Shown in pieces: positions 1 to 64,000 of a stretch of DNA of 64,000 nt. How positions within the stretch are numbered: position 1 is the first letter of the stretch; every line of letters starts with the position of its first letter. A program made the position numbers and the translations under genes. This DNA is from an uncultured Bacteroidales bacterium (GTDB lineage Bacteria > Bacteroidota > Bacteroidia > Bacteroidales > JAIOZK01). The notes beneath the pieces were generated by a model. That model saw only the letters and a list, made by a program, of their open reading frames with translations. It did not search any database and had not been told where the DNA came from. The stretch lies in contig CAYXUU010000001.1 in assembly GCA_964468645.1 (NCBI GenBank), positions 79,857-143,856 on the forward strand. The letters are read 5' to 3'.

Positions 1-535
1 CCATGTTCCTTTCTTTTAAACCAATCCCGAGGCAATCTGAAAGGCCCCAGTTTTTATTTGTCAGTTGCTGAAAGACACTTATTCTATCAGTCCCATCAGG
101 GTAATTACGTCCAACATTATCGCCTGCTATCAATATCCCACCCTCAATCACAAATTGTTTAATGTTTTCTATCTCTTTATCGCTCATATAGGTAAGCGAA
201 TAATTTCTGTCAGCATCATGATAGTCAAGAGAGGTGGAAAGAATTAGGATATTAAATTCACTCAGTCTCGAGTAATCATACAATACCTTTCTGGTCTCAA
301 GGCGAACAAAAGCCCCTTTTTTATTAAAAGACTGAATAGCAACCACGATACCCTGAGGTAACCTGGAGTGATTATCCGTTATACCGGTGGTGATAAATAA
401 TACCCTGGGTAGAAAAATATCTGAGGAAAGATCTTTGGCCGGATCTGAATCCCGGCCGTACGGCTTACAGTGTGTAAGCAATAAAAGTAAAAAACCCAGA
501 TAAATATATCTCTTTAATCTCATAAGTTTTTCCAT
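1..535 (-). CDS. hypothetical signal-peptide / lipoprotein-like protein (3' end outside window); last gene of the exopolysaccharide operon
   Basis: Own translation of the minus strand from ATG at 535 (alternative ATG at 523): MEKLMRLKRYIYLGFLLLLLTHCKPYGRDSDPAKD...VLFITTGITDNH...IEGGILIAGDNVG. The frame stays open to the window edge. It starts 19 nt after the stop of 555..3737. It is absent from the ORF track because it has no stop in the window. Confidence 0.5.
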   Translation of the reverse strand, partial: MEKLMRLKRYIYLGFLLLLLTHCKPYGRDSDPAKDLSSDIFLPRVLFITTGITDNHSRLPQGIVVAIQSFNKKGAFVRLETRKVLYDYSRLSEFNILILSTSLDYHDADRNYSLTYMSDKEIENIKQFVIEGGILIAGDNVGRNYPDGTDRISVFQQLTNKNWGLSDCLGIGLKERNM

Positions 536-554
536 ATTCATGTTTTATACAACA

Positions 555-3500
555 TCATTCTATAATTTCCATAGTTATTTCCTTACCGGGAACAACATTA
601 AATAATATGCCATTTGCCCTGTTGGTATAGGTTCCATCATTTAACGAGCCGGTTACTTTAATCAATCTGGCACCGGTTTTAAACTCAATACTCAACGGTT
701 GATCATAAACATCCCTGTCGAGCTGATTGATCACTTTAAAAAAGATATAATTCTGATATCGGTTTATTTCTATTACTGACACCTGCTTTTCTTTCAGGTA
801 TTTAAAAACAGCTGATTCCGGGGCAATCCAGAAGTCCATATTGCGGACGAGCCGCACTTGTTTTTCAAAATCAGATTTTTCCAAGAAATATTTTTCTGAT
901 ATATCCCCTGTAATGTTCCTGAATTGTAGGGAATCTTCATAAAAATGATGATAGACAAGAATCGTCCACTGATCGATATTGTTTTCCAGTAAATTATAAA
1001 GTTGTTTTTGATCAATACCGGTGTTTACCAGTGAATACCGAATCCCTGAATAAGTGTTGAGCATCTGGTTTGTTTTACAATCAGATCTTTTGAAAATTAT
1101 GGAAGATGGTAGCGGCAGCTCGAAATTATTATTTCCATGCAGATGCATTGATGTAAGAGGAGTGTTATTTCTTAATAGTGTGAAGGCGTCGGGATTAAAT
1201 GCTTGAGCGTTTTCAGGCTGAAAAGTTATTTCATTTCCTTCCTCGGAGATAGCCCTCAGTTCTTTAAGACTCAGCCTCTTCAATCTCACCCCCTCATCAT
1301 ATTCATACAAACCTGGTGATTCATCCAGGAAATCAGGAATTATACCAAAGCTGCCTTTTAGATGGTATTTTTGCAATACAGGTAGGGCCAATTGATATTG
1401 CGAATATCCGGCATTATCAAAGACCAATGATATCGCTCCCCTTTTGTTGTTATAAAAATCGGTGATTTGAATTGATTCTTCAATAATATTTTCAGGATCG
1501 TGTTGAAGAGCTGGTTTAACCTCGGCAAAATATTGCTGAAGCGTGTCATAAACAGGTTTTAACCTTGACTTATATTCCGGTATTTCCCATCCCTCCCAGA
1601 CATAGGAAAACGGACTGCTTTCGGGATACTGGTAGATAATACGATCCTCCTTATCTGTTACAAAAAGGAAAAGCTCAAAACCCGTTGTTTCTGAGAATTC
1701 AATCTCCGGTGTACCCTCAATGTCGTCAAGGACATAAATATGGGAAGGATCGCTAACATTGATCAGGTGCCAGTCGAGTCGGAGCTCAAAAGTGAAACTG
1801 GAATCATTAAAATACCAATCTGAATTTGAATGCCCGGGTAGTGAAGAATTACCATGAACCAGAAGACCGCGGTTAACCATAATGGAATCTACCCTGTCGC
1901 CGAGAAGTGTTTCCCTGCTACGGTTTGTCAAAAGAAGCTGATGTGTATATTCACCGTTATGATTTTGTTTGGAGGCATATACAGGAACGTGATCATTATA
2001 GATATCGGTAAATACCGAAAACGGTTCATCGACCAGGATCTCTGCTTCATCTTTCGACCTGAACTCCAACAGGTATTCAAAGCCATTTTCAAATTCTTTT
2101 TCTGTAAAAGGGAGCCGGTGGTCACCCTTGTCTTTATCATAAATATCAAGGGCGATATAAAGATTATTTTTCTCAAAGTTAAATTCCGGCAATACTGAAG
2201 CAAGATAAAAATAAGCCGGATCTGCTCCAGCTGAAAGTTTTATTTCATCACCTGCAGCGGTGATGTCCTGCCAGTCATCAGTTTTTCCATCCATGGTTTT
2301 AGTCCTGCTTTCAATGGCAAAGACACCAAAATTTTGCTCCGGGTTTTCCATGTTATGCCAGAGTTTTCTGTGATGGAAAGGTTGTTCAAAATCCATTACC
2401 AGCCAGTTGTGCTTAAACCACTCATCTATCCATTCGAAGTAAATAGCACCCGCACATTGTGCATCGAAGATATCCTGTGTGAGTACCAGGGACAACCCGG
2501 CCTGCTCTGCTTCTGAGTGCCCTCCCTGATCAAAACCTGTGGGTGTAACATGACTGTTTCCCCTGCTGGAAGGGATGCCATATTCAGCAATAACCAGCGG
2601 GATTCCTGGCAGATGTTCCTTTAATTCCCTGAGATAACCCAGAAAAGGATCTGATGCTCCTGTAATATTTTTTTCCCGGTTATATGATTCCTGTAAATAG
2701 ATATAATCAGGATAATACGGATAGGCATGATAGGATGCAAAAATTCCCGGTGCAAACAGAGCGGTTGTGTTAAACTTCCTGAAATCTATACTCTCCAAGT
2801 CATTATCATATTCCCTCACCTTGCTGTTTTCAATAATCTCGGTATGGTGGTACATGGGATCCAGGGGTAACCAGTTAACAAACGACATCGGATGTTGCCA
2901 TTGATATTGTTGTGTTTCGTATGATATGGCAAAATCCATCATTTCAGCCAGCCATGCTTCCATGGGATTACCATCGTTTACACAAATGAAATCACCATTG
3001 TATTGATTGTTATTATTAATAAGATTGGTATGGTGGACAGCCACAGGTTCCCATTCCCTGCCCAACAGGATACCTGCAATATATGGTGAAACATCGGAGG
3101 CATAGATTCCCGAAGCTTTTCCCCTTTCTTTTTCAAGAACAGCTTTTCCGTGAATAACATCAATAACATTGATAATTTCTTTCTGGAAATTCCGGGTATA
3201 TTCCTCATCGTAATAGTTTTCATCGGGGGGTATTTTCGCCCAGACACCCTGCATCAGATAAAGAACTTTATCCATGTGATGAAGATTATAGAATGTAAGG
3301 GCCGTATAAAATTCAGGGGGTAATATGGTATATGTTCTGATAACATTAGCATTCATCTCACCAATTAACACAAACCACTGAAGGTACTCATCAAATGACA
3401 GGGAAAATTCCGCCGGAAATTTACCTGGCATCGCAGCACCAATATTCACCCCTTTCAGGTATATATCCTCCCAGTAGTATTTGTCTTTATTAATATATTT

Positions 3501-3737
3501 ATCTGTTATTAATGACCTGAAATAATTACCGACCGCCATGAAATTATATTCAGAGGCCAATGCTTTATTTTGCAGCTTCTCAGAAGGTAATTTTGATAAC
3601 AACGGACCCGAATCATCATCAACAAATACCCGGATAATTTTTTCTTCCCTGATCGACTTTTCATATTGCATCATTTTGATTACCGTAATGACCAGTAAAG
3701 CAACAAGAAGGCTTATGATGATGTATTTGCCTTTCAT
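555..3737 (-). CDS. membrane-anchored periplasmic polysaccharide-modifying protein: N-terminal (beta/alpha)8 glycoside-hydrolase-like region plus C-terminal NodB (polysaccharide deacetylase)-like domain
   Basis: 1060-aa ORF with an N-terminal TM helix (IIISLLVALLVITVI). Clan-A-like strings are present: LKGVNIGAAMPG, VIAEYGIPSSRG, FEWIDEWFKHNW. The C-terminal stretch AISLVFDNAGYSQYQLALPVLQKYHLKGSFGII resembles NodB motif 1 and its following strand. It lies 4 nt downstream of the TPR/barrel gene. Confidence 0.7.
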   Translation of the reverse strand: MKGKYIIISLLVALLVITVIKMMQYEKSIREEKIIRVFVDDDSGPLLSKLPSEKLQNKALASEYNFMAVGNYFRSLITDKYINKDKYYWEDIYLKGVNIGAAMPGKFPAEFSLSFDEYLQWFVLIGEMNANVIRTYTILPPEFYTALTFYNLHHMDKVLYLMQGVWAKIPPDENYYDEEYTRNFQKEIINVIDVIHGKAVLEKERGKASGIYASDVSPYIAGILLGREWEPVAVHHTNLINNNNQYNGDFICVNDGNPMEAWLAEMMDFAISYETQQYQWQHPMSFVNWLPLDPMYHHTEIIENSKVREYDNDLESIDFRKFNTTALFAPGIFASYHAYPYYPDYIYLQESYNREKNITGASDPFLGYLRELKEHLPGIPLVIAEYGIPSSRGNSHVTPTGFDQGGHSEAEQAGLSLVLTQDIFDAQCAGAIYFEWIDEWFKHNWLVMDFEQPFHHRKLWHNMENPEQNFGVFAIESRTKTMDGKTDDWQDITAAGDEIKLSAGADPAYFYLASVLPEFNFEKNNLYIALDIYDKDKGDHRLPFTEKEFENGFEYLLEFRSKDEAEILVDEPFSVFTDIYNDHVPVYASKQNHNGEYTHQLLLTNRSRETLLGDRVDSIMVNRGLLVHGNSSLPGHSNSDWYFNDSSFTFELRLDWHLINVSDPSHIYVLDDIEGTPEIEFSETTGFELFLFVTDKEDRIIYQYPESSPFSYVWEGWEIPEYKSRLKPVYDTLQQYFAEVKPALQHDPENIIEESIQITDFYNNKRGAISLVFDNAGYSQYQLALPVLQKYHLKGSFGIIPDFLDESPGLYEYDEGVRLKRLSLKELRAISEEGNEITFQPENAQAFNPDAFTLLRNNTPLTSMHLHGNNNFELPLPSSIIFKRSDCKTNQMLNTYSGIRYSLVNTGIDQKQLYNLLENNIDQWTILVYHHFYEDSLQFRNITGDISEKYFLEKSDFEKQVRLVRNMDFWIAPESAVFKYLKEKQVSVIEINRYQNYIFFKVINQLDRDVYDQPLSIEFKTGARLIKVTGSLNDGTYTNRANGILFNVVPGKEITMEIIE

Positions 3738-3741
3738 AGAA

Positions 3742-5283
3742 TTATAGGTGCAATTTAATGGTCAGGTATCCTGAAATGCTTTGATAATAAGGATTATAAA
3801 ACTTATATCCGCCCAGTGAAAATGAAACTGCCTTTAGATTATATCCCAGTTCTGCAGCCAATGACCAGTTATCCACATCCATCATGGTTTTTTTAAATTT
3901 CGAACTCTGTCCCTCATCGTAGTAATATTCTGTACCAAGATTGTAGGAGAATTCACCATAAATATAAAATCTCTTCAGGGGGTAATAGGTTGTTATGGCG
4001 GCTCCGGTCAGCTTTCTTCCATAGGGTGTATAATAAAGTGGCGATTTATACTTAAAATCCATGAATGAATGATTCAACGACAGGGTTATCGATGGTTTTG
4101 AAAGCAATTTGTAACTGAGTGAAAAATTATAGGAGATATGAGGATTCTCTGCAGCTTCATATTGACCACGATAATAATCCATAATTTCTGCCTTGTTGAC
4201 AACCCCGTATAAATATCCTCCTTTGACACCGAATTTTTTGAATTTTATTGAAAGTTGATTGGAAACAGACGTGCCACCAATTCTATTCCAGTAATAGAAA
4301 TAATTGTAACCGGCAGTAATTATGTTCTCAAAAAGAAATTGTTTGATCTTGAATTTCCATTTCCAGCTGAAGCCATAACTGGAAAACTGATTATCGCTGT
4401 TGCTATACCCTGCATAGGCATTGAAATTGTGGTTGGCATTTATCCAGTTAATTTTAAGCCATGTATTGTCGTACCATCTGTTTGTATCCCCTATGTTATT
4501 AGTAAACACCCTGTTTGAATGGTCAAGAAGAAAATTTGCCGACACATTAAAATGATTGCCCAGACGTTTACTAAGACTGTATTGTTGGATAATCGCATCG
4601 ATCTGATAACTTTCCTCTTTCTCTTCAACCGGTTTTAAACTGGCAGTGAATTGGAATTTTACCTCGTTCAGGATATTGTTGAATTCTTTAAGGATCCCTT
4701 CATTGTCAGGATCCAGCTCAAGCGCTTTTTTGTAATAAGGAATAGCTGATTTTGGTTTTTGTTTCCAGTAAAGCATTTTTCCTATTCCGGCCCATGCCTC
4801 AGAATAGGAATCATCAATTTTCATGATATTGTTGTAGGTTTCAATCGCCTTATCTAGATTTCCATTCCAGCTGTACGCCAGGGCTAGATCAAAATACATG
4901 TTAATATCGCCGGGATAATAATTAATAGCCTGTTCAAAATAATAACTTGCTTTTGAAAGTTTGCCAAGCCGCAGATAACATCTCCCAAATCCATTTAAAG
5001 CCTCAACATCCTCATGGTCGTTTTTATAAATCAACGCATAAAAATGTATTGACTTTTTGTAATCTTCGATGTTGTAATATAACCTGGCAAGGGCGAGTTT
5101 AGCATCATAATCGCTACTATCTATAATCAGAACCTGCAGGTAGTCTGTTATCGATTTTTCCAGGTTGCCGTCCAGCCTGGCCTTATAGCCGGAATCACGC
5201 CAGGATTCCTTGTTGTTTTCCTGTGCCAACAAGCCGGCACCAACGGATAGTAGTAATATTATTAAACAATATTTCGTTCTCAT
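3742..5283 (-). CDS. TPR-repeat protein fused to a C-terminal outer-membrane beta-barrel (PgaA/BcsC/YaiO-like export component)
   Basis: 513 aa with a signal peptide. There are multiple TPR-like repeats at roughly aa 40-200 (e.g. AWAGIGKMLYWKQKPKSAIPYYKKALELDPDN). The C-terminal half has alternating aromatic/Gly/Ser-rich beta-strand patterns. It sits 5 nt after the GT2 gene. Confidence 0.7.
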   Translation of the reverse strand: MRTKYCLIILLLSVGAGLLAQENNKESWRDSGYKARLDGNLEKSITDYLQVLIIDSSDYDAKLALARLYYNIEDYKKSIHFYALIYKNDHEDVEALNGFGRCYLRLGKLSKASYYFEQAINYYPGDINMYFDLALAYSWNGNLDKAIETYNNIMKIDDSYSEAWAGIGKMLYWKQKPKSAIPYYKKALELDPDNEGILKEFNNILNEVKFQFTASLKPVEEKEESYQIDAIIQQYSLSKRLGNHFNVSANFLLDHSNRVFTNNIGDTNRWYDNTWLKINWINANHNFNAYAGYSNSDNQFSSYGFSWKWKFKIKQFLFENIITAGYNYFYYWNRIGGTSVSNQLSIKFKKFGVKGGYLYGVVNKAEIMDYYRGQYEAAENPHISYNFSLSYKLLSKPSITLSLNHSFMDFKYKSPLYYTPYGRKLTGAAITTYYPLKRFYIYGEFSYNLGTEYYYDEGQSSKFKKTMMDVDNWSLAAELGYNLKAVSFSLGGYKFYNPYYQSISGYLTIKLHL

Positions 5284-5288
5284 AAGAA

Positions 5289-6749
5289 TTATTCTGATTT
5301 AACCCCTTTTCTGTCAAACTTGTTCCAATCACTTTTTTTACGGAGAAATTTGATCCAACCAATAAACTGGGCATAGGTCCTAAAATAAGCATAGGAAAAA
5401 TCACTGATGACCCCCATAAACAACAACCACAACCAGTTTCCGAAAGTTTTATACCTCAGGGCATCCCTGCTGGCAGCAAGCTGATGCTGGCTCCAGTTCT
5501 CAATAAGTACTGTTATTGAACTCATAATAATAGCTGTTGTTAGGGTTACACTAACTATTAACAACAACACCCATCCCAGGTTTATTGTGCCGGCAAAACC
5601 TGCAGCAATGATAAAGAATAGGGTAATGATCTTAACTACGGGTGAAAAGAGTTCAAAAAATAAATAATATGGATAAGCAATCAGGCCGATAGTACCATAT
5701 TTGGGCTCAAAAGCAATCTCCCGGTGTATCTTCAGTGTTTCAGCCAATCCCTGGTGCCATCTTACCCTTTGTTTGTATAAATTTTGCCCGCTATCAGGCA
5801 CTTCTGTCCAGCAGATAGGCTGGGCAAGAAACCTGGCTTTGGCTTTCCTCTTGTTTTCTTTGAAATATCTCCATAACCTGACAACGACCTCCATATCTTC
5901 ACAAACGGTTTTTTTCCCCAGCCCTATGCTTTCTTTCAAATAGGGGTGTTGATTCTGTTCCGTTAAAAATCCACCAACATGGTTCAGATCTTCTTTCTTA
6001 TAAATAGAGAAAGCCCCTGACATAATCAGCAATGAATCAATTCGGCTCAGGCCTATCCTTGAAATCATAAACGATTTGATATATTCAATGATCTGCCACT
6101 GAATCCAGATGTTTCGGGGCATCCTGGAAGATACCACCTTATTATGTTTTAATACTACATCATTGGAGGCAGCAAGTTGTCCACCCGAAACAAAAATATC
6201 CGGATTTTGAATAAAAGGCAGGATAACCATTTTTAAGGCCTGGGAATCAAGAATGGAATCGGCATCGATGGTACAGACATATCTTTTTGAGGACAGATTA
6301 ATTCCTGCATTTATCGCATCTGCTTTACCACCGTTTTCCTTGTGAATTAAGAAAAGTTTATTGTTTTCATCAGTATAAATATTTCGAATGGGTTGGGTGA
6401 TCAGCGAGGGGTGATAATCAGGTTTCTTCTCATTAAGTCCAAAAGCATTCATCATAACTTCCAGGGTATTATCACCCGATCCGTCATTTACTACGATTAT
6501 TTCAAAATCTGTATAATCAATTTCAAGCAGCATTTTTATACAGGACACTATTGACACCTCTTCGTTATAAGCCGGAACAATGATGGATATAGCGTGCCGT
6601 TCAAAGTTTATCCCCTGCTTCAGGACATTGATTTTTTTTCTGAATTCATAGATTGAATACAGGTACAGGATGAAGTCAATCAGGAAATAAGCTGAAAAAT
6701 AGATGATTAGTAGTTTCTCAATTATGTTCAGAATGAAGACAAGCATCAT
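5289..6749 (-). CDS. processive family-2 glycosyltransferase, polysaccharide synthase (PgaC/IcaA/cellulose-synthase-like topology)
   Basis: 486 aa. N-terminal TM helix, then IIVPAYNEE...VVNDGSGDNT, a DAD motif (TIDADSIL), CEDMEVV, and the processive-synthase signature QRVRWHQG. Several C-terminal TM helices follow. Confidence 0.8.
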   Translation of the reverse strand: MMLVFILNIIEKLLIIYFSAYFLIDFILYLYSIYEFRKKINVLKQGINFERHAISIIVPAYNEEVSIVSCIKMLLEIDYTDFEIIVVNDGSGDNTLEVMMNAFGLNEKKPDYHPSLITQPIRNIYTDENNKLFLIHKENGGKADAINAGINLSSKRYVCTIDADSILDSQALKMVILPFIQNPDIFVSGGQLAASNDVVLKHNKVVSSRMPRNIWIQWQIIEYIKSFMISRIGLSRIDSLLIMSGAFSIYKKEDLNHVGGFLTEQNQHPYLKESIGLGKKTVCEDMEVVVRLWRYFKENKRKAKARFLAQPICWTEVPDSGQNLYKQRVRWHQGLAETLKIHREIAFEPKYGTIGLIAYPYYLFFELFSPVVKIITLFFIIAAGFAGTINLGWVLLLIVSVTLTTAIIMSSITVLIENWSQHQLAASRDALRYKTFGNWLWLLFMGVISDFSYAYFRTYAQFIGWIKFLRKKSDWNKFDRKGVKSE

Positions 6750-7059
6750 CAGGTAAATTTAGTCGGAATTAGTTGTTTGTAAAAATATAAGAATTTTCAC
6801 TTTTTACATCATTTTTGTATTTAAGTCAAAGCAAAACAAAATAGTTTTAATGTAAATATCTGGAGTTATTGATCTGATAACCCGGGATGTTAAGGATATC
6901 GACTTGTTAAAATTACGTTAATTGATAGCGTTGGCTTCCATATGTTAAAAAAGATATATATCTTAGCAAAACATTAAACAATGCAGGAGAATTAAAAAAC
7001 AGAAACAACCGCGTAGTAATTCTAATGCATGAAGCGGTTACTCACTAAAACCGAGAACA

Positions 7060-7446
7060 ATGTCAAGATACTACCCAATAGCAATTTTAATTATAGCAGG
7101 CCTGATAATTACATCATGCTATAATGATAACGAGGAAGATTTATACCCAAATCCTCCTGTTTGTGACACAACGAATGTTACCTTTTCCGGCATTGTATTA
7201 CCGATCATTAATGAAAGCTGTGTTGTATGTCACAGCGGTAATATCCCCAACGGGAATATAGCCCTTGAAACCTATGATGAGATAAAAACAGCAGCCCAGG
7301 TTCCTGCAGGGACCTACGGGAGTTTATACGGAACAGTCAGCCATTCGGCCGGAAACTCTTCAATGCCAAAGAACGGGAACAAACTTTCTGACTGTAAGAT
7401 TGAACAGATACAGAAGTGGATAGAAGAAGGAACACCCAACAATTAA
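7060..7446 (+). CDS. small lipoprotein with a single CxxCH haem-binding motif (Haem_bd-like)
   Basis: 128 aa. Lipobox-like LIITSC, then CVVCH. Clear paralog of 31798..32178: shared V/ISF..I.PI...C..CH.G.I and a C-terminal W(I)..G..NN. Confidence 0.65.
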   Translation: MSRYYPIAILIIAGLIITSCYNDNEEDLYPNPPVCDTTNVTFSGIVLPIINESCVVCHSGNIPNGNIALETYDEIKTAAQVPAGTYGSLYGTVSHSAGNSSMPKNGNKLSDCKIEQIQKWIEEGTPNN

Positions 7447-7510
7447 TAAACAACAAAACACAGATTTCAAATGACAAATAAGCACCAATATCCAATAATT
7501 CAAGCTCAAA

Positions 7511-7942
7511 ATGAATAAGTGGTTAAAAATTCTAACAGGCGCTTTGATACTTGCTGCGGTTGGTATTATGATAGGGTATTTCTATATCAACAAACCTCAT
7601 CCTGATTATGAAAATCTTGAAGCTGAGTTTAAGGTACAGGCCGATGATTTGTATAGTGAGTTTTCGGCGAATACCGAACAGGCATCACAAAAGTATAATG
7701 GCAGAATGCTGGCTGTATCGGGATCGCCCGATTATGTTGAAACCGCGGATACGATGGTTATTGCTGTGTTTGTATTCAATGAAGGCATGTTTGGCGATGA
7801 AGGGATAAGGTGTACCATGCTGCCCGACTACAATAAGATAAGGGAATCATTTTATCCCGGGGAGGAAATAACCCTGAAGGGGTTTTGCTCAGGATTTAAT
7901 GGTACCGATGTAATAATTGAAAAATGTTCTTTAACTAAATAA
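7511..7942 (+). CDS. membrane-anchored OB-fold (tRNA_anti-like family) protein
   Basis: 143 aa with an N-terminal TM helix. The pattern YNGRMLAVSG...IAVFVF...IRCTM...ITLKGFCSG is reminiscent of the tRNA_anti-like OB family. Call made by eye only. Confidence 0.4.
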   Translation: MNKWLKILTGALILAAVGIMIGYFYINKPHPDYENLEAEFKVQADDLYSEFSANTEQASQKYNGRMLAVSGSPDYVETADTMVIAVFVFNEGMFGDEGIRCTMLPDYNKIRESFYPGEEITLKGFCSGFNGTDVIIEKCSLTK

Positions 7943-8503
7943 ATGCGTAAAATGAAAAAGTTAATATATCTCATAATCATTACCCTGATGTTTTCAGCTA
8001 CGGCTATCGGGCAAAAACACATAACAAAAAACGGCCATATTCAATTTTATTCTCATGCAGCACTTGAGGATATAGAAGCGCACAATCACCAGGTAAACAG
8101 TGCCCTGGATGTTGAATCAGGGGATCTGGTATTTAAAGTCCTGATAAAATCCTTTGAATTTGAAAAAGCCCTGATGCAGGAGCATTTCAACGAAAATTAT
8201 ATGGAATCAGACAAATATCCCAACGCTGTTTTTAAAGGACAGATTACTAATTTGAAAGAGATTGATTTTACAAAAGATGGTAAATATGATGTTTTGATCA
8301 ATGGGGACTTGACAATCCATGGAGTAACCAATAAAATAGAAACAGGAGGAAGTTTTACCATCGGGGAAAACAGGATCAAAGGCCAATCGGTATTTTCAAT
8401 CCTGTTGAAGGATTATGATATTAAAATACCAAAGGCTGTTACTGAAAACATCGCTGAGGAGATTGAAGTGACAGTAAATATAGATTTGAAACCATTAAAA
8501 TAA
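7943..8503 (+). CDS. YceI-like (lipocalin-fold, polyisoprenoid-binding family) periplasmic protein
   Basis: 186 aa with a signal peptide. YceI-type strings: GHIQFYSHAALEDIEAHN..., SFEFEKALMQEHFNENYMESDKYP, GDLTIHGVTNKIE. The start abuts the stop of the preceding gene. Confidence 0.7.
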   Translation: MRKMKKLIYLIIITLMFSATAIGQKHITKNGHIQFYSHAALEDIEAHNHQVNSALDVESGDLVFKVLIKSFEFEKALMQEHFNENYMESDKYPNAVFKGQITNLKEIDFTKDGKYDVLINGDLTIHGVTNKIETGGSFTIGENRIKGQSVFSILLKDYDIKIPKAVTENIAEEIEVTVNIDLKPLK

Positions 8504-8507
8504 CCGA

Positions 8508-9410
8508 ATGATGTTTAAAAAAATCTTCCTGCTAACTATTGCCGGATTCATATTAGCGTGTGGTTCTGTTGCTGCCCAGGATGACCTGATGGATTTATTT
8601 AATGATGACCCTACCACCGAATACACCTATGCAACATTTAAAGCTACCCGGATTATCAATGCACAATCCATTGAAAACCCGGCGAAGGGTAACCTGTTGT
8701 TTATTATATCCCATCAATTTGGAAGAATTAATGAGGGCGCCTATGAGTTTTTTGGGCTGGATCATGCTACCATGCGTTTAGGATTTGAATACGGAATTAC
8801 AGAATGGCTGGCCGTAGGAATTGGCCGGAGTACACGTGATAAAACCTATGATGGATTTCTAAAACTCAAATTGTTAAGACAAAGCAAGGGATTGAAGAAT
8901 ATGCCACTATCTGTATCCTACTTTACAAATATGACCATTAACTCGCTGAAATGGGCCGATCCTGACAGGGACAATCTCTTCTCCTCCAGGCTTGAATACG
9001 CACACCAGCTATTAATTGCAAGGAAATTCAGCAGTAGTTTTTCCCTGCAGCTCATGCCAACCATGATACACAGAAATCTTGTTAAAACCCGGGAAGACCA
9101 GAATAATGTTTTTGCCATTGGTGCCGGAAGCCGCCTGAAGATCTCAAAACGGATCTCCGTTAATCTGGAGTATTTTTACCTGTTACCGGGCAAAACGGCC
9201 GATGATTATGAAAACGCTCTTTCAATAAGCTTTGATATTGAAACCGGTGGTCATGTTTTCCAAGTTTATTTTACCAATTCACAGGGGATGGTCGAAGAGT
9301 ATTTCATTGCAAAAAACACAGGAAGCTGGCTTGATGGGGATATCCATTTCGGGTTTAGCATTAACAGGACTTTTGATTTAAGATCAAAGAAGAATAAAAA
9401 TAACCGTTAG
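8508..9410 (+). CDS. DUF5777-like outer-membrane beta-barrel protein
   Basis: 300 aa with a signal peptide and alternating beta-strand pattern. Paralog of 30904..31773 (FIISHQFGRINEGAYEFFGLD / FIIEHRFGDVSEGISDLWGIY; both end with an aromatic-rich strand). Confidence 0.6.
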   Translation: MMFKKIFLLTIAGFILACGSVAAQDDLMDLFNDDPTTEYTYATFKATRIINAQSIENPAKGNLLFIISHQFGRINEGAYEFFGLDHATMRLGFEYGITEWLAVGIGRSTRDKTYDGFLKLKLLRQSKGLKNMPLSVSYFTNMTINSLKWADPDRDNLFSSRLEYAHQLLIARKFSSSFSLQLMPTMIHRNLVKTREDQNNVFAIGAGSRLKISKRISVNLEYFYLLPGKTADDYENALSISFDIETGGHVFQVYFTNSQGMVEEYFIAKNTGSWLDGDIHFGFSINRTFDLRSKKNKNNR

Positions 9411-9412
9411 GT

Positions 9413-9463
9413 ACGCAAAGAAATGCTAAAATTGATTCGTAAACTTAAGGAATAACTTTGCGG
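9413..9463. terminator. hairpin between convergent genes (CGCAAAG ... CTTTGCG arms)
   Basis: 7-bp perfect arms at 9414-9420 and 9456-9462, between the stop of 8508..9410 (+) and the stop of 9495..11591 (-). It uses the same CGCAAAG 'word' as other intergenic elements in the window. Confidence 0.35.
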
Positions 9464-9494
9464 CTATAAAATTATTTTGATTGCGGTTTGCGGT

Positions 9495-11591
9495 TTATTG
9501 ATTGATAACAATCTTCTTTGTGCTAATACCCCTGCTGGTTTTAATCCTCAGAAAATAAATTCCATCCGACAGATTTGATGTTTCCAAGCTTTTCTCGAAA
9601 ATTCCGGCTTCAAGATACTCTTTTTCACGATAAACAATTTCACCTGAAACATTACTGAGTGTTAGAACCAATTCATCATTCTGATCAGCATTAAAACTAA
9701 CATTCAGCTGATCTGATGCAGGCACAGGATAAACCAGCAAACCAGGGATGGTTTCACGATCTTCGATAGCTGTTATTGATGTGGAATAATGTGCTTCCCA
9801 TCCATCAGCGGTTGTAAACGAATTGGTTTTAAAAGCGATAAGCATGATGCCGCTTGATGCCACTACCGTAGAGGGTAAAGAGGAACCTGAAAAAGTAGAG
9901 ATGAGCTCCTGGTTATCATAAACTTTGACAAAATCAAGGGTTTCCTCGGTTTCGAAATAATTAAAGTTAAGGATGATATCCTTACCGGATCCGGCAACAA
10001 TTTTATAAAAACAGAGCGAACTGTTATTATAATTGAAAGTCCCACTGCCATCAGAGAACACACCTGACTCTTCGGTAAATGTTTGCATACCCGTGCAATA
10101 TTCAGGAACCATAGAATTATATTCTGCATAGAAGCCGGGACCTGTATTGCTTCCATCAGATTCAAAAGAGACGCATAAGATATTACCCGTAGAATGTATT
10201 ACCCCGGGGCTGTTGGTTCCGGAATAACTTCCATAAACCGGCGCATTGGGCCCATCCCCATCGTAAATAGTCAACACATCGTTTTCCCCGAGTTCAAATT
10301 CCTCAAAAATTAACGTTATACTGGAAACAGAATCCTGTGGTGTCTGTGGATCGATAATCCAGGTTGCACTTGTATTGTCGAGGTAATTATTAATGGGACC
10401 ACTGCCATCGGTGAAAGAGCCCGATTTTTCCGTGAGGGTTATCTGGCCATTGAAATAATACGGGTATTCAGCAGGATCAGGCTCAAGGTATCTCAGGCAT
10501 TGTTGCCAGTAATGAAACCCATTAATATCGTTCAGGGTATACCATCCGTTGCCGGTTCCGCTCCAGCCAAAGTTAAAATGATACAGATCATCCTGGTATC
10601 CATCACAAACAAAGGCATGTCCACCATTATCGGAATATCCGTAATAGGCAATCGGCCTTGCCACATCCAGTTCCGCCATTAACATTTCTTTCCATTGGTT
10701 GGTTGTGAAGTTATCTCTATTCTTATACTGCACATCCGGGTACTTGAAGAAATTCTCCATGGCATAACGGGCATCTGTTGGCCAGGCACCCGAGCCAGTA
10801 GGTGAATAATTCATGTCAACACCAACGCCTGCATGATATTGCAGTTCGCCTATCGCCCATGGATTTCTTGGGTCAATGTCGTTCTGCATGGCATTCCAGT
10901 TATAGTTTGTTGAGCCATAATCAACTGAAAGGTAGCCATAGTCGGAATAATAACCATGTGTGCCCTGCCCGGTTTCAGGATAACGCCAGTAATACATGAT
11001 CTGCGACATGGCCGTAGCAACACATCCTGCATAAACGTGGCCTCCCGATCCCTGGCTGTCCTCCGGGCACAAGATATTATAAGGATAATCCTGGTTCCAG
11101 ATATCACTCACAAGGGGCTCCACCCCTTTATTCCTGGTGGTGGATATATCAATATTCCTGTAATCATCGGTAAGATAATAATTCCATTGTTTCTCAAGAG
11201 CCCCAGAGGGGTTGTCACCCTCCTTGGCCAGAACGACATAACTGTAAAGATAACTGCCGTAGTTGGAGTTTTTATCGAAATCTACGGGAAAAGATCCATG
11301 ATGGGAATATCCAATAACCGGCAAGATCCCCCTATGTGTTGAAACGATCACAAAGCCACCATCTTCAACTTTATAAACGTTGAACCAGCTAATACCTTCT
11401 TCCTGAAAGGTATAAACAAAAGAAATGTTTACATCATTGTAATCAAGGGGAACACTGTGTTTGTTCCATTGTTCGTAAACCAGGTTTTTGGCAACTTGCT
11501 CCGATTGTGTTTGTGTAATGGACTGGGCGTTGATAATTCCGAAAGGAATTAATAGCAGGCATAATACCTGTAAAGGGAAAAGTTGTTTCAT
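9495..11591 (-). CDS. C10-family cysteine peptidase (streptopain-like) with two CUB-like domains and a T9SS type-A C-terminal sorting domain
   Basis: 698 aa with a signal peptide. Catalytic-Cys context GCVATAMSQIMYYWRYP and His context GGHAFVCDGY. Two repeated ~110-aa modules (GSFTDGSGP.NY..., GVFSDGSG.FNY...). C-terminus ...DGIYFLRIKTSRGISTKKIVINQ. Confidence 0.8.
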   Translation of the reverse strand: MKQLFPLQVLCLLLIPFGIINAQSITQTQSEQVAKNLVYEQWNKHSVPLDYNDVNISFVYTFQEEGISWFNVYKVEDGGFVIVSTHRGILPVIGYSHHGSFPVDFDKNSNYGSYLYSYVVLAKEGDNPSGALEKQWNYYLTDDYRNIDISTTRNKGVEPLVSDIWNQDYPYNILCPEDSQGSGGHVYAGCVATAMSQIMYYWRYPETGQGTHGYYSDYGYLSVDYGSTNYNWNAMQNDIDPRNPWAIGELQYHAGVGVDMNYSPTGSGAWPTDARYAMENFFKYPDVQYKNRDNFTTNQWKEMLMAELDVARPIAYYGYSDNGGHAFVCDGYQDDLYHFNFGWSGTGNGWYTLNDINGFHYWQQCLRYLEPDPAEYPYYFNGQITLTEKSGSFTDGSGPINNYLDNTSATWIIDPQTPQDSVSSITLIFEEFELGENDVLTIYDGDGPNAPVYGSYSGTNSPGVIHSTGNILCVSFESDGSNTGPGFYAEYNSMVPEYCTGMQTFTEESGVFSDGSGTFNYNNSSLCFYKIVAGSGKDIILNFNYFETEETLDFVKVYDNQELISTFSGSSLPSTVVASSGIMLIAFKTNSFTTADGWEAHYSTSITAIEDRETIPGLLVYPVPASDQLNVSFNADQNDELVLTLSNVSGEIVYREKEYLEAGIFEKSLETSNLSDGIYFLRIKTSRGISTKKIVINQ

Positions 11592-11831
11592 GTTTTTGGG
11601 TTTGTTTTAAAGTGTACAAAGTAAGTGTTTTATTTTGAATTGTGGGGGACGGGAGTTGATAAATTGTTGATTTGTATGGATGAAAGGGCAATGGCATTAT
11701 ATTATCTGCAACAATATCCAATGTTAGAACAAATAGAAATTGAAAGCCGGGTATTCAATAATTGTATCTTATAAATTGTAAAAATCAAAATTTTCTTAAC
11801 CTGAAAACCGAACCAATAACATATCTGTATA

Positions 11832-11839
11832 TATTTTTG
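11832..11839 (+). promoter_or_regulatory. candidate Bacteroidota -7 promoter box (TAnnTTTG)
   Basis: TATTTTTG lies 45 nt upstream of the ACR3 ATG. Confidence 0.35.
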
Positions 11840-11883
11840 TATGCGATTATATTACTAAATTTAAAAGCTAAAACATAAATTTA

Positions 11884-12927
11884 ATGACAACAAGGAAAAA
11901 ACTCTCTTTCCTCGACAGATATCTCACCCTCTGGATATTCCTGGCCATGCTTATTGGTGTTTTCTCCGGATATCTGTTTCCATCAATGGCAGTTTTCTGG
12001 GATAGTCAGAGCTACGGTACAACCAATATACCAATTGCCATCGGATTGATCGTGATGATGTACCCACCCCTTGCAAAAGTTAAATATGAGGAACTGAAAG
12101 ACGTTTTCAGAAACACAAAAATCCTCACGCTCTCATTAATACAAAACTGGCTGATTGGCCCGATATTAATGTTTGGCCTTGCAATCCTTTTCCTTCATGA
12201 TTATCCTCATTATATGGCAGGATTGATATTAATAGGACTTGCCCGATGCATAGCCATGGTCATTGTATGGAATGAACTCGCGAAAGGTGATACGGAATAT
12301 GCTGCCGGACTAGTGGCCCTGAACTCTATTTTCCAGGTTTTATTCTTTTCGGTTTATGCCTGGGTGTTTATAACAATCCTGCCGCAATGGCTTGGGTTAA
12401 AATCTTTTGAGGTTGATATTACCATGAGGGAAATTGCAAAGAGTGTATTTATTTACCTTGGTATTCCTTTTATAGCAGGGTTCCTGACGCGGTATATTTT
12501 GATCAGGGTTAAAAACAAGGAATGGTACCATAAAAAATTCATACCCAAGATCAGCCCCTTAACGCTTATTGCATTGCTTTTTACTATCCTGGTCATGTTC
12601 TCCCTCAAGGGGGAGTACATTGTAAAAATCCCATTTGATGTTGTCAGGATAGCCATTCCACTGATACTCTATTTTGTAATTATGTTCCTGGTTTCCTTCT
12701 TCATGGGTAAGAAAGCGGGTGCTGATTATTCAAAAACCACTGCAATTTCCTTTACTGCCGCGAGCAACAATTTTGAACTTGCCATAGCAGTGGCAGTGGC
12801 TGTGTTTGGTATCAATTCAGGGGAAGCCTTTGCTGCTGTTATAGGACCACTTGTTGAAGTGCCGGTATTAATCCTGCTGGTAAATGTTGCTTTAAAATTT
12901 CAGAGGAAGTATTTTAAAGTTGGTTGA
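11884..12927 (+). CDS. acr3: ACR3-family arsenite efflux transporter
   Basis: 347 aa. N-terminus [18 protein letters not shown], with about 10 TM segments; characteristic ACR3 layout and length. Confidence 0.85.
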
Positions 12928-12979
12928 ATGGTTTAGTTGTTGAAAAGTTGAAATGTTAAATATCCGCAGGCAGGTATTA

Positions 12980-14779
12980 TTAACATGATGGCAAAGAAAC
13001 AAGGAAAGTGCTTCCTTTTCCCGGGGTGCTGGAAACAGAAATCTCACCACCATTTTTTGTGACAAATTCTTTACACAGGATCAATCCAAGGCCGGTACCT
13101 GTTTCATTAGCAGTTCCTTTTGTTGATTGCATTTTTTCTAAGTTAAAAAGATTCAAAATTGTTTTTTCATCCATACCAACGCCAGTGTCAGTAATTCTAA
13201 GTTTAACTTTTTCTTTGACCTGCATGACGGAAACCAGTATATGACCTCCCTGGTTGGTGAATTTAATTGCATTGGCCAGGAGATTCCTGATTATGGCCAT
13301 GATCATATTTTTATCGCCATAAATGCACAATCCAGGCTGAATTCCTATTTTTAGATCTAATTTTTTTGACTGCAAATGACCTTCAAATAAAATTTTCACC
13401 TTCTCAACCATACCCAGAACATCAATTTTAACTGGTTTAAATTTCAACTTGTTGGATTGTGAATGAGTCCATTGCAAAAGATTTTCAAGCAGTTCCAACA
13501 AAAAAACACTATCCCTGGCGAAGAGTTTAACCATTTTAAGACGCTCATTATCATTCATTGAATAATAGTCATCATGTAATAGTTCAGAAAGACCAATCAT
13601 CGTGGAAACAGGATTTCGCAGATCATGAGAAATGATGGATAAGAATTTATCTTTTGTATTATTTGCCGTTTCTGCGACATTTTTAGCCGCAATTAAATTT
13701 GATTTTACCAATAACAGATCTTCATATTGCCTGGCATTTGTGATACCCAATCCTATAACCTGGCTTATAAACTTACATAATCTTAAATAATTCTGAAGGT
13801 GTTGTTTGAACATCAGATCCTGAACCATAAGAATTCCCAGGGATTTCCCTTCATGCTTTATTAGTATGCTGAATCCGGCATCATTATTATGGATAAGATG
13901 TTCACCTGGGAATAATACCAGGTCTTTAATTTCTGATCGCTGCCTGTCATCGATGATAAGATTGCCTGATTGGTGGAAAGGGATGAAAGATACTCTTTTG
14001 GGTGCAAAAAGCGCTGTAATAATTTCCTTCGCACCTTCAATTATTTTTGATTCCGTATCAATTTCTGCCAACTGACTGATCAGGTCGAATGCCAATGCAT
14101 AATTTGAGGCAGTTTTCTTTTCCTCATTTAGCATTTGTTTTGTCTGCAATAATTCTTTTTCGTATTTCCGCTTTTCAAAATCCCTTGTAAATAAAAGCCG
14201 AAAATGATCCATGCCTACACTCATGATTTCATAAGGAAGCTTCACATATTCAGCAAATTGAACAAGGTGCGATCTCATTTCCCCACGTATGCCTGTATCC
14301 AGCAAAAGCAATTTTTTTGCAGATTCCCTGAAAAAATCTATAGCCTGTTCCCTGTTGAATTTCCAGTACTCTTCGATGTAGAACTTCCATTTAAGAAGCC
14401 ATCCCGGTGAAAGAAGATAATTTCCTTCTGAAATTAGTTGATTTATGAATGTTTTATTTATCAGCAAATCAAAACAGGTAAATTCTTGTTCTGAAGATGA
14501 GGGTGTCAGGGTATCGCCATCTGAATCTGAAAAGTTAATAAATCGGGTACAACCCACAATATAATGATTACCGTACGTTTGCTTTAATTTTTTAATTGCC
14601 CCTTTATACCTGTTATCGGATGAAATGTTGAACCTGTCGCAAACAGCAGGATGTGAATGAATTTTAATGTTAATTATTTTCTCAGAAGCAATTAATTTGT
14701 TTACTTCTTTCATATAGTTTTCACAAACGATAAGATGAAGTTTCCCTTTCATACAGGGCAAAGGTACAATCAAAACCAA
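12980..14779 (-). CDS. cytoplasmic sensor histidine kinase with N-terminal DUF1638-like domain
   Basis: 599 aa. H-box FLSIISHDLRNPV, N-box NLLANAIKFT, G1 DTGVGM, G2 GTGLGL. The N-terminal ~200 aa (LHLIVCENY...SPGWLLKWKFY...) resembles DUF1638. No TM segments. The likely true start is the MKGK codon at 14752, which avoids overlap with 14770..15810. Confidence 0.75.
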   Translation of the reverse strand: MVLIVPLPCMKGKLHLIVCENYMKEVNKLIASEKIINIKIHSHPAVCDRFNISSDNRYKGAIKKLKQTYGNHYIVGCTRFINFSDSDGDTLTPSSSEQEFTCFDLLINKTFINQLISEGNYLLSPGWLLKWKFYIEEYWKFNREQAIDFFRESAKKLLLLDTGIRGEMRSHLVQFAEYVKLPYEIMSVGMDHFRLLFTRDFEKRKYEKELLQTKQMLNEEKKTASNYALAFDLISQLAEIDTESKIIEGAKEIITALFAPKRVSFIPFHQSGNLIIDDRQRSEIKDLVLFPGEHLIHNNDAGFSILIKHEGKSLGILMVQDLMFKQHLQNYLRLCKFISQVIGLGITNARQYEDLLLVKSNLIAAKNVAETANNTKDKFLSIISHDLRNPVSTMIGLSELLHDDYYSMNDNERLKMVKLFARDSVFLLELLENLLQWTHSQSNKLKFKPVKIDVLGMVEKVKILFEGHLQSKKLDLKIGIQPGLCIYGDKNMIMAIIRNLLANAIKFTNQGGHILVSVMQVKEKVKLRITDTGVGMDEKTILNLFNLEKMQSTKGTANETGTGLGLILCKEFVTKNGGEISVSSTPGKGSTFLVSLPSC

Positions 14780-15810
14780 TTTAACGGATAAGTTCCCCAG
14801 GTTTTTACGGCTTTTGCAATGGCCCGCAGGGTTATATCCTGAACCTGGTATGGTATTTCTCCGTGATTGTCCGAAATCAATAATCCCCCACCTTTTCCGG
14901 CCTTTTGTATGATTGATTTCACCTGGTTTTCCGCCTCACGGGCCGACCAGTTAGCCATACCAATACCATTCAGATTGCCTAGAAGTGAAAATTTTCCCCG
15001 GGCTACCTGTTTTAAATCAGCCATATCTTCCAGACAACTTACCCCGACAATAGCAGTTCCGGTCTCAGCCACGTCTTTAAGAATAGGCAAACACCTGCCC
15101 GATGCAAAATGTGTTGCTGAAGGCCCTTTGATTTGTCCTAAAGTTCTTTTCGCAATTTTATAACCGGTATTCAGGTATTGTTCCCTGGTAATGATAGAGG
15201 AAGATGATACAGGATCGAAATAGCAGATTGCGGTAGCCCCGGCATTAATCTGGGCATTAGCCCATGCCACACAAAATTGCCCGTTTTTCTGCATTAATAG
15301 TTCAAAATCCGCCTGATGATAAACCATCAGTTCCAGATATTTATCGAAGCCCATTTGCATCACCGGTAATGAAAATGGTGACATTACAACTCCGATTATA
15401 GGTACAGTATCCTGAACTTCACTTTTTAATAAACCGATTGCTTTAAATACTTTTTCCAGTTCCTTGGTTTGTTCGGGGACGGGGGGGGCATAACTCCGAA
15501 TATCCTCCACTGATTTTATGAAAGGCCGGCCCGAATTTGGAGGGCCATCATTTCTGTATATTACATCCCCTCCGCATATTTCTGTCTCCAATGGTGCATA
15601 GAAGAAGGCATAAATGCAATCATTATTATATTTTCGCATCATTTTCAGCTGGCCTTCAACTATGTTCTCTGCTTTGCTGAAATAATCTTTAATGCTGATA
15701 TTAAGCGCCTTTGCCCCGTGTAATGATAGCAATAAAAATAATGGTACCTTGTCAGGCTCTTTCTGGCCCAATGCTGTGAGCACTCGTTGAAGTGAATTAT
15801 AAGTCTCCAT
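14770..15810 (-). CDS. uroporphyrinogen-decarboxylase-fold methyltransferase (MtaA/CmuA-type corrinoid methyltransferase family)
   Basis: 346 aa. URO-D family length and strings (PDKVPLFLLLSLHGA..., GATAICYFDPVSS). It lies 1 nt downstream of the corrinoid-protein gene. Confidence 0.7.
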   Translation of the reverse strand: METYNSLQRVLTALGQKEPDKVPLFLLLSLHGAKALNISIKDYFSKAENIVEGQLKMMRKYNNDCIYAFFYAPLETEICGGDVIYRNDGPPNSGRPFIKSVEDIRSYAPPVPEQTKELEKVFKAIGLLKSEVQDTVPIIGVVMSPFSLPVMQMGFDKYLELMVYHQADFELLMQKNGQFCVAWANAQINAGATAICYFDPVSSSSIITREQYLNTGYKIAKRTLGQIKGPSATHFASGRCLPILKDVAETGTAIVGVSCLEDMADLKQVARGKFSLLGNLNGIGMANWSAREAENQVKSIIQKAGKGGGLLISDNHGEIPYQVQDITLRAIAKAVKTWGTYPLNWF

Positions 15811-15811
15811 A

Positions 15812-16432
15812 TCAATAGGTTAGGTCATTTATCAAGCTAATCGCATCTGCAGGGGATTTACCCATTGCATCTGCACCAACCTGTTTCCAGAGATTATTAT
15901 CAAAATAAAACGGAGCACCACCTACAATAAGCCTGACATCAAGATGATGATCATTAAGCTTTCCCCTTAATTCCTTAATTTCAAGTGCAGAAGGATACAT
16001 TAATACCGAGACAAGTAAAATTCTTATGTTTTTATTAATGATCTCTTCGACGATCTCATCTGCGTTCAATCCATGACCAAGATCTAACAGGTTGATCCCG
16101 GATGATTTTAAAACAGCATAAATAATTTTTTTCCCCAGGATATGATAATCACCATAGGTGACAATAGCTGTTTCAGGGCCCCCGGCTGAATCCTGGTCTG
16201 ATACAGGCAGTAATTCTGTAACAAGGGATTCGCAAATCCGTCCGCTGATGTAAACCTGTGACAAGGCCACATCTCCCTTCTCCCATTTATCACCTATACT
16301 TTTTAGGGCGTTTTCTATCACATCTGCAATTACATTCCGACCATTGGCAAGAACTTTAATAAGTATTTCCTTAGCCTGAACCTCATTAAAATCAAGTAAC
16401 GCCATTTCAAATTGGCTGATCTGATCCTTCAT
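15812..16432 (-). CDS. corrinoid (cobalamin)-binding protein, MtaC/MtbC-like
   Basis: 206 aa. An N-terminal helical cap is followed by a Rossmann B12-binding domain with DxHxxG (GDYHILG), SxL (VSVLM) and GG (IVGGAPF) motifs. Confidence 0.8.
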   Translation of the reverse strand: MKDQISQFEMALLDFNEVQAKEILIKVLANGRNVIADVIENALKSIGDKWEKGDVALSQVYISGRICESLVTELLPVSDQDSAGGPETAIVTYGDYHILGKKIIYAVLKSSGINLLDLGHGLNADEIVEEIINKNIRILLVSVLMYPSALEIKELRGKLNDHHLDVRLIVGGAPFYFDNNLWKQVGADAMGKSPADAISLINDLTY

Positions 16433-16692
16433 ACGAATTCTTAGAAAAAATAGAGTATGCTATATATTCCTTTATAAAGATATAAATAATCTGTGTCATC
16501 CTTCGAAATTATTTATACTTCAATCTTAACAGGATCACCTGGATTCATCACCTTGTTATTCAAATTAATTTAAAACTCCAAACTTGTTTTTGGTATGATT
16601 TTGGAATTATTCCACTAAAATCACATATATGTCATAAGTTTCTACCCTCATTTAAACAAACGGCATTATTAACTAAATCAGGAGTTATTATC

Positions 16693-17703
16693 ATGAAAAC
16701 AACATTAATTGCTTTATCGGCATGCATTGTATTGTTATGTGTGAATACGGGCGGCAATGCACAGGAGGTAATCTATGACAGCTACAAAATCTCAAAACCT
16801 TACACCCACAAAAACCTTACGCTGTGGTTTCTTCAGGGCGGGGACCAATTAATCTATGACAACATGCTAACACTTGAAGAAGCCCTTGAAAAGGACATTA
16901 TTAAAGTGCTTGAAACCTCAAATGTTGGCGAACTGGCCATTGAAAACAAATCCGAACATCCTGTTTTTATCCAGTCAGGTGATATTGTAAAAGGGGGGAA
17001 ACAGGACAGGGTAATCCGATACGATATCATTATCCCTCCCTGGTCTGACAGAATTCCACTGGCTTCTTTCTGTGTCGAGTATGGACGCTGGTCTCAAAGG
17101 GGGAATGAATCATATTCTGAATTCAGTGGTAGTAGTAAACGAATAGCATCAAGGGATCTGAAACTGGCAACTATCGATAAAGAATCTCAACAGGATGTCT
17201 GGGGAGAAGTGGAAGAATTGCAGGCTAAGCTTAACAGCAATATGGATGCAGCTGTAGAAAATTCGGAATCTGAATCAAGCCTTCAACTTACACTTGAAAA
17301 TGAAGAACTTGATAAATTAACCGAAGATTACACGGCTTTCTTTGGTGACTTGTTTAACAATTCAGACGATATTATTGGTTTTGTTTTTGCTATTAACGGA
17401 GAGATCAACAGTGCTGATTTTTATGGAAGTGCTCAATTATTCAGAAAAACCTGGCCAAGATTAATTGAAGCAACTTCGGTGGAGGCCATTGCCGAATATA
17501 ATAAAGGCCTACAGTACGAAACACAATCAGCAAACGAAATCAAAGATTGGCTGATAGAGGTAGAAACAGGTAAGCAATATGAAAAGCTGGCCTCTGGGAA
17601 CACAGAAATTATAATTAAGGAATCAGGGGGGAATTTTGTTTTTGAAACATATGATAAAGAGCAAAAGGGAAAATGGTTGCATAAAAGTGTGATTCGAAAA
17701 TAA
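16693..17703 (+). CDS. hypothetical secreted protein
   Basis: 336 aa with a signal peptide (ALSACIVLLCVNTGGNAQE). Good coding periodicity; no motif I can assign. Confidence 0.6.
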   Translation: MKTTLIALSACIVLLCVNTGGNAQEVIYDSYKISKPYTHKNLTLWFLQGGDQLIYDNMLTLEEALEKDIIKVLETSNVGELAIENKSEHPVFIQSGDIVKGGKQDRVIRYDIIIPPWSDRIPLASFCVEYGRWSQRGNESYSEFSGSSKRIASRDLKLATIDKESQQDVWGEVEELQAKLNSNMDAAVENSESESSLQLTLENEELDKLTEDYTAFFGDLFNNSDDIIGFVFAINGEINSADFYGSAQLFRKTWPRLIEATSVEAIAEYNKGLQYETQSANEIKDWLIEVETGKQYEKLASGNTEIIIKESGGNFVFETYDKEQKGKWLHKSVIRK

Positions 17704-17724
17704 ATCCGGAAATAGAGAAATTTA

Positions 17725-17834
17725 TTTTAACCGCGAAGACCGCAAAAGAAGCGCCAAGAATGAAAATATATTTCATTATGATAAGCAGAGGATCTTAAGG
17801 CTTCGTTAACTTGTTGCGGACTTTGTGGTTAAAA
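17725..17834. repeat. TTTTAACCGC-family intergenic hairpin element
   Basis: Left arm TTTTAACCGCGAAGACCGCAAAAG. The right arm reads GTTTTAACCACAAAGTCCGCAACAAG on the other strand. About 110 bp, located immediately after the stop of 16693..17703. Confidence 0.6.
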
Positions 17835-17989
17835 CACAAAAAGGCAATAACATAAAACAAGGAATGGGATTTCAAGACAGCCTGCCCTAATGATATATAT
17901 CAATCAAAAACAGTGGATCAATCCTCTTTTATTTATTGTATATAGGTCAAATTATAATCATATCTTTGCGATACGTGGATTAATACCTG

Positions 17990-18355
17990 ATGAGCACGAA
18001 TAACAAATATAAAAAGGCTATCCTGATCATCACTGCCTCTGCAATTATGTGGGTGTTTCTGGCATCCATCATCAATTTCCATATGCAACGGATATGGGGG
18101 AAACAACTGGTAGAGCAAACCTATACCATCATCAAGCCTAAAGATAAGAAACAGCAACTTCATGTGCTGATCAGTTCGCATAAAGCCCAGAATTTTCACC
18201 TGTTTCTTTTTGCTGGTTTATTTATCGCCCTTACGATCTCCTTAACTGGTTTCCTGATTAACTGGAAAAAATTATTCTATCCCGTCTATCTCTATTTCCT
18301 GCGAATCGCAGATTTCCCGGATCAACGAAATTTCCGGGGACCCCCTTCTTTATAA
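17990..18355 (+). CDS. hypothetical small membrane protein
   Basis: 121 aa with two predicted TM stretches. It competes with an antisense 88-aa ORF. Weak support. Confidence 0.3.
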   Translation: MSTNNKYKKAILIITASAIMWVFLASIINFHMQRIWGKQLVEQTYTIIKPKDKKQQLHVLISSHKAQNFHLFLFAGLFIALTISLTGFLINWKKLFYPVYLYFLRIADFPDQRNFRGPPSL

Positions 18356-18457
18356 TCATCGAATTCATATCGATTAATTGATTGAATAATAATTTTTTTA
18401 TTGTTCAAACCTGGTTAGTTCAATGAAATTTAATTTAAAAACCATAAAAATTTTATC

Positions 18458-19708
18458 ATGAAAAAAGCTTTACTAATTAGTCTGATCAGCGTAGTTCTGA
18501 TAACATCCGGATCGATCATTTCAGCACAGACAATAGATTCTGTTGATATGGGAAACGGCTATTCAAATGATGTTTTTTACAGTTTAACCAATGGTGAAGT
18601 GAAATCCGAACCACGCAATAACTGGGATATCGCTTTTTACACATCCGTTATGTCTGCAGGGATCATTGTTAATGATGCCAGTGAAATAGAATTAAAAATT
18701 TATCCTAAGGCCGATACAAACGGATGGAATAATATAGACACAACAGGCCTGTCAACCTGGCCTGTTCTCTATAATTCGGAAGAAGACTGGGAGGATGGGG
18801 CATTCAACAGAAATGGCTATGGACAACTCGATTACGGATGGGGGATTTACAATATGGTAACCCATAAACTGGTTGGTGATTCCCTGTTTATTATCAAACT
18901 TGCAGATACCATTTATAAAAAACTGTGGATAGTCCGTAAGCTATCCGCCCAGAACATTTACCAGTTCCGGTATGCAAATCTCGACAATTCGGAGGAGATG
19001 GAAAAGGAATATAACCTGATGGATTATGTGACAAAAAACTTTGTTTACTATTCAATAACCAACGATGAACTCATCGACAGGGAACCGAATAAGGAAAGCT
19101 GGGATATTCTGTGGACCAAATATATTGGAGCTCAACCGCAGGGTGGTGTCTATCCGGTAACCGGCATCCTGAGTAATATTAATATTGCAAACAATCGTTT
19201 TCATCCTGTTTCACCCGATTATACGGATTGGTTTACCGTTCCGGTTGATACTACAAAATCAGGGATTGGCTGGAACTGGAAAAAATTCGATTTTGGAACA
19301 CTTCAATATAAAATTGTCGACTCACTGGTGTTTTTTGTCACCAATAAAAATGCTGATGTCTATAAATTGTATTTCAACTCTTTTCAGATAGGAACCGGAA
19401 AAACAATTTTTGTTAAAGAAGCGATTTCAATGGCCGATATTATTGAGTATGAAAATAAAGCCCCAATACTGAAAATACATACAAATCCGGTTAACAAGAT
19501 CTTAAGTTTCAATTATTCGGAAGTCACCGGTGAAAAATCGGTAAAAATAACGGATCTCACAGGAAGAGCTATTTACAATAATATGCTTCCTGATCATGGG
19601 ACAGACTTTTACAATCTCAAGGTTTCCCAGCTAATGAATGGTGTCTATTTCCTTACAATTCAAACCATTGAGGGCAGGGTAACAGAGAAGTTTATTGTAA
19701 AGAGATAA
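18458..19708 (+). CDS. HmuY-like domain protein with T9SS type-A C-terminal sorting domain
   Basis: 416 aa with a signal peptide. WDIAFY motif typical of HmuY-like proteins. C-terminus ...MNGVYFLTIQTIEGRVTEKFIVKR. Confidence 0.6.
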   Translation: MKKALLISLISVVLITSGSIISAQTIDSVDMGNGYSNDVFYSLTNGEVKSEPRNNWDIAFYTSVMSAGIIVNDASEIELKIYPKADTNGWNNIDTTGLSTWPVLYNSEEDWEDGAFNRNGYGQLDYGWGIYNMVTHKLVGDSLFIIKLADTIYKKLWIVRKLSAQNIYQFRYANLDNSEEMEKEYNLMDYVTKNFVYYSITNDELIDREPNKESWDILWTKYIGAQPQGGVYPVTGILSNINIANNRFHPVSPDYTDWFTVPVDTTKSGIGWNWKKFDFGTLQYKIVDSLVFFVTNKNADVYKLYFNSFQIGTGKTIFVKEAISMADIIEYENKAPILKIHTNPVNKILSFNYSEVTGEKSVKITDLTGRAIYNNMLPDHGTDFYNLKVSQLMNGVYFLTIQTIEGRVTEKFIVKR

Positions 19709-19734
19709 TCATAATTTTAGTTTGAACACTATGA

Positions 19735-19810
19735 TAACCACAGGGTACACCGAGTTAATCAGAGAAAACAGGGCATATAGGAATTCCTGTATGCCTTCTC
19801 TGTGGTTAAA
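19735..19810. repeat. hairpin element (TAACCACAG arms plus inner near-perfect 24-bp palindrome centred on GAATTC)
   Basis: TAACCACAG (19735-43) pairs with CTGTGGTTA (19800-08). The inner palindrome GGCATATAGGAATTCCTGTATGCC is at 19772-19795. It lies inside the improbable N-terminal extension of the TonB-receptor ORF. Confidence 0.55.
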
Positions 19811-19883
19811 ACCAAAATCAACAAGAATTAAAATAAGCCAATTTCAGGTTGTTTCATTAAGATCGTGGTCTTGTTGTGCCCTG

Positions 19884-22085
19884 ATGGTTTTTGTATTCCT
19901 TTTATTTTGGGTCAGTTCATTAAGAGGTCAGGTATATCCGATAAAGATCGTTGATAGTAAATCCGGCAAGGCCATATCCTTTGCTCATGTCTGTTTTGAG
20001 TCGCTGTTATCAGGGAAGGTAATTACCGGCATTACAAATGAAGAGGGGATAACAGATAATCCTGTTTCTAACATATCAAAATTGGGTATCAGCTACGTGG
20101 GGTATGAAACTTTTATTGATACCATTACTCCCGGTGAAAGCAACACCTATCAACTCGTACCTACCATCTTAAATATTGACGAAGTTGTCGTTACGGCTCA
20201 ATATACACCTGAAAGGGCGGACAGATCAATATATAAGCTCAAGGTGATCAACAGTCAGCAGATCGAACAGAAAGCTGCCGTTAACCTGAATGAACTACTG
20301 GGCACAGAGCTTAACATAAGAACAACCCAGGATGCATTCCTCGGGGCGGGATTAAGCCTGCAGGGTTTATCAGGTGAACATGTGAAGTTTCTTGTTGATG
20401 GAGTGCCGGTAATTGGCAGATTGAATGGTACCATTGATATGAATCAGCTAAACCTTTATAATGTTGATCATATAGAAATTATTGAAGGCCCGATGTCGGT
20501 GGTATATGGCAGCAATGCCATGGCTGGTGTTGTGAATATTATCACACGGGAGAATAAGAATTACCGCAGCTATACCAGCCTTAACGGATATACGGAATCT
20601 GTCGGGGTTTATAATGTTGATGGAAGCACATCGTTGAGATATGGTGATCACATATTCCAGGTTTCAGGGGGAAGGAATTTCTTTTCAGGATATTCGGAAA
20701 ATGATACTTCAAGAGCAAAACAATGGAAGCCCAAACGCCAGTATTTTATTGATGGCTCTTATATCCTCGACAGACAAAAATTAAAACTCAAGTATGCCAC
20801 CTCCTATTTTAATGAAAAACTGCAAAGCAAAGGAAACCTGAAGGCTCCCTATTATGAAAAGGCATTTGATAATTATTTCAACACGGTAAGATTTACAAAC
20901 AAGTTAGATGCTAGTATCAAGCTACCATCAAACCGCTATCTGAATATTCTCAGTGCCTATTCGATCTTCGACCGGCGGAAAGAAGAATTTTACAAAGACA
21001 TGACAAGTCTGGAACAAACACTGGTTGATGAGGACACTACAATATTTTATTCATTTATGACCAGGGCCACCTACAGTAAAAGCAATCAAAATGGTAAATT
21101 CAATTACCAGCTAGGTGTTGACCTGAATTATGAAAAGGGTAAGGGGGGGAAGATCGAAAATGCTGTACAGCAAATTGGTGATTATGCTGCATTTCTCAGT
21201 GTAATGTACAAACCCTGGCAGCGATTATTACTGCAACCGGGATTAAGGTATATTTATAATACAAAGTACAGCGCCCCGCTTGTTTACTCTTTTAATGTGA
21301 AATATGATCCGGTTGACAGACTTTCCCTGAGGGCTTCGTATGCCAAAGGATTTCGGTCGCCTTCCCTGAAGGAACTATATCTTTATTTTGTTGATGTCAA
21401 TCACAGGGTCTATGGTAATCCGGATCTCATGGCTGAAAGCTCTCACAACGTAAACTTTTCAATGCTCTATTATGCTGACAGGGATCAACATGTTTATGAA
21501 GCAGAGGGGGTCTTCTTTTACAACAATATTAAAAACAGCATTATCCTTGTTATTGTAGATGATGATGATTCCCCACCACCATACCGTTATGAAAACCTTG
21601 GCAGATATCAAACAAAAGGATTCCTGGTATCATTGAATTACAGATTTTATCCCAACCTGAATTTTAAAACCGGTGTTGTTCATACTATCAGCACCATTTT
21701 AAAATCAGAGGGGCAAACAAATCAAAATGCTTCCAGTACAGATGTAAACACCTCTTTAAATTATAAACTAATAGGCCAGGATATAACATTCTCATTGTTT
21801 TATAAATACAATGGCAAATTACCCTATTTCTATATCGATACTGATGACGAGGTAATGTTGAAAACAATGGCAGATTTTCACACCCTAGACTTTACGATAA
21901 GTAAAAGCTTTTTTCAGAATAGTTTATTTGTTGCGGCCGGGGTAAAAAATATACTTAATAATCAAAGTGTACTTCTTTCGGGGGGAAACAATGGTGGTGT
22001 CCATACCGGAGGGGATTCATCCATCGTTGGCTGGGGTAGATCCTGGTTTATTATGGCTTCGTACACCATAAAGTATTTAAAGTAA
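19884..22085 (+). CDS. TonB-dependent outer-membrane receptor with N-terminal carboxypeptidase-regulatory-like domain
   Basis: The signal peptide begins at Met55 of the tracked ORF (MVFVFLLFWVSSLRGQ). Features: a CarbopepD_reg-like start (YPIKIVDSKSGKAISFAHV), a plug domain (IEIIEGPMSVVYGSNAMAGVVNII), and a C-terminal barrel ending ...SWFIMASYTIKYLK. Confidence 0.8.
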   Translation: MVFVFLLFWVSSLRGQVYPIKIVDSKSGKAISFAHVCFESLLSGKVITGITNEEGITDNPVSNISKLGISYVGYETFIDTITPGESNTYQLVPTILNIDEVVVTAQYTPERADRSIYKLKVINSQQIEQKAAVNLNELLGTELNIRTTQDAFLGAGLSLQGLSGEHVKFLVDGVPVIGRLNGTIDMNQLNLYNVDHIEIIEGPMSVVYGSNAMAGVVNIITRENKNYRSYTSLNGYTESVGVYNVDGSTSLRYGDHIFQVSGGRNFFSGYSENDTSRAKQWKPKRQYFIDGSYILDRQKLKLKYATSYFNEKLQSKGNLKAPYYEKAFDNYFNTVRFTNKLDASIKLPSNRYLNILSAYSIFDRRKEEFYKDMTSLEQTLVDEDTTIFYSFMTRATYSKSNQNGKFNYQLGVDLNYEKGKGGKIENAVQQIGDYAAFLSVMYKPWQRLLLQPGLRYIYNTKYSAPLVYSFNVKYDPVDRLSLRASYAKGFRSPSLKELYLYFVDVNHRVYGNPDLMAESSHNVNFSMLYYADRDQHVYEAEGVFFYNNIKNSIILVIVDDDDSPPPYRYENLGRYQTKGFLVSLNYRFYPNLNFKTGVVHTISTILKSEGQTNQNASSTDVNTSLNYKLIGQDITFSLFYKYNGKLPYFYIDTDDEVMLKTMADFHTLDFTISKSFFQNSLFVAAGVKNILNNQSVLLSGGNNGGVHTGGDSSIVGWGRSWFIMASYTIKYLK

Positions 22086-23101
22086 TGAAGAAAAATATCA
22101 TCATATTACTGGTATTCTTATTTATCCTTTCGGGTTGTTTTAAGGAGGATGAAATGATACCTCCCCATGATTCCGGTGATGTAATTACCTCGGTTATCCC
22201 AATGACAAAGAACTATAAAATACAGGCCTATTTTGACCTGGAAGCAGAAAACATTATTGCAGAGAACATTAAAACTGAATGGGATCTTGGGTTTGAGTGT
22301 TCTGATACAGGATGGCATATTATCCTGAACACATCAAAATTCATGTGGGCAGGAAATACGATGCAGCATGATTTCGCGCAATCTATTGACACATCCGGAA
22401 TAGAATGGAAGTTCGACAATTCAGAAGGTGACCCTGATTCAACAGCAATTGGCAGCTGGTTTGAGATAGATGGACACGATACCTCCTATACACAGCAGGT
22501 GTATATTATTGACAGAGGTTATAATCTCCAGGGCAATAAAGTCGGCCTTATAAAAATTATTTTTCAATATGTAAGTGATTCCGTTTACCAGATTGGTTTT
22601 GGTGATCTCAACGCCATTAATCCCACCTACTTTACTATCATGAAAAATAACCTGGTGAATTATGTGTTTTTCTCCTTTGATGATGATGGGTCCCAGCTCA
22701 ACCTTGAACCGGATAAAGATCTCTGGGAGTTATGGTTTACTCAATACACCACTATCTTATTTACAAATGCCGGTGATGAGTATCCATACCTTGTAACAGG
22801 TGTTTTGATCAATAAACTTCAGGGGATTGAGGTTGCCAGGGATACACTGTTGAATTTCAACAACATAACACTTAATGTGGCAGAGGGGATGACTTATAAT
22901 GATTCATTTGACATCATAGGATATGATTGGAAGGAGGTGGTTGGAGATGTGCAGTCAGGTAATGTATCATACATCGTTCGATCAAATGTAAATTATCTGA
23001 TCCGCACAAAAGAGGATTATTATTATAAGCTCAGGTTTATTGATTTTTACAGTGAAGAAGGAGAGAAAGGGTATCCGACGTTTGAGTTTCAGTTGTTGTG
23101 A
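22085..23101 (+). CDS. HmuY-like lipoprotein
   Basis: 338 aa. Lipobox FILSGC and EWDLGFE motif. The start overlaps the receptor stop (ATGA-type junction). Confidence 0.6.
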   Translation: MKKNIIILLVFLFILSGCFKEDEMIPPHDSGDVITSVIPMTKNYKIQAYFDLEAENIIAENIKTEWDLGFECSDTGWHIILNTSKFMWAGNTMQHDFAQSIDTSGIEWKFDNSEGDPDSTAIGSWFEIDGHDTSYTQQVYIIDRGYNLQGNKVGLIKIIFQYVSDSVYQIGFGDLNAINPTYFTIMKNNLVNYVFFSFDDDGSQLNLEPDKDLWELWFTQYTTILFTNAGDEYPYLVTGVLINKLQGIEVARDTLLNFNNITLNVAEGMTYNDSFDIIGYDWKEVVGDVQSGNVSYIVRSNVNYLIRTKEDYYYKLRFIDFYSEEGEKGYPTFEFQLL

Positions 23102-23235
23102 TAACAGGGCAAAAGTAAAAAGTATAAAGGCAAAAGTTGAGAGATATAGTTGAGCAAAGTGATATAAAGCAGATCAGGGAATAAAGAAACACCTGTTAAT
23201 ATAACAGGGGACTTAATAACACATTTAGTTTGAAC

Positions 23236-23273
23236 CAGCTTCAGTGCGGGCAACGCCCGTGCTGAGCTTTTTT
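23236..23273 (+). terminator. rho-independent terminator after the HmuY-like gene
   Basis: GC-rich stem CAGTGCGGGC / GCCCGTGCTG (with G-U pairs) followed by TTTTTT. Confidence 0.6.
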
Positions 23274-23325
23274 AAAAAGACCTTCGCTTATCCTGAGAAG
23301 ACCCAGGAAAATTAATTTATTAGTT

Positions 23326-24042
23326 TTAATATACATGAACCATTGTATCTGCCGAAGGAAGATAGTTAATGCCAAACCAGCAGATCAATATTACCGCAAA
23401 TGCAAGGGAAAGTATCCACAGCGTGGATGATAAAAACATAAAAAGGGAATAATTATACCAGGTCATATTAATTTTCATTTATAATGATTTGTGATCTTCC
23501 CATCCATGCAAGATATAAGGATCCTGCCAGGATCATAAAAATTCCTATATAAACAACCGGAAGCCAGGGATCTTTTACAAGCTCAATGATATTGATCTTT
23601 GACCATTTTCCTTTACTTTCATCATATCCAGTCTGGTAGATCTTCAACCCATCAATAGTTATTTTCCAATCGCCCAGACTGCCCTGTTTGCCTTCCTTTA
23701 TTTCCAGTAACTGTGTTTCTTTATCCAACTTCAGTTTATGATCAACAGGATTTAACATTCCCAGCTGTGGGGGATATTCGGCAATTTTGAAATCAAGAAG
23801 CTTAATGGCGAACGGCAAATTGTAAGAATTCCCATGATGATCATATGCCTTGAATATGGTTCGGTCTTCACCAAGTGTCATTTTAAGACGCCACAAATCG
23901 GATGATCCCATGGAAGCTGCTACAATGACAATGAATAATCCTGCATGGTTGAGGAAAAAGGCAACGTTTTTAATGCGAATTGACAGAAATCTTTTGACTA
24001 TGGTAAAATCCAGAATGATAAGTAAATAAAGCGAACATAATA
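23326..24042 (-). pseudogene. remnant of a system-II cytochrome c biogenesis gene (ResB/CcsB-CcsA fusion type)
   Basis: The frame containing 23468..23911 stays open upstream to 24042 with no start codon (...VAFFLNHAGLFIVIVAASMG..., LPFAIKLLDFKIAEYPPQ; ResB-like). It stops after one TM helix. A separate 46-aa ORF (23326..23466) ends ...CWFGINYLPSADTMVHVY, like a CcsA C-terminus. The haem-handling WWD core is absent. Confidence 0.55.
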
Positions 24043-24397
24043 AATAAAGTCAATTTCTGGTAACATGCGACAAATCTATACTTTGTATGAAACCAGAGGC
24101 AGTTGCATCATCTTGCTGATAAAGCCCATTAAAAATATCAGAAAAGTAAGAATACTTATTGCCGATATGACTGCCACCGGACTGCTTAGCCATCTTATCG
24201 GGTATGATAAATGTCAATATATCAAACATCAAATAATTGATCTGCTTCAGTGATTCTTAATGCATTTCCTCAGTATAAATAGGAGTGATATACTTAATTT
24301 TGAGAAACGATAAAGAAAAGATCCCATAGCCAAAGGTCAGGGTTCTCAAAATAAAGATCCTGTTACTTGCGAATCTAAGTCACCCCTTTTTAACCAT

Positions 24398-24946
24398 TTG
24401 AGTAATAGTGAACTCACGTTGGTTAAAGAGAATCAACTTGTATTACATTTCAAAAAAGGTGAGATCATAAGAAAACAGGGGGTTTACCTGTCGCATGTTA
24501 TAACGATTAATGCCGGACTTGCCAAGATGCATATCGAAGGATCCAATAACAGGGATGTAATCTTAAAAATTATTAAACCTTCAAATTTCATCGGTGGCCC
24601 GGGGATGTATATCGACCAAAGACATCATTATACTGTTAAGGCGCTTATGAATACCTCCGCCTGTTTTATTGATGTGAAAACATTCAAGGATTTACTTTAT
24701 AAGAATGTTGCCTTTGCAGATGAATTTTTCAAAGATTTCAGCAGAAATGTCATTTCAACGTATGACAGTACAAGTTTTGACCTTGTGTTATCAAATGGGG
24801 ACCTGGGGGATCTTACCGGGATGTCAGCTGATAGCGCTTCCAAATGCTTAAGGAACCTCCGGGAAGATGGTATCATTGATTATAGCCGGAAAATTATGGA
24901 AATTAAAGACATAACCGATCTTAAAAAAGTAAGCGCCTTAAGCTAA
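24398..24946 (+). CDS. Crp/Fnr-family regulator paralog, eroded (no ATG, N-terminal Cys motif lost, ~30-aa internal gap); possible pseudogene
   Basis: Aligns by eye with 33587..34282 (GGPGMY.D...HYTV.AL...SCFID; FDLVLSNGDLGDLTGMSADSASKCLRNLREDGII vs FETPISRQDLAEMTAMTKESAIRILKDLKDGKVI). The frame is open from 24314 (KDPVTCESKSPLFNHL vs KDLKCRNCCFKQNIFTLL), but only a TTG start is available. Confidence 0.5.
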   Translation: MSNSELTLVKENQLVLHFKKGEIIRKQGVYLSHVITINAGLAKMHIEGSNNRDVILKIIKPSNFIGGPGMYIDQRHHYTVKALMNTSACFIDVKTFKDLLYKNVAFADEFFKDFSRNVISTYDSTSFDLVLSNGDLGDLTGMSADSASKCLRNLREDGIIDYSRKIMEIKDITDLKKVSALS

Positions 24947-25369
24947 TTACAACATCTTTTTTCAATCTGGACGATCAGATCCCTGAATATTAAACCATGA
25001 AAGGGCAGGAAAAAATACCAGTAAAGATATCCTGCAAACCCTTTGGGTTGAAAATATGCATTGACGGAAAACTTATTCAGACCTTCATAATTATCAAGAT
25101 AGAATTCAAGCCGGGCCTTACCTGGCAATTTCATTTCCGCCCGCAAAAGAAGCACTTCCTGATCCAATGATCATTCCAGCACGAAGTACAGTTGTCGGGA
25201 AGGAACCTTGCTGAAGTTTTTCAGCAACCTTGATCCTGTTTTCAAGATGTGGCGAAAGTTTGCTTTTTGTGTTTCCAAGTCCGTTCAGATAAATAATTCT
25301 TGAGACTCCTTTATTTTCCGCTGCAGTCCTGAAATTTACAGCTACCTGAAGGTCAATGGTTTCAAATCT
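24943..25369 (-). pseudogene. remnant of an NAD(P)H-binding SDR + DUF2867 gene
   Basis: Two frames are involved. 25118..25369 reads ...NKGVSRIIYLNGLGNTKSKLSPHLENRIKVAEKLQQGSFPTTVLRAGMIIGSGSASF (SDR middle). 24943..25167 reads LLLRAEMKLPGKARLEFYL...YWYFFLPFHGLIFRDL (DUF2867 end). The Rossmann N-terminus and the ~200 aa between the two pieces are missing. Confidence 0.6.
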
Positions 25370-25440
25370 TCACAAAATATTTCTTCAGTTTCAGATGGCA
25401 TGCCTGTTTATTGTCAGGTAATACAGATAGTCCCTGCCAT

Positions 25441-26331
25441 TTAAGACCGGTCTTTTTTCTTCCTGCCAAGTTTTTTTATCATATACAATTCATAGATGGC
25501 ATAAATATAATGTCCCCATACACCGACAAGCATAATAATCAGGGTGATGATCATCCAGAGGGGTGCAATGGGTGTCCATAATTCCCTGGTTGGAACTTCT
25601 CTTGCAACTGCATGGAAAGGAACCGCCCAGTTGATAAACTTTCGTTTTTCCACATAACCGTAATCAAAATGTTCTGATATACGGGCAATCACTTCCACGA
25701 CACCTGCAGAATCCCCAATGATATCCAATGGGAACTCAACAATTCCTTCCCCGTTTTCTTCAAACCATCCTTCCGCAATATTCAGATCGCTGAACATACG
25801 AGGCACATAAAAGTACAGATCATCATCAGCTAATGGAACAGTATCATTTTTCCCGAAGATAATACCCTTGAAAAAGATCAATCTTTCATCATCCTCTTCC
25901 ACAAATTCGAAGTCGATATCAACATCCTTAAAAGATAGTTCAGCCTCTGCGTAATCAAAATTCCTGTCGCCCTGGAATTCTGCAAAAACCGTAACATAGC
26001 CTTCCTCGTCTTTTGGATACTCATATCCCTCCGGAAAATTATAAATGGCATTGCCTTCATCATTCGATATAGCTTCACCAATTAATACCTGCTCATCTTC
26101 CTCGAGCAAATAATAAAATACAGATATGCCTGTTGCAGGAATTTCATCTCCTTCGGCATCTTCGGAGAGCAGATTGGCAATCAAACTTCTGTTATTATCA
26201 CTGTATTTCCAGGTGATCAATTCCATATATACGGGTAAAACATCATCCTGGTTCGCTTTCAGTGTTATGCCTGTGGAAAGAGTAAACACAAATACTGAAA
26301 TGGTTGTAAATATTATTCCTTTCATCTTCAT
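25441..26331 (-). CDS. acidic periplasmic protein with signal peptide and C-terminal TM anchor; unknown fifth subunit of the FeS/NrfD module
   Basis: 296 aa with a signal peptide and a D/E-rich beta-rich body. C-terminal TM helix LWMIITLIIMLVGVWGHYIYAIY followed by KKLGRKKKDRS. Its start overlaps the NrfD-like stop by 4 nt. Confidence 0.6.
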   Translation of the reverse strand: MKMKGIIFTTISVFVFTLSTGITLKANQDDVLPVYMELITWKYSDNNRSLIANLLSEDAEGDEIPATGISVFYYLLEEDEQVLIGEAISNDEGNAIYNFPEGYEYPKDEEGYVTVFAEFQGDRNFDYAEAELSFKDVDIDFEFVEEDDERLIFFKGIIFGKNDTVPLADDDLYFYVPRMFSDLNIAEGWFEENGEGIVEFPLDIIGDSAGVVEVIARISEHFDYGYVEKRKFINWAVPFHAVAREVPTRELWTPIAPLWMIITLIIMLVGVWGHYIYAIYELYMIKKLGRKKKDRS

Positions 26332-27668
26332 GACTCAATGCTTTTCATTACTTTGAGGTTTTCGTCGCTGATCTTTTCTTTCTTTGAAGATAGCTCAATG
26401 ATTGGAACAAATCGTGAAAAGATCGTAAAGAACAGGCAGAAAGATGCTATCCCGCCGATAGTCAGTACCCATTCTACCCAGGTGCCACTGTAATGTATCC
26501 AGTCTGGCCTGAAGTCCTGAACGGGAAGATAGGGTGACTCAAGAGTTGGTACGACAATAAGGTAGCGGTTAAACCACAGGGCGATAATTACGACAACTGC
26601 TGTAAGGGTGATCAGGTTTATTTTTCTCAGTTGGGGTATGCCGATCACGATCAGGGGCATTAAAACACCCGCATAGTTGGAGAAAACGAATGACCAGAAA
26701 TACCTGTCGAACAGGATATTAATCAGTATTTCATCATTCTTTTCCGAACCGTACCATTTGGTGAGGTATTCACTGAATGTAAAATATCCGAAAAATGCTG
26801 CAAGGATCAGCATGACAACACCAACATTAACAAAGTGTTTTTTTGTAATATAATCTTCAAGGTGATAGATTTTTCGGTAAACCCACATAACTACAATGAG
26901 GACACCGGTACCAGAATAAACCGCTGCAATGACAAAATAGGGTCCAAAAATCGTACTATGCCATCCGGGTTGAAGGGTAACGCTGAAGATCCATGCCAGT
27001 ACAGAATATACAATGATAGCAATGGCCATGACCATGGCGGCCATAATATCACTGGCCCTGTTAAGTCTTTTCCTTTGTTCCTCGGTTCCGGTGTATCCAA
27101 TCGCCAGCCACTTATATAATCGTTTCCTCCATTTAGGGATCTTCAATCCCTTAAAGTCCCGTATTCGTGCAATATCTCTCAGAACCGATAAATACAGGTA
27201 AATTATACACCCGACGATATCCGTCGAAATGGCAATGACGTCCCATGTGATTGGTGATTGTATTCTGCCATAAATAACAAGGTATGGCAAACGATCAAGT
27301 CTTCCGATACATAACAAAATATAGAGCGGTCCAATTAACAGCGAAATGATCGTAATAAACTCAGCCATTCGGATAACCGGTTTGCGCCATGAAGTCCGGA
27401 ACAATTGCAAGCCGCCTGAAATAAGGGCACCCGCATAGCTGATCCCCATAAAAAATATAAAATTCACAATATAGATACCCCAGACTACATTATCACGCAT
27501 TCCGGTGATAATATGTCCTTTGAGGATCTGCATAACCAGGGCAAATATCCCAAGACATACCAGTAAGGCAAGGAAAATGATCCAGACTATTGTTAATTTA
27601 CCGGGTCGTTCAATCTGATCCCTTAACTCATTGATCGTACTATCATAATTAGGTGCTGATGTATCCAT
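26328..27668 (-). CDS. NrfD/PsrC-family polytopic quinone-interacting membrane subunit (10-TM-size class, as in ActC/QrcD/DsrP/HmcC)
   Basis: 446 aa and highly hydrophobic, with about 10 TM segments. It begins 2 nt after the FeS gene. Confidence 0.7.
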   Translation of the reverse strand: MDTSAPNYDSTINELRDQIERPGKLTIVWIIFLALLVCLGIFALVMQILKGHIITGMRDNVVWGIYIVNFIFFMGISYAGALISGGLQLFRTSWRKPVIRMAEFITIISLLIGPLYILLCIGRLDRLPYLVIYGRIQSPITWDVIAISTDIVGCIIYLYLSVLRDIARIRDFKGLKIPKWRKRLYKWLAIGYTGTEEQRKRLNRASDIMAAMVMAIAIIVYSVLAWIFSVTLQPGWHSTIFGPYFVIAAVYSGTGVLIVVMWVYRKIYHLEDYITKKHFVNVGVVMLILAAFFGYFTFSEYLTKWYGSEKNDEILINILFDRYFWSFVFSNYAGVLMPLIVIGIPQLRKINLITLTAVVVIIALWFNRYLIVVPTLESPYLPVQDFRPDWIHYSGTWVEWVLTIGGIASFCLFFTIFSRFVPIIELSSKKEKISDENLKVMKSIES

Positions 27669-27670
27669 GA

Positions 27671-28615
27671 TTATTTCTTCTTTTTCACGTAAGGTGTATT
27701 TTCATATCTTCTTTCAACATCTTCTTCCAGGCCTTTAAATCCTCTGTCGACAGGAAACTGACGGTTTACGGGAGGCAAATAGTAAACACTGGGCCGGGTA
27801 CCCAGATTCTCCAGATACCTGTATCCGTGTTTTTCACTGATGAGTTCGCTGAATTTCACCGTTTCTGCGCCATTGGTTACAGCATCTTCATCAATATCCC
27901 CGAAATAGATCACGCCCATAGGGCAGGCTTCAACACAATAGGGCAATTTGTTTTCCCGGAGCCTGTCGGCACAGAATACACATTTTGATACGGTACCTTC
28001 CTGGCCAGGTACAGAATTTTCGGGATTGTATTGTACTGGCGATTCGTATTCATCATCATGTTTCCATGCAAAAACACGTGCCGAATACGGGCAACCCGTC
28101 ATACAGAATTTGCAACCAATACATCGATCGGTATCAACAAGGACAATACCATCTGTTCGCTTATAGGTAGCACCAACCGGACAAACACTAACACATAACG
28201 GGTTGTCGCAATGGTAACAGGGTTTTGGGAACCAGTATGGTGCGGTCCTTTCGGAATCCTGAAGCAGATATACTTTCATATATTCAATTTCTTTTGGAAG
28301 ATAATGGCCATCCTGACATGATGTAATGCATTTTCGGACATTGGCGCATTTGGCCAGGTCAATCACCATAACGAACTTTCTTCCCGGTAATCCCTGTTTT
28401 GCATCTTCTTTGATCCCTTTAATAGCTTTAAGATATTTTGGATCTACTTCTACAACTTCCCCATCTGTTGTGAGCACCTTCAGCTTTTCATGATCATCAG
28501 TGCCACAGGAAGATAAAATTGCTCCGCCAGCCAGGGCTCCTGCCCCTGCCAGCAAACCTTCCCTCAGGAATTGTCGTCGTGAGTTTGAACCTTTATCTTT
28601 CTTTTTCTTCATCAT
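27671..28615 (-). CDS. Tat-exported four-cluster [4Fe-4S] ferredoxin-like subunit (NrfC/PsrB/DsrO/HmcB family), possibly lipid-anchored
   Basis: Twin-arginine signal SRRQFLREGLLAGAGALAGGAILSSC. Cys groups: CANVRKCITSC, CYHCDNPLCVSVCP, CIGCKFCMTGCP, CVFCADRL...CVEACP. Confidence 0.8.
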   Translation of the reverse strand: MMKKKKDKGSNSRRQFLREGLLAGAGALAGGAILSSCGTDDHEKLKVLTTDGEVVEVDPKYLKAIKGIKEDAKQGLPGRKFVMVIDLAKCANVRKCITSCQDGHYLPKEIEYMKVYLLQDSERTAPYWFPKPCYHCDNPLCVSVCPVGATYKRTDGIVLVDTDRCIGCKFCMTGCPYSARVFAWKHDDEYESPVQYNPENSVPGQEGTVSKCVFCADRLRENKLPYCVEACPMGVIYFGDIDEDAVTNGAETVKFSELISEKHGYRYLENLGTRPSVYYLPPVNRQFPVDRGFKGLEEDVERRYENTPYVKKKK

Positions 28616-28802
28616 TTAAGTTAATTTAGGTAATGAGGTATTGTTATGCTTTTATGTTGTTTAATCTCGCCTAGGCGGGACGAGGGTTTAATTCCCCGCC
28701 AAGCCTCAGGCCAGAGCGATTATAATTATACATACTTGATACCCCGTTGCTCTATGGCGAGGTAGTTCAGTTTGTTTATTTGATTCCCTGTATTTTATTT
28801 TT

Positions 28803-29411
28803 TTATTCATGCCAGCCGTTGACCATCGATTTGAAATTACTGACAGGTGTTGTTCCGATGGTACAGAAATATATATGTATAAACATGAAAATTGAAATAA
28901 TAAATCCCGAGATAACATGAAACAAATCTGTCACATACAATCCACTGATGCCAAACACGTTTGGTATAACTTCGGGAAACAGCAAAGCCCAGCCTGAAAT
29001 CACCAGAATGGGAACAAAAAGATACATCATTGCAACATAGGATACTTTTTGCAGGGGGTTGAATTTTCGCTTTTCATTGATCGGAAAAGGCGCATCTTCC
29101 TTTTTAAAGATGCCGCTAGTATAAAATTTAAACTGGGTCATCATGTTTTTTTTCAGGTCAACGCCCCATGACTTGTAAAAACGACTATTTCCTGTCGTGA
29201 TGTTTCCTATAATATATGAGACGTAACTGATTGACATTGCAACACCGCAGATATTATGTATGCTAACTGCGAGATCGAACCTGATAAACGGATATTCAGG
29301 ATTTGAATATTGCATACTCACCCCGGTGATAATCAGTACCAGACAGAGCAAGGCATTTAGAAGATGCCAGATACGAATCCATACGGGATATAAATATAAT
29401 CTTGTTGCCAT
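28803..29411 (-). CDS. dihaem cytochrome b, FdnI/HydC/PhsC family (4 TM)
   Basis: 202 aa. His in TM1 (IWHLLN), His in TM2 (SIHNICG), and two His 14 residues apart in TM4 (FHVISGFIISIFMFIH). This is the 1+1+2 ligand pattern of FdnI-type cytochromes b. It lies 5 nt after the heptahaem gene. Confidence 0.75.
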   Translation of the reverse strand: MATRLYLYPVWIRIWHLLNALLCLVLIITGVSMQYSNPEYPFIRFDLAVSIHNICGVAMSISYVSYIIGNITTGNSRFYKSWGVDLKKNMMTQFKFYTSGIFKKEDAPFPINEKRKFNPLQKVSYVAMMYLFVPILVISGWALLFPEVIPNVFGISGLYVTDLFHVISGFIISIFMFIHIYFCTIGTTPVSNFKSMVNGWHE

Positions 29412-29416
29412 ACCAA

Positions 29417-30385
29417 TTATTTTTTAAAAATTCGTAACGATGCATGAGTTAAAATTCCCAGAATCACAAGCGCAAAAATCACTACACTTACAAGATTCAT
29501 GTAGTAGTTTCTATTTGCACCTATTACAAAAGATTCCTGAAGAATGGATGCATTGAAGAATCCAGCCTTATTTCTTTTTTCCTTTGCCCTGAACTTATAT
29601 AAGGAAGCCATAAGCAATGAATTGCTTGAATGACATTCAACACATGCCTGAACCGCTTTGTCCTTGGGCTGAATGTTATGGGCGACAAGGATGTCATCCT
29701 GTATCTTTGCATGACATTCGATACATCGGACATTTCTGAAATGCAGTACCTGATTGGGCAACCAGTCATGTTTGTCGATGATGTTTGGATTTTCAGCATC
29801 CGTCAGCAGCTGGTATTTTTCTATATTGGCATGGCAGGTCAGACAAATCTCATTATCATAAGTGATAATTTCGTGAATATCCAGATTGGTACGCGCATTG
29901 ATATGATAAGTATGCGGATCGTGACACATCCAGCAGGTGAAGTCCTCACTATGCCTTGATGAATGAACACTTTCAAGGAATTCTTCATCAATTCTTTCAA
30001 AATGATATTCTGCGTAGTTATCATCCCCTTCATGACAGTCAAGACAGGTATATTTATATTCCATTCTCAATTCCCATGCATGTGGAAATTCAGTATATTC
30101 TTCTGAATGGCAATCGGTACAACGAAAATTTTTATGATTGGAAATATAAAAAAGTGCAGAGTCAACATAATGATAGGGATTCATATTTGCTTTCTGCATA
30201 CGCTCGGTCCAATCGTTATAAAAATAATATTTGGTTTTTGAATGGCACTTCATGCATTGTTCATTTTCATCCAGATAAGTTGGTGATTCAGGTTCATCCT
30301 GGCTATAGCCTGAAATATATAAATGAACAAAGACTATAATCAGTACCAGGTTAATAATGTTAGATTTTTCTCGCCTGATATTCAT
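29417..30385 (-). CDS. heptahaem c-type cytochrome with N-terminal signal/anchor and C-terminal TM helix
   Basis: 322 aa with seven CxxCH motifs: CMKCH, CTDCH, CLDCH, CWMCH, CLTCH, CIECH, CVECH. C-terminal helix LVSVVIFALVILGILTHASL. Confidence 0.85.
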   Translation of the reverse strand: MNIRREKSNIINLVLIIVFVHLYISGYSQDEPESPTYLDENEQCMKCHSKTKYYFYNDWTERMQKANMNPYHYVDSALFYISNHKNFRCTDCHSEEYTEFPHAWELRMEYKYTCLDCHEGDDNYAEYHFERIDEEFLESVHSSRHSEDFTCWMCHDPHTYHINARTNLDIHEIITYDNEICLTCHANIEKYQLLTDAENPNIIDKHDWLPNQVLHFRNVRCIECHAKIQDDILVAHNIQPKDKAVQACVECHSSNSLLMASLYKFRAKEKRNKAGFFNASILQESFVIGANRNYYMNLVSVVIFALVILGILTHASLRIFKK

Positions 30386-30400
30386 AGTGAATGAATTTAA

Positions 30401-30437
30401 AATAAAAAAGGGTGTAAGATGAAAATCTTACACCCTT
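30401..30437 (-). terminator. rho-independent terminator after the monohaem cytochrome gene
   Basis: Perfect 12-bp stem AAGGGTGTAAGA / TCTTACACCCTT (30408-19 / 30426-37). On the minus strand it is followed by a T-run (the forward A-run at 30404-30409). Confidence 0.7.
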
Positions 30438-30451
30438 TGTATTATACAATA

Positions 30452-30865
30452 TTATTTGGCGAATGTTCGCATATAATTTACAACTGCCCACTGATCTTCT
30501 TCATCAGGGATTTTTTTCTCGAATCCCGGCATTTCGTCCCTTCCGATGAAGGTTTTATACCAGAGGGCACCATCGGTTTGTTCCTGGAATGCCTCAGTGG
30601 AAAAATCACCCGAAAAGGTTTCCAGTTGTTTGGCTTTAGGGCCGTCTCCAAGTCCGCCACCACCATGACATGATTTGCAATGTTTTGCCCACATCATCTT
30701 CCCGATCTTTTTAAGACTGGCATCATCCTTATAAGGGTTTTTCATTTTCAGATACTTTGAAGGAACTTCCCAGGGTGCAGGCTGATCCTGTGGTGTTATG
30801 AAAGCCACCAGAAGAAAACTTCCGAGTACAACCACAACTAATATTATTACATTCACTGATTTCAT
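30452..30865 (-). CDS. membrane-anchored monohaem class-I c-type cytochrome
   Basis: 137 aa. N-terminal TM helix, CKSCH, and a distal Met context (GRDEMPGF). Confidence 0.8.
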   Translation of the reverse strand: MKSVNVIILVVVVLGSFLLVAFITPQDQPAPWEVPSKYLKMKNPYKDDASLKKIGKMMWAKHCKSCHGGGGLGDGPKAKQLETFSGDFSTEAFQEQTDGALWYKTFIGRDEMPGFEKKIPDEEDQWAVVNYMRTFAK

Positions 30866-30903
30866 AATTACTCCTATTTTAAGTTAAACATTCGATTTAT
30901 TAT

Positions 30904-31773
30904 TTAAAAGGACCAGAGTCGGGTTATATTAAATCCGAATATAAGATCACTTATCTTCGTCCAGTCATTCTGATTATATATCACGTTGTACTGTGGAACA
31001 AGCGACTTGGCTGTTCCGATGAATATTTGAAAAGCATGTGTACTTGTTGAGATCTCCCAGCCAATGGCAAAATTTGCTTTGGGTTTGTAATCATCATTGT
31101 CTGTCTGGTATGAGCCCTTTATATCAAGCGGAAGGTCGTACGTTAAAACAATGGAAGACTGACCGCTGATCTTTGCCCTTACTGCAAAGGATAATGCCCA
31201 TTTATCATGCTTGTAGTTAGAATCGACAGCATTGATATGTGACCAGCTTGGAGCGATCTGAACTGTAAATGCATTACTGATTTTACGGGCTATGATCACC
31301 TGTGCGAAATACGACAAGCGGTTTGAGAATTTGTAATTTACCCCAAATATATCTTCATTCCTGGCATCAATAGCCATGTTGCCATAAGCAGTAACGGCAA
31401 CAGGGATGATGTTTTTCCGGGTTTGCTCAAGGATATTATATTTTACCCTGAAATCCTGCAGTTTATTATCTTTGGTAGTACCTACACCAACCATGAGTTT
31501 GTTTGTTACACTATAATTCAATCCAAGCCTTATATTTGAAGGAGCATAGATCCCCCAAAGATCGCTGATACCCTCGCTTACATCACCAAAACGGTGTTCA
31601 ATAATAAATTCAAGTGTATTCTTTACAGGGATAAAAACTGTTTGATTATCGATCAAGATACCGGATTCAAAAGGTGCACGGACAGGTTTGTCTTTTTTCT
31701 TATTTTCTTCCTGGGCATATAAAGTACCTATACAGAAGGCAAAAACCAATATTATTGTTGTTATTCTTTTCAT
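30904..31773 (-). CDS. DUF5777-like outer-membrane beta-barrel protein (paralog of 8508..9410)
   Basis: 289 aa with a signal peptide and beta-strand periodicity. Terminal ...FGFNITRLWSF. Aligns with 8508..9410 along its length. Confidence 0.6.
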   Translation of the reverse strand: MKRITTIILVFAFCIGTLYAQEENKKKDKPVRAPFESGILIDNQTVFIPVKNTLEFIIEHRFGDVSEGISDLWGIYAPSNIRLGLNYSVTNKLMVGVGTTKDNKLQDFRVKYNILEQTRKNIIPVAVTAYGNMAIDARNEDIFGVNYKFSNRLSYFAQVIIARKISNAFTVQIAPSWSHINAVDSNYKHDKWALSFAVRAKISGQSSIVLTYDLPLDIKGSYQTDNDDYKPKANFAIGWEISTSTHAFQIFIGTAKSLVPQYNVIYNQNDWTKISDLIFGFNITRLWSF

Positions 31774-31797
31774 CGCAATTTCATTTTAATGATACCA

Positions 31798-32178
31798 TCA
31801 GTTATTTAATGCACCTTGTTGTATCCATCCAAGTAGCCGGCCTGCCTGGTTAATATCATATTCTGCCGCATGGCCTCCACCAGGAAAAGGTTTGGTATAA
31901 ATAATACTCTCAGCCGGTGTTGTAAGGTTAACAAGATCATTATCCATAATGCTTTGATAAGCTTTATCGGCGCGTAGATCTGGAGCAATGGTGCCGTTAT
32001 GGCACTGCGTACAATTTTGAGTGCCAAAGATCGGAGCGATCTCAGTTGCAAAACTGATCGTATCTTCCGGATCTGGTGGCACCGGTTTAAACGGTTCGAT
32101 AAACTCATATTCACAGGCATATAAAAATAATATCCCTGCCAGCATAAGTAATAGGTTTTTAATCTTTTGCATAATCAT
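31798..32178 (-). CDS. small lipoprotein with a single CxxCH motif (paralog of 7060..7446)
   Basis: 126 aa. Lipobox-like FLYAC, then CTQCH. The C-terminal GWIQQGALNN is matched by KWIEEGTPNN in the paralog. Confidence 0.65.
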   Translation of the reverse strand: MIMQKIKNLLLMLAGILFLYACEYEFIEPFKPVPPDPEDTISFATEIAPIFGTQNCTQCHNGTIAPDLRADKAYQSIMDNDLVNLTTPAESIIYTKPFPGGGHAAEYDINQAGRLLGWIQQGALNN

Positions 32179-32210
32179 CCTTTCTTTTAATTTCTTGTTT
32201 CCAAAATATT

Positions 32211-32248
32211 AAAAAAGGCTTCAAATTGTGAAAAAGAAGCCTTTTTTA
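32211..32248 (-). terminator. A/T-flanked hairpin after the hexahaem gene (could act on either strand)
   Basis: AAAAAAGGCTTC ...13 nt... GAAGCCTTTTTT. Located 21 nt after the hexahaem stop. Confidence 0.6.
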
Positions 32249-32268
32249 GATTTATTGTTTCACGTAGT

Positions 32269-33336
32269 TTAATTAGCAAGTAATGCCGCTATGGTGTTTT
32301 CAAGGATTTTCTTTGCATAAGTTGGGTTGTGAACACCACCACTTCTGTCTTCCAGAACAAATTTGTAGTTGACTACGGCTCCCGCCTGGTCGGCAGTCAG
32401 GGTTTGAGGAACAATTACATAATGATCTTCGTCAAGCACACCCTGATCCATTAAAATCTGGTTAAGTTCATCGAGTAACATATTGATTTCAGCTTGTGTT
32501 TCTTCTACAATTGTTTCAATACCATCTGGATGACATGCAACGCAGCCAGCTTCATTAATTACCATTCCGCCATGATATTCATAAGCTACACCGAATGTAT
32601 GATTACCGGCCTGTGCTCCATAAGCAGTTGCCATATGACAGGTAACACATCCATTCTCAACCATGGTTGAGTGAAGTGAATTGGAATAGCCCGATCCAAC
32701 TTCATAACCACCAGCTCCAACAAACATATTGGCAACCGGTCCGTGATGCATTCCGTAACGTTTGTTCGTTATCTCCAGGTCGTCGCCACCTACAACGGGC
32801 ACAGGAGAAACTACACGAGCCTGATGGCAATTAGCACATATATTTGATTTACCCATGTCGTACATAGCATCGGCATCACCTGCATACCATAATTCAACAG
32901 GATCACTGTACGTGAAGTCCCAGTCTGCTGTTGTATAGGTTTCATGAATTTTGTGACAGGTGTAACAGTTAATCGGATTAGGATTGTTTATAGCTTCGGT
33001 TGTTACCTCTTCACCTGTTGCCATTCTTTCCAGGAAACCCTGGCTGGTATGGCATGGTGCACATGATGTACCATTCCGTTCATAGTTTCCTCCGGTAGCA
33101 TGGGTTGAATGCTCCCACTGGTTTACAAAGGCAAACATTGTCTGGTCATCATTATGGCATACGTGACAAACAGCTGTACCGTCTTCACCATTAATGCCAT
33201 TCTCACCATTTGTACCATCGGCACCATCGGCACCATCGGCGCCTGCCGGGCCTGCAGGGCCTTCACAGCTGGAAATCACAAATACTGCAGCTACTGCTAG
33301 TAGCGTCAGAAACGAAAATAATGTAAACTTTTTCAT
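32269..33336 (-). CDS. hexahaem c-type cytochrome lipoprotein with N-terminal collagen-like Gly-X-Y stretch
   Basis: 355 aa. Lipobox VISSC, then nine Gly-X-Y triplets (GPAGPAGADGADGADGTNGENGINGEDG). Six CxxCH motifs: CHVCH, CAPCH, CYTCH, CANCH, CVTCH, CVACH. Long C-terminal helical segment ...RSGGVHNPTYAKKILENTIAALLAN. Confidence 0.85.
   Translation of the reverse strand: MKKFTLFSFLTLLAVAAVFVISSCEGPAGPAGADGADGADGTNGENGINGEDGTAVCHVCHNDDQTMFAFVNQWEHSTHATGGNYERNGTSCAPCHTSQGFLERMATGEEVTTEAINNPNPINCYTCHKIHETYTTADWDFTYSDPVELWYAGDADAMYDMGKSNICANCHQARVVSPVPVVGGDDLEITNKRYGMHHGPVANMFVGAGGYEVGSGYSNSLHSTMVENGCVTCHMATAYGAQAGNHTFGVAYEYHGGMVINEAGCVACHPDGIETIVEETQAEINMLLDELNQILMDQGVLDEDHYVIVPQTLTADQAGAVVNYKFVLEDRSGGVHNPTYAKKILENTIAALLAN
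33214..33240. repeat. perfect 3 x 9-bp tandem repeat (ACCATCGGC) inside the hexahaem gene
   Basis: Read directly. It encodes (ADG)x3 of the Gly-X-Y stretch on the minus strand. Degenerate copies flank it (the Gly-X-Y coding tract spans roughly 33175-33261). Confidence 0.9.
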
Positions 33337-33424
33337 AATTTTTTGATATTTAGTTTGAACTTTTCTTTCTCAGAAATCACCTTAACAATATTATTAAATT
33401 TTAATCCCGGAGAGCATTGAAAAA

Positions 33425-33451
33425 CAATGATTTGCCCCCGCACAATCATTG
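33425..33451. promoter_or_regulatory. inverted repeat CAATGATT-N11-AATCATTG in the divergent control region
   Basis: Perfect 8-bp arms read from the sequence, located between the hexahaem gene and the Crp/Fnr gene. Confidence 0.4.
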
Positions 33452-33470
33452 AATAAATTACATGAAGGGA

Positions 33471-33484
33471 TTGACATATGTCAT
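33471..33484. promoter_or_regulatory. FNR/FixK-like box TTGAC-ATAT-GTCAT (core TGACATATGTCA is a perfect 12-bp palindrome)
   Basis: Resembles the TTGA(T/C)-N4-(A/G)TCAA operator class of Crp/Fnr regulators. It lies 135 nt upstream of the hexahaem ATG and about 100 nt upstream of the regulator ATG. A second palindrome, TGATTCAAATCA, is at 33493-33504. Confidence 0.45.
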
Positions 33485-33536
33485 TGAGTTTGTGATTCAA
33501 ATCAATTTTAAGTATCTTTACTTATTATTTATTGTT

Positions 33537-33544
33537 TATATTTG
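33537..33544 (+). promoter_or_regulatory. candidate -7 promoter box (TATATTTG) for the Crp/Fnr gene
   Basis: Exact TAnnTTTG match 43 nt upstream of the ATG at 33587. Confidence 0.4.
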
Positions 33545-33586
33545 GCAGCATGAAAATTACTAAGGCAAAGACTAACAGCTAATTAT

Positions 33587-34282
33587 ATGCCAGAAGTATC
33601 AAAAGATCTAAAATGTAGAAATTGTTGTTTCAAGCAGAATATTTTTACGCTGTTAACTGATGATGAACTGGAGTTAATAAACAAAGACAGGTACGAAGTA
33701 AGGTTTAAAGCCGGGGAAACAATCTTTAAACAGGGGGCAGCTTTAACCCATATCGCCTGTGTTACTTCAGGATTCGCGAAAATTTATATAGAAGGCCTGG
33801 TTGACAAAAACCTGATCATTAAAATACTGAAATCCAACGAGATGGTTGGCGGCCCTGGAATGTACACCGACTTTAAGCTTCATTATACTGTTTCCGCTCT
33901 TACCGATGTTACTTCCTGTTTTATTGACATTAACCTGTTTAAGGAAGTTGTTTCAAACAATGCCGGTTTTGCCCTGGAAATTCTGGCACACACCAATACA
34001 CAGGGGATTAAGAATTTCCACAAATTCATTAACCTAACCCAGAAACACATGCATGGCAGGGTTGCCGATGCTATATTTTATCTTGCCGATGCGGTGCATG
34101 AAAGTGATGAATTTGAAACACCCATATCACGACAGGACCTGGCAGAAATGACCGCCATGACTAAAGAAAGCGCCATCAGGATACTGAAGGATCTGAAAGA
34201 CGGCAAGGTGATTCATGTAGAAGGAAACAATTTCAAAATCCTTGACCGGGAGGCCCTGATGAAGATTAGTAAAACTGGTTGA
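33587..34282 (+). CDS. Crp/Fnr-family transcriptional regulator with N-terminal Cys motif
   Basis: 231 aa. N-terminal CRNCC, a cNMP-binding-like beta-roll (FKAGETIFKQG...GGPGMY), and a C-terminal HTH (ISRQDLAEMTAMTKESAIRILKDLKDGKVI). Confidence 0.8.
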   Translation: MPEVSKDLKCRNCCFKQNIFTLLTDDELELINKDRYEVRFKAGETIFKQGAALTHIACVTSGFAKIYIEGLVDKNLIIKILKSNEMVGGPGMYTDFKLHYTVSALTDVTSCFIDINLFKEVVSNNAGFALEILAHTNTQGIKNFHKFINLTQKHMHGRVADAIFYLADAVHESDEFETPISRQDLAEMTAMTKESAIRILKDLKDGKVIHVEGNNFKILDREALMKISKTG

Positions 34283-34434
34283 TGGCAAGGGGTAAAGAGA
34301 ACAGGGTTCAGAGCACAGAGAAATACCGACTTAACAGACCTAAGCGACTAAAGCGACTTTAGCGAAAAGTCCTAATATTACATATCCACAATTTTTCAGA
34401 AATACTATAGTTCATTTTAGCTAATTTTGTTTTG

Positions 34435-35955
34435 ATGAGATTTAAAACAAGAGTGGTATATATTGGTGATATTCCTTTGGGTGGAAGTAATCCTGTTCGT
34501 ATCCAATCGATGACATCAACCGATACAATGGATACAAAGGCAACAGTCGAGCAATCGATAAGGATGATAGAAGCTGGTTGTGAATATGTGAGGATTACTG
34601 CACCTTCAGTTCAGGCCGCAGAGAATCTCAGGAACATTAAAAAGAAACTCCGTGTTGCCGGATACGGAACCCCGCTGATCGCGGATATTCATTTCAATCC
34701 AAAAGTTGCAGAAATTGCCGCACGGATTGTTGAAAAAGTTAGGATCAATCCGGGAAATTATGTTGACAGAAAATCAGGAAAACCAATCCCGGAATCTGAG
34801 TATGACCTTGAACTTGAAAGAATCAGTGAACGTTTATATCCTCTGCTAAAAATTTGTCTGGATCACGGAACAACAATCAGAATTGGTGTAAACCACGGAT
34901 CATTATCTGAAAGAACCTTAAACCGTTATGGCAATACACCTGAAGGCATGGTTGAATCGGCCCTTGAATTTGCACGAATCTGTTCAGGGAATAATTTTCA
35001 TAATCTTGTATTATCACTGAAATCGAGTAATACGAGGGTGATGATTGAAGCAAACAGATTATTGGTTAAAAGTATGCTGAAGGAAAACATGAATTATCCG
35101 GTTCACCTTGGAGTTACAGAAGCCGGAGATGCTGAGGATGGCCGTATCAAATCTGCTGCTGGAATCGGAACCCTGTTAAAAGATGGAATAGGCGATACCA
35201 TCAGGGTATCACTTACTGAAGATCCGGAATTCGAAATCCCTGTAGCAAAACTTATTATAGGTTACCGTGAAGGCAAAAAGCAGGCAAAGGAAATTAAGCA
35301 ATACCACCTCAAAAACTATAAATCCCTGAAGCATCCGCTGGTAATATCAAGTGCTGAGGATGAAAAGGCAGACCTGATTGTAACGGATGCACAGGCTAAA
35401 GATGAAGGAAGCTATTTTTTTGTTCCCATCGAAGGGGAGGCAAGAAAAGGAACATTAAATAATCCTGTCATTAATAAAGCCGAATATAAAAATATTGAAT
35501 ATGAAGATTTCCTGATCAATACATCCATTGATTACGCCGATGATCTATTGCGTGGCCATTGCCAGGGAATCTGGATAGATACAGATAAATCAATCACAAG
35601 CGATCTGGCTGTACAAACTGCATTTGATATTCTGCAGGCAACAGGTCTCAGGATCTCAAAGACAGAATTTATTGCCTGCCCTTCATGCGGAAGGACACTG
35701 TTCAATATCCAGGAAGTTCTGGCAAAAGTAAAGGAAAGAACAGAACACCTGAAAGGTTTAAAGATAGCTGTAATGGGCTGCATTGTGAATGGCCCCGGCG
35801 AAATGGCCGATGCCCATTATGGTTATGTTGGCGCTGCAAAGGGGATGGTTAACCTTTATAAAGGTAAGCAAGTAAGAAAAAGAAATGTGCCGGAAGAGCA
35901 TGCCTTGGATGAACTGGTGGCTTTAATTAAGGAATGTGGGGATTGGCGGGAATAA
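34435..35955 (+). CDS. ispG: 4-hydroxy-3-methylbut-2-enyl diphosphate synthase (long form with insert domain)
   Basis: N-terminal TIM domain (VRIQSMTSTDT..., RINPGNY, GVNHGSL) and a C-terminal FeS domain (ACPSCGRT...GCIVNGPGE). The ATG at 34435 is preferred over the tracked TTG at 34432. Confidence 0.9.
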   Translation: MRFKTRVVYIGDIPLGGSNPVRIQSMTSTDTMDTKATVEQSIRMIEAGCEYVRITAPSVQAAENLRNIKKKLRVAGYGTPLIADIHFNPKVAEIAARIVEKVRINPGNYVDRKSGKPIPESEYDLELERISERLYPLLKICLDHGTTIRIGVNHGSLSERTLNRYGNTPEGMVESALEFARICSGNNFHNLVLSLKSSNTRVMIEANRLLVKSMLKENMNYPVHLGVTEAGDAEDGRIKSAAGIGTLLKDGIGDTIRVSLTEDPEFEIPVAKLIIGYREGKKQAKEIKQYHLKNYKSLKHPLVISSAEDEKADLIVTDAQAKDEGSYFFVPIEGEARKGTLNNPVINKAEYKNIEYEDFLINTSIDYADDLLRGHCQGIWIDTDKSITSDLAVQTAFDILQATGLRISKTEFIACPSCGRTLFNIQEVLAKVKERTEHLKGLKIAVMGCIVNGPGEMADAHYGYVGAAKGMVNLYKGKQVRKRNVPEEHALDELVALIKECGDWRE

Positions 35956-36043
35956 TTGTTTATTGTCGATATGCGATCTGGCGATTTTCGATGTAATGGT
36001 CGATTGATGACGAAAGTCGAACAACGACAATTGACCAATCTTA

Positions 36044-36601
36044 CTACCTATCCTTTAGTTTATATTTTTCGATTTTATCTTTTTGTTTATGGTACTTATT
36101 TAGATCCCCCTTGATATTGAATACAATAATAGGGGATCCAAAATATGTACCTAATACAGCTCCCGGGATCATAAGGGCTGTTCCATATATAAAGGCAGTT
36201 GCACCAGGGGACATTGATAACAAGCCCCCATGAGGTGATTTAACTGTAACAAATCCAATTATTGCTCCAACGGAAAAGCCGATAAGCCCACCCACTATTG
36301 CACCCATAGAAGCACTTCCTTTCCTTCTGAAAGATAATTGTTCAATCTTCATTGCAGGTATATATGATTGTTCAACCAGATTAAAATTTGTATGATGATC
36401 AAAGGTTTTAAAAACCACTATTGAAGAATCATCAACCTTAAATAACAATCCCTGATAATCAAACGGTTCTGTGTTGGTTTTGACCCAGGTTTTATAGATT
36501 TTAGGGATCTTTAAAGAGTCTGGTTTTTTCAATTGGGCAAATATTAATAATGAAATAAGCATAAAAATAACCAGAAGCAGGATTCTTGTTTTCATTTGCA
36601 A
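36044..36601 (-). CDS. hypothetical membrane protein with Gly-zipper-like C-terminal region
   Basis: 185 aa with a signal/anchor sequence and GAIVGGLIGFSVGAIIGF. Confidence 0.5.
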   Translation of the reverse strand: MQMKTRILLLVIFMLISLLIFAQLKKPDSLKIPKIYKTWVKTNTEPFDYQGLLFKVDDSSIVVFKTFDHHTNFNLVEQSYIPAMKIEQLSFRRKGSASMGAIVGGLIGFSVGAIIGFVTVKSPHGGLLSMSPGATAFIYGTALMIPGAVLGTYFGSPIIVFNIKGDLNKYHKQKDKIEKYKLKDR

Positions 36602-36782
36602 TGCTTTAAGTGTAAAAGGATTATCTTCAAATATATGAAATCAAACAATTTATGACAAGGTTATTCGTCTTTAATTCGTGCATCCGTGGCAAAAAAACAC
36701 AGCCAGGGATGCAAAAATGAACGTTGCGATCTTTACAATATTTCAGGAATTTCTGCAAGCGAATGAACCGATCAATATGGTT

Positions 36783-37235
36783 TCAATATCTAGGGGTGTC
36801 CCTGGTTTCAATATAAAAAGCCTCTACACCGATCTCTTTCATTTGTTTTTGGATATTTACCCATCTTAACCGAAGATGTTTATCAAAACCGGTATGATCA
36901 CATGGAAATTCTGAACATTGAAAACAGAAGTCAACTTTTTTATCAATACAGCAATCCTTGACCTTACACCCTTTAAATATCTTGCAATTTTCTTTTCGGC
37001 ACCCATTGCATTCAACGGATGTCAGATGATCTAAGAATGCTTTAAAATCAGGATATTTGTCATAGATGGGCATATTTAGCAACACGGCAAAACGTTTTGC
37101 ATAAACATCGAAATTACCAAGGTATTTTTTTAGCTCAGTGCTGTGATGTTTGATCTTTCCATCGGTACAGGCAGCACATTGCTCACAGCTTAATCCGCAA
37201 GGACCCAGCTTGTCGAGTATATCTTTATATTTCAT
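36783..37235 (-). CDS. DUF3795-like Cys-rich protein
   Basis: 150 aa. N-terminal CGLSCEQCAAC, then ECNGCR, C..FKGCKVKDCC, and FCFQCSEFPC. Confidence 0.65.
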   Translation of the reverse strand: MKYKDILDKLGPCGLSCEQCAACTDGKIKHHSTELKKYLGNFDVYAKRFAVLLNMPIYDKYPDFKAFLDHLTSVECNGCRKENCKIFKGCKVKDCCIDKKVDFCFQCSEFPCDHTGFDKHLRLRWVNIQKQMKEIGVEAFYIETRDTPRY

Positions 37236-37395
37236 GATTGGAATTTTTCGGGATAATTATGAATTTACCCTCTCCGATCTCTAAGGTTTTATCTTCAATC
37301 TCCAACTTCAACCTTCCTCTAAGTACCAGGAACATTTCATCTTCATGGTCGCTTTTATGAAACACGAAGGGATCTTTGACATTTACTTTTTGCAT
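37225..37395 (-). CDS. short cupin-fold fragment (56 aa), probably N-terminally truncated
   Basis: Own translation: MQKVNVKDPFVFHKSDHEDEMFLVLRGRLKLEIEDKTLEIGEGKFIIIPKNSNHEI (cupin motif H..DE.F.VL.G...). Its stop overlaps the DUF3795 start by 11 nt. Confidence 0.35.
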   Translation of the reverse strand: MQKVNVKDPFVFHKSDHEDEMFLVLRGRLKLEIEDKTLEIGEGKFIIIPKNSNHEI

Positions 37396-37785
37396 GATAT
37401 TTACTATGAAGTGGTTTCTGTGCTAAAAGTATAACTTTCGTGTGAGTCATGAATTGCATTCATGATTATTATAATATAAATCCTTCGGGCTAATCCTGGA
37501 GAATCCGAAGTCACCAAATTGCGTTAATAGTTATTTATATAATAGCCATCCAGACTTTCTGTCAAAATCACGAAGTGATTAAATCTCATTCAACTTGGGT
37601 GCAACGCAAGGAAGTTACCTGCTGACAGGAAACCTCAACCCTGGAAGGGTTGAATTGACTGTAATTGAAATATAAAAAGTAATTGCAGATTAGAATTTTC
37701 CGGATTGAACAACCAGGTTGAATTAATAGTGGGCATGACCACCCGGATTCTTAATAATATTAACAGTCAGAAAACAAGAAGACCA

Positions 37786-38328
37786 CTAATCCTCATCCTC
37801 CTCATCGTCATGATCGTGGTCATCCTCCTCATCTTCATTTTCTTCTCCATCATCGTCCGCCTCACCTTCGTCATCGCCATCATCTTCACCTGATTTTTTC
37901 TTTATAAAATTTCCATCCCCATCAAATTCAAGTTCAAATTCCTTGTCTTTGCTTTCGATCTCAATTTCATAGAATATTCCTTTTTCAGTTTTTTCTTTAA
38001 CGGCTTCATCTATCGAAAACCCATCATAGTTGCTACTTACATAATCCTGAATCGCTGAGGGAAGGCTTTTTTCAGGAATTTCAGTTTCTGTGGAAACGAT
38101 ATTGCCTTCAATATCATAGACCACCTCTTTTTCAATCCTGTTTTCTTTGAATTCCACGGCGTAGTATTCCCCTTCTTTTTCCCAGTACACTTTATTTGCA
38201 TCAGGATGCTGAGCCTGAAAAGTTTTAGTTAGCTTTTCCGGCACATCAGTGCATTCCTTTTCTTTTGATTTATCACAGTCACAGGAAGCCAGAAATAATA
38301 CGAGCATAATAAATACAATTGTTTTCAT
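37786..38328 (-). CDS. PepSY-like lipoprotein with poly-acidic C-terminal tail
   Basis: 180 aa. Lipobox FLASC and two PepSY-like repeats (YWEKEGEYYAVEF..., GIFYEIEIESKDKEFELEFD). Tail GEDDGDDEGEADDDGEENEDEEDDHDHDDEEDED. Confidence 0.6.
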   Translation of the reverse strand: MKTIVFIMLVLFLASCDCDKSKEKECTDVPEKLTKTFQAQHPDANKVYWEKEGEYYAVEFKENRIEKEVVYDIEGNIVSTETEIPEKSLPSAIQDYVSSNYDGFSIDEAVKEKTEKGIFYEIEIESKDKEFELEFDGDGNFIKKKSGEDDGDDEGEADDDGEENEDEEDDHDHDDEEDED

Positions 38329-38650
38329 AATTTGTGATTTTAAGTTAAGGGTGATTTATCTTATAAAGGTAGTAATAAGATATTTATTAGCATGATTGGT
38401 AAGACTGGTAGCTATTTTATTGATTAATAATTGAAGCCATATAAAACATCTGGAATATCATAGTAATATGACGCTACCCCTGTCCATAAATGACTCATAT
38501 GGCTTTTTCGGGAATTATGGATGTAGATGAGGATGAGGTTTTCAGATTGACAAAGTCATTTAAATGCGGGCTAAATAATAAAAAATTGGGATGTTAATAT
38601 TAAAGGAAGATTAAATTAAAGCATGGTATGCATCTGGTAAAAAAGGAATC

Positions 38651-41146
38651 CTATCTATCGCTATTGGATTTACCAAGGATGGGCTCAGGAATACCCGACA
38701 AACGTATTTCAAGTTTAACCTCGCCTTCATTCCCATCCATAAATTCGCAATCATAATTAAGCTGATGTGTTCCATGACTTAATAGAAGATCTGGCTCATT
38801 GATTTTGATTGTTCTTAATACATTCCAGTTTTTATCATATATCGTCGTGTTATCTCCACTGGTATACTTAATGATTTCATGCTGATGGAGTAATACCGGT
38901 AATATTATCTCTTTGTGGTTGTCTAATTCCAATGCGATGTTTTTTATATCTCCTTCCACTGCGGTAATGATAAAACCCATGGATTGATTATCGGCAGGAT
39001 TAACAAAGCTAAAGGTTGAATACAATGGTTCTCCCGGCTGACGAACTTTCTGTTGATGCCTGAATTTATAGGAATAAACCCGGGTTAACATCCAGCCGGT
39101 ATCATTCAGCGCTTCAAGGTGAAATTCATTGCCGATATCTTTCATTTGTTTTTTCAGATCCTCACTGAAGGCGTTCGCCATTCTTGCCTTTTCCCACAAC
39201 CCAAGCATATTGAGGATCTCTTCAGACTGACCGCTTTCCTCAAGCACTTTATACCCTGTACAAAAAGCATATCCGGCATTAAATGCCGCTGAGCGTGCCA
39301 GCATCCATTCAATATCTTCAGTACTGGTTTGGGGGGTCATGTTAAACCACCCGAGCATTCCGGGCATCAGGTTGCGTTTAAAGTATTTCTGGTTTTTCAT
39401 CCGGTAATCGGTCTGGCTTTCCCTGAATCCGGCATACCATGGCTCACCCCAGTTCATGCGGGTAAACATATGCCAGAAATAGTGTGAAGTCCGGCTGGCA
39501 TCAGCAATATAATGATGCTTGATTTCATCGCTGAGATTATCATACCATGTTTGTGTAAACAAAATCTCACCATAGTTGCCCATCCCGGTAGAACGGTTCC
39601 CTTCAAGTCCATCGAACGAAATTTGCCGAAGGCCGGTCTGGTTATATAATTCTGCAATGTTAGTTGCAACCTCAATACTTAGTTCGGGATTGGTAAGGAA
39701 TACTCTGTAGGCATGATCAGCCAGTTTACTGACTTCTTCCCCGTTCAAATGTTCCGAAGGAGTTGTGCCAAATGCACCACGCTGACAATCCATTAATATC
39801 CATGGGGCTTTATCTGCTACGGAGCCATAGCGTACCAGTTCATTACCAATGACCACAGTTTTCAGATGATTGTTTTTATATTGATTAAAGAAATCAGGTG
39901 ATCCTACAGGTATTACTGTTTGTACCGCATCAATGTCTTCTGTCAGCTTATTGGTTCCCACCTTCGCAAGTCGTTTATCGGGAACAGGAGTGACATATGG
40001 ATCATTGGTTGTAATGAAATTAGAAAGTGTATGAACGCCCAGCATAATACCTGCGTCCTGTGCCTTCCTCACACAATTCTTCATGCTTTTTATTCCATCA
40101 GGAAATTGTTCTTCCTTAAGTTTGAAATGTCCCCAGTATTCGAATGGTCCGGGATGATAGAGGTATCTAAGTCCTGCTTTCTTTGTTACCGCCAGGGCTT
40201 TTTCAATATCATCTTCTCCGAATCCCATGATCAGATAAGCGGCCGAAGCGCTTTTCGATTGCTTCCCCCAAATATCATCGATCATTGGATGCGGCAGGCC
40301 TTCATTAATTTCGATTTCCCCAATGGTTTCGAGGGTTTTACCAGTTTTACATCCAAACAGGGCAATGCCGGATCCAATGATCCCCTCATCCTCATAAACC
40401 GGTGCTGTATATTTTTCATGGTGCCAGTTCATCAAGATCCTTTCGGTGTTGCGGTTCCTGCAATAAGCCTGTAAACTGCTACCGAAACCGGCCGGTTTTG
40501 CCGCTTCCACCCGGTAAAGGACATATCGTTTATTTTCCTCCTTCATATCGGTAAAATCATCCTGCTCAAATATATCGATCTGGGGCATGCAATCATTTTT
40601 ATTCCAGGGATATCCACCCAGCGTCCTGGGATTCAGGGCCTGAAGACCGATGGTGAAATCCTCACCCTGGGCAATACCAACAGTCTCTCCGATAGAATTG
40701 TTGAGTGTGGTACAATACGGCCCCCAGACGATCAGATCAATACTCTCAGCATCGGTAATTGATTTCAGATAAAAAGTGAGATAGTCCTTATCTTGTTCCA
40801 CATGGATTATTGCCTTAATATCTTCGCTGAATGACAGGACTATGTCATTGTTTTCCTTATTGAAAACCATTGATTCGGGATATAACATGATACTCTTGAC
40901 CTGCACAGATAAAAGAGGTGATACAGTATCTGAAGCAAGATAGTTGGTGCCATTGCTTTTATCGATTAATCCAGTTAACTCCCCATTTTTATTCAATGTG
41001 ATTTTGAAGCTGCCATTTTCTGACTCGAAATCATATGATGTGCTGGTGCAGGAGGTAAACAAAATGCTGCATGCAAAGTAATAGAAAAAGTGTTTTTTGA
41101 TGTTCTCAGATGTTTTATAGAAAATGTACTTAAAGTTATTATTCAT
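38651..41146 (-). CDS. large hypothetical secreted/lipoprotein, possibly carbohydrate-active (unassigned)
   Basis: 831-aa uninterrupted ORF. N-terminal hydrophobic segment ending FTSC. No motif that I can assign confidently. Confidence 0.6.
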   Translation of the reverse strand: MNNNFKYIFYKTSENIKKHFFYYFACSILFTSCTSTSYDFESENGSFKITLNKNGELTGLIDKSNGTNYLASDTVSPLLSVQVKSIMLYPESMVFNKENNDIVLSFSEDIKAIIHVEQDKDYLTFYLKSITDAESIDLIVWGPYCTTLNNSIGETVGIAQGEDFTIGLQALNPRTLGGYPWNKNDCMPQIDIFEQDDFTDMKEENKRYVLYRVEAAKPAGFGSSLQAYCRNRNTERILMNWHHEKYTAPVYEDEGIIGSGIALFGCKTGKTLETIGEIEINEGLPHPMIDDIWGKQSKSASAAYLIMGFGEDDIEKALAVTKKAGLRYLYHPGPFEYWGHFKLKEEQFPDGIKSMKNCVRKAQDAGIMLGVHTLSNFITTNDPYVTPVPDKRLAKVGTNKLTEDIDAVQTVIPVGSPDFFNQYKNNHLKTVVIGNELVRYGSVADKAPWILMDCQRGAFGTTPSEHLNGEEVSKLADHAYRVFLTNPELSIEVATNIAELYNQTGLRQISFDGLEGNRSTGMGNYGEILFTQTWYDNLSDEIKHHYIADASRTSHYFWHMFTRMNWGEPWYAGFRESQTDYRMKNQKYFKRNLMPGMLGWFNMTPQTSTEDIEWMLARSAAFNAGYAFCTGYKVLEESGQSEEILNMLGLWEKARMANAFSEDLKKQMKDIGNEFHLEALNDTGWMLTRVYSYKFRHQQKVRQPGEPLYSTFSFVNPADNQSMGFIITAVEGDIKNIALELDNHKEIILPVLLHQHEIIKYTSGDNTTIYDKNWNVLRTIKINEPDLLLSHGTHQLNYDCEFMDGNEGEVKLEIRLSGIPEPILGKSNSDR

Positions 41147-41205
41147 CGTTTCAGGCTTTTAATATCCGTCAATTGATACCCTGCTGTTTTAGATTAGTGA
41201 TTTCC

Positions 41206-41931
41206 TTACTGCTTTCTTGTACTTATAACCAGCGGCAGACTTTTATCTGTTAAAGGATTCATTTTAAAATCACCAAACAGATTGGTATCCACGAATCCAT
41301 AATCAGCCAGAATTTCTATCAGTTCATTTTTTCTTATTGGAAATAATTTGACAGAATTCCTGAAAACCTCTCCTGATCCCTTAACAGTTAGTTTGGTATT
41401 GAAATCGATCAGCACCGTATCTTTCAAATCATATTTTCTTTCAAAACAGACCTTCCTGTTATCTATAAGTGGTAGTTCCACAATCTTATTTTCAAGAATA
41501 TTATCATAGTTCAGTATTTGAAGCAGAAATTGACCTCCTTTTTTAAGTATTTCTGAGACCGAAGAAATTAAATATCTGATATCCTTAACTGATAATAAAT
41601 GAACCAGTGTATTTCCAAAGCATATGGATACATTAAAAAATCCAGGATTGAAATTATCTTTTAAATGCAACATATCCATCACATCGAAAACCAGGTATTG
41701 AATGGAACTTCGTGCTTTTGCCATTTCAATCATGCATGGGTCATTATCGATACCGTAAACCTGTTGCCCCTCAGATGCCATATGCATAGAAAGGCTCCCT
41801 GTACCACAGCCTATATCAAGCACTTTGTGATTCTTTTTCCTTTTGGTTTGAATATCAATAAAATCAAACTGAACAGGGTTATAAGGGAAGATGAAATCAT
41901 AATTACGGCAAATATTTGTATAAAAGTCCAT
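41206..41931 (-). CDS. class I SAM-dependent methyltransferase
   Basis: Motif I VLDIGCGTGSLSMHMA, with post-I and motif II patterns (GIDNDPCMIE; FDVM). Confidence 0.75.
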   Translation of the reverse strand: MDFYTNICRNYDFIFPYNPVQFDFIDIQTKRKKNHKVLDIGCGTGSLSMHMASEGQQVYGIDNDPCMIEMAKARSSIQYLVFDVMDMLHLKDNFNPGFFNVSICFGNTLVHLLSVKDIRYLISSVSEILKKGGQFLLQILNYDNILENKIVELPLIDNRKVCFERKYDLKDTVLIDFNTKLTVKGSGEVFRNSVKLFPIRKNELIEILADYGFVDTNLFGDFKMNPLTDKSLPLVISTRKQ

Positions 41932-42013
41932 GTTGCAAACATAATCAAATTGAGATGCTTCATCAGCATATCGGGATAATTTCTTATACTTGCTGATACC
42001 AAAAGCAAACTTT

Positions 42014-44626
42014 ATGAATAGAATTATTATACTGCTTTTCCTAATCGGATTTATCGTTCGATTGCCGATAAATATTACTGCACAGGGAATACAGATAAAA
42101 AGCCCTGAAGCATATTTTGGTTTTAAACCTGGAGATGACAGGAAACTGATTGATTATGAACAGTTGATAGAATACCTTGAAACCCTTGAACAGGTAAAGA
42201 CAACCAATCATGTATCGCTGCAATTGATAGAAATAGGTCATTCCCCGATGGGTAAGCCAATGTACATCGCCTTCATTTCATCCGGTGAAAATATTACCAG
42301 GCTTGATGAACTAAAGGGGATCAACAAACAACTGGCCATGAATCCGGATTTATCCCCTCATGAAGTTGATGCTCTTGTTGAAGATGGAAAGGTTTTTGTT
42401 TTGGCAACACTTTCCATGCATTCAACCGAAGTTGGCCCTTCGCAATCAGCGCCATTAATTGCATATGATCTTTTAACAACAGATGATCCCGACAGGATTA
42501 AATGGCTTGACGATGTGGTATTCATGATGGTACCTTGCCACAACCCTGACGGGATGGATATGATCGTGGATCATTACCGGAAGTATGTTGGGACCAAATA
42601 TGAGGGGAGTTCCATGCCGGGCATTTATCATAAATATGTGGGGCATGATAACAATCGTGATTTTGTTACCCTGTCGCAGGAAGACACAAAAGCCATAGCG
42701 GAGATATATAATACAGAATGGTTCCCACAGATTATGGTTGAAAAACACCAGATGGGATCAACGGGGGTAAGGTATTTTGTTCCGCCACCTCACGATCCTA
42801 TTGCTGAAAATATAGATGCAGGAATATGGAACTGGGCTGGGATTTTTGGTTCCAACATGATTACAGACATGACAAATTCCGGTCTTCAGGGGATCAGCCA
42901 GCATTACCTTTTTGATGATTACTGGCCTGGTTCAACAACCACATCAATCTGGAAAAACACCGTTGGGTTTCTTACTGAAGCAGCAAGTGTCAGGACTGCC
43001 ACACCCATCTATATCGAAGAAAACGAATTGCGTGCCTGGGGTAAGGGACTATCAGAATACAAGAAAGGCATCAATATGCCCGAACCCTGGCCCGGAGGCT
43101 GGTGGCAGTTAAGCGATATCGTTAACTATGAAATTGCCTCAATCAATTCTATGCTTAAAACAGCTGCCAATCATAAAGTTGAAATTCTTATATTCAGGAA
43201 TGAACTATGCAAAAAAGAAGTTGAACGAGGATTGTCTGAAGCGCCTTTTTATTACATTATGCCTGCTGAGCAACATGATGAAAGCGAACTTGCAGGTATC
43301 GTAAACCTGATGATAGAACACGGGGTACATGTTTATAAACTTGATAAGGAATTACAACATAACCATTCAATAATTGAAAAGGGAAGCATCGTAATACCGC
43401 TATCGCAGCCTTATCGTCCTTTTATTAAGGAGGTGATGGAGAAACAAAAGTTTCCGCTCAGGCATTATACACCTAAAGGAGAGATCATTAAACCTTACGA
43501 TATAACCAGCTGGTCATTGCCACTGCATCGTGGAGTAACATCGGTAGAAGTAAATGAAAAGATAGAAGGTATTGATGACGCGCAGAAACCTATAGAAAAT
43601 GGTTTAATAATCAAGACTTATATTCCGGAAGATTATAAAGCAGCTATGTTCTCAGTGAACAATAACGGAAGCTACAGGGCTGCATTTAAAGCTGTAAAAG
43701 AAGACTTAAAAGTTGGCCGTATGGAAAATGGCAATTTTTTGATCATACATGACCAACATAGCGATTCTATTTTGAATGAGATCATTCAGGATGTTCATGT
43801 GACACCAATATTCATAGATAGTATCAGTGATAAGAACAGCAAAGAATTTACTGTACCTCGTATTGCCCTTGTAGAGACCAATATGCACGATATGGACGCT
43901 GGTTGGACCAGGTATGTGTTCGATACCTATGAAATACCTTTTACTGTTGTTAAGCCCGGTGATTTTGAAAAGACCGATTTTATTAAAGACTTCGATGTTG
44001 TTGTTTTCCCCAGCGCCAATAAATCCATCCTGATGGAGGGTAAATACAAATCCGAGGGCCAGTTATATCCGACCAGTTACCCTCCTGAGTTTACAAAAGG
44101 TATAGGTAAAAAAGGAATGGGGAAATTAATGGAATTCTTTGAAAAAGGGGGCATCATTGTTTCCTGGGGACGTTCGACAGAATTATTCACAGGTTCTTTA
44201 TCCTTTAAGCATGGTGACGAAACCGAAGACTTCCGTCTTCCTGTAAAGGATATTTCCAAATCAATCAGGAGTGCAGGTGTTTATTGTCCGGGATCGCTTG
44301 TGAAACTTGAGTTTAAAAAAGACCATCCGCTCACACTGGGTATGGAAGAAAGTGCCGGGGTGTTTTTCAGGGGTAGTCCTGTTTTCTCAACCTCCATTCC
44401 ACGTTTTGATATGGATAGAAGGGTGATCGGGAAATTCCCGGAAGAAAATATCCTGATGAGCGGATATTGTGAAAACCCGGAGAAACTTGGGAATAAAACA
44501 GCGATGGTATGGATAAAAAAAGGAAGAGGACAGATAGTTCTGTTTGGCTTCAATCCACAGTTCCGGGCCTCCACCCAGGGGACTTATAAGTTGTTGTTTA
44601 ATGCTTTGTTGTTGGAAAGGTTATAG
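42014..44626 (+). CDS. M14-family zinc carboxypeptidase-like protein (large Bacteroidota type)
   Basis: HxxE zinc motif (MHSTEVG) and PCHNPDGMD. The signal peptide starts at MNRIIILLFLIGF, so the tracked TTG start at 41990 is unlikely. Confidence 0.7.
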   Translation: MNRIIILLFLIGFIVRLPINITAQGIQIKSPEAYFGFKPGDDRKLIDYEQLIEYLETLEQVKTTNHVSLQLIEIGHSPMGKPMYIAFISSGENITRLDELKGINKQLAMNPDLSPHEVDALVEDGKVFVLATLSMHSTEVGPSQSAPLIAYDLLTTDDPDRIKWLDDVVFMMVPCHNPDGMDMIVDHYRKYVGTKYEGSSMPGIYHKYVGHDNNRDFVTLSQEDTKAIAEIYNTEWFPQIMVEKHQMGSTGVRYFVPPPHDPIAENIDAGIWNWAGIFGSNMITDMTNSGLQGISQHYLFDDYWPGSTTTSIWKNTVGFLTEAASVRTATPIYIEENELRAWGKGLSEYKKGINMPEPWPGGWWQLSDIVNYEIASINSMLKTAANHKVEILIFRNELCKKEVERGLSEAPFYYIMPAEQHDESELAGIVNLMIEHGVHVYKLDKELQHNHSIIEKGSIVIPLSQPYRPFIKEVMEKQKFPLRHYTPKGEIIKPYDITSWSLPLHRGVTSVEVNEKIEGIDDAQKPIENGLIIKTYIPEDYKAAMFSVNNNGSYRAAFKAVKEDLKVGRMENGNFLIIHDQHSDSILNEIIQDVHVTPIFIDSISDKNSKEFTVPRIALVETNMHDMDAGWTRYVFDTYEIPFTVVKPGDFEKTDFIKDFDVVVFPSANKSILMEGKYKSEGQLYPTSYPPEFTKGIGKKGMGKLMEFFEKGGIIVSWGRSTELFTGSLSFKHGDETEDFRLPVKDISKSIRSAGVYCPGSLVKLEFKKDHPLTLGMEESAGVFFRGSPVFSTSIPRFDMDRRVIGKFPEENILMSGYCENPEKLGNKTAMVWIKKGRGQIVLFGFNPQFRASTQGTYKLLFNALLLERL

Positions 44627-44674
44627 GGTTGCCAACTCTATAAGGTTGGCAACCTTTCAAAGGTTGGCAACCTT
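44627..44674. terminator. three copies of the GGTTGCCAAC/GGTTGGCAACC palindrome-like word between convergent genes
   Basis: GGTTGCCAAC (44627-36) is the complement of GTTGGCAACC (44645-54), giving a hairpin. AAGGTTGGCAACCT is then repeated directly at 44660-44673. The array fills the whole 51-nt gap between the two stop codons. Confidence 0.6.
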
Positions 44675-44677
44675 GGT

Positions 44678-45643
44678 TCAAATATCCTTCAGAAATTTCT
44701 TATTTACAATAAGCTTAATGCTTTTTGGGATGATACTGAATTCAAGTGGTGAATGTCCCAATGATTCTCCATCGGTTTCGAGAAAAATGGTGTTCCTTGG
44801 TTTTGATATGATGGATATCTTTTTTCCCTTAAAGGTTTCAACGATTGGAAGTTTTGTAAATGAACCATCATAAAGGTTCTTGATGTTTTTTACTACGGTG
44901 AACTTTGTGGTTTTCTTGATAATTGTAATGTCAAGGATCCCATCATCAGGAATGGCTTCAGGCAATTGCATCATCCCCCCGCCATTGTATTTACAGATCC
45001 CCAGGCTCATGCTGAAAACATTATCGGCAAATACCTTTTCATCATCAATTGTAATTTCAAGAAAAGTATTCTTGTATTTGAAGAGGCCTTTCAGCAGGTT
45101 GATCAAATACGCCATTGTCCCACCTTTACCCTTTTCTTTCATTTCGTTGGTCATCTTTGCAACCAATGCGTCATAACCCATACCGGCCATGTTTGCAAAA
45201 TATCGCCCTATTGGATTTTGATTGTCATGATAAACTACATGCCCGGCATCTTGTATAAAGGTATGCCCCTTTTTGATGGTCTTAATGGCTTTTTTATATA
45301 TATGCGGAATGTGGTACATCCTTCCCCAATCTTTACCCGTGCCGATATTGATCATTCCAAGGGTTATGTCTGTGGTGGGGTATTCTTTCTGAAGGAATAA
45401 ACCGTTGATCACCTCATTCATGGTACCATCACCACCCACAACAATTATGTCTTTATACCCTTTTTCGATATATTCCTTTGCTATTTCAACGGCATGGTAT
45501 TTTCTTTCGGTAAATAAAGCTTCAAAAATAATTCCTTCTTCACCAAGTAATTCGGCAATTCCTTCCCAATCCTTTTCCCCTTTTTTTACTCCGGCATTGG
45601 GATTAACAATTACCAACCATTTTTTAGATTCATTTTGATTCAA
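44678..45643 (-). CDS. diacylglycerol/lipid kinase family protein (YegS/BmrU-like)
   Basis: 321 aa. VIVNPNAG..., GGDGTMNEVINGL. Confidence 0.8.
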   Translation of the reverse strand: MNQNESKKWLVIVNPNAGVKKGEKDWEGIAELLGEEGIIFEALFTERKYHAVEIAKEYIEKGYKDIIVVGGDGTMNEVINGLFLQKEYPTTDITLGMINIGTGKDWGRMYHIPHIYKKAIKTIKKGHTFIQDAGHVVYHDNQNPIGRYFANMAGMGYDALVAKMTNEMKEKGKGGTMAYLINLLKGLFKYKNTFLEITIDDEKVFADNVFSMSLGICKYNGGGMMQLPEAIPDDGILDITIIKKTTKFTVVKNIKNLYDGSFTKLPIVETFKGKKISIISKPRNTIFLETDGESLGHSPLEFSIIPKSIKLIVNKKFLKDI

Positions 45644-46653
45644 GCAACTTCCTCCATTAGTTTATTCATAACCATCTCGGGGGTGATCTCCTGCATGCAT
45701 GCGCAAGATACATCTATTCGACATTCCGAACATTCCTTATCCAATACAAGGTAGGTGGCATGTTCTCCAACGGGAGCCCATCTTCCGGGATGCATGGGTT
45801 GGATGGGGGGATAGATACCAACAGCGACTTTTCCAAGGGCAGCTCCGATATGCAGGGGACCGGTACTGGCTGCTATTATGCCATCGGCCTTAGAGATAAA
45901 ACTGATTAATTCATCAAGGCTTAGTTTGCCGGTAAGATCCACAATATCTTTATGTTTGTCAATCAGGGATGTTCTGATTTTATTTCCTTCTGCTTCTGTT
46001 CCCGTAATATAAATCTGAAACCTGTCCTGTGGAAGAATATCAATTAGTTTGTTGAAATGCTCAATATTCCATTCCCTGGCGCTTCCTTTGGATTTTGGAT
46101 GCAGGATAAGATTGAATTTAGAGGCATTGATCAGGTTATTGAATTCTTCAGCTAAGGGCTTGAAATTATTTAAGCCGAAAAACGGAATAATCTCATCCAG
46201 GTTATAATGATCTTTAGCTCCGAGTAACCTGATCAGTTTCAGGTTAAGCTGGGCTTCATGGCAGGGCGATCTCCGGCGTGAAAGTCTGACCAGTTTGTTA
46301 CAGGTAGTATAATGATAAAGCCGCCCTGTTGCTCCCACCCTTATAGGTATACCTGCTTTTTTTGATAGTTTGGCTATTTCTTTCACGGGGAAAACATGAA
46401 TGATAATGTCTGCTTTCAACTGCCTGAAATAATCAAGCTGTTTATCAGGTGATAAAGCTGTAATTTCCGTCCAGTTTACAAACTCATCTATGTATTTGCA
46501 GGCTTCTCCAATAGGCTTCGTATAGGATTTCCCAAGTAAAATGATTTGGTGATCCGGATTCAGGTATTTCAACACTCCTGCAACAGGCAATGACAATACC
46601 ACATCACCAATTCCATCGGTCCTGCTGATGATTATCCTTTTAGCGACTTTCAT
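45640..46653 (-). CDS. glycosyltransferase family 9 (LPS heptosyltransferase-like)
   Basis: 337 aa. N-terminal RTDGIGDVVLSLP and C-terminal STGPLHIGAALG. Confidence 0.75.
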   Translation of the reverse strand: MKVAKRIIISRTDGIGDVVLSLPVAGVLKYLNPDHQIILLGKSYTKPIGEACKYIDEFVNWTEITALSPDKQLDYFRQLKADIIIHVFPVKEIAKLSKKAGIPIRVGATGRLYHYTTCNKLVRLSRRRSPCHEAQLNLKLIRLLGAKDHYNLDEIIPFFGLNNFKPLAEEFNNLINASKFNLILHPKSKGSAREWNIEHFNKLIDILPQDRFQIYITGTEAEGNKIRTSLIDKHKDIVDLTGKLSLDELISFISKADGIIAASTGPLHIGAALGKVAVGIYPPIQPMHPGRWAPVGEHATYLVLDKECSECRIDVSCACMQEITPEMVMNKLMEEVA

Positions 46654-47404
46654 TGCGGTACAGTTCCTTCAGTTTTTTATATTTCATGTACGTAGCCAGG
46701 GCTGATAACCTGCTGATGGTATATCCGGCTTTTCCGTCCAGAAAACCTAGTTTCAGGAAGTAAAGTTTAATGAATTTCGCAAAGGGAGCGGAGTAAAGCC
46801 TTAGAATATTGCTTTTAGTCCCCTTTTTATATAATGCTTCAGAAGCAACATTGGTAAAATGTTCTATTTGCCTCAGGTGATCCCAGCGCCTGTGGTAAGA
46901 ATAATGAAGCAAATCACCCGCTAAATGTTTTGTAGAGGCATTATTTGGTATGATCAGTTTATCATGTGGGTTCACACCTCCCCACCGGATCTTTTCCCGG
47001 TTGAACAATCGGTATTTTACATCCGGGTACCAGTCGCTGTGCCTGATCCATTTCCCACAGTAATTGGTCATGCGGTTCATGGAATATCCATCATACATCG
47101 GATTCTTTTTTGCCTGCATGATAGATTCCATGAGTTCTTCTGAAAGAGCCTCATCTGCATCAAGAGATAGAATAAACTGGTTTTGAGCCTGGTCTATGGC
47201 ATAATTTTTTTGCTCGATATAGCCCTCAAATTCATGACTGATGAACTTTACTTTTTCGTATTTCCTGCAGATCTCTTCGGTTTTGTCCTGAGAAAAGGAA
47301 TCTACAATGACAATCTCATCAGCTACTTCCTGAACAGAATCGATACATCTTTCGATGTTCTTTTCCTCGTTGAGTGTGATTATTGCGACTGATAAAGGTG
47401 TCAT
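46640..47404 (-). CDS. glycosyltransferase family 2 (LPS-core type)
   Basis: 254 aa. SVAIITLNEEKNIERC...IVIVDSFSQDKT and DADE. Confidence 0.75.
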   Translation of the reverse strand: MTPLSVAIITLNEEKNIERCIDSVQEVADEIVIVDSFSQDKTEEICRKYEKVKFISHEFEGYIEQKNYAIDQAQNQFILSLDADEALSEELMESIMQAKKNPMYDGYSMNRMTNYCGKWIRHSDWYPDVKYRLFNREKIRWGGVNPHDKLIIPNNASTKHLAGDLLHYSYHRRWDHLRQIEHFTNVASEALYKKGTKSNILRLYSAPFAKFIKLYFLKLGFLDGKAGYTISRLSALATYMKYKKLKELYRNESR

Positions 47405-47448
47405 ACTGAAATTAACAGAAACACAAAAGTATTGAATTTAAACTAAAT

Positions 47449-47570
47449 GCGCAAAGGAGGTGATTTTAGCGATAAAGCGACGTAAGCGAACAAAGCGATA
47501 AACAGGGGATTCAAACCCCGATTTTACATCGTTGTATTTTTTAACCGCGGAACGCTAAGATTCGCAGAGA
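47449..47570. repeat. word-repeat element (TTAGCG / CGCTAAG words in opposite orientation around a GGGG-ATTCAAA-CCCC hairpin)
   Basis: The left half reads GCGCAAAGG...TTAGCGATAAAGCGACGTAAGCGAACAAAGCG. The right half reads TTTTTTAACCGCGGAACGCTAAGATTCGCAGAGA. Confidence 0.5.
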
Positions 47571-47645
47571 ATTACTTGTGATTAAAAGAATCTAACATCG
47601 AACGGCCTGTCCTGAGTTTGCCGCAGGATCGACAACCGACAATCA

Positions 47646-48977
47646 TCAAATCTCCTTCCTTTTCCACCTTCCAGACTTCAGATAAAGAAGCGAAAATCCT
47701 CCAAGGAAAAAGAAATAGATATATTCGGCTACCCAGATGATCTCTGGTGAGGATGGCCAAACAATGGAAACCAAGTAAATATAAGCCACGTAAATGAATA
47801 TTGTGATCAATTCAATAATCAGTGCCATCTGGGTATTACCGGTACCTGATACAGCCTGGAATATTACCATGCTTACCGAGAATAGGATCAGAGCACCTGT
47901 GATTACTCGTATCACCGGCAGGGTCATTTCCGACAATGAGGCATCCAGGGTATAAAGTGATATCATAGGGCCGGGAATAACTATAGTGATAGCAACAATA
48001 ATAAGGGTGCTTAACAGGCTCATCAATGTTACATTTCGAATAGCTTTATAAACCATATCCTGTCGTCCTTCACCGATGATATTACTCACCAGGGTATTCA
48101 CCGACTGGCTGAAAGCCCAGATTGGGATCATCAAGATAATGTAAAGGCTACGGGTGATATTGGAAATGGCCAGTGGTCTTTCACCGGTTTTTTCGATAAG
48201 CATAAAGAATACGAACCATCCGGCCATAGACAGGAAGTACTGGAGCATGATAAAAACAGATAATTTTAAGGTTCCCCTGATAATCATCCAGCGAAATCCC
48301 TTAAAACGAAACAGGCCATATTTACCGGTATCTCTTTTAAAAATTGTATATACAACGAAAAAGACTGTTGAGGATGCTTCTGCAATTACCGATGCCAGTG
48401 CGGCCCCGGCAATGCCCATTTCCGGAAATCCCCAGTGTCCGAAGATCAGGGCATAATCAAGAATAATATTCACTATGGCCATTACCATGGCACTGGGGGT
48501 AATGATCCTTGTTTTTGTAATCCCGATATAAAATGACCTAAATAAAACATTGAAATATGCAAAGAATAAACCCCAGATCCTGTATTTCAGATAAAGCCGG
48601 GCTGCTGTATATATCTCTTCCGATTTGATGATATGTACCAGTAAATTATCGGCAAGAAACTCGATCAGAAAGAACAATACAATAGCCAGGAAAAGCATGA
48701 AATAAATACCATGATCGAACAGCCAGCCGATAGCTTTGTAATTTTTCTCACCGTTTCTGCGGCCTATCAGTATTTGTGTACCTATTGCAAATCCAAAACC
48801 AGCAATGAAGATTGCGAGATAAAATACACCTGCAATTGCTGAAGCTCCCAGCTCAACTTCCCCAACCCTTCCCAGGAAAGCCGTATCAATAACCTGGATA
48901 ATATTCTGTGCCAGCAATCCTAGGATGATGGGGAATGAGAGTTTCCATATACCCCTGTATGTGATATCTGTTATCAT
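47646..48977 (-). CDS. MATE-family efflux transporter
   Basis: 12-TM profile. N-terminus MITDITYRGIWKLSFPIILGLLAQNIIQVIDTAFLGRVG. The tracked start at 49010 would run into the hairpin element, so Met12 (48977) is preferred. Confidence 0.8.
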   Translation of the reverse strand: MITDITYRGIWKLSFPIILGLLAQNIIQVIDTAFLGRVGEVELGASAIAGVFYLAIFIAGFGFAIGTQILIGRRNGEKNYKAIGWLFDHGIYFMLFLAIVLFFLIEFLADNLLVHIIKSEEIYTAARLYLKYRIWGLFFAYFNVLFRSFYIGITKTRIITPSAMVMAIVNIILDYALIFGHWGFPEMGIAGAALASVIAEASSTVFFVVYTIFKRDTGKYGLFRFKGFRWMIIRGTLKLSVFIMLQYFLSMAGWFVFFMLIEKTGERPLAISNITRSLYIILMIPIWAFSQSVNTLVSNIIGEGRQDMVYKAIRNVTLMSLLSTLIIVAITIVIPGPMISLYTLDASLSEMTLPVIRVITGALILFSVSMVIFQAVSGTGNTQMALIIELITIFIYVAYIYLVSIVWPSSPEIIWVAEYIYFFFLGGFSLLYLKSGRWKRKEI

Positions 48978-48986
48978 TTTTAAAAC

Positions 48987-49067
48987 TAACCGCAGAGCAC
49001 GCCAAGACACGCAAAATTATACTTTAATACTGATATCTTTAGCGTATCTTAGCGTACTTCGCGGTTA
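48987..49067. repeat. TAACCGC-family hairpin element
   Basis: TAACCGCAGAGCACGCCAAGACACGCAAA faces TAACCGCGAAGTACGCTAAGATACGCTAAAG on the other strand. It fills the gap between the trkH stop and the MATE start. Confidence 0.65.
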
Positions 49068-49068
49068 A

Positions 49069-50547
49069 TTATTTCTTCCAGAAGGCCGGCGCAAAGATGA
49101 TTAATACCGTAAACAGCTCCAGCCTTCCCAACAACATTAAAAATGCAAGAAACCATTTCCCGAAAACGGGTATTGTTTCATAGTTCCCTGTTGGCCCAAC
49201 ATCTCCAATACCCGGACCGATGTTACCAAGAGTAGCCGCTGTTGATCCGATTGCCGTTTCAAAATCAAGGCCAAGGATAGACATAATCATCGTTCCAAAT
49301 GCGAAAATTATGATATAGATCAGGAAGAAGGCCATCACCTTATAGATGATATCCTGGGGAACGGCTTTGCCATTGAGTTTTACAGGGATGATGGCACTTG
49401 GATGTATCAGCCTTTTAAGTTCCTTACCACTGTTTTTGAATAACAATAACTGACGGATAACTTTAATACCACCGCCTGTGGAACCTGCACTGCCACCAAC
49501 AAACATCAGTAGAAAAATGATCATCCATAATGCACCCGGCCATAACAGGTAATCGGCAGTAACATAACCGGTGGTGGTTACTATGGAGACAACCTGGAAA
49601 AGGGATTCCCGGAATGCAAACTCCAGGTTTTCATCACGGAGCAGAACCAATGAAACAGTAATGGCGGCACACACAATCAGTATCAGGTATAGATATTTTC
49701 TGAATTCTTCATTTTTCCATACTTTTCTGAAACGTCCATGTAAGCCTAAATAATGAAGGGTAAAATTGGTACCTGCAAGGATCATGAAAATAATGATCAC
49801 ATACTGGATAAATGGGTTAAATTCAATAATACTGGTATTCTTTGTTGAAAATCCGCCAGTGGCTACCGTACCAAAGGTATGACATAGTGAATCAAAAAAT
49901 CCCATACCACCAACCATCAACAATATGGTTTGTGAAATCGTCAGAATTAAATAAATTGCCCAGAGCCTTTTGGCAGTCTGGGTAATACGGGGATGTAATT
50001 TATCATGCTGGACACCTGGCATTTCAGCAACAAACATCTGTTGTCCCCCAATGCCTAAAAATGGCAGGATTGCAACTGATAACACAATAATTCCCATACC
50101 GCCGATCCAGTGTGTTAGGCTCCTCCAGAAAAGGATACCCTGAGGGAGGCTTTCGATATCGGTAAGGATAGAAGCCCCTGTGGTGGTAAATCCTGAAATG
50201 GTTTCGAAGAAAGCATTGGTAAACTGAGGGATCGTTCCGCTGAATAAAAAAGGGAGGGTTCCGAAAAGGGAAATCACGATCCAGGTAAAAGATACGATGA
50301 TATAGCCTTCCCGTTTTCCGATATTTTTGTTTTTAAATTTCCAGGTGAATATCATCATAGTCAGGCCGGAGATAGCCGTAATGATGCCAGATACCAGCAG
50401 GGCCATGAACCCGTTTCCGAATTGAAAAACAGAACCGGTGTAATCATCCAGCAGCGCAAAAGGGATACCCGTGAACATAAACAAACCTTCCACGATAAGC
50501 AGAAAACCCATAACACGGATAATAATCCTGTAATTGATCTTTTTCAT
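49069..50547 (-). CDS. trkH: TrkH-family potassium uptake membrane subunit
   Basis: 492 aa and polytopic, with selectivity-filter-like TTTG/TGG segments (SGFTTTGAS, ATGGFST, VTTTGYV, GSTGGGIK). Confidence 0.85.
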   Translation of the reverse strand: MKKINYRIIIRVMGFLLIVEGLFMFTGIPFALLDDYTGSVFQFGNGFMALLVSGIITAISGLTMMIFTWKFKNKNIGKREGYIIVSFTWIVISLFGTLPFLFSGTIPQFTNAFFETISGFTTTGASILTDIESLPQGILFWRSLTHWIGGMGIIVLSVAILPFLGIGGQQMFVAEMPGVQHDKLHPRITQTAKRLWAIYLILTISQTILLMVGGMGFFDSLCHTFGTVATGGFSTKNTSIIEFNPFIQYVIIIFMILAGTNFTLHYLGLHGRFRKVWKNEEFRKYLYLILIVCAAITVSLVLLRDENLEFAFRESLFQVVSIVTTTGYVTADYLLWPGALWMIIFLLMFVGGSAGSTGGGIKVIRQLLLFKNSGKELKRLIHPSAIIPVKLNGKAVPQDIIYKVMAFFLIYIIIFAFGTMIMSILGLDFETAIGSTAATLGNIGPGIGDVGPTGNYETIPVFGKWFLAFLMLLGRLELFTVLIIFAPAFWKK

Positions 50548-50744
50548 TTCGGTTGCGAATATATAAAATTAGGGAAATTGGGAATGGAAGATTATAATAG
50601 AATGCGGATTATCATGAAATTTTATGTTGGATTGTTAAGTGGTTGAGTGGATAAGTAGTTGAGTGGTTAAGAGGGGAGTCGTTTCCATTGGTAGGGGGTG
50701 TTTGTTCTATCTGACTTATTTTCCTTGAGCAAACATTTTAGATG

Positions 50745-50878
50745 TTTAACCACGAAGGGCGCAAAGGGAACCACGAAGGACACAAAGAATTTTAACCGCT
50801 AAGCACGCTAAGATCACCAATCCTTTTTGTACCACAGAGGATACAGGGAATTCACGGGGAACACAGAGATTGAATCAA
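50745..50878. repeat. array of same-orientation words (AACCACGAAGG, GCGCAAAGG, TTTTAACCGCTAAGCACGCTAAGA, ACCACAGAGG...ACACAGAG)
   Basis: Read from the sequence, inside the 431-nt gap between the trkH start and the stop of the BNR-repeat gene. Confidence 0.55.
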
Positions 50879-50978
50879 TTTTAAAAATAACCCCAAATGA
50901 ATACCTATCATTGACCTCAGAGAGGTCATATTATTATAGCTATGAAATACGACGGAAGAGAAAATGACTTCGGAGAAG

Positions 50979-53213
50979 TCACATTTTTATGATCTTTAGT
51001 GTTTCTTTTGAATTGCCGGAAAAAATTTCACAGAGGTAGATCCCGTTCGGTATAATTTCTTTGTTGTTAATTGTCTTCCATGTGAATGATTTTGAACCTG
51101 CTGGTAATTTCCGGTCATAAACAAGCTTCCCGGTAAGACCATAGATTTTTGTACCTGAAATTATAACATCATTCTTTTCCGAATAGAATGTAATATGATT
51201 TTTAAATGGATTGGGATAACACTTCCAATGATTATTGTTCTCAGAAAATTCAGATAACTCCGGCTTTCCGACCGTTCCACCTGTTGTTGTCCTGAAGATC
51301 ACTCCATTATCACCCATGGCAACTCCCATGTCTTCTGTAAAGAAATTGACGGTATTTAGTTGTGACCCACCGATAGGTTCCAATGGATCCCAGGTGTTTC
51401 CTCCGTCTGTTGATTTGAATACGATATTATCCCCAGTGGCATAACCGATATCAGGGGTGGGGAAGTGGACGAAATTATAAGATCTGTTGCCAGGAAGGTT
51501 GACCATAGTAGTATCCCATGTCTGGCCGCCATCAGTTGTTATAATGATCTGATTATAGCCATAAATAAAACCCAGATTATCGTTATAAAAGTATACTCCA
51601 TTGGTCCAAAAGTTTTCGAAGGGAATGCTTTCAATATACCATGTTTCTCCGCAATCTTCTGTTTTTATTATGGATCCACCAGCTGACATATCTCCTGCAA
51701 TATACCCTATTAAATCATCCTTAAACTCAATATCAAAAATCCCTGATATAAAACCCATAACCTCAGATTCTATCAGATTCCAGGTTTCACCACCATCAAT
51801 GGTTTTATAAATTTCATTCCATGTGTCGTCATTATAACCGCCAATAAAACCGGTTTGCTCATCGATAAAACAAATACTCGAGGGGCCCATACGGTTGTTC
51901 TCATCATAATACTGTTGCCATGTCAAACCACCATCAACTGTTTTATAATATTCAAAACCAAAGTGAGCCCCACATAGAAAGCCCAGCATATCGTTTACAA
52001 AACTTATTGACCGGGGCTCACTCAATCCCCAGATTTCAGGTTTGCTCCATGTTAACCCGGCATCATTTGATCTGATAATAGCTCCATCAGGAACCCCTCC
52101 TGTACCTCCTGTTGTTACAGCAATAATCGTACTATCACTGATAATTTGTGCATTCAGAACCTTTTCATTTGTAATGAAATTAGAAGATTTTATAATCCAG
52201 TTGAAACCATAATCAATACTCTTGTAAATCTGACCGAACCTTCCGGTAAGCAAACCAGTCCCATTTTGATCCATGCATATATCTTCTAAAAACCAGAATC
52301 CAAGGGTGTCAATTATCTGCCAGGTCTCACCTGCGTTATCGGTCCTGAGTAAACTATTGGTATACCAGGGGAAAGCACCGATGCATAAACCAATGTCATC
52401 ATTCATGAAGAATATATTTTGAATGATTAAAGAAGGCCCATTGAATACTTCGTACCATGATTCCCCACCATTTTTAGTTTTTAAAATAATATGTGTGCGA
52501 TAACTTCCTTCATTACGCCAACCTCCGATATAAGCGATATCTTTATTTAAAAAATTGAAAGTACAGGCTTCCAGGTTTTCTATCGAAGGGTCAACATATA
52601 AGGTGTCCCAGGTATATCCCCCATCAATGGATTTAAAACAATAATCAATACCGGCTTTCGTAAGATATCCGGTATCCTGATTAATAAACTGAAAACCACT
52701 AAAATCTAATTGATCGGGATAAAGAACGGTATCCCAAGATGATCCCCCATTACTTGTTTTTAGTAGAAAATCTCCCCAGTAGTTACCGGATAGAAATCCC
52801 ATACTGTCGTCCAGGAATGTTATCTTATTATATCTAAAGTAATGATTAACAGCTCCTCCAGAAACCTGTGTCCATGATTCACCACCGTCCGATGTTTTTA
52901 ATAGTGTGAAATGAGACCCAGTTATATAACCTGTGTATTTGTCAATAAAATAAACCGATGTAAAGTATGTTTCATAATCCACATTAGCTGGCTGGCATTG
53001 AATGTTCCATGTTTCCCCAAAATCATCAGTGATCATAATTGTTGCCCCGGTTCCAACAGCAACAATTCTATCATTCGGAAGTAATGCAAGATCATTTATG
53101 GAACTTTCTGAGGGCAACGGGTTAATCCGCTCCCATGCAGGGTTCTGGGCGGTTAACAGGAAAACAGAATCCATGAAAACAACAATGAGAATATAACTGA
53201 TAATATTCTTCAT
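50979..53213 (-). CDS. BNR/Ycf48/sortilin-type beta-propeller repeat protein with T9SS type-A C-terminal sorting domain
   Basis: 744 aa with about 13 repeats of the x-D-G-G-x-(T/S)-W type (SDGGESW, IDGGYTW, KNGGESW, VDGGLTW, TDGGQTW...). C-terminus NGIYLCEIFSGNSKETLKIIKM. Confidence 0.8.
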   Translation of the reverse strand: MKNIISYILIVVFMDSVFLLTAQNPAWERINPLPSESSINDLALLPNDRIVAVGTGATIMITDDFGETWNIQCQPANVDYETYFTSVYFIDKYTGYITGSHFTLLKTSDGGESWTQVSGGAVNHYFRYNKITFLDDSMGFLSGNYWGDFLLKTSNGGSSWDTVLYPDQLDFSGFQFINQDTGYLTKAGIDYCFKSIDGGYTWDTLYVDPSIENLEACTFNFLNKDIAYIGGWRNEGSYRTHIILKTKNGGESWYEVFNGPSLIIQNIFFMNDDIGLCIGAFPWYTNSLLRTDNAGETWQIIDTLGFWFLEDICMDQNGTGLLTGRFGQIYKSIDYGFNWIIKSSNFITNEKVLNAQIISDSTIIAVTTGGTGGVPDGAIIRSNDAGLTWSKPEIWGLSEPRSISFVNDMLGFLCGAHFGFEYYKTVDGGLTWQQYYDENNRMGPSSICFIDEQTGFIGGYNDDTWNEIYKTIDGGETWNLIESEVMGFISGIFDIEFKDDLIGYIAGDMSAGGSIIKTEDCGETWYIESIPFENFWTNGVYFYNDNLGFIYGYNQIIITTDGGQTWDTTMVNLPGNRSYNFVHFPTPDIGYATGDNIVFKSTDGGNTWDPLEPIGGSQLNTVNFFTEDMGVAMGDNGVIFRTTTGGTVGKPELSEFSENNNHWKCYPNPFKNHITFYSEKNDVIISGTKIYGLTGKLVYDRKLPAGSKSFTWKTINNKEIIPNGIYLCEIFSGNSKETLKIIKM

Positions 53214-53252
53214 GGTTTTGAATGGTAATTACATGTAAAGATATTGAATATT

Positions 53253-53320
53253 TTTTAACTGCTAAGAGCGCAGAGATTCGAAGAGCTTTCTTTAAGCTCC
53301 TCCGCTCTCAGCGGTTAAAA
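53253..53320. repeat. TTTTAAC(T/C)GC-family hairpin element
   Basis: TTTTAACTGCTAAGAGCGCAGAG faces TTTTAACCGCTGAGAGCGGAG on the other strand. It lies between the trkA stop and the start of the BNR gene. Confidence 0.65.
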
Positions 53321-53441
53321 ATTACAACAATGTAAAATCAGGACCTTAAACCCTCCTGTTGTCGTGATTTGTATACACTGGTAATCGCTATATTCGCTTA
53401 AGTCTCTAAATTTTCTCAAGTCGAATCTACTGAAGTCAATG

Positions 53442-54782
53442 CTAGTTAAAAAGTTTTTCAACTTTATTAATTGCTTGAGGAAGTGAAAAGACCACCACAT
53501 GGTCATTCTCCCGTATCTGGGAATCGCCGGTGGCTATAAAAGATTCACCATTACGAATGATACCTCCAACAATAGCCCCTGAAGGGATTTTCTGTAGCCT
53601 TAATGGTTTTTTGGTAATGGCCGAACCGGGTTGGGCGATCAACTCCATCACCTCTGCATCGATGCCGCTGAGGCACTTCAGGGAAGTAACCTCGGCGCCC
53701 ATGGTAAATTTTACAATGTAACTGGCAGTGATCAATTTTTTATTGATGATGGTATCAATACCAATATTCTGAGAGATGTCGATATAATCAATGTTCTCTA
53801 CCAGGGCGATGGTTTTCTTGACCCCGAATTTGCGGGCATGCAAACAGGTAAGGATGTTGGTTTCGGAATTATCCGTTACAGCAATAAAAGCATCCATTCC
53901 CCTGATCTCTTCATCTTCGAGTAATTGAATATCCCGTGCATCCCCGTTAATGATAAGGGTTTCTTCAAGATAATCGGTGAGGAAGATACACCGTTCTTTA
54001 TTAATCTCCAGCATCTTGATATTCATCTCTTTTTCAAGCTGCCTGGCGGCGGTTCTGCCTACCCGTCCACCACCCACGATCATAATATTTCGGATATCTA
54101 TTTTCTGTTTACCGCCAAGCATCATCAATTCGCTTACCCCTTCGGGCCTGGTAATTACATAGGAAAGATCATTTTCAAGGAAAACATCTTCACCACGTGG
54201 AATGATGGTTGTAGAATTCCTGTGGATGGCTACCGAGCGGAAATCGAGATGTGCATAAGACTGGGCAATTTCATTCAGTGATTTATTGATAACCGGTGCC
54301 CCCCTTTCCAGTTTGATCAGGAACAGGGATAGTTTGCCGTCTGAAAAATCATGAACTTCAGTGGCAGCCGTTTGATGCAGCAGGTTAATGATCTCCTGTG
54401 AGGCAATGGCCTCCGGACATACCAGGGCATCAATACCCATCTCTTCGTATATTTTTATATTTTCTTTAGAAACTGATTCAAGGCTGTTGATACGTGCAAT
54501 GGTTTTCTTGGCGCCCAGTTTCTTTCCTAATATAGCTGTGATGATATTGATCTGCTCGTTATGAACTACTGATATCAGCAAATCGGCTCTTTTGATATTG
54601 GCACTTTTTAATACGTCGATAGAAGTAGAATCCCCGGTAATGGTCATCAGGTCTGTATGGGCTTCTACCATTTTCAGAAGCTCCTCATGCGGATCAACAA
54701 TAGTGATGTTATGATTCTCACTGGCAAGTTCCTTGGCCAGGTGCAAACCCACTTCCCCGTCGCCGGCAATTACGATATTCAT
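53442..54782 (-). CDS. trkA: TrkA potassium uptake NAD-binding subunit (two RCK tandem)
   Basis: 446 aa. MNIVIAGDGEVGLHLAKEL and a second Rossmann at IMIVGGGRVGRTAARQL. Confidence 0.9.
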   Translation of the reverse strand: MNIVIAGDGEVGLHLAKELASENHNITIVDPHEELLKMVEAHTDLMTITGDSTSIDVLKSANIKRADLLISVVHNEQINIITAILGKKLGAKKTIARINSLESVSKENIKIYEEMGIDALVCPEAIASQEIINLLHQTAATEVHDFSDGKLSLFLIKLERGAPVINKSLNEIAQSYAHLDFRSVAIHRNSTTIIPRGEDVFLENDLSYVITRPEGVSELMMLGGKQKIDIRNIMIVGGGRVGRTAARQLEKEMNIKMLEINKERCIFLTDYLEETLIINGDARDIQLLEDEEIRGMDAFIAVTDNSETNILTCLHARKFGVKKTIALVENIDYIDISQNIGIDTIINKKLITASYIVKFTMGAEVTSLKCLSGIDAEVMELIAQPGSAITKKPLRLQKIPSGAIVGGIIRNGESFIATGDSQIRENDHVVVFSLPQAINKVEKLFN

Positions 54783-54840
54783 AGCTGTAAGTACCTGTAG
54801 TTTAATTTATCTGTGCAAATGTATAATTTAATTGGGATAT

Positions 54841-54883
54841 GGTTGAGGGGTTGAAAGGTTGAAAAGTTGAATTGTTGAGTTGG
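54841..54883. repeat. periodic GGTTGA(R) word array (about 8-9 nt period, five units)
   Basis: GGTTGAGG GGTTGAAA GGTTGAAAA GTTGAATT GTTGAGTT GG. Similar GTTGA words occur at about 12925-12955, about 23135-23160 and about 50640-50670. Confidence 0.6.
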
Positions 54884-55201
54884 AAATTTTGATGGGTACT
54901 TCATTTTTGATATTTTCACCATCAGGGTGTAAAGGACGGGGCAATAGAATGAGAACGACATGAGCGCCTTTAGCGACTTCAAAATTTGGCCGCAAAATTA
55001 ATTGGTTCAATGCGGATTTTGTATTATTCCTCTGTTTATTTTTTGCATGAAGCCTTTTATCCTTAAAGATATAGAACGCTGATTAATATGATTGTTATGA
55101 TCAGATCTAATTTCCCTATTCGCTTATGTATTTTAGAATTTGTTTAAGTCGCCCAAATCATTTTCTTCATTTGTACCTTGCACTATGTGCATCAGTTGTC
55201 A

Positions 55202-55993
55202 TCACTTAATCTCAAACCTATCCCAGTCCAAAGCAACGTTAAACTGTTTTCTGAAATCGGCCATCTCATTATAGGAGAGTTTTAATGTCTGAATATCTTC
55301 TTTGTTGGGTTCGGCCTGATACAGGATTTTTCCTTCCGGATTAATGACCATGGAGTCACCTGTGTGATCGATTCTGTTTTTGTCTTTACCAACACGGTTA
55401 ACCCCAATTACATACGCCTGATTCTCAATAGCCCTGGCAATGAGCAATTGTATCCAGTGGTGGTTTCTCATATGGGGCCAGTTGGCGATATAAAAAAGAA
55501 CGTCATATTCATACTGTCCGTCCTGATACCCGTTTTTACTCCATACCGGGAAACGAAGATCATAACAAATTTGCGGGCAGAAATTCCATCCCTTGAAATT
55601 AAGGACAATTTTTTCCTCACCCGGAGAAATATATTCCGATTCTTCTCCAAGCTGAAACACATGCCGTTTTGAATAGGTTATGAAATCACCATCGGGATGC
55701 ATCCAGATCAGGCTGTTGTAAAACTTCATATCTTTTTCAAGAACAAGGCTTGCAACAATAGCACATTGTTTTTCCTTCGCTTTTTGTTTAAGCCAGCTTA
55801 CAGACCGGCCCTGAGTATTTTCAGCGAATTTTTTTGGATCAACCGGAAAACCGGTATTAAACATCTCTGGAAGGAAGATGACATCGGTATGGACGGTTAT
55901 TTCATCCAATTTCTTTCCGAAAGTTTTAAGATTTGCCTCTGGTTTTTCCGGTACAATATTTGCCTGTACAAGGCTGATGATTAAATCCTGCAT
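55202..55993 (-). CDS. carbon-nitrogen hydrolase family amidohydrolase (omega-amidase YafV-like)
   Basis: 263 aa. Nitrilase-superfamily layout with E (LPEMFNTG), K (YSKRHVF) and C (PQICYDLRFP) contexts. Confidence 0.75.
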   Translation of the reverse strand: MQDLIISLVQANIVPEKPEANLKTFGKKLDEITVHTDVIFLPEMFNTGFPVDPKKFAENTQGRSVSWLKQKAKEKQCAIVASLVLEKDMKFYNSLIWMHPDGDFITYSKRHVFQLGEESEYISPGEEKIVLNFKGWNFCPQICYDLRFPVWSKNGYQDGQYEYDVLFYIANWPHMRNHHWIQLLIARAIENQAYVIGVNRVGKDKNRIDHTGDSMVINPEGKILYQAEPNKEDIQTLKLSYNEMADFRKQFNVALDWDRFEIK

Positions 55994-57138
55994 AATATAT
56001 CTGCTGCTTGTTTTAAGGTATGTTGCTGTTTTGCGAAACAGAAGCGAAGTAAACGTAAATCATTCTTTTTGGAATAAAAGGGTGAAAGGGGAATGGAAGC
56101 TATACCATATTCAGTAACCAGTCGCTCGGCGAAATCCATATCATGTTCATCGGTAATGTCGCTGTAATCCAGTAACTGGAAATAGGTTCCGAATGAGTGA
56201 ATGATCCGGAACCGTGACCGCTGCAGTAGTTTTGCAAAATAGTCACGTTTCTTCTGGTACATATTGCCCACGTTCATATAATTACGTTTGTTGCGTAAAA
56301 ATTCCGCAAGTGCATTTTGTACGGGAGTATTACAGGCAAACACAACGAACTGGTGTGTTTTCCTGAATTCCTCCATCAGGTTTGCGGGTGCCAGGGCATA
56401 ACCCATTTTCCATCCTGTCGCGTGAAATGTTTTCCCGAATGAACCGATTACAAAACTTCGCTTTGCCAGTGAGGGAAACCGGCATACACTTTGATGTTCC
56501 CTTCTATCGTATATCAGATGTTCATACACCTCATCACTGAGGATAATAATGTCAGTCTTCCTGGTGATCTTTTCAAGCCTGCGAAGGTCATCTTCCCTGA
56601 TCAGGCTTCCGGTAGGGTTATGCGGGGAGTTGATGATAATTAACTTGGTCCGGTGTGTGATGAGGCCGGTCATTTCATTCCAGTTTATCTGGAAATCGGG
56701 ATAGGTAAGTTTGCTGAATTTGACCCTGCCGCCATTGAGTTTTACTGATGGAGCATAACTGTCGTAGGCAGGGTCAAATATTATCGCTTCATCATCCTCC
56801 CTGATAAAAGTGGAAATAACAGTAAAAATTGCCTGGGTGGCCCCTGCAGTAATGTTGATCTCACTTTCGGGATCATATTCAATATCATAAGTGTTTTTCA
56901 CCTTACGGGAAATCATCTTTCTGAGCTCAGGAGTTCCAGTCATGGGAGCATATTGATTATGTCCCTCTTTCATGTTATGATGTACCAGTTCGATGAGTCT
57001 GGGTGATACCTCGAAATCAGGGAAACCCTGGCTTAAATTCAGGGCATTATGATCGGCGGCCATTTTCGACATCACTGCAAAAATGGATGTTCCCTCATGC
57101 GGGAGTTTTGAGATTGTTCTTCCTTCAAAATTCATCAT
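55981..57138 (-). CDS. class I/II pyridoxal-phosphate aminotransferase (methionine/glutamine transaminase YbdL-like)
   Basis: 385 aa. NLSQGFPDF, NSPHNPTG, and PLP-lysine context SFGKTFHATGWKMGY. Confidence 0.8.
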   Translation of the reverse strand: MMNFEGRTISKLPHEGTSIFAVMSKMAADHNALNLSQGFPDFEVSPRLIELVHHNMKEGHNQYAPMTGTPELRKMISRKVKNTYDIEYDPESEINITAGATQAIFTVISTFIREDDEAIIFDPAYDSYAPSVKLNGGRVKFSKLTYPDFQINWNEMTGLITHRTKLIIINSPHNPTGSLIREDDLRRLEKITRKTDIIILSDEVYEHLIYDRREHQSVCRFPSLAKRSFVIGSFGKTFHATGWKMGYALAPANLMEEFRKTHQFVVFACNTPVQNALAEFLRNKRNYMNVGNMYQKKRDYFAKLLQRSRFRIIHSFGTYFQLLDYSDITDEHDMDFAERLVTEYGIASIPLSPFYSKKNDLRLLRFCFAKQQHTLKQAADILCRI

Positions 57139-57190
57139 TACTATGGGGTGTTATAGCCACAAATGTAATGAATTATTCATCGTTAAATTG

Positions 57191-57198
57191 TAATTTTG
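57191..57198 (+). promoter_or_regulatory. candidate -7 promoter box (TAATTTTG) for pgk
   Basis: Exact TAnnTTTG match 29 nt upstream of the pgk ATG. Confidence 0.4.
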
Positions 57199-57226
57199 AA
57201 GTCCAAATCAAATAATTAAACATTCT

Positions 57227-58417
57227 ATGAAAAGTATCAATGATTTCAATTTTAAAGGCCATAAAGCCATTATTCGCGTGGATTTCAATGTACCCCTTAA
57301 TGATCAACTGGAAATAACCGATACAACGCGGATAGATGCCACTATCCCCACCATTAAGAAAATCTTACGCGATGGTGGTTCCGTTATATTGATGTCACAT
57401 TTAGGCAGGCCCAAGGAAGGGCCCGAGGTTAAATTTTCCCTTAAAAACCTTGTAAGCTATTTATCCAAACAACTGGAAACAGAAGTAAAATTTGCCGGTG
57501 ATTGTATTGGAGATGATGCAAAGAGGTTTGCCAATGAATTAAAACCCGGTGAAGTATTATTACTGGAAAACCTCAGATTTTATAAAGAAGAAACCAAAGG
57601 TGATGAAGCCTTTGCCAGGAAACTTTCAGAACTAGCCGATGTTTATGTTAATGATGCATTTGGGACGGCCCACCGTGCCCATGCTTCCACAGCAATTATC
57701 GCAAAGTTTTTCCCTGAAAACAAGTTGTTTGGATACATCATGGAGAATGAGGTGAAAAACATGAATAAAGTCATGGAAGATCCATCCAGGCCGTTTACAG
57801 CCATTCTGGGAGGTGCCAAGATATCCGGGAAACTTGAAGTCATCAACAACCTGCTTGATAAGGTGGATAACCTGATTATCGGCGGAGGTATGATGTTTAC
57901 TTTTATAAAAGCCCTTGGGGGAAATATTGGTAACTCACTTGTAGAAGATGACCTTATCGATACTGCAAATGAAACCATTGAAAAAGCCCGTGAGAACGGG
58001 GTGATGCTTTACCTGCCTAAAGATGCAATTGCTGCCAGCAAATTTTCGAGTGATGCTGAAACCAAAGAGACAAACTCTTATACCATTCCCGATAACTGGA
58101 TGGGACTGGATATTGGCCCGGAAAGCCGTAAACAATTCGCGGAAATTATTGCTGCCTCAAAAACCATACTCTGGAACGGGCCCATGGGTGTTTTTGAAAT
58201 GCCGGCGTTTGAAGCAGGCACCAGGTATATTGCACAGGCAGTTGCCGAAGCAACCGAAAAAGGAGCCTTCTCATTGGTCGGCGGAGGTGATTCCGTAGCA
58301 GCTATCAACCAGCTGGGACTTGCCGAAAAAATAAGCTATGTATCAACCGGTGGCGGCGCCATGCTGGAGTATATTGAGGGGAAAGAACTGCCGGGTGTGA
58401 AAGCCATTAAGCAATAA
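57227..58417 (+). CDS. pgk: phosphoglycerate kinase
   Basis: 396 aa. [16 protein letters not shown]-type (SHLGRPKEG), [20 protein letters not shown]. Confidence 0.95.
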
Positions 58418-58430
58418 CTTAACAAGGCAT

Positions 58431-58866
58431 AAGGACAAAGTAAAAAGGCAAAAGGAAGGATAGCTTGTGTTTGTAATTCGTTTAATCTTTGCACTTCCCC
58501 CTTTGGTGGGAGAACAAGGGGCCGGGATTAATTTGGTGATTTTTGACTGAATAGAATACAGATGACGCTGATCTCCGAACACGGATGAAAGCAGATAGTT
58601 GACGAAAGTTGTTAAGGTGGAGTAAGCTTCCAATTCGATTCCCGCTTTCCGAAGAGAGATTGAAGATAATAATTGATTTCACGATTTAATGATTTCACGA
58701 GTTCACGATATTCGAAATTTTTGCGATTCGCAATCTGTCGAATATCGTTACATCGTCTAATCTCTAATCGACCAATCAAAATCCGGGATCCCATCCCACT
58801 CACCCTTGGTGAGGCAACTGGTATCCCATGTTTATTTCACTACTTTGTACTTTTGCCTTTGTCCTT
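58431..58866. repeat. AAGGACAAAG / GGCAAAAG word blocks in inverted orientation bracketing a 467-nt intergenic region
   Basis: AAGGACAAAGTAAAAAGGCAAAAGG (58431-55), just after the pgk stop. Its inverse CTTTGTACTTTTGCCTTTGTCCTT (58843-66), just after the minus-strand stop at 58885. The interior carries CACGA/TCGA word runs. Confidence 0.5.
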
Positions 58867-58884
58867 TAGACTTTTGACATAAGG

Positions 58885-60153
58885 CTAGTGTACATTCACA
58901 TTCCTTGAATTTTTATTCCCCCCCGTATCTCTTGGCCAGCCTGAAACCGCCAGCGGCCTGTCACCCTGAAGGGCATATAGTATAGATGAGCCGGGATAAT
59001 TTGTAGCGGCAGATACATAGATAACATTGTTATTCCCTATCGCAACGCAAAGCGACGCACTCATGCTTTGATACTTAGCCCATTTGGTGGTGCCATCCGG
59101 CCTGAATACCTGGAAGTTGCCACTTCCGTGATCAGAAGCACTAACATAGGCATTTCCATCTGAGTCGATAGCTATCTTTGCGCCAGCTCCCCAGTAAGTA
59201 CCACTTTGCCATTTTAGGGATCCATCCGGATTATAACAGTACAGATCAGAGGCCAATATGTAAGATGAACCATTGGGTCCTACAGAGGGATAGCCTCTCA
59301 GTGCGTCAACCTGCCAGATAATCTCACCTGTTGCAGCGTTCATTTTTACAAGTTTGTCTGGCCCGGATTGAGAAAAAATCAGATTACCATCAGTTGAGAT
59401 CGCTATACCATTCGGGCCCTGAAGCGTTCCTTCAATGATGCTGGTCCAATTGATGGCTCCTGTGTTTGGATCCAGCGCGGCAATGGTTGGAACATCCCCC
59501 AATTCTGACCAGTATGCATATAAGGTGCCATTGGTTCCAACGATCAGATTTCTGGCTCCCCAGCTAACAGGAAGCTTCCACATCAACTGCCCATCGCTAT
59601 TCAGGGCGTAAATATGTCTTGCATAGGATCCTGCTCCGATATGGGCAAAGAACACCTGTCCGTCATTTCCAAGGGTAAGCCACCAGATCTGATAATGTTC
59701 ATTCAGTTCGGCAGATACTTCATAAGTCCATTTAAAACTTCCATCTGCAGGATTGATAGCATAAACAGTATAATATCCTATTATATAAATTGTCCCGTCT
59801 TCACCAACAACAGGGTTGGTTGAGCCTACATGATCCAGGTCAGCTGTGGCCCATTTAAAGGTACTGTCAGGATTAATTGCATGTAATTTTGCAGGAACCC
59901 ATGTTCCTGTTCCACCTCCTGAAGCCACATAAATAGTGCCGTCAGGTCCTATGGCTGGGGCAGTGATCATCACATTGGCAGTCGGTTCAGGATTAACATT
60001 AAATTCGCCATAAGTCCATAATACCGTTCCCAACTCCTCAACAGGTGGATCAGGATCCAGGATATCTTCATTACAGGCCATGAACTGGGTCATGGAAAAA
60101 ATTAAGGCAATAGTGCCGATCAGGTTCAATAGATTTTTCATAGTCGTTTTCAT
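58885..60153 (-). CDS. PQQ-like/BamB-like beta-propeller repeat lipoprotein
   Basis: Signal peptide and lipobox from Met17 (MKTTMKNLLNLIGTIALIFSMTQFMAC). Repeated DGTIY / G...W strand motifs (DGTIYVAS, DGTIYIIG, NGTLYAY, DGNLIFS, DGNAYVS). Confidence 0.7.
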   Translation of the reverse strand: MKTTMKNLLNLIGTIALIFSMTQFMACNEDILDPDPPVEELGTVLWTYGEFNVNPEPTANVMITAPAIGPDGTIYVASGGGTGTWVPAKLHAINPDSTFKWATADLDHVGSTNPVVGEDGTIYIIGYYTVYAINPADGSFKWTYEVSAELNEHYQIWWLTLGNDGQVFFAHIGAGSYARHIYALNSDGQLMWKLPVSWGARNLIVGTNGTLYAYWSELGDVPTIAALDPNTGAINWTSIIEGTLQGPNGIAISTDGNLIFSQSGPDKLVKMNAATGEIIWQVDALRGYPSVGPNGSSYILASDLYCYNPDGSLKWQSGTYWGAGAKIAIDSDGNAYVSASDHGSGNFQVFRPDGTTKWAKYQSMSASLCVAIGNNNVIYVSAATNYPGSSILYALQGDRPLAVSGWPRDTGGNKNSRNVNVH

Positions 60154-60479
60154 GGTAATCAATTTATAAGTTAAGTTAGTTGTTCTTTCTTCACAATACA
60201 TAGCTATACATCAAGTTGTTAACTTAGATATTGTTGCGAAATAACCTGACCATTCAAACTTGTTCTTTTGCACGCTAATTGCGTTAAAACGCCTCGCTAA
60301 AGCTGTCGCTATGCCTGCGTTTTTTGCCTTGTTATCGCACAAAATAACTTCGCCTGTTTTAGCCAACTTATTTCGTAATAATACCTTAATTATTCAGCCA
60401 GCTAATTAAACAATTCAATAATCTCCTTCAAGGGGATAAATATTCAGATTGGCTTTAAATGTAAGGAAAAACTTTTAGT

Positions 60480-60523
60480 AAGGCAAAAGGACAAAGGCAA
60501 AAGACAAAAGGTGAAGAGTGGAA
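60480..60523. repeat. periodic purine-rich word array (AAGGCAAA AGGACAAA GGCAAAAG ACAAAAGG TGAAGAGT GGAAG)
   Basis: Read from the sequence. Same word family as 58431-58455 and 23107-23140. Confidence 0.6.
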
Positions 60524-60636
60524 GTAATAAAGGGACGAATTCCCTACCGGTTGCACATCATGTTGATATAGGAATATTCTGGGATTTGTTTGTAAGCCAT
60601 ACCAACTCTGCTAAAACCGGGAGGAGAAATCATAAT

Positions 60637-60716
60637 AAGGCAAAAGTGAAAGTACCAAGTTAAAAAGTCCCGGTCACGACTCACTACTCACGATTCACAA
60701 CACCCACTTTTGCCTT
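60637..60716. repeat. hairpin with perfect 12-bp arms AAGGCAAAAGTG / CACTTTTGCCTT, just downstream of the DUF1080 gene stop
   Basis: Arms at 60637-48 and 60705-16. The loop contains CACGA words (GGTCACGACTCACTACTCACGATTCACAACAC). Confidence 0.55.
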
Positions 60717-60731
60717 TTCACTTTTACCTTG

Positions 60732-61469
60732 TTACAACTCCTTTATTTTAATATTCCTGAACCACACATCATCCCCGTGATCCTGCAATCCGATATAGCC
60801 TTCTTCAGCTGTGTTGACAAATTCTTCCCAGTCTTTGAATTTGCTGTTGGCAACCATGTTGTTCCAGTCATCGGTCCAGAGATGATACTCGAGTACTTTT
60901 TCACCATTCATAAAATGGACCACGGTTCCGTTATAGACCAGGATGCCGACTTTATTCCACTCACCTGCCGGTTTTGCATTTTGTGGTACTGCCGGAATCA
61001 GGTCATATAATGCTCCGGCCTGGCGGTTACCATCTTTGCCAAGCCTGGCATCGGGATGTTTGGCGTTGTCGAGGATCTGCATCTCGGGCGCAGATTTCCA
61101 GATCGGTGTTCCGGGAATTTCTTTGGCGAGGTAAAAAATGCCACTGTTGCCACCTTCCGACACTTTCCATTCCAGTTCCAGTTCAAAATTTTTGAACATT
61201 TTGTCATAGATGATGTCTCCGCCACCACCACCTGCTTCTCCTTTGCCGGAACCTATGACATGAAGTGCGGTATCTTCGATAATCCATCCTATTCCCGGAA
61301 AGGCTTCACCATCATAACTTCTCCAGCCATCAGTTGTTTCTCCATCAAACATCAAAACCCACCCTTCGTCGATCTCGGCCTGTGTTAAAGTGTTTGGTGG
61401 TTTTGGTTGATCTGAACATGATACAAGGAAAATAAGTGTAATACTGCTTAATAAGAATAAATGTTTCAT
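60732..61469 (-). CDS. DUF1080 (3-keto-disaccharide hydrolase-like, concanavalin-fold) lipoprotein
   Basis: Signal peptide/lipobox from Met17 (MKHLFLLSSITLIFLVSC). GWRSY...GWIIEDTALH, FELELEWKVSEGGNSGIFY, EMQILDN, GALYDLI, and terminal FRNIKIKEL. Confidence 0.8.
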   Translation of the reverse strand: MKHLFLLSSITLIFLVSCSDQPKPPNTLTQAEIDEGWVLMFDGETTDGWRSYDGEAFPGIGWIIEDTALHVIGSGKGEAGGGGGDIIYDKMFKNFELELEWKVSEGGNSGIFYLAKEIPGTPIWKSAPEMQILDNAKHPDARLGKDGNRQAGALYDLIPAVPQNAKPAGEWNKVGILVYNGTVVHFMNGEKVLEYHLWTDDWNNMVANSKFKDWEEFVNTAEEGYIGLQDHGDDVWFRNIKIKEL

Positions 61470-61514
61470 ATCGCTAATGTTTTGATTGTTTCTTAAATAA
61501 CAAAATACAAACAC

Positions 61515-61650
61515 CAAATAACAAACCTGCCCAAACGGAAGTCAATAAATTCCAATATCAAAATTCGAATGACCAAAACATATTTACTTCGTTAGCTAAA
61601 AGAATGTTTGAAATTTCGGTCATTGATTATTGGAATTTATTTGTTATTTG
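61515..61650. repeat. long imperfect palindrome between co-directional genes
   Basis: CAAATAACAAA (61515-25) pairs with TTTGTTATTTG (61640-50). AATAAATTCCAATA (61545-58) pairs with TATTGGAATTTATT (61629-42), a perfect 14 bp. AATGACC pairs with GGTCATT nearer the centre. Confidence 0.55.
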
Positions 61651-61684
61651 GAATTTGCCATTTGGCGCTTTCATAATTTACTAA

Positions 61685-63172
61685 CTATAATTTCCATCCT
61701 TCCCTATAAGTATGCTTAATATACTCCTCCGCTGCCGGTTTCGCCTTCAGGGTAGCATACTGTGTGTCAAAATGTGGATGTCCGTCGATCACGGTAAATT
61801 TATCAGAGGTCACCACACGTATTTCATCTTCATCGCTGATGTTGGTGATCTGCATGTTTTCGGCGTCCCATTTGAGCCTGCGTTTCAAATCCTGAAGTCT
61901 GATGGCCAGATTACCCATAACCACCACCTCATTCATCGGTCCTGAATACCCGAACCATGAACTACACTGAGTGCGGCTGTCGGGGCTTTCTTTACATGCC
62001 CTGATCCAGTCTGCTTCATGGCCACCCTGCATGGCATTTTCTATTCTTCGCATACTTGGCTCCGGGTGTTTGTAATCCTGGTCAAGTTCTTCCGGGAGCA
62101 GTTTCGGATTTCTCCCATAAGCACCACATACAAGTTTCCCTTTTTTGCCAACGAACAAACAGCCTCCGCTCCAGTCACCCATGGGCTCTGTGTCTTTTAA
62201 TTCTGCCGGGCGTGGGGGTTTTAATCCACCATCATACCAGTTCACTTTTACAGCTGGTAATTTCACTTTATTGTATTTACCCCTGTCGGGAAATTCGTAA
62301 TGAACCATTGATGCAATAGGTGCACTTTCTGTATTCACCTGGCTTGAGCTAGCAGAAAAATAATCGGGTTGGCCGAGCCGTAGGGCCATATATACCGGAT
62401 CGAAAATATGGCAGCCCATATCACCAAGGGCCCCGGTTCCAAAGTCCCACCAGGCTCTCCAGTTCCATGGGGTATAGGCAGGATTATAGAAACGCCAGGG
62501 TGCCGGGCCGATAAACAGATCCCAGAATAATGTTGGCGGCAGTGACGGTGTTTGTGTTGGGGCCTCAAGTCCCTGTGGCCAGATAGGCCGGTTAGTCCAG
62601 GCATGTGCCTCCTCCACTTCGCCGATAGCGCCGTCCCATATCCATTCACAGATCTGGCGTATGCCTTCTCCCGAATTTCCCTGGTTGCCCATCTGTGTGG
62701 CGACACCATACTGTTCAGTGAGTTTGGTTAAATACCTCGATTCATAAACCGAATGGGTAAGCGGTTTCTGCAGGTAAACATTTTTTCCCATTTGCATGGC
62801 CTGTGCGGCTGCAATAGCATGTGTATGATCAGGGGTTGCGATAACCACCGCATCAATTTCCTTTCCCATCTCATCATACATCTTTCTGAAATCCTTGTAA
62901 AGTTTTGCATTGGGATATTTTTCAAAAGTTCCCTTTGCATAACTCCAATCCACATCACACAGTGCAACAATATTTTCGCTGCTGCAATTGGCAATATTGG
63001 TGGCGCCAACCCCACCCACACCAATACCTGCAATATTCAGTTTTTCATTCGGCGACCTTGATCCCATTCCACCGAGAACCACATTGGGAAGTATGCTTAC
63101 ACCTGCTGTTGCTACAGCAACATTCCCGATGAACTTCCGGCGCGTGATTGCATTTTCTTTTTTGTTTTCCAT
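61685..63172 (-). CDS. Tat-exported Gfo/Idh/MocA-family oxidoreductase
   Basis: 495 aa. Twin-arginine signal TRRKFIGNVAVATAGVSIL and a Rossmann motif NIAGIGVGGVG. Confidence 0.8.
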   Translation of the reverse strand: MENKKENAITRRKFIGNVAVATAGVSILPNVVLGGMGSRSPNEKLNIAGIGVGGVGATNIANCSSENIVALCDVDWSYAKGTFEKYPNAKLYKDFRKMYDEMGKEIDAVVIATPDHTHAIAAAQAMQMGKNVYLQKPLTHSVYESRYLTKLTEQYGVATQMGNQGNSGEGIRQICEWIWDGAIGEVEEAHAWTNRPIWPQGLEAPTQTPSLPPTLFWDLFIGPAPWRFYNPAYTPWNWRAWWDFGTGALGDMGCHIFDPVYMALRLGQPDYFSASSSQVNTESAPIASMVHYEFPDRGKYNKVKLPAVKVNWYDGGLKPPRPAELKDTEPMGDWSGGCLFVGKKGKLVCGAYGRNPKLLPEELDQDYKHPEPSMRRIENAMQGGHEADWIRACKESPDSRTQCSSWFGYSGPMNEVVVMGNLAIRLQDLKRRLKWDAENMQITNISDEDEIRVVTSDKFTVIDGHPHFDTQYATLKAKPAAEEYIKHTYREGWKL

Positions 63173-63236
63173 AAATTTATTTTGGTTTAAGTTGAGAATA
63201 TATTTGAAACTTTAGCAATATTTTTTAGATGAAACA

Positions 63237-63391
63237 CCCTTCGGCATCGCTCAGTGTGACATTGATAATGATTGAGATTATATAGATCTCGGCTCCGCTC
63301 GATCTTTGTTAGCACTTTATAGAGGTCGAGCGGAGTCGAGACCCTATTATTACTTAGTACCCATTCTGTCACCCTGAGCGAAGCCGAAGGG
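63237..63391. repeat. nested inverted-repeat element (MITE-like or structured RNA), GC-rich relative to its surroundings
   Basis: Outer 25-bp arms: CCCTTCGGCATCGCTCAGTGTGACA (63237-61) against TGTCACCCTGAGCGAAGCCGAAGGG (63367-91), with 2 mismatches. Inner 16-bp arms: TCTCGGCTCCGCTCGA (63287-302) against TCGAGCGGAGTCGAGA (63326-41), with 1 mismatch. Confidence 0.65.
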
Positions 63392-63415
63392 GGACTGATA
63401 CAAATATGTGTTTTT

Positions 63416-64000
63416 TTACAAATTCTCATCTATATTCATTACTTTACCCAGCCTCTTACTTTCAAAGGCCTTTTCAATAAGAAAAATTACATCCCGGGCT
63501 TCCTCCGGCTTTACCGCCTGCTCTGCATCATTTATTATCACATCATATACATTGTTGTAAAACTCCTGGTAACATCCTGGTCTGGTTTCGATGGTTTTAT
63601 ATATTTCCGAACCATTCTCTTCGATAATTATTTGTCCATAGTTTTCAATTGATTCTTCTCCCCAGAAATTACCAACAGGCATCTGACCATTTTTCAGTGC
63701 TTCTTCCTGTGGATCGATGCCAAATTTAACGAATGATCTTTTATCCCCATGAATAATGTATCGTGGCAACCTGGCCCTCACCATCATGCCCGCTTTAAGT
63801 ATTACTTTAAGTGATTGGTAAAAAAGGCTGATGTCAAAGTAATCATCAACCTTACTACCAGGCCTCTGTGAACGAATATCAGCAAAGATTCTTTCAGGTT
63901 TACCAAAAAGTTGCATGGCCTGATCGATAAGATGTGAACCCAGATCATAAACAAGACCTCCCCCGGGTTGATCAATATCCCGCCAGGAATTGGTTTTCAA
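63416..64000 (-). CDS. Gfo/Idh/MocA-family oxidoreductase, C-terminal part (5' end outside window)
   Basis: 194 aa open to the window edge. C-terminal alpha/beta domain strings: GGGLVYDLGSHLIDQAMQLFG. Confidence 0.7.
   Translation of the reverse strand: MKTNSWRDIDQPGGGLVYDLGSHLIDQAMQLFGKPERIFADIRSQRPGSKVDDYFDISLFYQSLKVILKAGMMVRARLPRYIIHGDKRSFVKFGIDPQEEALKNGQMPVGNFWGEESIENYGQIIIEENGSEIYKTIETRPGCYQEFYNNVYDVIINDAEQAVKPEEARDVIFLIEKAFESKRLGKVMNIDENL

Follow-up and report, generated by a model that had tools for sequence, protein, structure and literature searches.

A probable synthase-dependent exopolysaccharide operon of uncharacterised type in an uncultured Bacteroidales bacterium

Four minus-strand genes at the start of a 64,000-nt stretch of DNA from an uncultured Bacteroidales bacterium (the whole stretch is referred to here as the window) very probably constitute a complete synthase-dependent operon for the synthesis and export of an exopolysaccharide, one of an uncharacterised type. 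Its logic is that of the biofilm systems for cellulose, PNAG and Pel, but it belongs to none of them; by the membership tests applied, it falls outside Pga, Bcs and Pel alike. Its genes encode a GT2 synthase, a TPR/barrel protein, a large multidomain protein that we call BIG and a lipoprotein, LIPO (Table 1). They are separated by gaps of 5, 4 and 13 nt, the last of which widens to 19 nt when the fourth gene is taken to start at its third in-frame ATG, in agreement with the 4-19 nt given in a first-pass annotation. That annotation had likened the combination of synthase, TPR-barrel protein and periplasmic enzyme to the logic of Pga, Bcs and Pel systems, and every gene that it listed is there, on the minus strand. 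It had seen neither a PilZ domain or other c-di-GMP receptor nor a PgaD-like partner, and the operon likewise yielded no such receptor with Pfam and NCBIfam and no small PgaD-like gene. Type IX secretion (T9SS) genes surround the operon and mark its host as a member of the Bacteroidota.

Table 1. Features of the operon, in window coordinates
Feature	Position (nt)	Strand	Evidence
Inner-membrane processive GT2 synthase, 486 aa	5289..6749	-	Pfam, NCBIfam, BLASTP, motifs
Outer-membrane TPR/barrel exporter, 513 aa	3742..5283	-	Pfam TPR, AF2, Foldseek
BIG, multidomain periplasmic protein anchored in the inner membrane, 1060 aa	555..3737	-	AF2, Foldseek, homologues
BIG hydrophobic signal-anchor, residues 5-23	3669..3725	-	Hydropathy 2.59; AF2 helix
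BIG clan GH-A-type (beta/alpha)8 domain, residues ~90-478	2304..3470	-	Foldseek, DSSP, conservation
BIG conserved beta-sandwich region, residues ~480-745	1503..2300	-	AF2, invariant residues
BIG degenerate NodB/CE4-like domain, residues ~755-985	783..1475	-	Foldseek, family profile, motif tables
BIG C-terminal beta-sandwich, residues ~988-1060	558..776	-	AF2 strands; paralogue alignment
LIPO 5' part, 180 codons; start at 541, runs off the window start	1..541	-	Full gene on L001
Intergenic region between divergent genes, ahead of the synthase gene; presumed operon promoter region	6750..7059	.	Position only

The synthase carries the motifs DGS89, DAD162, CED283 and QRVRW, the last of which had been noticed at first pass and lies at residues 327-331 (nt 5757-5771), and it has hydrophobic segments at its N-terminus and C-terminus. 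Pfam GT2 models match it with an E-value of 2e-24, and its near-full-length NCBIfam matches are PgaC/IcaA and an XrtG-associated synthase-like glycosyltransferase only; the PgaC_IcaA model scores 111.8 bits (E 3.5e-32, model positions 95-401 of 407) against an equivalog cut-off of 422 bits. In BLASTP, E. coli PgaC aligns over the catalytic and C-terminal membrane regions at 24% identity (E 1e-21, 87 bits), compared with 31.6 bits and 17% identity for BcsA and 26.6 bits for NfrB. By these scores the enzyme groups with the membrane-embedded processive synthases and not with the lipid-linked or non-processive GT2s, as had been supposed.

In the exporter a signal peptide is followed by about five TPR repeats (residues 25-208) and a beta-barrel (residues 211-512). 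The barrel, originally a guess, has 16 strands in a confident AF2 model (pLDDT 92.1), for which the top Foldseek matches are E. coli BcsC (9b8h, E 1e-17; also 6tzk) and then PelBC (9h80_M, E 5e-11).

The AF2 model of BIG (pLDDT 80.7, pTM 0.81) begins with a continuous helix over residues 2-32 containing the transmembrane anchor that had been proposed, and no obvious signal-peptidase site was seen on reading the N-terminal sequence. When the barrel that follows was compared with the PDB, Foldseek returned the GH157 endo-beta-1,3-glucanase 9g4n (E 2e-9), GH2 and GH5 enzymes and the laminarinase 6fcg, all with probability 1.00; this likeness to known families is at the level of the fold only, with about 12% identity and a TM-score of at most 0.5 per target. 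With strand positions taken from DSSP run on the model, E228 or E230 of GREWEP, just past strand 4 (E230 at nt 3048-3050), is the candidate acid/base, and E385 (nt 2583-2585), within IAEYG on strand 7, is the candidate nucleophile. Across phyla, R134, GREWEP, H337 and E385 are invariant in 76/76 homologues at an overall identity of about 35%. BIG thus shares with clan GH-A hydrolases the (beta/alpha)8 fold, a Glu after strand 4, a Glu on strand 7, an Arg on strand 2, a His/Tyr on strand 6 and a beta-sandwich behind the barrel, but it differs from them in having R-E-W-E-P in place of the N-E-P motif, so that the Asn usual before the acid/base Glu is missing, and in belonging to no family at the sequence level. 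The beta-sandwich region, all-beta in the model and with many invariant Trp, Arg and Asn, is part of a core common to all phyla, and the Gemmatimonadota homologues stop at about residue 740. This 650-aa core escapes all Pfam, NCBIfam and PDB sequence models, and BIG as a whole passes the cut-off of no Pfam or NCBIfam model. Its hydrolase domain, a clan GH-A barrel, falls outside every described family, and the core represents a widespread, undescribed glycoside-hydrolase-like protein family.

Foldseek and the family profile also confirm that the hydrolase-like domain comes first and the NodB-like domain last, the reverse of PgaB, although this is not unprecedented, as PelA has its hydrolase first and its deacetylase later (PMC12022489). 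The description of the C-terminal part as deacetylase-like holds for its fold, which is of the NodB/CE4 type (Foldseek matches 4dwe and 7ax7; family-profile matches 6dq3, 7ax7 and the PgaB deacetylase domain 4u10, E 0.054), but less so for its activity: where FDD and HExxxH would be expected, the motif tables show FDNAG and GNEITFQ respectively, with the Arg and YHH motifs kept, and with its metal ligands lost the domain is probably not a working deacetylase.

The missing 3' end of the fourth gene was obtained from an identical Logan metagenome contig (L001:7642-9483), which gives LIPO a full length of 613 aa. Its lipoprotein signal (LLLTHC, with the lipobox Cys; the lipobox is present in the Bacteroidota copies) is followed by a GH42M/GATase1-like three-layer alpha/beta domain, a NodB-like domain and a C-terminal region (Pfam: GH42M, E 3e-7; Polysacc_deac_1, E 1e-3). 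The earlier impression of a flavodoxin-like-looking lipoprotein therefore stands as regards the lipobox and a class-I-glutamine-amidotransferase-like domain, but it missed a degenerate NodB domain beyond the window edge. This domain reads TLNS, has no His motif and keeps FRFPY, and the profile of the LIPO family matches CE4 structures (E 7e-6). Relatives have the intact FDD, HExxxH, R and YHH motifs in one of two places, the fused domain itself or a stand-alone paralogue whose gene lies immediately upstream of the GT2 gene, and where there is a stand-alone copy the fused one is degenerate. The C-terminal beta-sandwich of BIG is also present in these stand-alone paralogues, and the one at locus L017 aligns to the very end.

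About 2000 BIG homologues were found, and all close relatives come from metagenomes. Among related loci of Bacteroidota, Ignavibacteria and WOR-3 that are flanked by 5 kb or more on both sides, all four genes occur together in 8/8, in a rearranged but complete order in WOR-3; such an arrangement is far beyond chance. Wherever the flank is long enough, the loci of Bacteroidota, Ignavibacteria and Cloacimonadota all keep the order GT2, TPR-barrel, BIG, LIPO. Outside the FCB group (these three phyla and their relatives) the GT2 gene is not always beside the core: in Gemmatimonadota and other phyla the core and a TPR protein are found together, with a GT2 within 10 kb in 10/29 loci. Natural fusions link the same parts, namely GT2 with core in P0344 (its GT2 part 34% identical to the present synthase, E 6e-81), core with TPR and barrel in P0311 (hhalign probability 97.7% against the exporter family, with an end in ...WAF or ...WIF) and TPR with core in 13/148 representatives.

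Taken from its PgaC-type homology, the synthase would polymerise a UDP-sugar at the cytoplasmic face and thread the growing beta-linked chain through a membrane channel of its own. BIG, tethered by one helix at the inner membrane, would take the chain in the periplasm, where its barrel may cleave or trim it with the conserved Glu pair, a role comparable to those of BcsZ, the C-terminal domain of PgaB, the N-terminal domain of PelA and AlgL. Presumably the CE4 domain joined to BIG began as a metal-dependent de-N-acetylase, a form that relatives keep intact; the degenerate domains of the present operon would most likely serve only to bind or guide the chain, and with the metal ligands gone from both the polymer would exit largely unmodified. 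LIPO, lipid-anchored to a membrane, might then pass the chain, together with the TPR domain, to the 16-strand barrel for export; the part of LIPO is the most speculative in this scheme, and the fold of the exporter is borne out by its model. As there is no c-di-GMP receptor, control would be transcriptional or otherwise.

The first-pass view that the polymer cannot be inferred from sequence alone is still correct. Our tentative best candidate is a polymer of beta-linked N-acetylhexosamine, either PNAG-like or chitin-like. The CE4 profile matches of the BIG and LIPO families are mostly N-deacetylases, PgaB included; this argument holds for the family and not necessarily for this genome, because both of its CE4-like domains have lost the Asp/His/His metal site and the 64-kb window holds no intact paralogue. 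Nor do the best fold matches of the BIG barrel, which are beta-1,3-glucanases, speak in its favour. They point, with GH157 and the laminarinase, to a neutral beta-glucan (e.g. beta-1,3, beta-1,6 or mixed linkage), with the CE4-like domains as carbohydrate-binding relics or O-deacetylases, which would suit the degenerate metal sites as well as the Gemmatimonadota loci, where the core is found without any CE4. We nevertheless consider a glucan unlikely: fold matches at 12% identity are no guide to substrate, the synthase is far nearer to PgaC than to BcsA, the P0344 fusion passes the Pfam chitin-synthase cut-off, and the cluster contains no acetyltransferase gene for making O-acetyl groups. Moreover, the retention of an intact CE4 in many cassettes, with fused and stand-alone copies complementing each other, is not easily reconciled with a glucan that carries no acetyl groups.

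It is also conceivable, if improbable, that BIG is not degradative and acts on the polymer as a transglycosylase or as a non-catalytic chaperone, shaping, branching or anchoring it in the manner of GH-A-fold glucanosyltransferases. Transglycosylation is within reach of retaining GH-A enzymes, the canonical Asn is absent, BIG sits at the membrane of the synthase (to which P0344 even fuses the core), and its large beta-sandwich is highly conserved with many invariant Trp. Both Glu are invariant, though, which is compatible with catalysis of either kind, and it is established that every characterised synthase-dependent system has a true hydrolase or lyase (PMC7112194, PMC12022489).

A divergent but true Pga operon, with PgaC, PgaA and a rearranged PgaB making poly-beta-1,6-GlcNAc, seems quite improbable, even though Pga (PgaABCD, of E. 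coli and other Proteobacteria) has the same set of functions. PgaC/IcaA is the nearest characterised relative of the synthase, with all catalytic motifs aligned; PgaA too is a TPR protein with a 16-strand porin, and PgaB joins NodB-type and glycoside hydrolase domains, its deacetylase domain still being within reach of the BIG profile. However, all three operon proteins fall far under the family cut-offs (for the PgaA model, 20 against 367), BLAST finds no similarity to PgaB or PgaA, and the hydrolase belongs to GH-A rather than GH153 and is placed ahead of a NodB domain whose deacetylase motifs are degenerate. BIG is held in the inner membrane by a helix and not by a lipid, PgaD and c-di-GMP control are absent, and LIPO is additional. 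Although GH-like and CE4-like domains are frequent in degradative loci of Bacteroidota, a polysaccharide utilisation or cell-wall remodelling locus is highly improbable, since the operon has no SusC/SusD pair or other transporter, is headed by a QxxRW synthase-type GT2, has a barrel resembling the BcsC and PelB export porins and, in relatives, has its core fused to synthase and to porin.

The bacterial cellulose synthase (Bcs) system (BcsA/B/C/Z) likewise has a QxxRW GT2 synthase and a dedicated hydrolase encoded in the operon, as has its clostridial Ccs variant with the hydrolase CcsZ (PMC7710045). It supplies, in BcsC, the best structural match of our exporter. BcsC carries many more TPRs than the five or so found here; the present operon further differs in its synthase, remote from BcsA, in having neither a PilZ domain nor BcsB, and in its CE4 domains, for which Bcs has no counterpart.

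The Pel system of Pseudomonas aeruginosa (PelA, PelB, PelC) resembles the operon in other respects. Besides the shared domain order, PelA continues with a beta-rich domain; its middle domain, of mixed alpha/beta structure, is similar to ThuA/GATase-type folds (PMC12022489), and its order of alpha/beta, deacetylase-like and C-terminal domains is the one that Pfam suggests for LIPO, as if PelA-type functions were divided between two proteins. PelB, too, combines TPRs with a porin, and one component of Pel is a lipoprotein of the outer membrane. In contrast, the Pel synthase is the GT4 enzyme PelF, which with PelD, PelE and PelG makes an alpha-1,4-GalNAc polymer, whereas a GT2 with an expected beta-linked product is found here; unlike LIPO, PelC is small and forms a 12-mer ring; the GH166 and CE21 domains of PelA were not detected by sequence in BIG or LIPO, and PelA is not among the best 50 Foldseek matches of BIG. 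Compared with known GH-A families, the BIG core stands apart in being joined, depending on the lineage, to CE4, TPR, porin or GT2 modules. Within the clan, parallels from exopolysaccharide pathways are PslG (GH39), a GH-A enzyme that is transmembrane-anchored like BIG, and CcsZ, which we take to be a GH5 enzyme and hence of the same clan as the BIG barrel.

Four open reading frames follow one another head to tail on the minus strand, separated by gaps of 5, 4 and 13 nt, and encode a synthase (GT2), an exporter with TPRs and a barrel, a large protein (BIG) whose GH-A barrel and beta-sandwich form a core followed by a CE4 (NodB) domain, and a lipoprotein (LIPO). The first-pass annotation had read them as a synthase-dependent exopolysaccharide operon, and this reading is well supported by the grouping of the synthase and by the barrel of the exporter. 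LIPO runs past the start of the window; its missing 3' end was obtained from L001, a 16.8-kb Logan contig retrieved by exact-sequence look-up with BIG and identical over the operon, which supplies the entire gene. The genes beyond LIPO on this contig (PorZ, RecO, LplA/B, LipA) are unrelated to the operon, and 5' of GT2 stand divergent, unrelated genes for a small ORF without a match in Pfam, a tRNA_anti-like protein, YceI, DUF5777 and a C10 peptidase with a C-terminal sorting domain for type IX secretion (T9SS). Such T9SS components point to a Bacteroidota host. Since unrelated genes flank both sides, the unit consists of four genes. Its GC content is that of the surroundings, and an Rfam scan of the window returned no RNA elements. 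GT2 opens with two consecutive start codons (ATGATG). In the public annotation of the identical contig the gene starts at the second of them (485 aa), which is why the exact 486-aa protein is absent from the protein collection.

Coordinates of the operon, of neighbouring features and of CE4 paralogues in related loci (window positions unless a locus is named)
Feature	Position	Strand	Product or content
GT2	5289-6749	minus	486 aa
GT2 start (ATGATG)	6744-6749	minus	
Exporter	3742-5283	minus	513 aa
BIG	555-3737	minus	1060 aa
BIG loop 438-467	2355-2436	minus	
LIPO	start at 541, continuing beyond the window start	minus	
LIPO, entire gene	L001:7642-9483		613 aa
C10 peptidase protein	9495-11591	minus	698 aa
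Three adjoining genes	12980-16432	minus	sensor, URO-D-like and corrinoid proteins
ARPP-1 domain protein	16693-17703	plus	
Stand-alone CE4 paralogue	L002:6048-7124		
Stand-alone CE4 paralogue	L003:5910-6989		
Stand-alone CE4 paralogue	L006:144-1037		
Stand-alone CE4 paralogue	L017:2784-3857		
Stand-alone CE4 paralogue	L018:2432-3514		
CE4 paralogue after truncated BIG	L014:12336-13265		

The window holds other features as well. One protein combines a Spi inhibitor-like prodomain, a C10 (streptopain/PrtT-type) peptidase, two CUB domains, which are unusual among bacteria, and a T9SS sorting domain. Three adjoining genes for a histidine kinase with DUF1638, a URO-D-like (MtaA/CmuA-type) protein and a B12-binding corrinoid protein have the appearance of a corrinoid-dependent methyltransferase module that brings its own sensor. 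A further gene encodes an ARPP-1 (ARG and Rhodanese-Phosphatase-superfamily-associated) domain (E 2e-57).

GT2 carries the motifs DGS89, DAD162, CED283 and QRVRW327, and Pfam GT2 models match it strongly (E 2e-24). Only two NCBIfam models align across nearly the whole protein including its C-terminal membrane part, namely PgaC/IcaA (E 3.5e-32, with residues 125-465 on model positions 95-401 of 407) and the XrtG-associated glycosyltransferase (E 5e-28), and the remaining matches are confined to the N-terminal GT-A half. E. coli PgaC is aligned at 87 bits (24% identity, E 1e-21), with DGS, DxD, xED and QxxRW in register and through the C-terminal membrane region, while the other synthase-type GT2s of E. 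coli K-12 reach 31.6 bits (BcsA) and 26.6 bits (NfrB). Equivalog scores stay below their cut-offs, at 111.8 against 422 bits for PgaC/IcaA (TIGR03937) and at 35 against 699 for CelA, and no PilZ or other additional domain was found in GT2. By model coverage and PgaC score, the protein groups with processive membrane-embedded synthases and not with non-processive or lipid-linked enzymes. The D, DxD, xED and QxxRW motifs together with the membrane region mark it as a synthase, and we infer that it is processive. GT2 enzymes invert, and their substrates are alpha-linked UDP-sugars; the product would thus be beta-linked.

The AF2 model of the exporter (41 homologues; pLDDT 92.1) comprises a signal peptide, helices at residues 25-208 that make up about five TPRs, and 16 long strands at 211-512. 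In a Foldseek search of the PDB the top match is E. coli BcsC (9b8h, E 1e-17; also 6tzk), followed by PelB of the PelBC complex (9h80_M, E 5e-11), and all other matches cover TPRs only. The last residue of the family consensus is aromatic, as is typical of outer-membrane barrels, and the PgaA equivalog (TIGR03939) is matched at 20 bits against a cut-off of 367. The 16-strand barrel that the operon reading needs is present in the model, and the protein is predicted to join an outer-membrane TPR domain to a beta-barrel porin.

For BIG, no Pfam or NCBIfam model scores above its cut-off and a phmmer search of the PDB was empty; its N-terminal 745 residues find no sequence match in Pfam, NCBIfam or the PDB, even with the family profile, and by these searches belong to no named GH family. 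Its approximately 2000 homologues all bear the annotation hypothetical or "polysaccharide deacetylase family". The AF2 model (35 sequences; pLDDT 80.7, pTM 0.81) starts with a helix at the N-terminus and goes on to a (beta/alpha)8 barrel (about residues 90-478), an all-beta region (about 480-745), a NodB-like alpha/beta domain (about 755-985) and a terminal beta-sandwich. This order and the N-terminal anchor agree with what had been seen at first reading: a membrane-anchored protein, hydrolase-like first and NodB-like last, the reverse of PgaB. Foldseek matches to the barrel, all with probability 1.00 at 10-15% identity, are led by a GH157 endo-beta-1,3-glucanase (E 2e-9) and include GH2 beta-glucuronidases, GH5 mannanases, the endo-laminarinase 6fcg and GH1 enzymes, which places the barrel in clan GH-A. 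The clan signature is found in the model, with Arg134 on strand 2, Glu228 and Glu230 (GREWEP) directly after strand 4 (220-225), His337 on strand 6 and Glu385 (IAEYG) within strand 7 (381-386); Arg134, the GREWEP pair, His337 and Glu385 do not vary among 76 homologues, which come from several phyla and share about 35% identity overall. A candidate acid/base after strand 4 and a candidate nucleophile on strand 7 fit clan GH-A (the 4/7 superfamily), and from the placement and invariance of the signature we read BIG as a probably active retaining glycosidase or transglycosylase, which would give the operon a periplasmic glycoside hydrolase of its own. In clan GH-A an Asn normally precedes the acid/base Glu; in BIG this Asn is replaced, and both E228 and E230 are candidates. 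Three loops near the predicted active site (residues 101-110, 290-312 and 438-467) are modelled with the lowest confidence of the whole protein (pLDDT <50), although they carry motifs that rank among the most conserved in the family, DEWFKHNW and WHNMENPE. They may become ordered only upon binding substrate or a partner.

The C-terminal part of BIG is matched by the CE4 structures 4dwe and 7ax7 in Foldseek, and the family profile weakly matches N-deacetylases, among them the deacetylase domain of PgaB; fold search and profile thus both point to the NodB (beta/alpha)7 fold. Its motifs are FDNAG, in which the metal Asp has become Asn, and GNEITFQ, in which both His are gone; the Arg and YHH are retained. 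Neither BIG nor LIPO possesses the catalytic Asp with the Asp-His-His metal triad (TFDD, HS/TxxH). Among relatives, an intact fused CE4 (FDD, GHEISFHG, R, YHH) is found in L009, L015, L021, P0049, P0051, P0109, P0111 and P0119. In L002, L003, L006, L017 and L018 the fused domain is degenerate and a stand-alone paralogue, consisting of CE4 and the same terminal beta-sandwich and 26% identical to the BIG C-terminus, lies directly upstream of GT2 with intact motifs (FDD, GHExxAHG, R, YHH). In L014 the gene is split and the paralogue comes after a truncated BIG. Only the degenerate version occurs in L004, L005, L007, L008, L010 and the present operon, and no further CE4 paralogue was found in the 64-kb window. 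Judged by these motifs, fused and stand-alone intact CE4 domains form a complementary pattern across the relatives.

LIPO begins with a GH42M or class-I-GATase-like domain (E 3e-7), matched by 17 of 20 family members, and continues with a domain that a sequence profile identifies as NodB-like. In 19 of the 20 members [TS]xN stands in place of TFDD, the His motif is missing and FRFPY is retained; the copy described here has TLNS and no His motif. Since the conserved acidic residues E443, D450 and D451 could form a non-canonical site, LIPO can be called only presumably inactive. The Bacteroidota copies keep the lipobox Cys except that of L016, from an uncultured Bacteroidia, and this copy and those of Ignavibacteria and Cloacimonadota (L011, L012, L013, L014) have a plain hydrophobic N-terminus without it, implying that the membrane attachment of LIPO varies by lineage.

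The cassette is not confined to this genome. In a pattern scan of one genome per species (the species-representative genome set), 600 candidate stretches were examined, and at least 595 of them encode a relative of BIG. The full cassette occurs in the same order in Bacteroidales, Flavobacteriales, Saprospiraceae, Salinivirgaceae, Ignavibacteria and Cloacimonadota, and in the order LIPO, GT2, TPR, BIG in WOR-3. BIG relatives that end at about residue 740, without CE4, are found in Gemmatimonadota, Longimicrobium, Eisenbacteria, Vulcanimicrobiota, Polarisedimenticolia and one cyanobacterium; there LIPO is missing and a TPR protein usually adjoins the core protein. Because spurious antisense ORFs make simple ORF calls unreliable in high-GC loci, co-occurrence was counted by tblastn in loci flanked by at least 5 kb on each side: all four genes are present in 8 of 8 loci from WOR-3 and the FCB group (Bacteroidota, Ignavibacteria, Cloacimonadota and relatives), and in other phyla GT2 lies within 10 kb in 10 of 29 loci and 15 of 29 have a TPR match.

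The matches of an exhaustive HMMER search with BIG residues 60-745 fall into 1445 clusters when grouped at 50% identity, and 554 clusters have E <1e-30. Among the best 148 family representatives, the core stands alone in 82, follows an N-terminal domain of 350-420 aa in 22, precedes CE4 in 16, follows TPRs in 13 (e.g. P0256, P0260, P0267, P0287), carries a C-terminal extension in 8, precedes TPRs in 6 and is fused to the orthologous GT2 in one, P0344, whose GT2 part is 34% identical to that of the window over 432 residues (E 6e-81). In P0277, P0311 and P0337 a strand-rich region ending in ...WIF or ...WAF follows the C-terminal TPRs, and the exporter family profile aligns to P0311 at 921-1186, taking in the TPRs together with the first strands of the barrel (probability 97.7%, E 2e-12). 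These fusions physically tie the core to both synthase and porin. The conserved 350-420-aa domain (e.g. P0274, P0276, P0293, P0294, P0312, P0315) has the motifs DKTVP, REHKGL, LIYxADTYGVY, AEFNT and WTGWIGRY and no Pfam match; a relationship to the N-terminal domain of LIPO was considered and dropped (hhalign probability 6.9%).

In the mechanism that we propose, GT2 would processively build a beta-linked chain, BIG would cleave or trim it at the inner membrane, an intact CE4 module would de-N-acetylate it and the degenerate one here would only bind it, and LIPO and the TPRs would guide the chain to the barrel. The chain is possibly, at not quite an even chance, an N-acetylhexosamine polymer: the nearest synthases are PgaC/IcaA, a CE4 of the N-deacetylase type is kept in many cassettes, no O-acetyltransferase is encoded, and P0344 passes the Pfam cut-off for chitin synthase. 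Against this count the nearest hydrolase folds, which are beta-glucanases, and the many lineages without any CE4; a neutral glucan is an unlikely product in our estimation.

The well-studied synthase-dependent biofilm polymers cellulose, PNAG, Pel and alginate are known nearly exclusively from Proteobacteria and Firmicutes. No earlier description of the cassette was found in the literature searched, which was incomplete and so gives no proof of novelty, and a large operon survey of 2020 does not mention Bacteroidetes (PMC7112194). The general kind of system is already known but this variant is not, and the BIG core looks like an undescribed GH family. We tentatively suggest, with somewhat less than even confidence, that the cassette is a distinct phylum-spanning class, the first for Bacteroidota and the FCB group and reaching Gemmatimonadota, in which an obligatory periplasmic component founds a new clan GH-A family specific for its own, possibly new, polymer and fusable to synthase or porin, and in which paired loss and retention of CE4 tunes deacetylation. 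The cassette would extend synthase-dependent systems of this kind to Bacteroidota, Ignavibacteria, Cloacimonadota, Marinimicrobia, WOR-3, Gemmatimonadota and others. Many of these organisms reach high abundance in sediments, soils and sludge, habitats in which aggregation and carbon storage are driven by matrix polymers. The core defines a large enzyme family that lacks annotation and bears a clear catalytic signature, a direct target for CAZy-type characterisation and perhaps a source of matrix-degrading enzymes, and the cassettes offer a natural experiment on deacetylase modules that are fused, split, duplicated or inactivated.

The cassette works like the Pga, Bcs and Pel machines, yet it belongs to none of them. 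BLASTP of BIG, the exporter and LIPO against E. coli PgaA, PgaB, PgaD, BcsB, BcsZ, NfrA and YbcH gave nothing significant. PgaB is a lipoprotein with an N-terminal active CE4 and a C-terminal GH153, whereas BIG has the reverse order, a GH-A barrel, a transmembrane-helix anchor and lost CE4 ligands. The PgaD partner is absent from the cassette as well: as first noted, there is no PgaD-like ORF, gaps of 4-13 nt leave no room for an extra small gene, and the four proteins contain no c-di-GMP receptor domain (PilZ, PgaD, PelD, Alg44, MshEN). With Bcs the cassette shares the closest structural relative of its exporter, BcsC, but it has neither PilZ nor a BcsB homologue, and BcsC has far more TPRs. 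Clostridial CcsZ, which we take to be a clan GH-A enzyme, offers a parallel for BIG. It is a precedent for a hydrolase encoded in a synthase operon (PMC7710045). With Pel the order of hydrolase and deacetylase and a PelB-like exporter are shared, but nothing else resembles it: Pel uses the GT4 synthase PelF with PelD/E/G and has the ring lipoprotein PelC, the synthase here is a GT2, and linkage type and sequence families differ. Neither sequence nor profile searches of the PDB retrieved PelA (GH166, CE21), which is also absent from the 50 best fold matches of BIG. The predicted order of LIPO, a GATase-like alpha/beta domain, a NodB-like domain and a C-terminal region, nevertheless recalls the last three domains of PelA, a likeness suggested by Pfam clan membership and by the resemblance of the PelA alpha/beta domain to ThuA, PhzE and IFT52 (PMC12022489).
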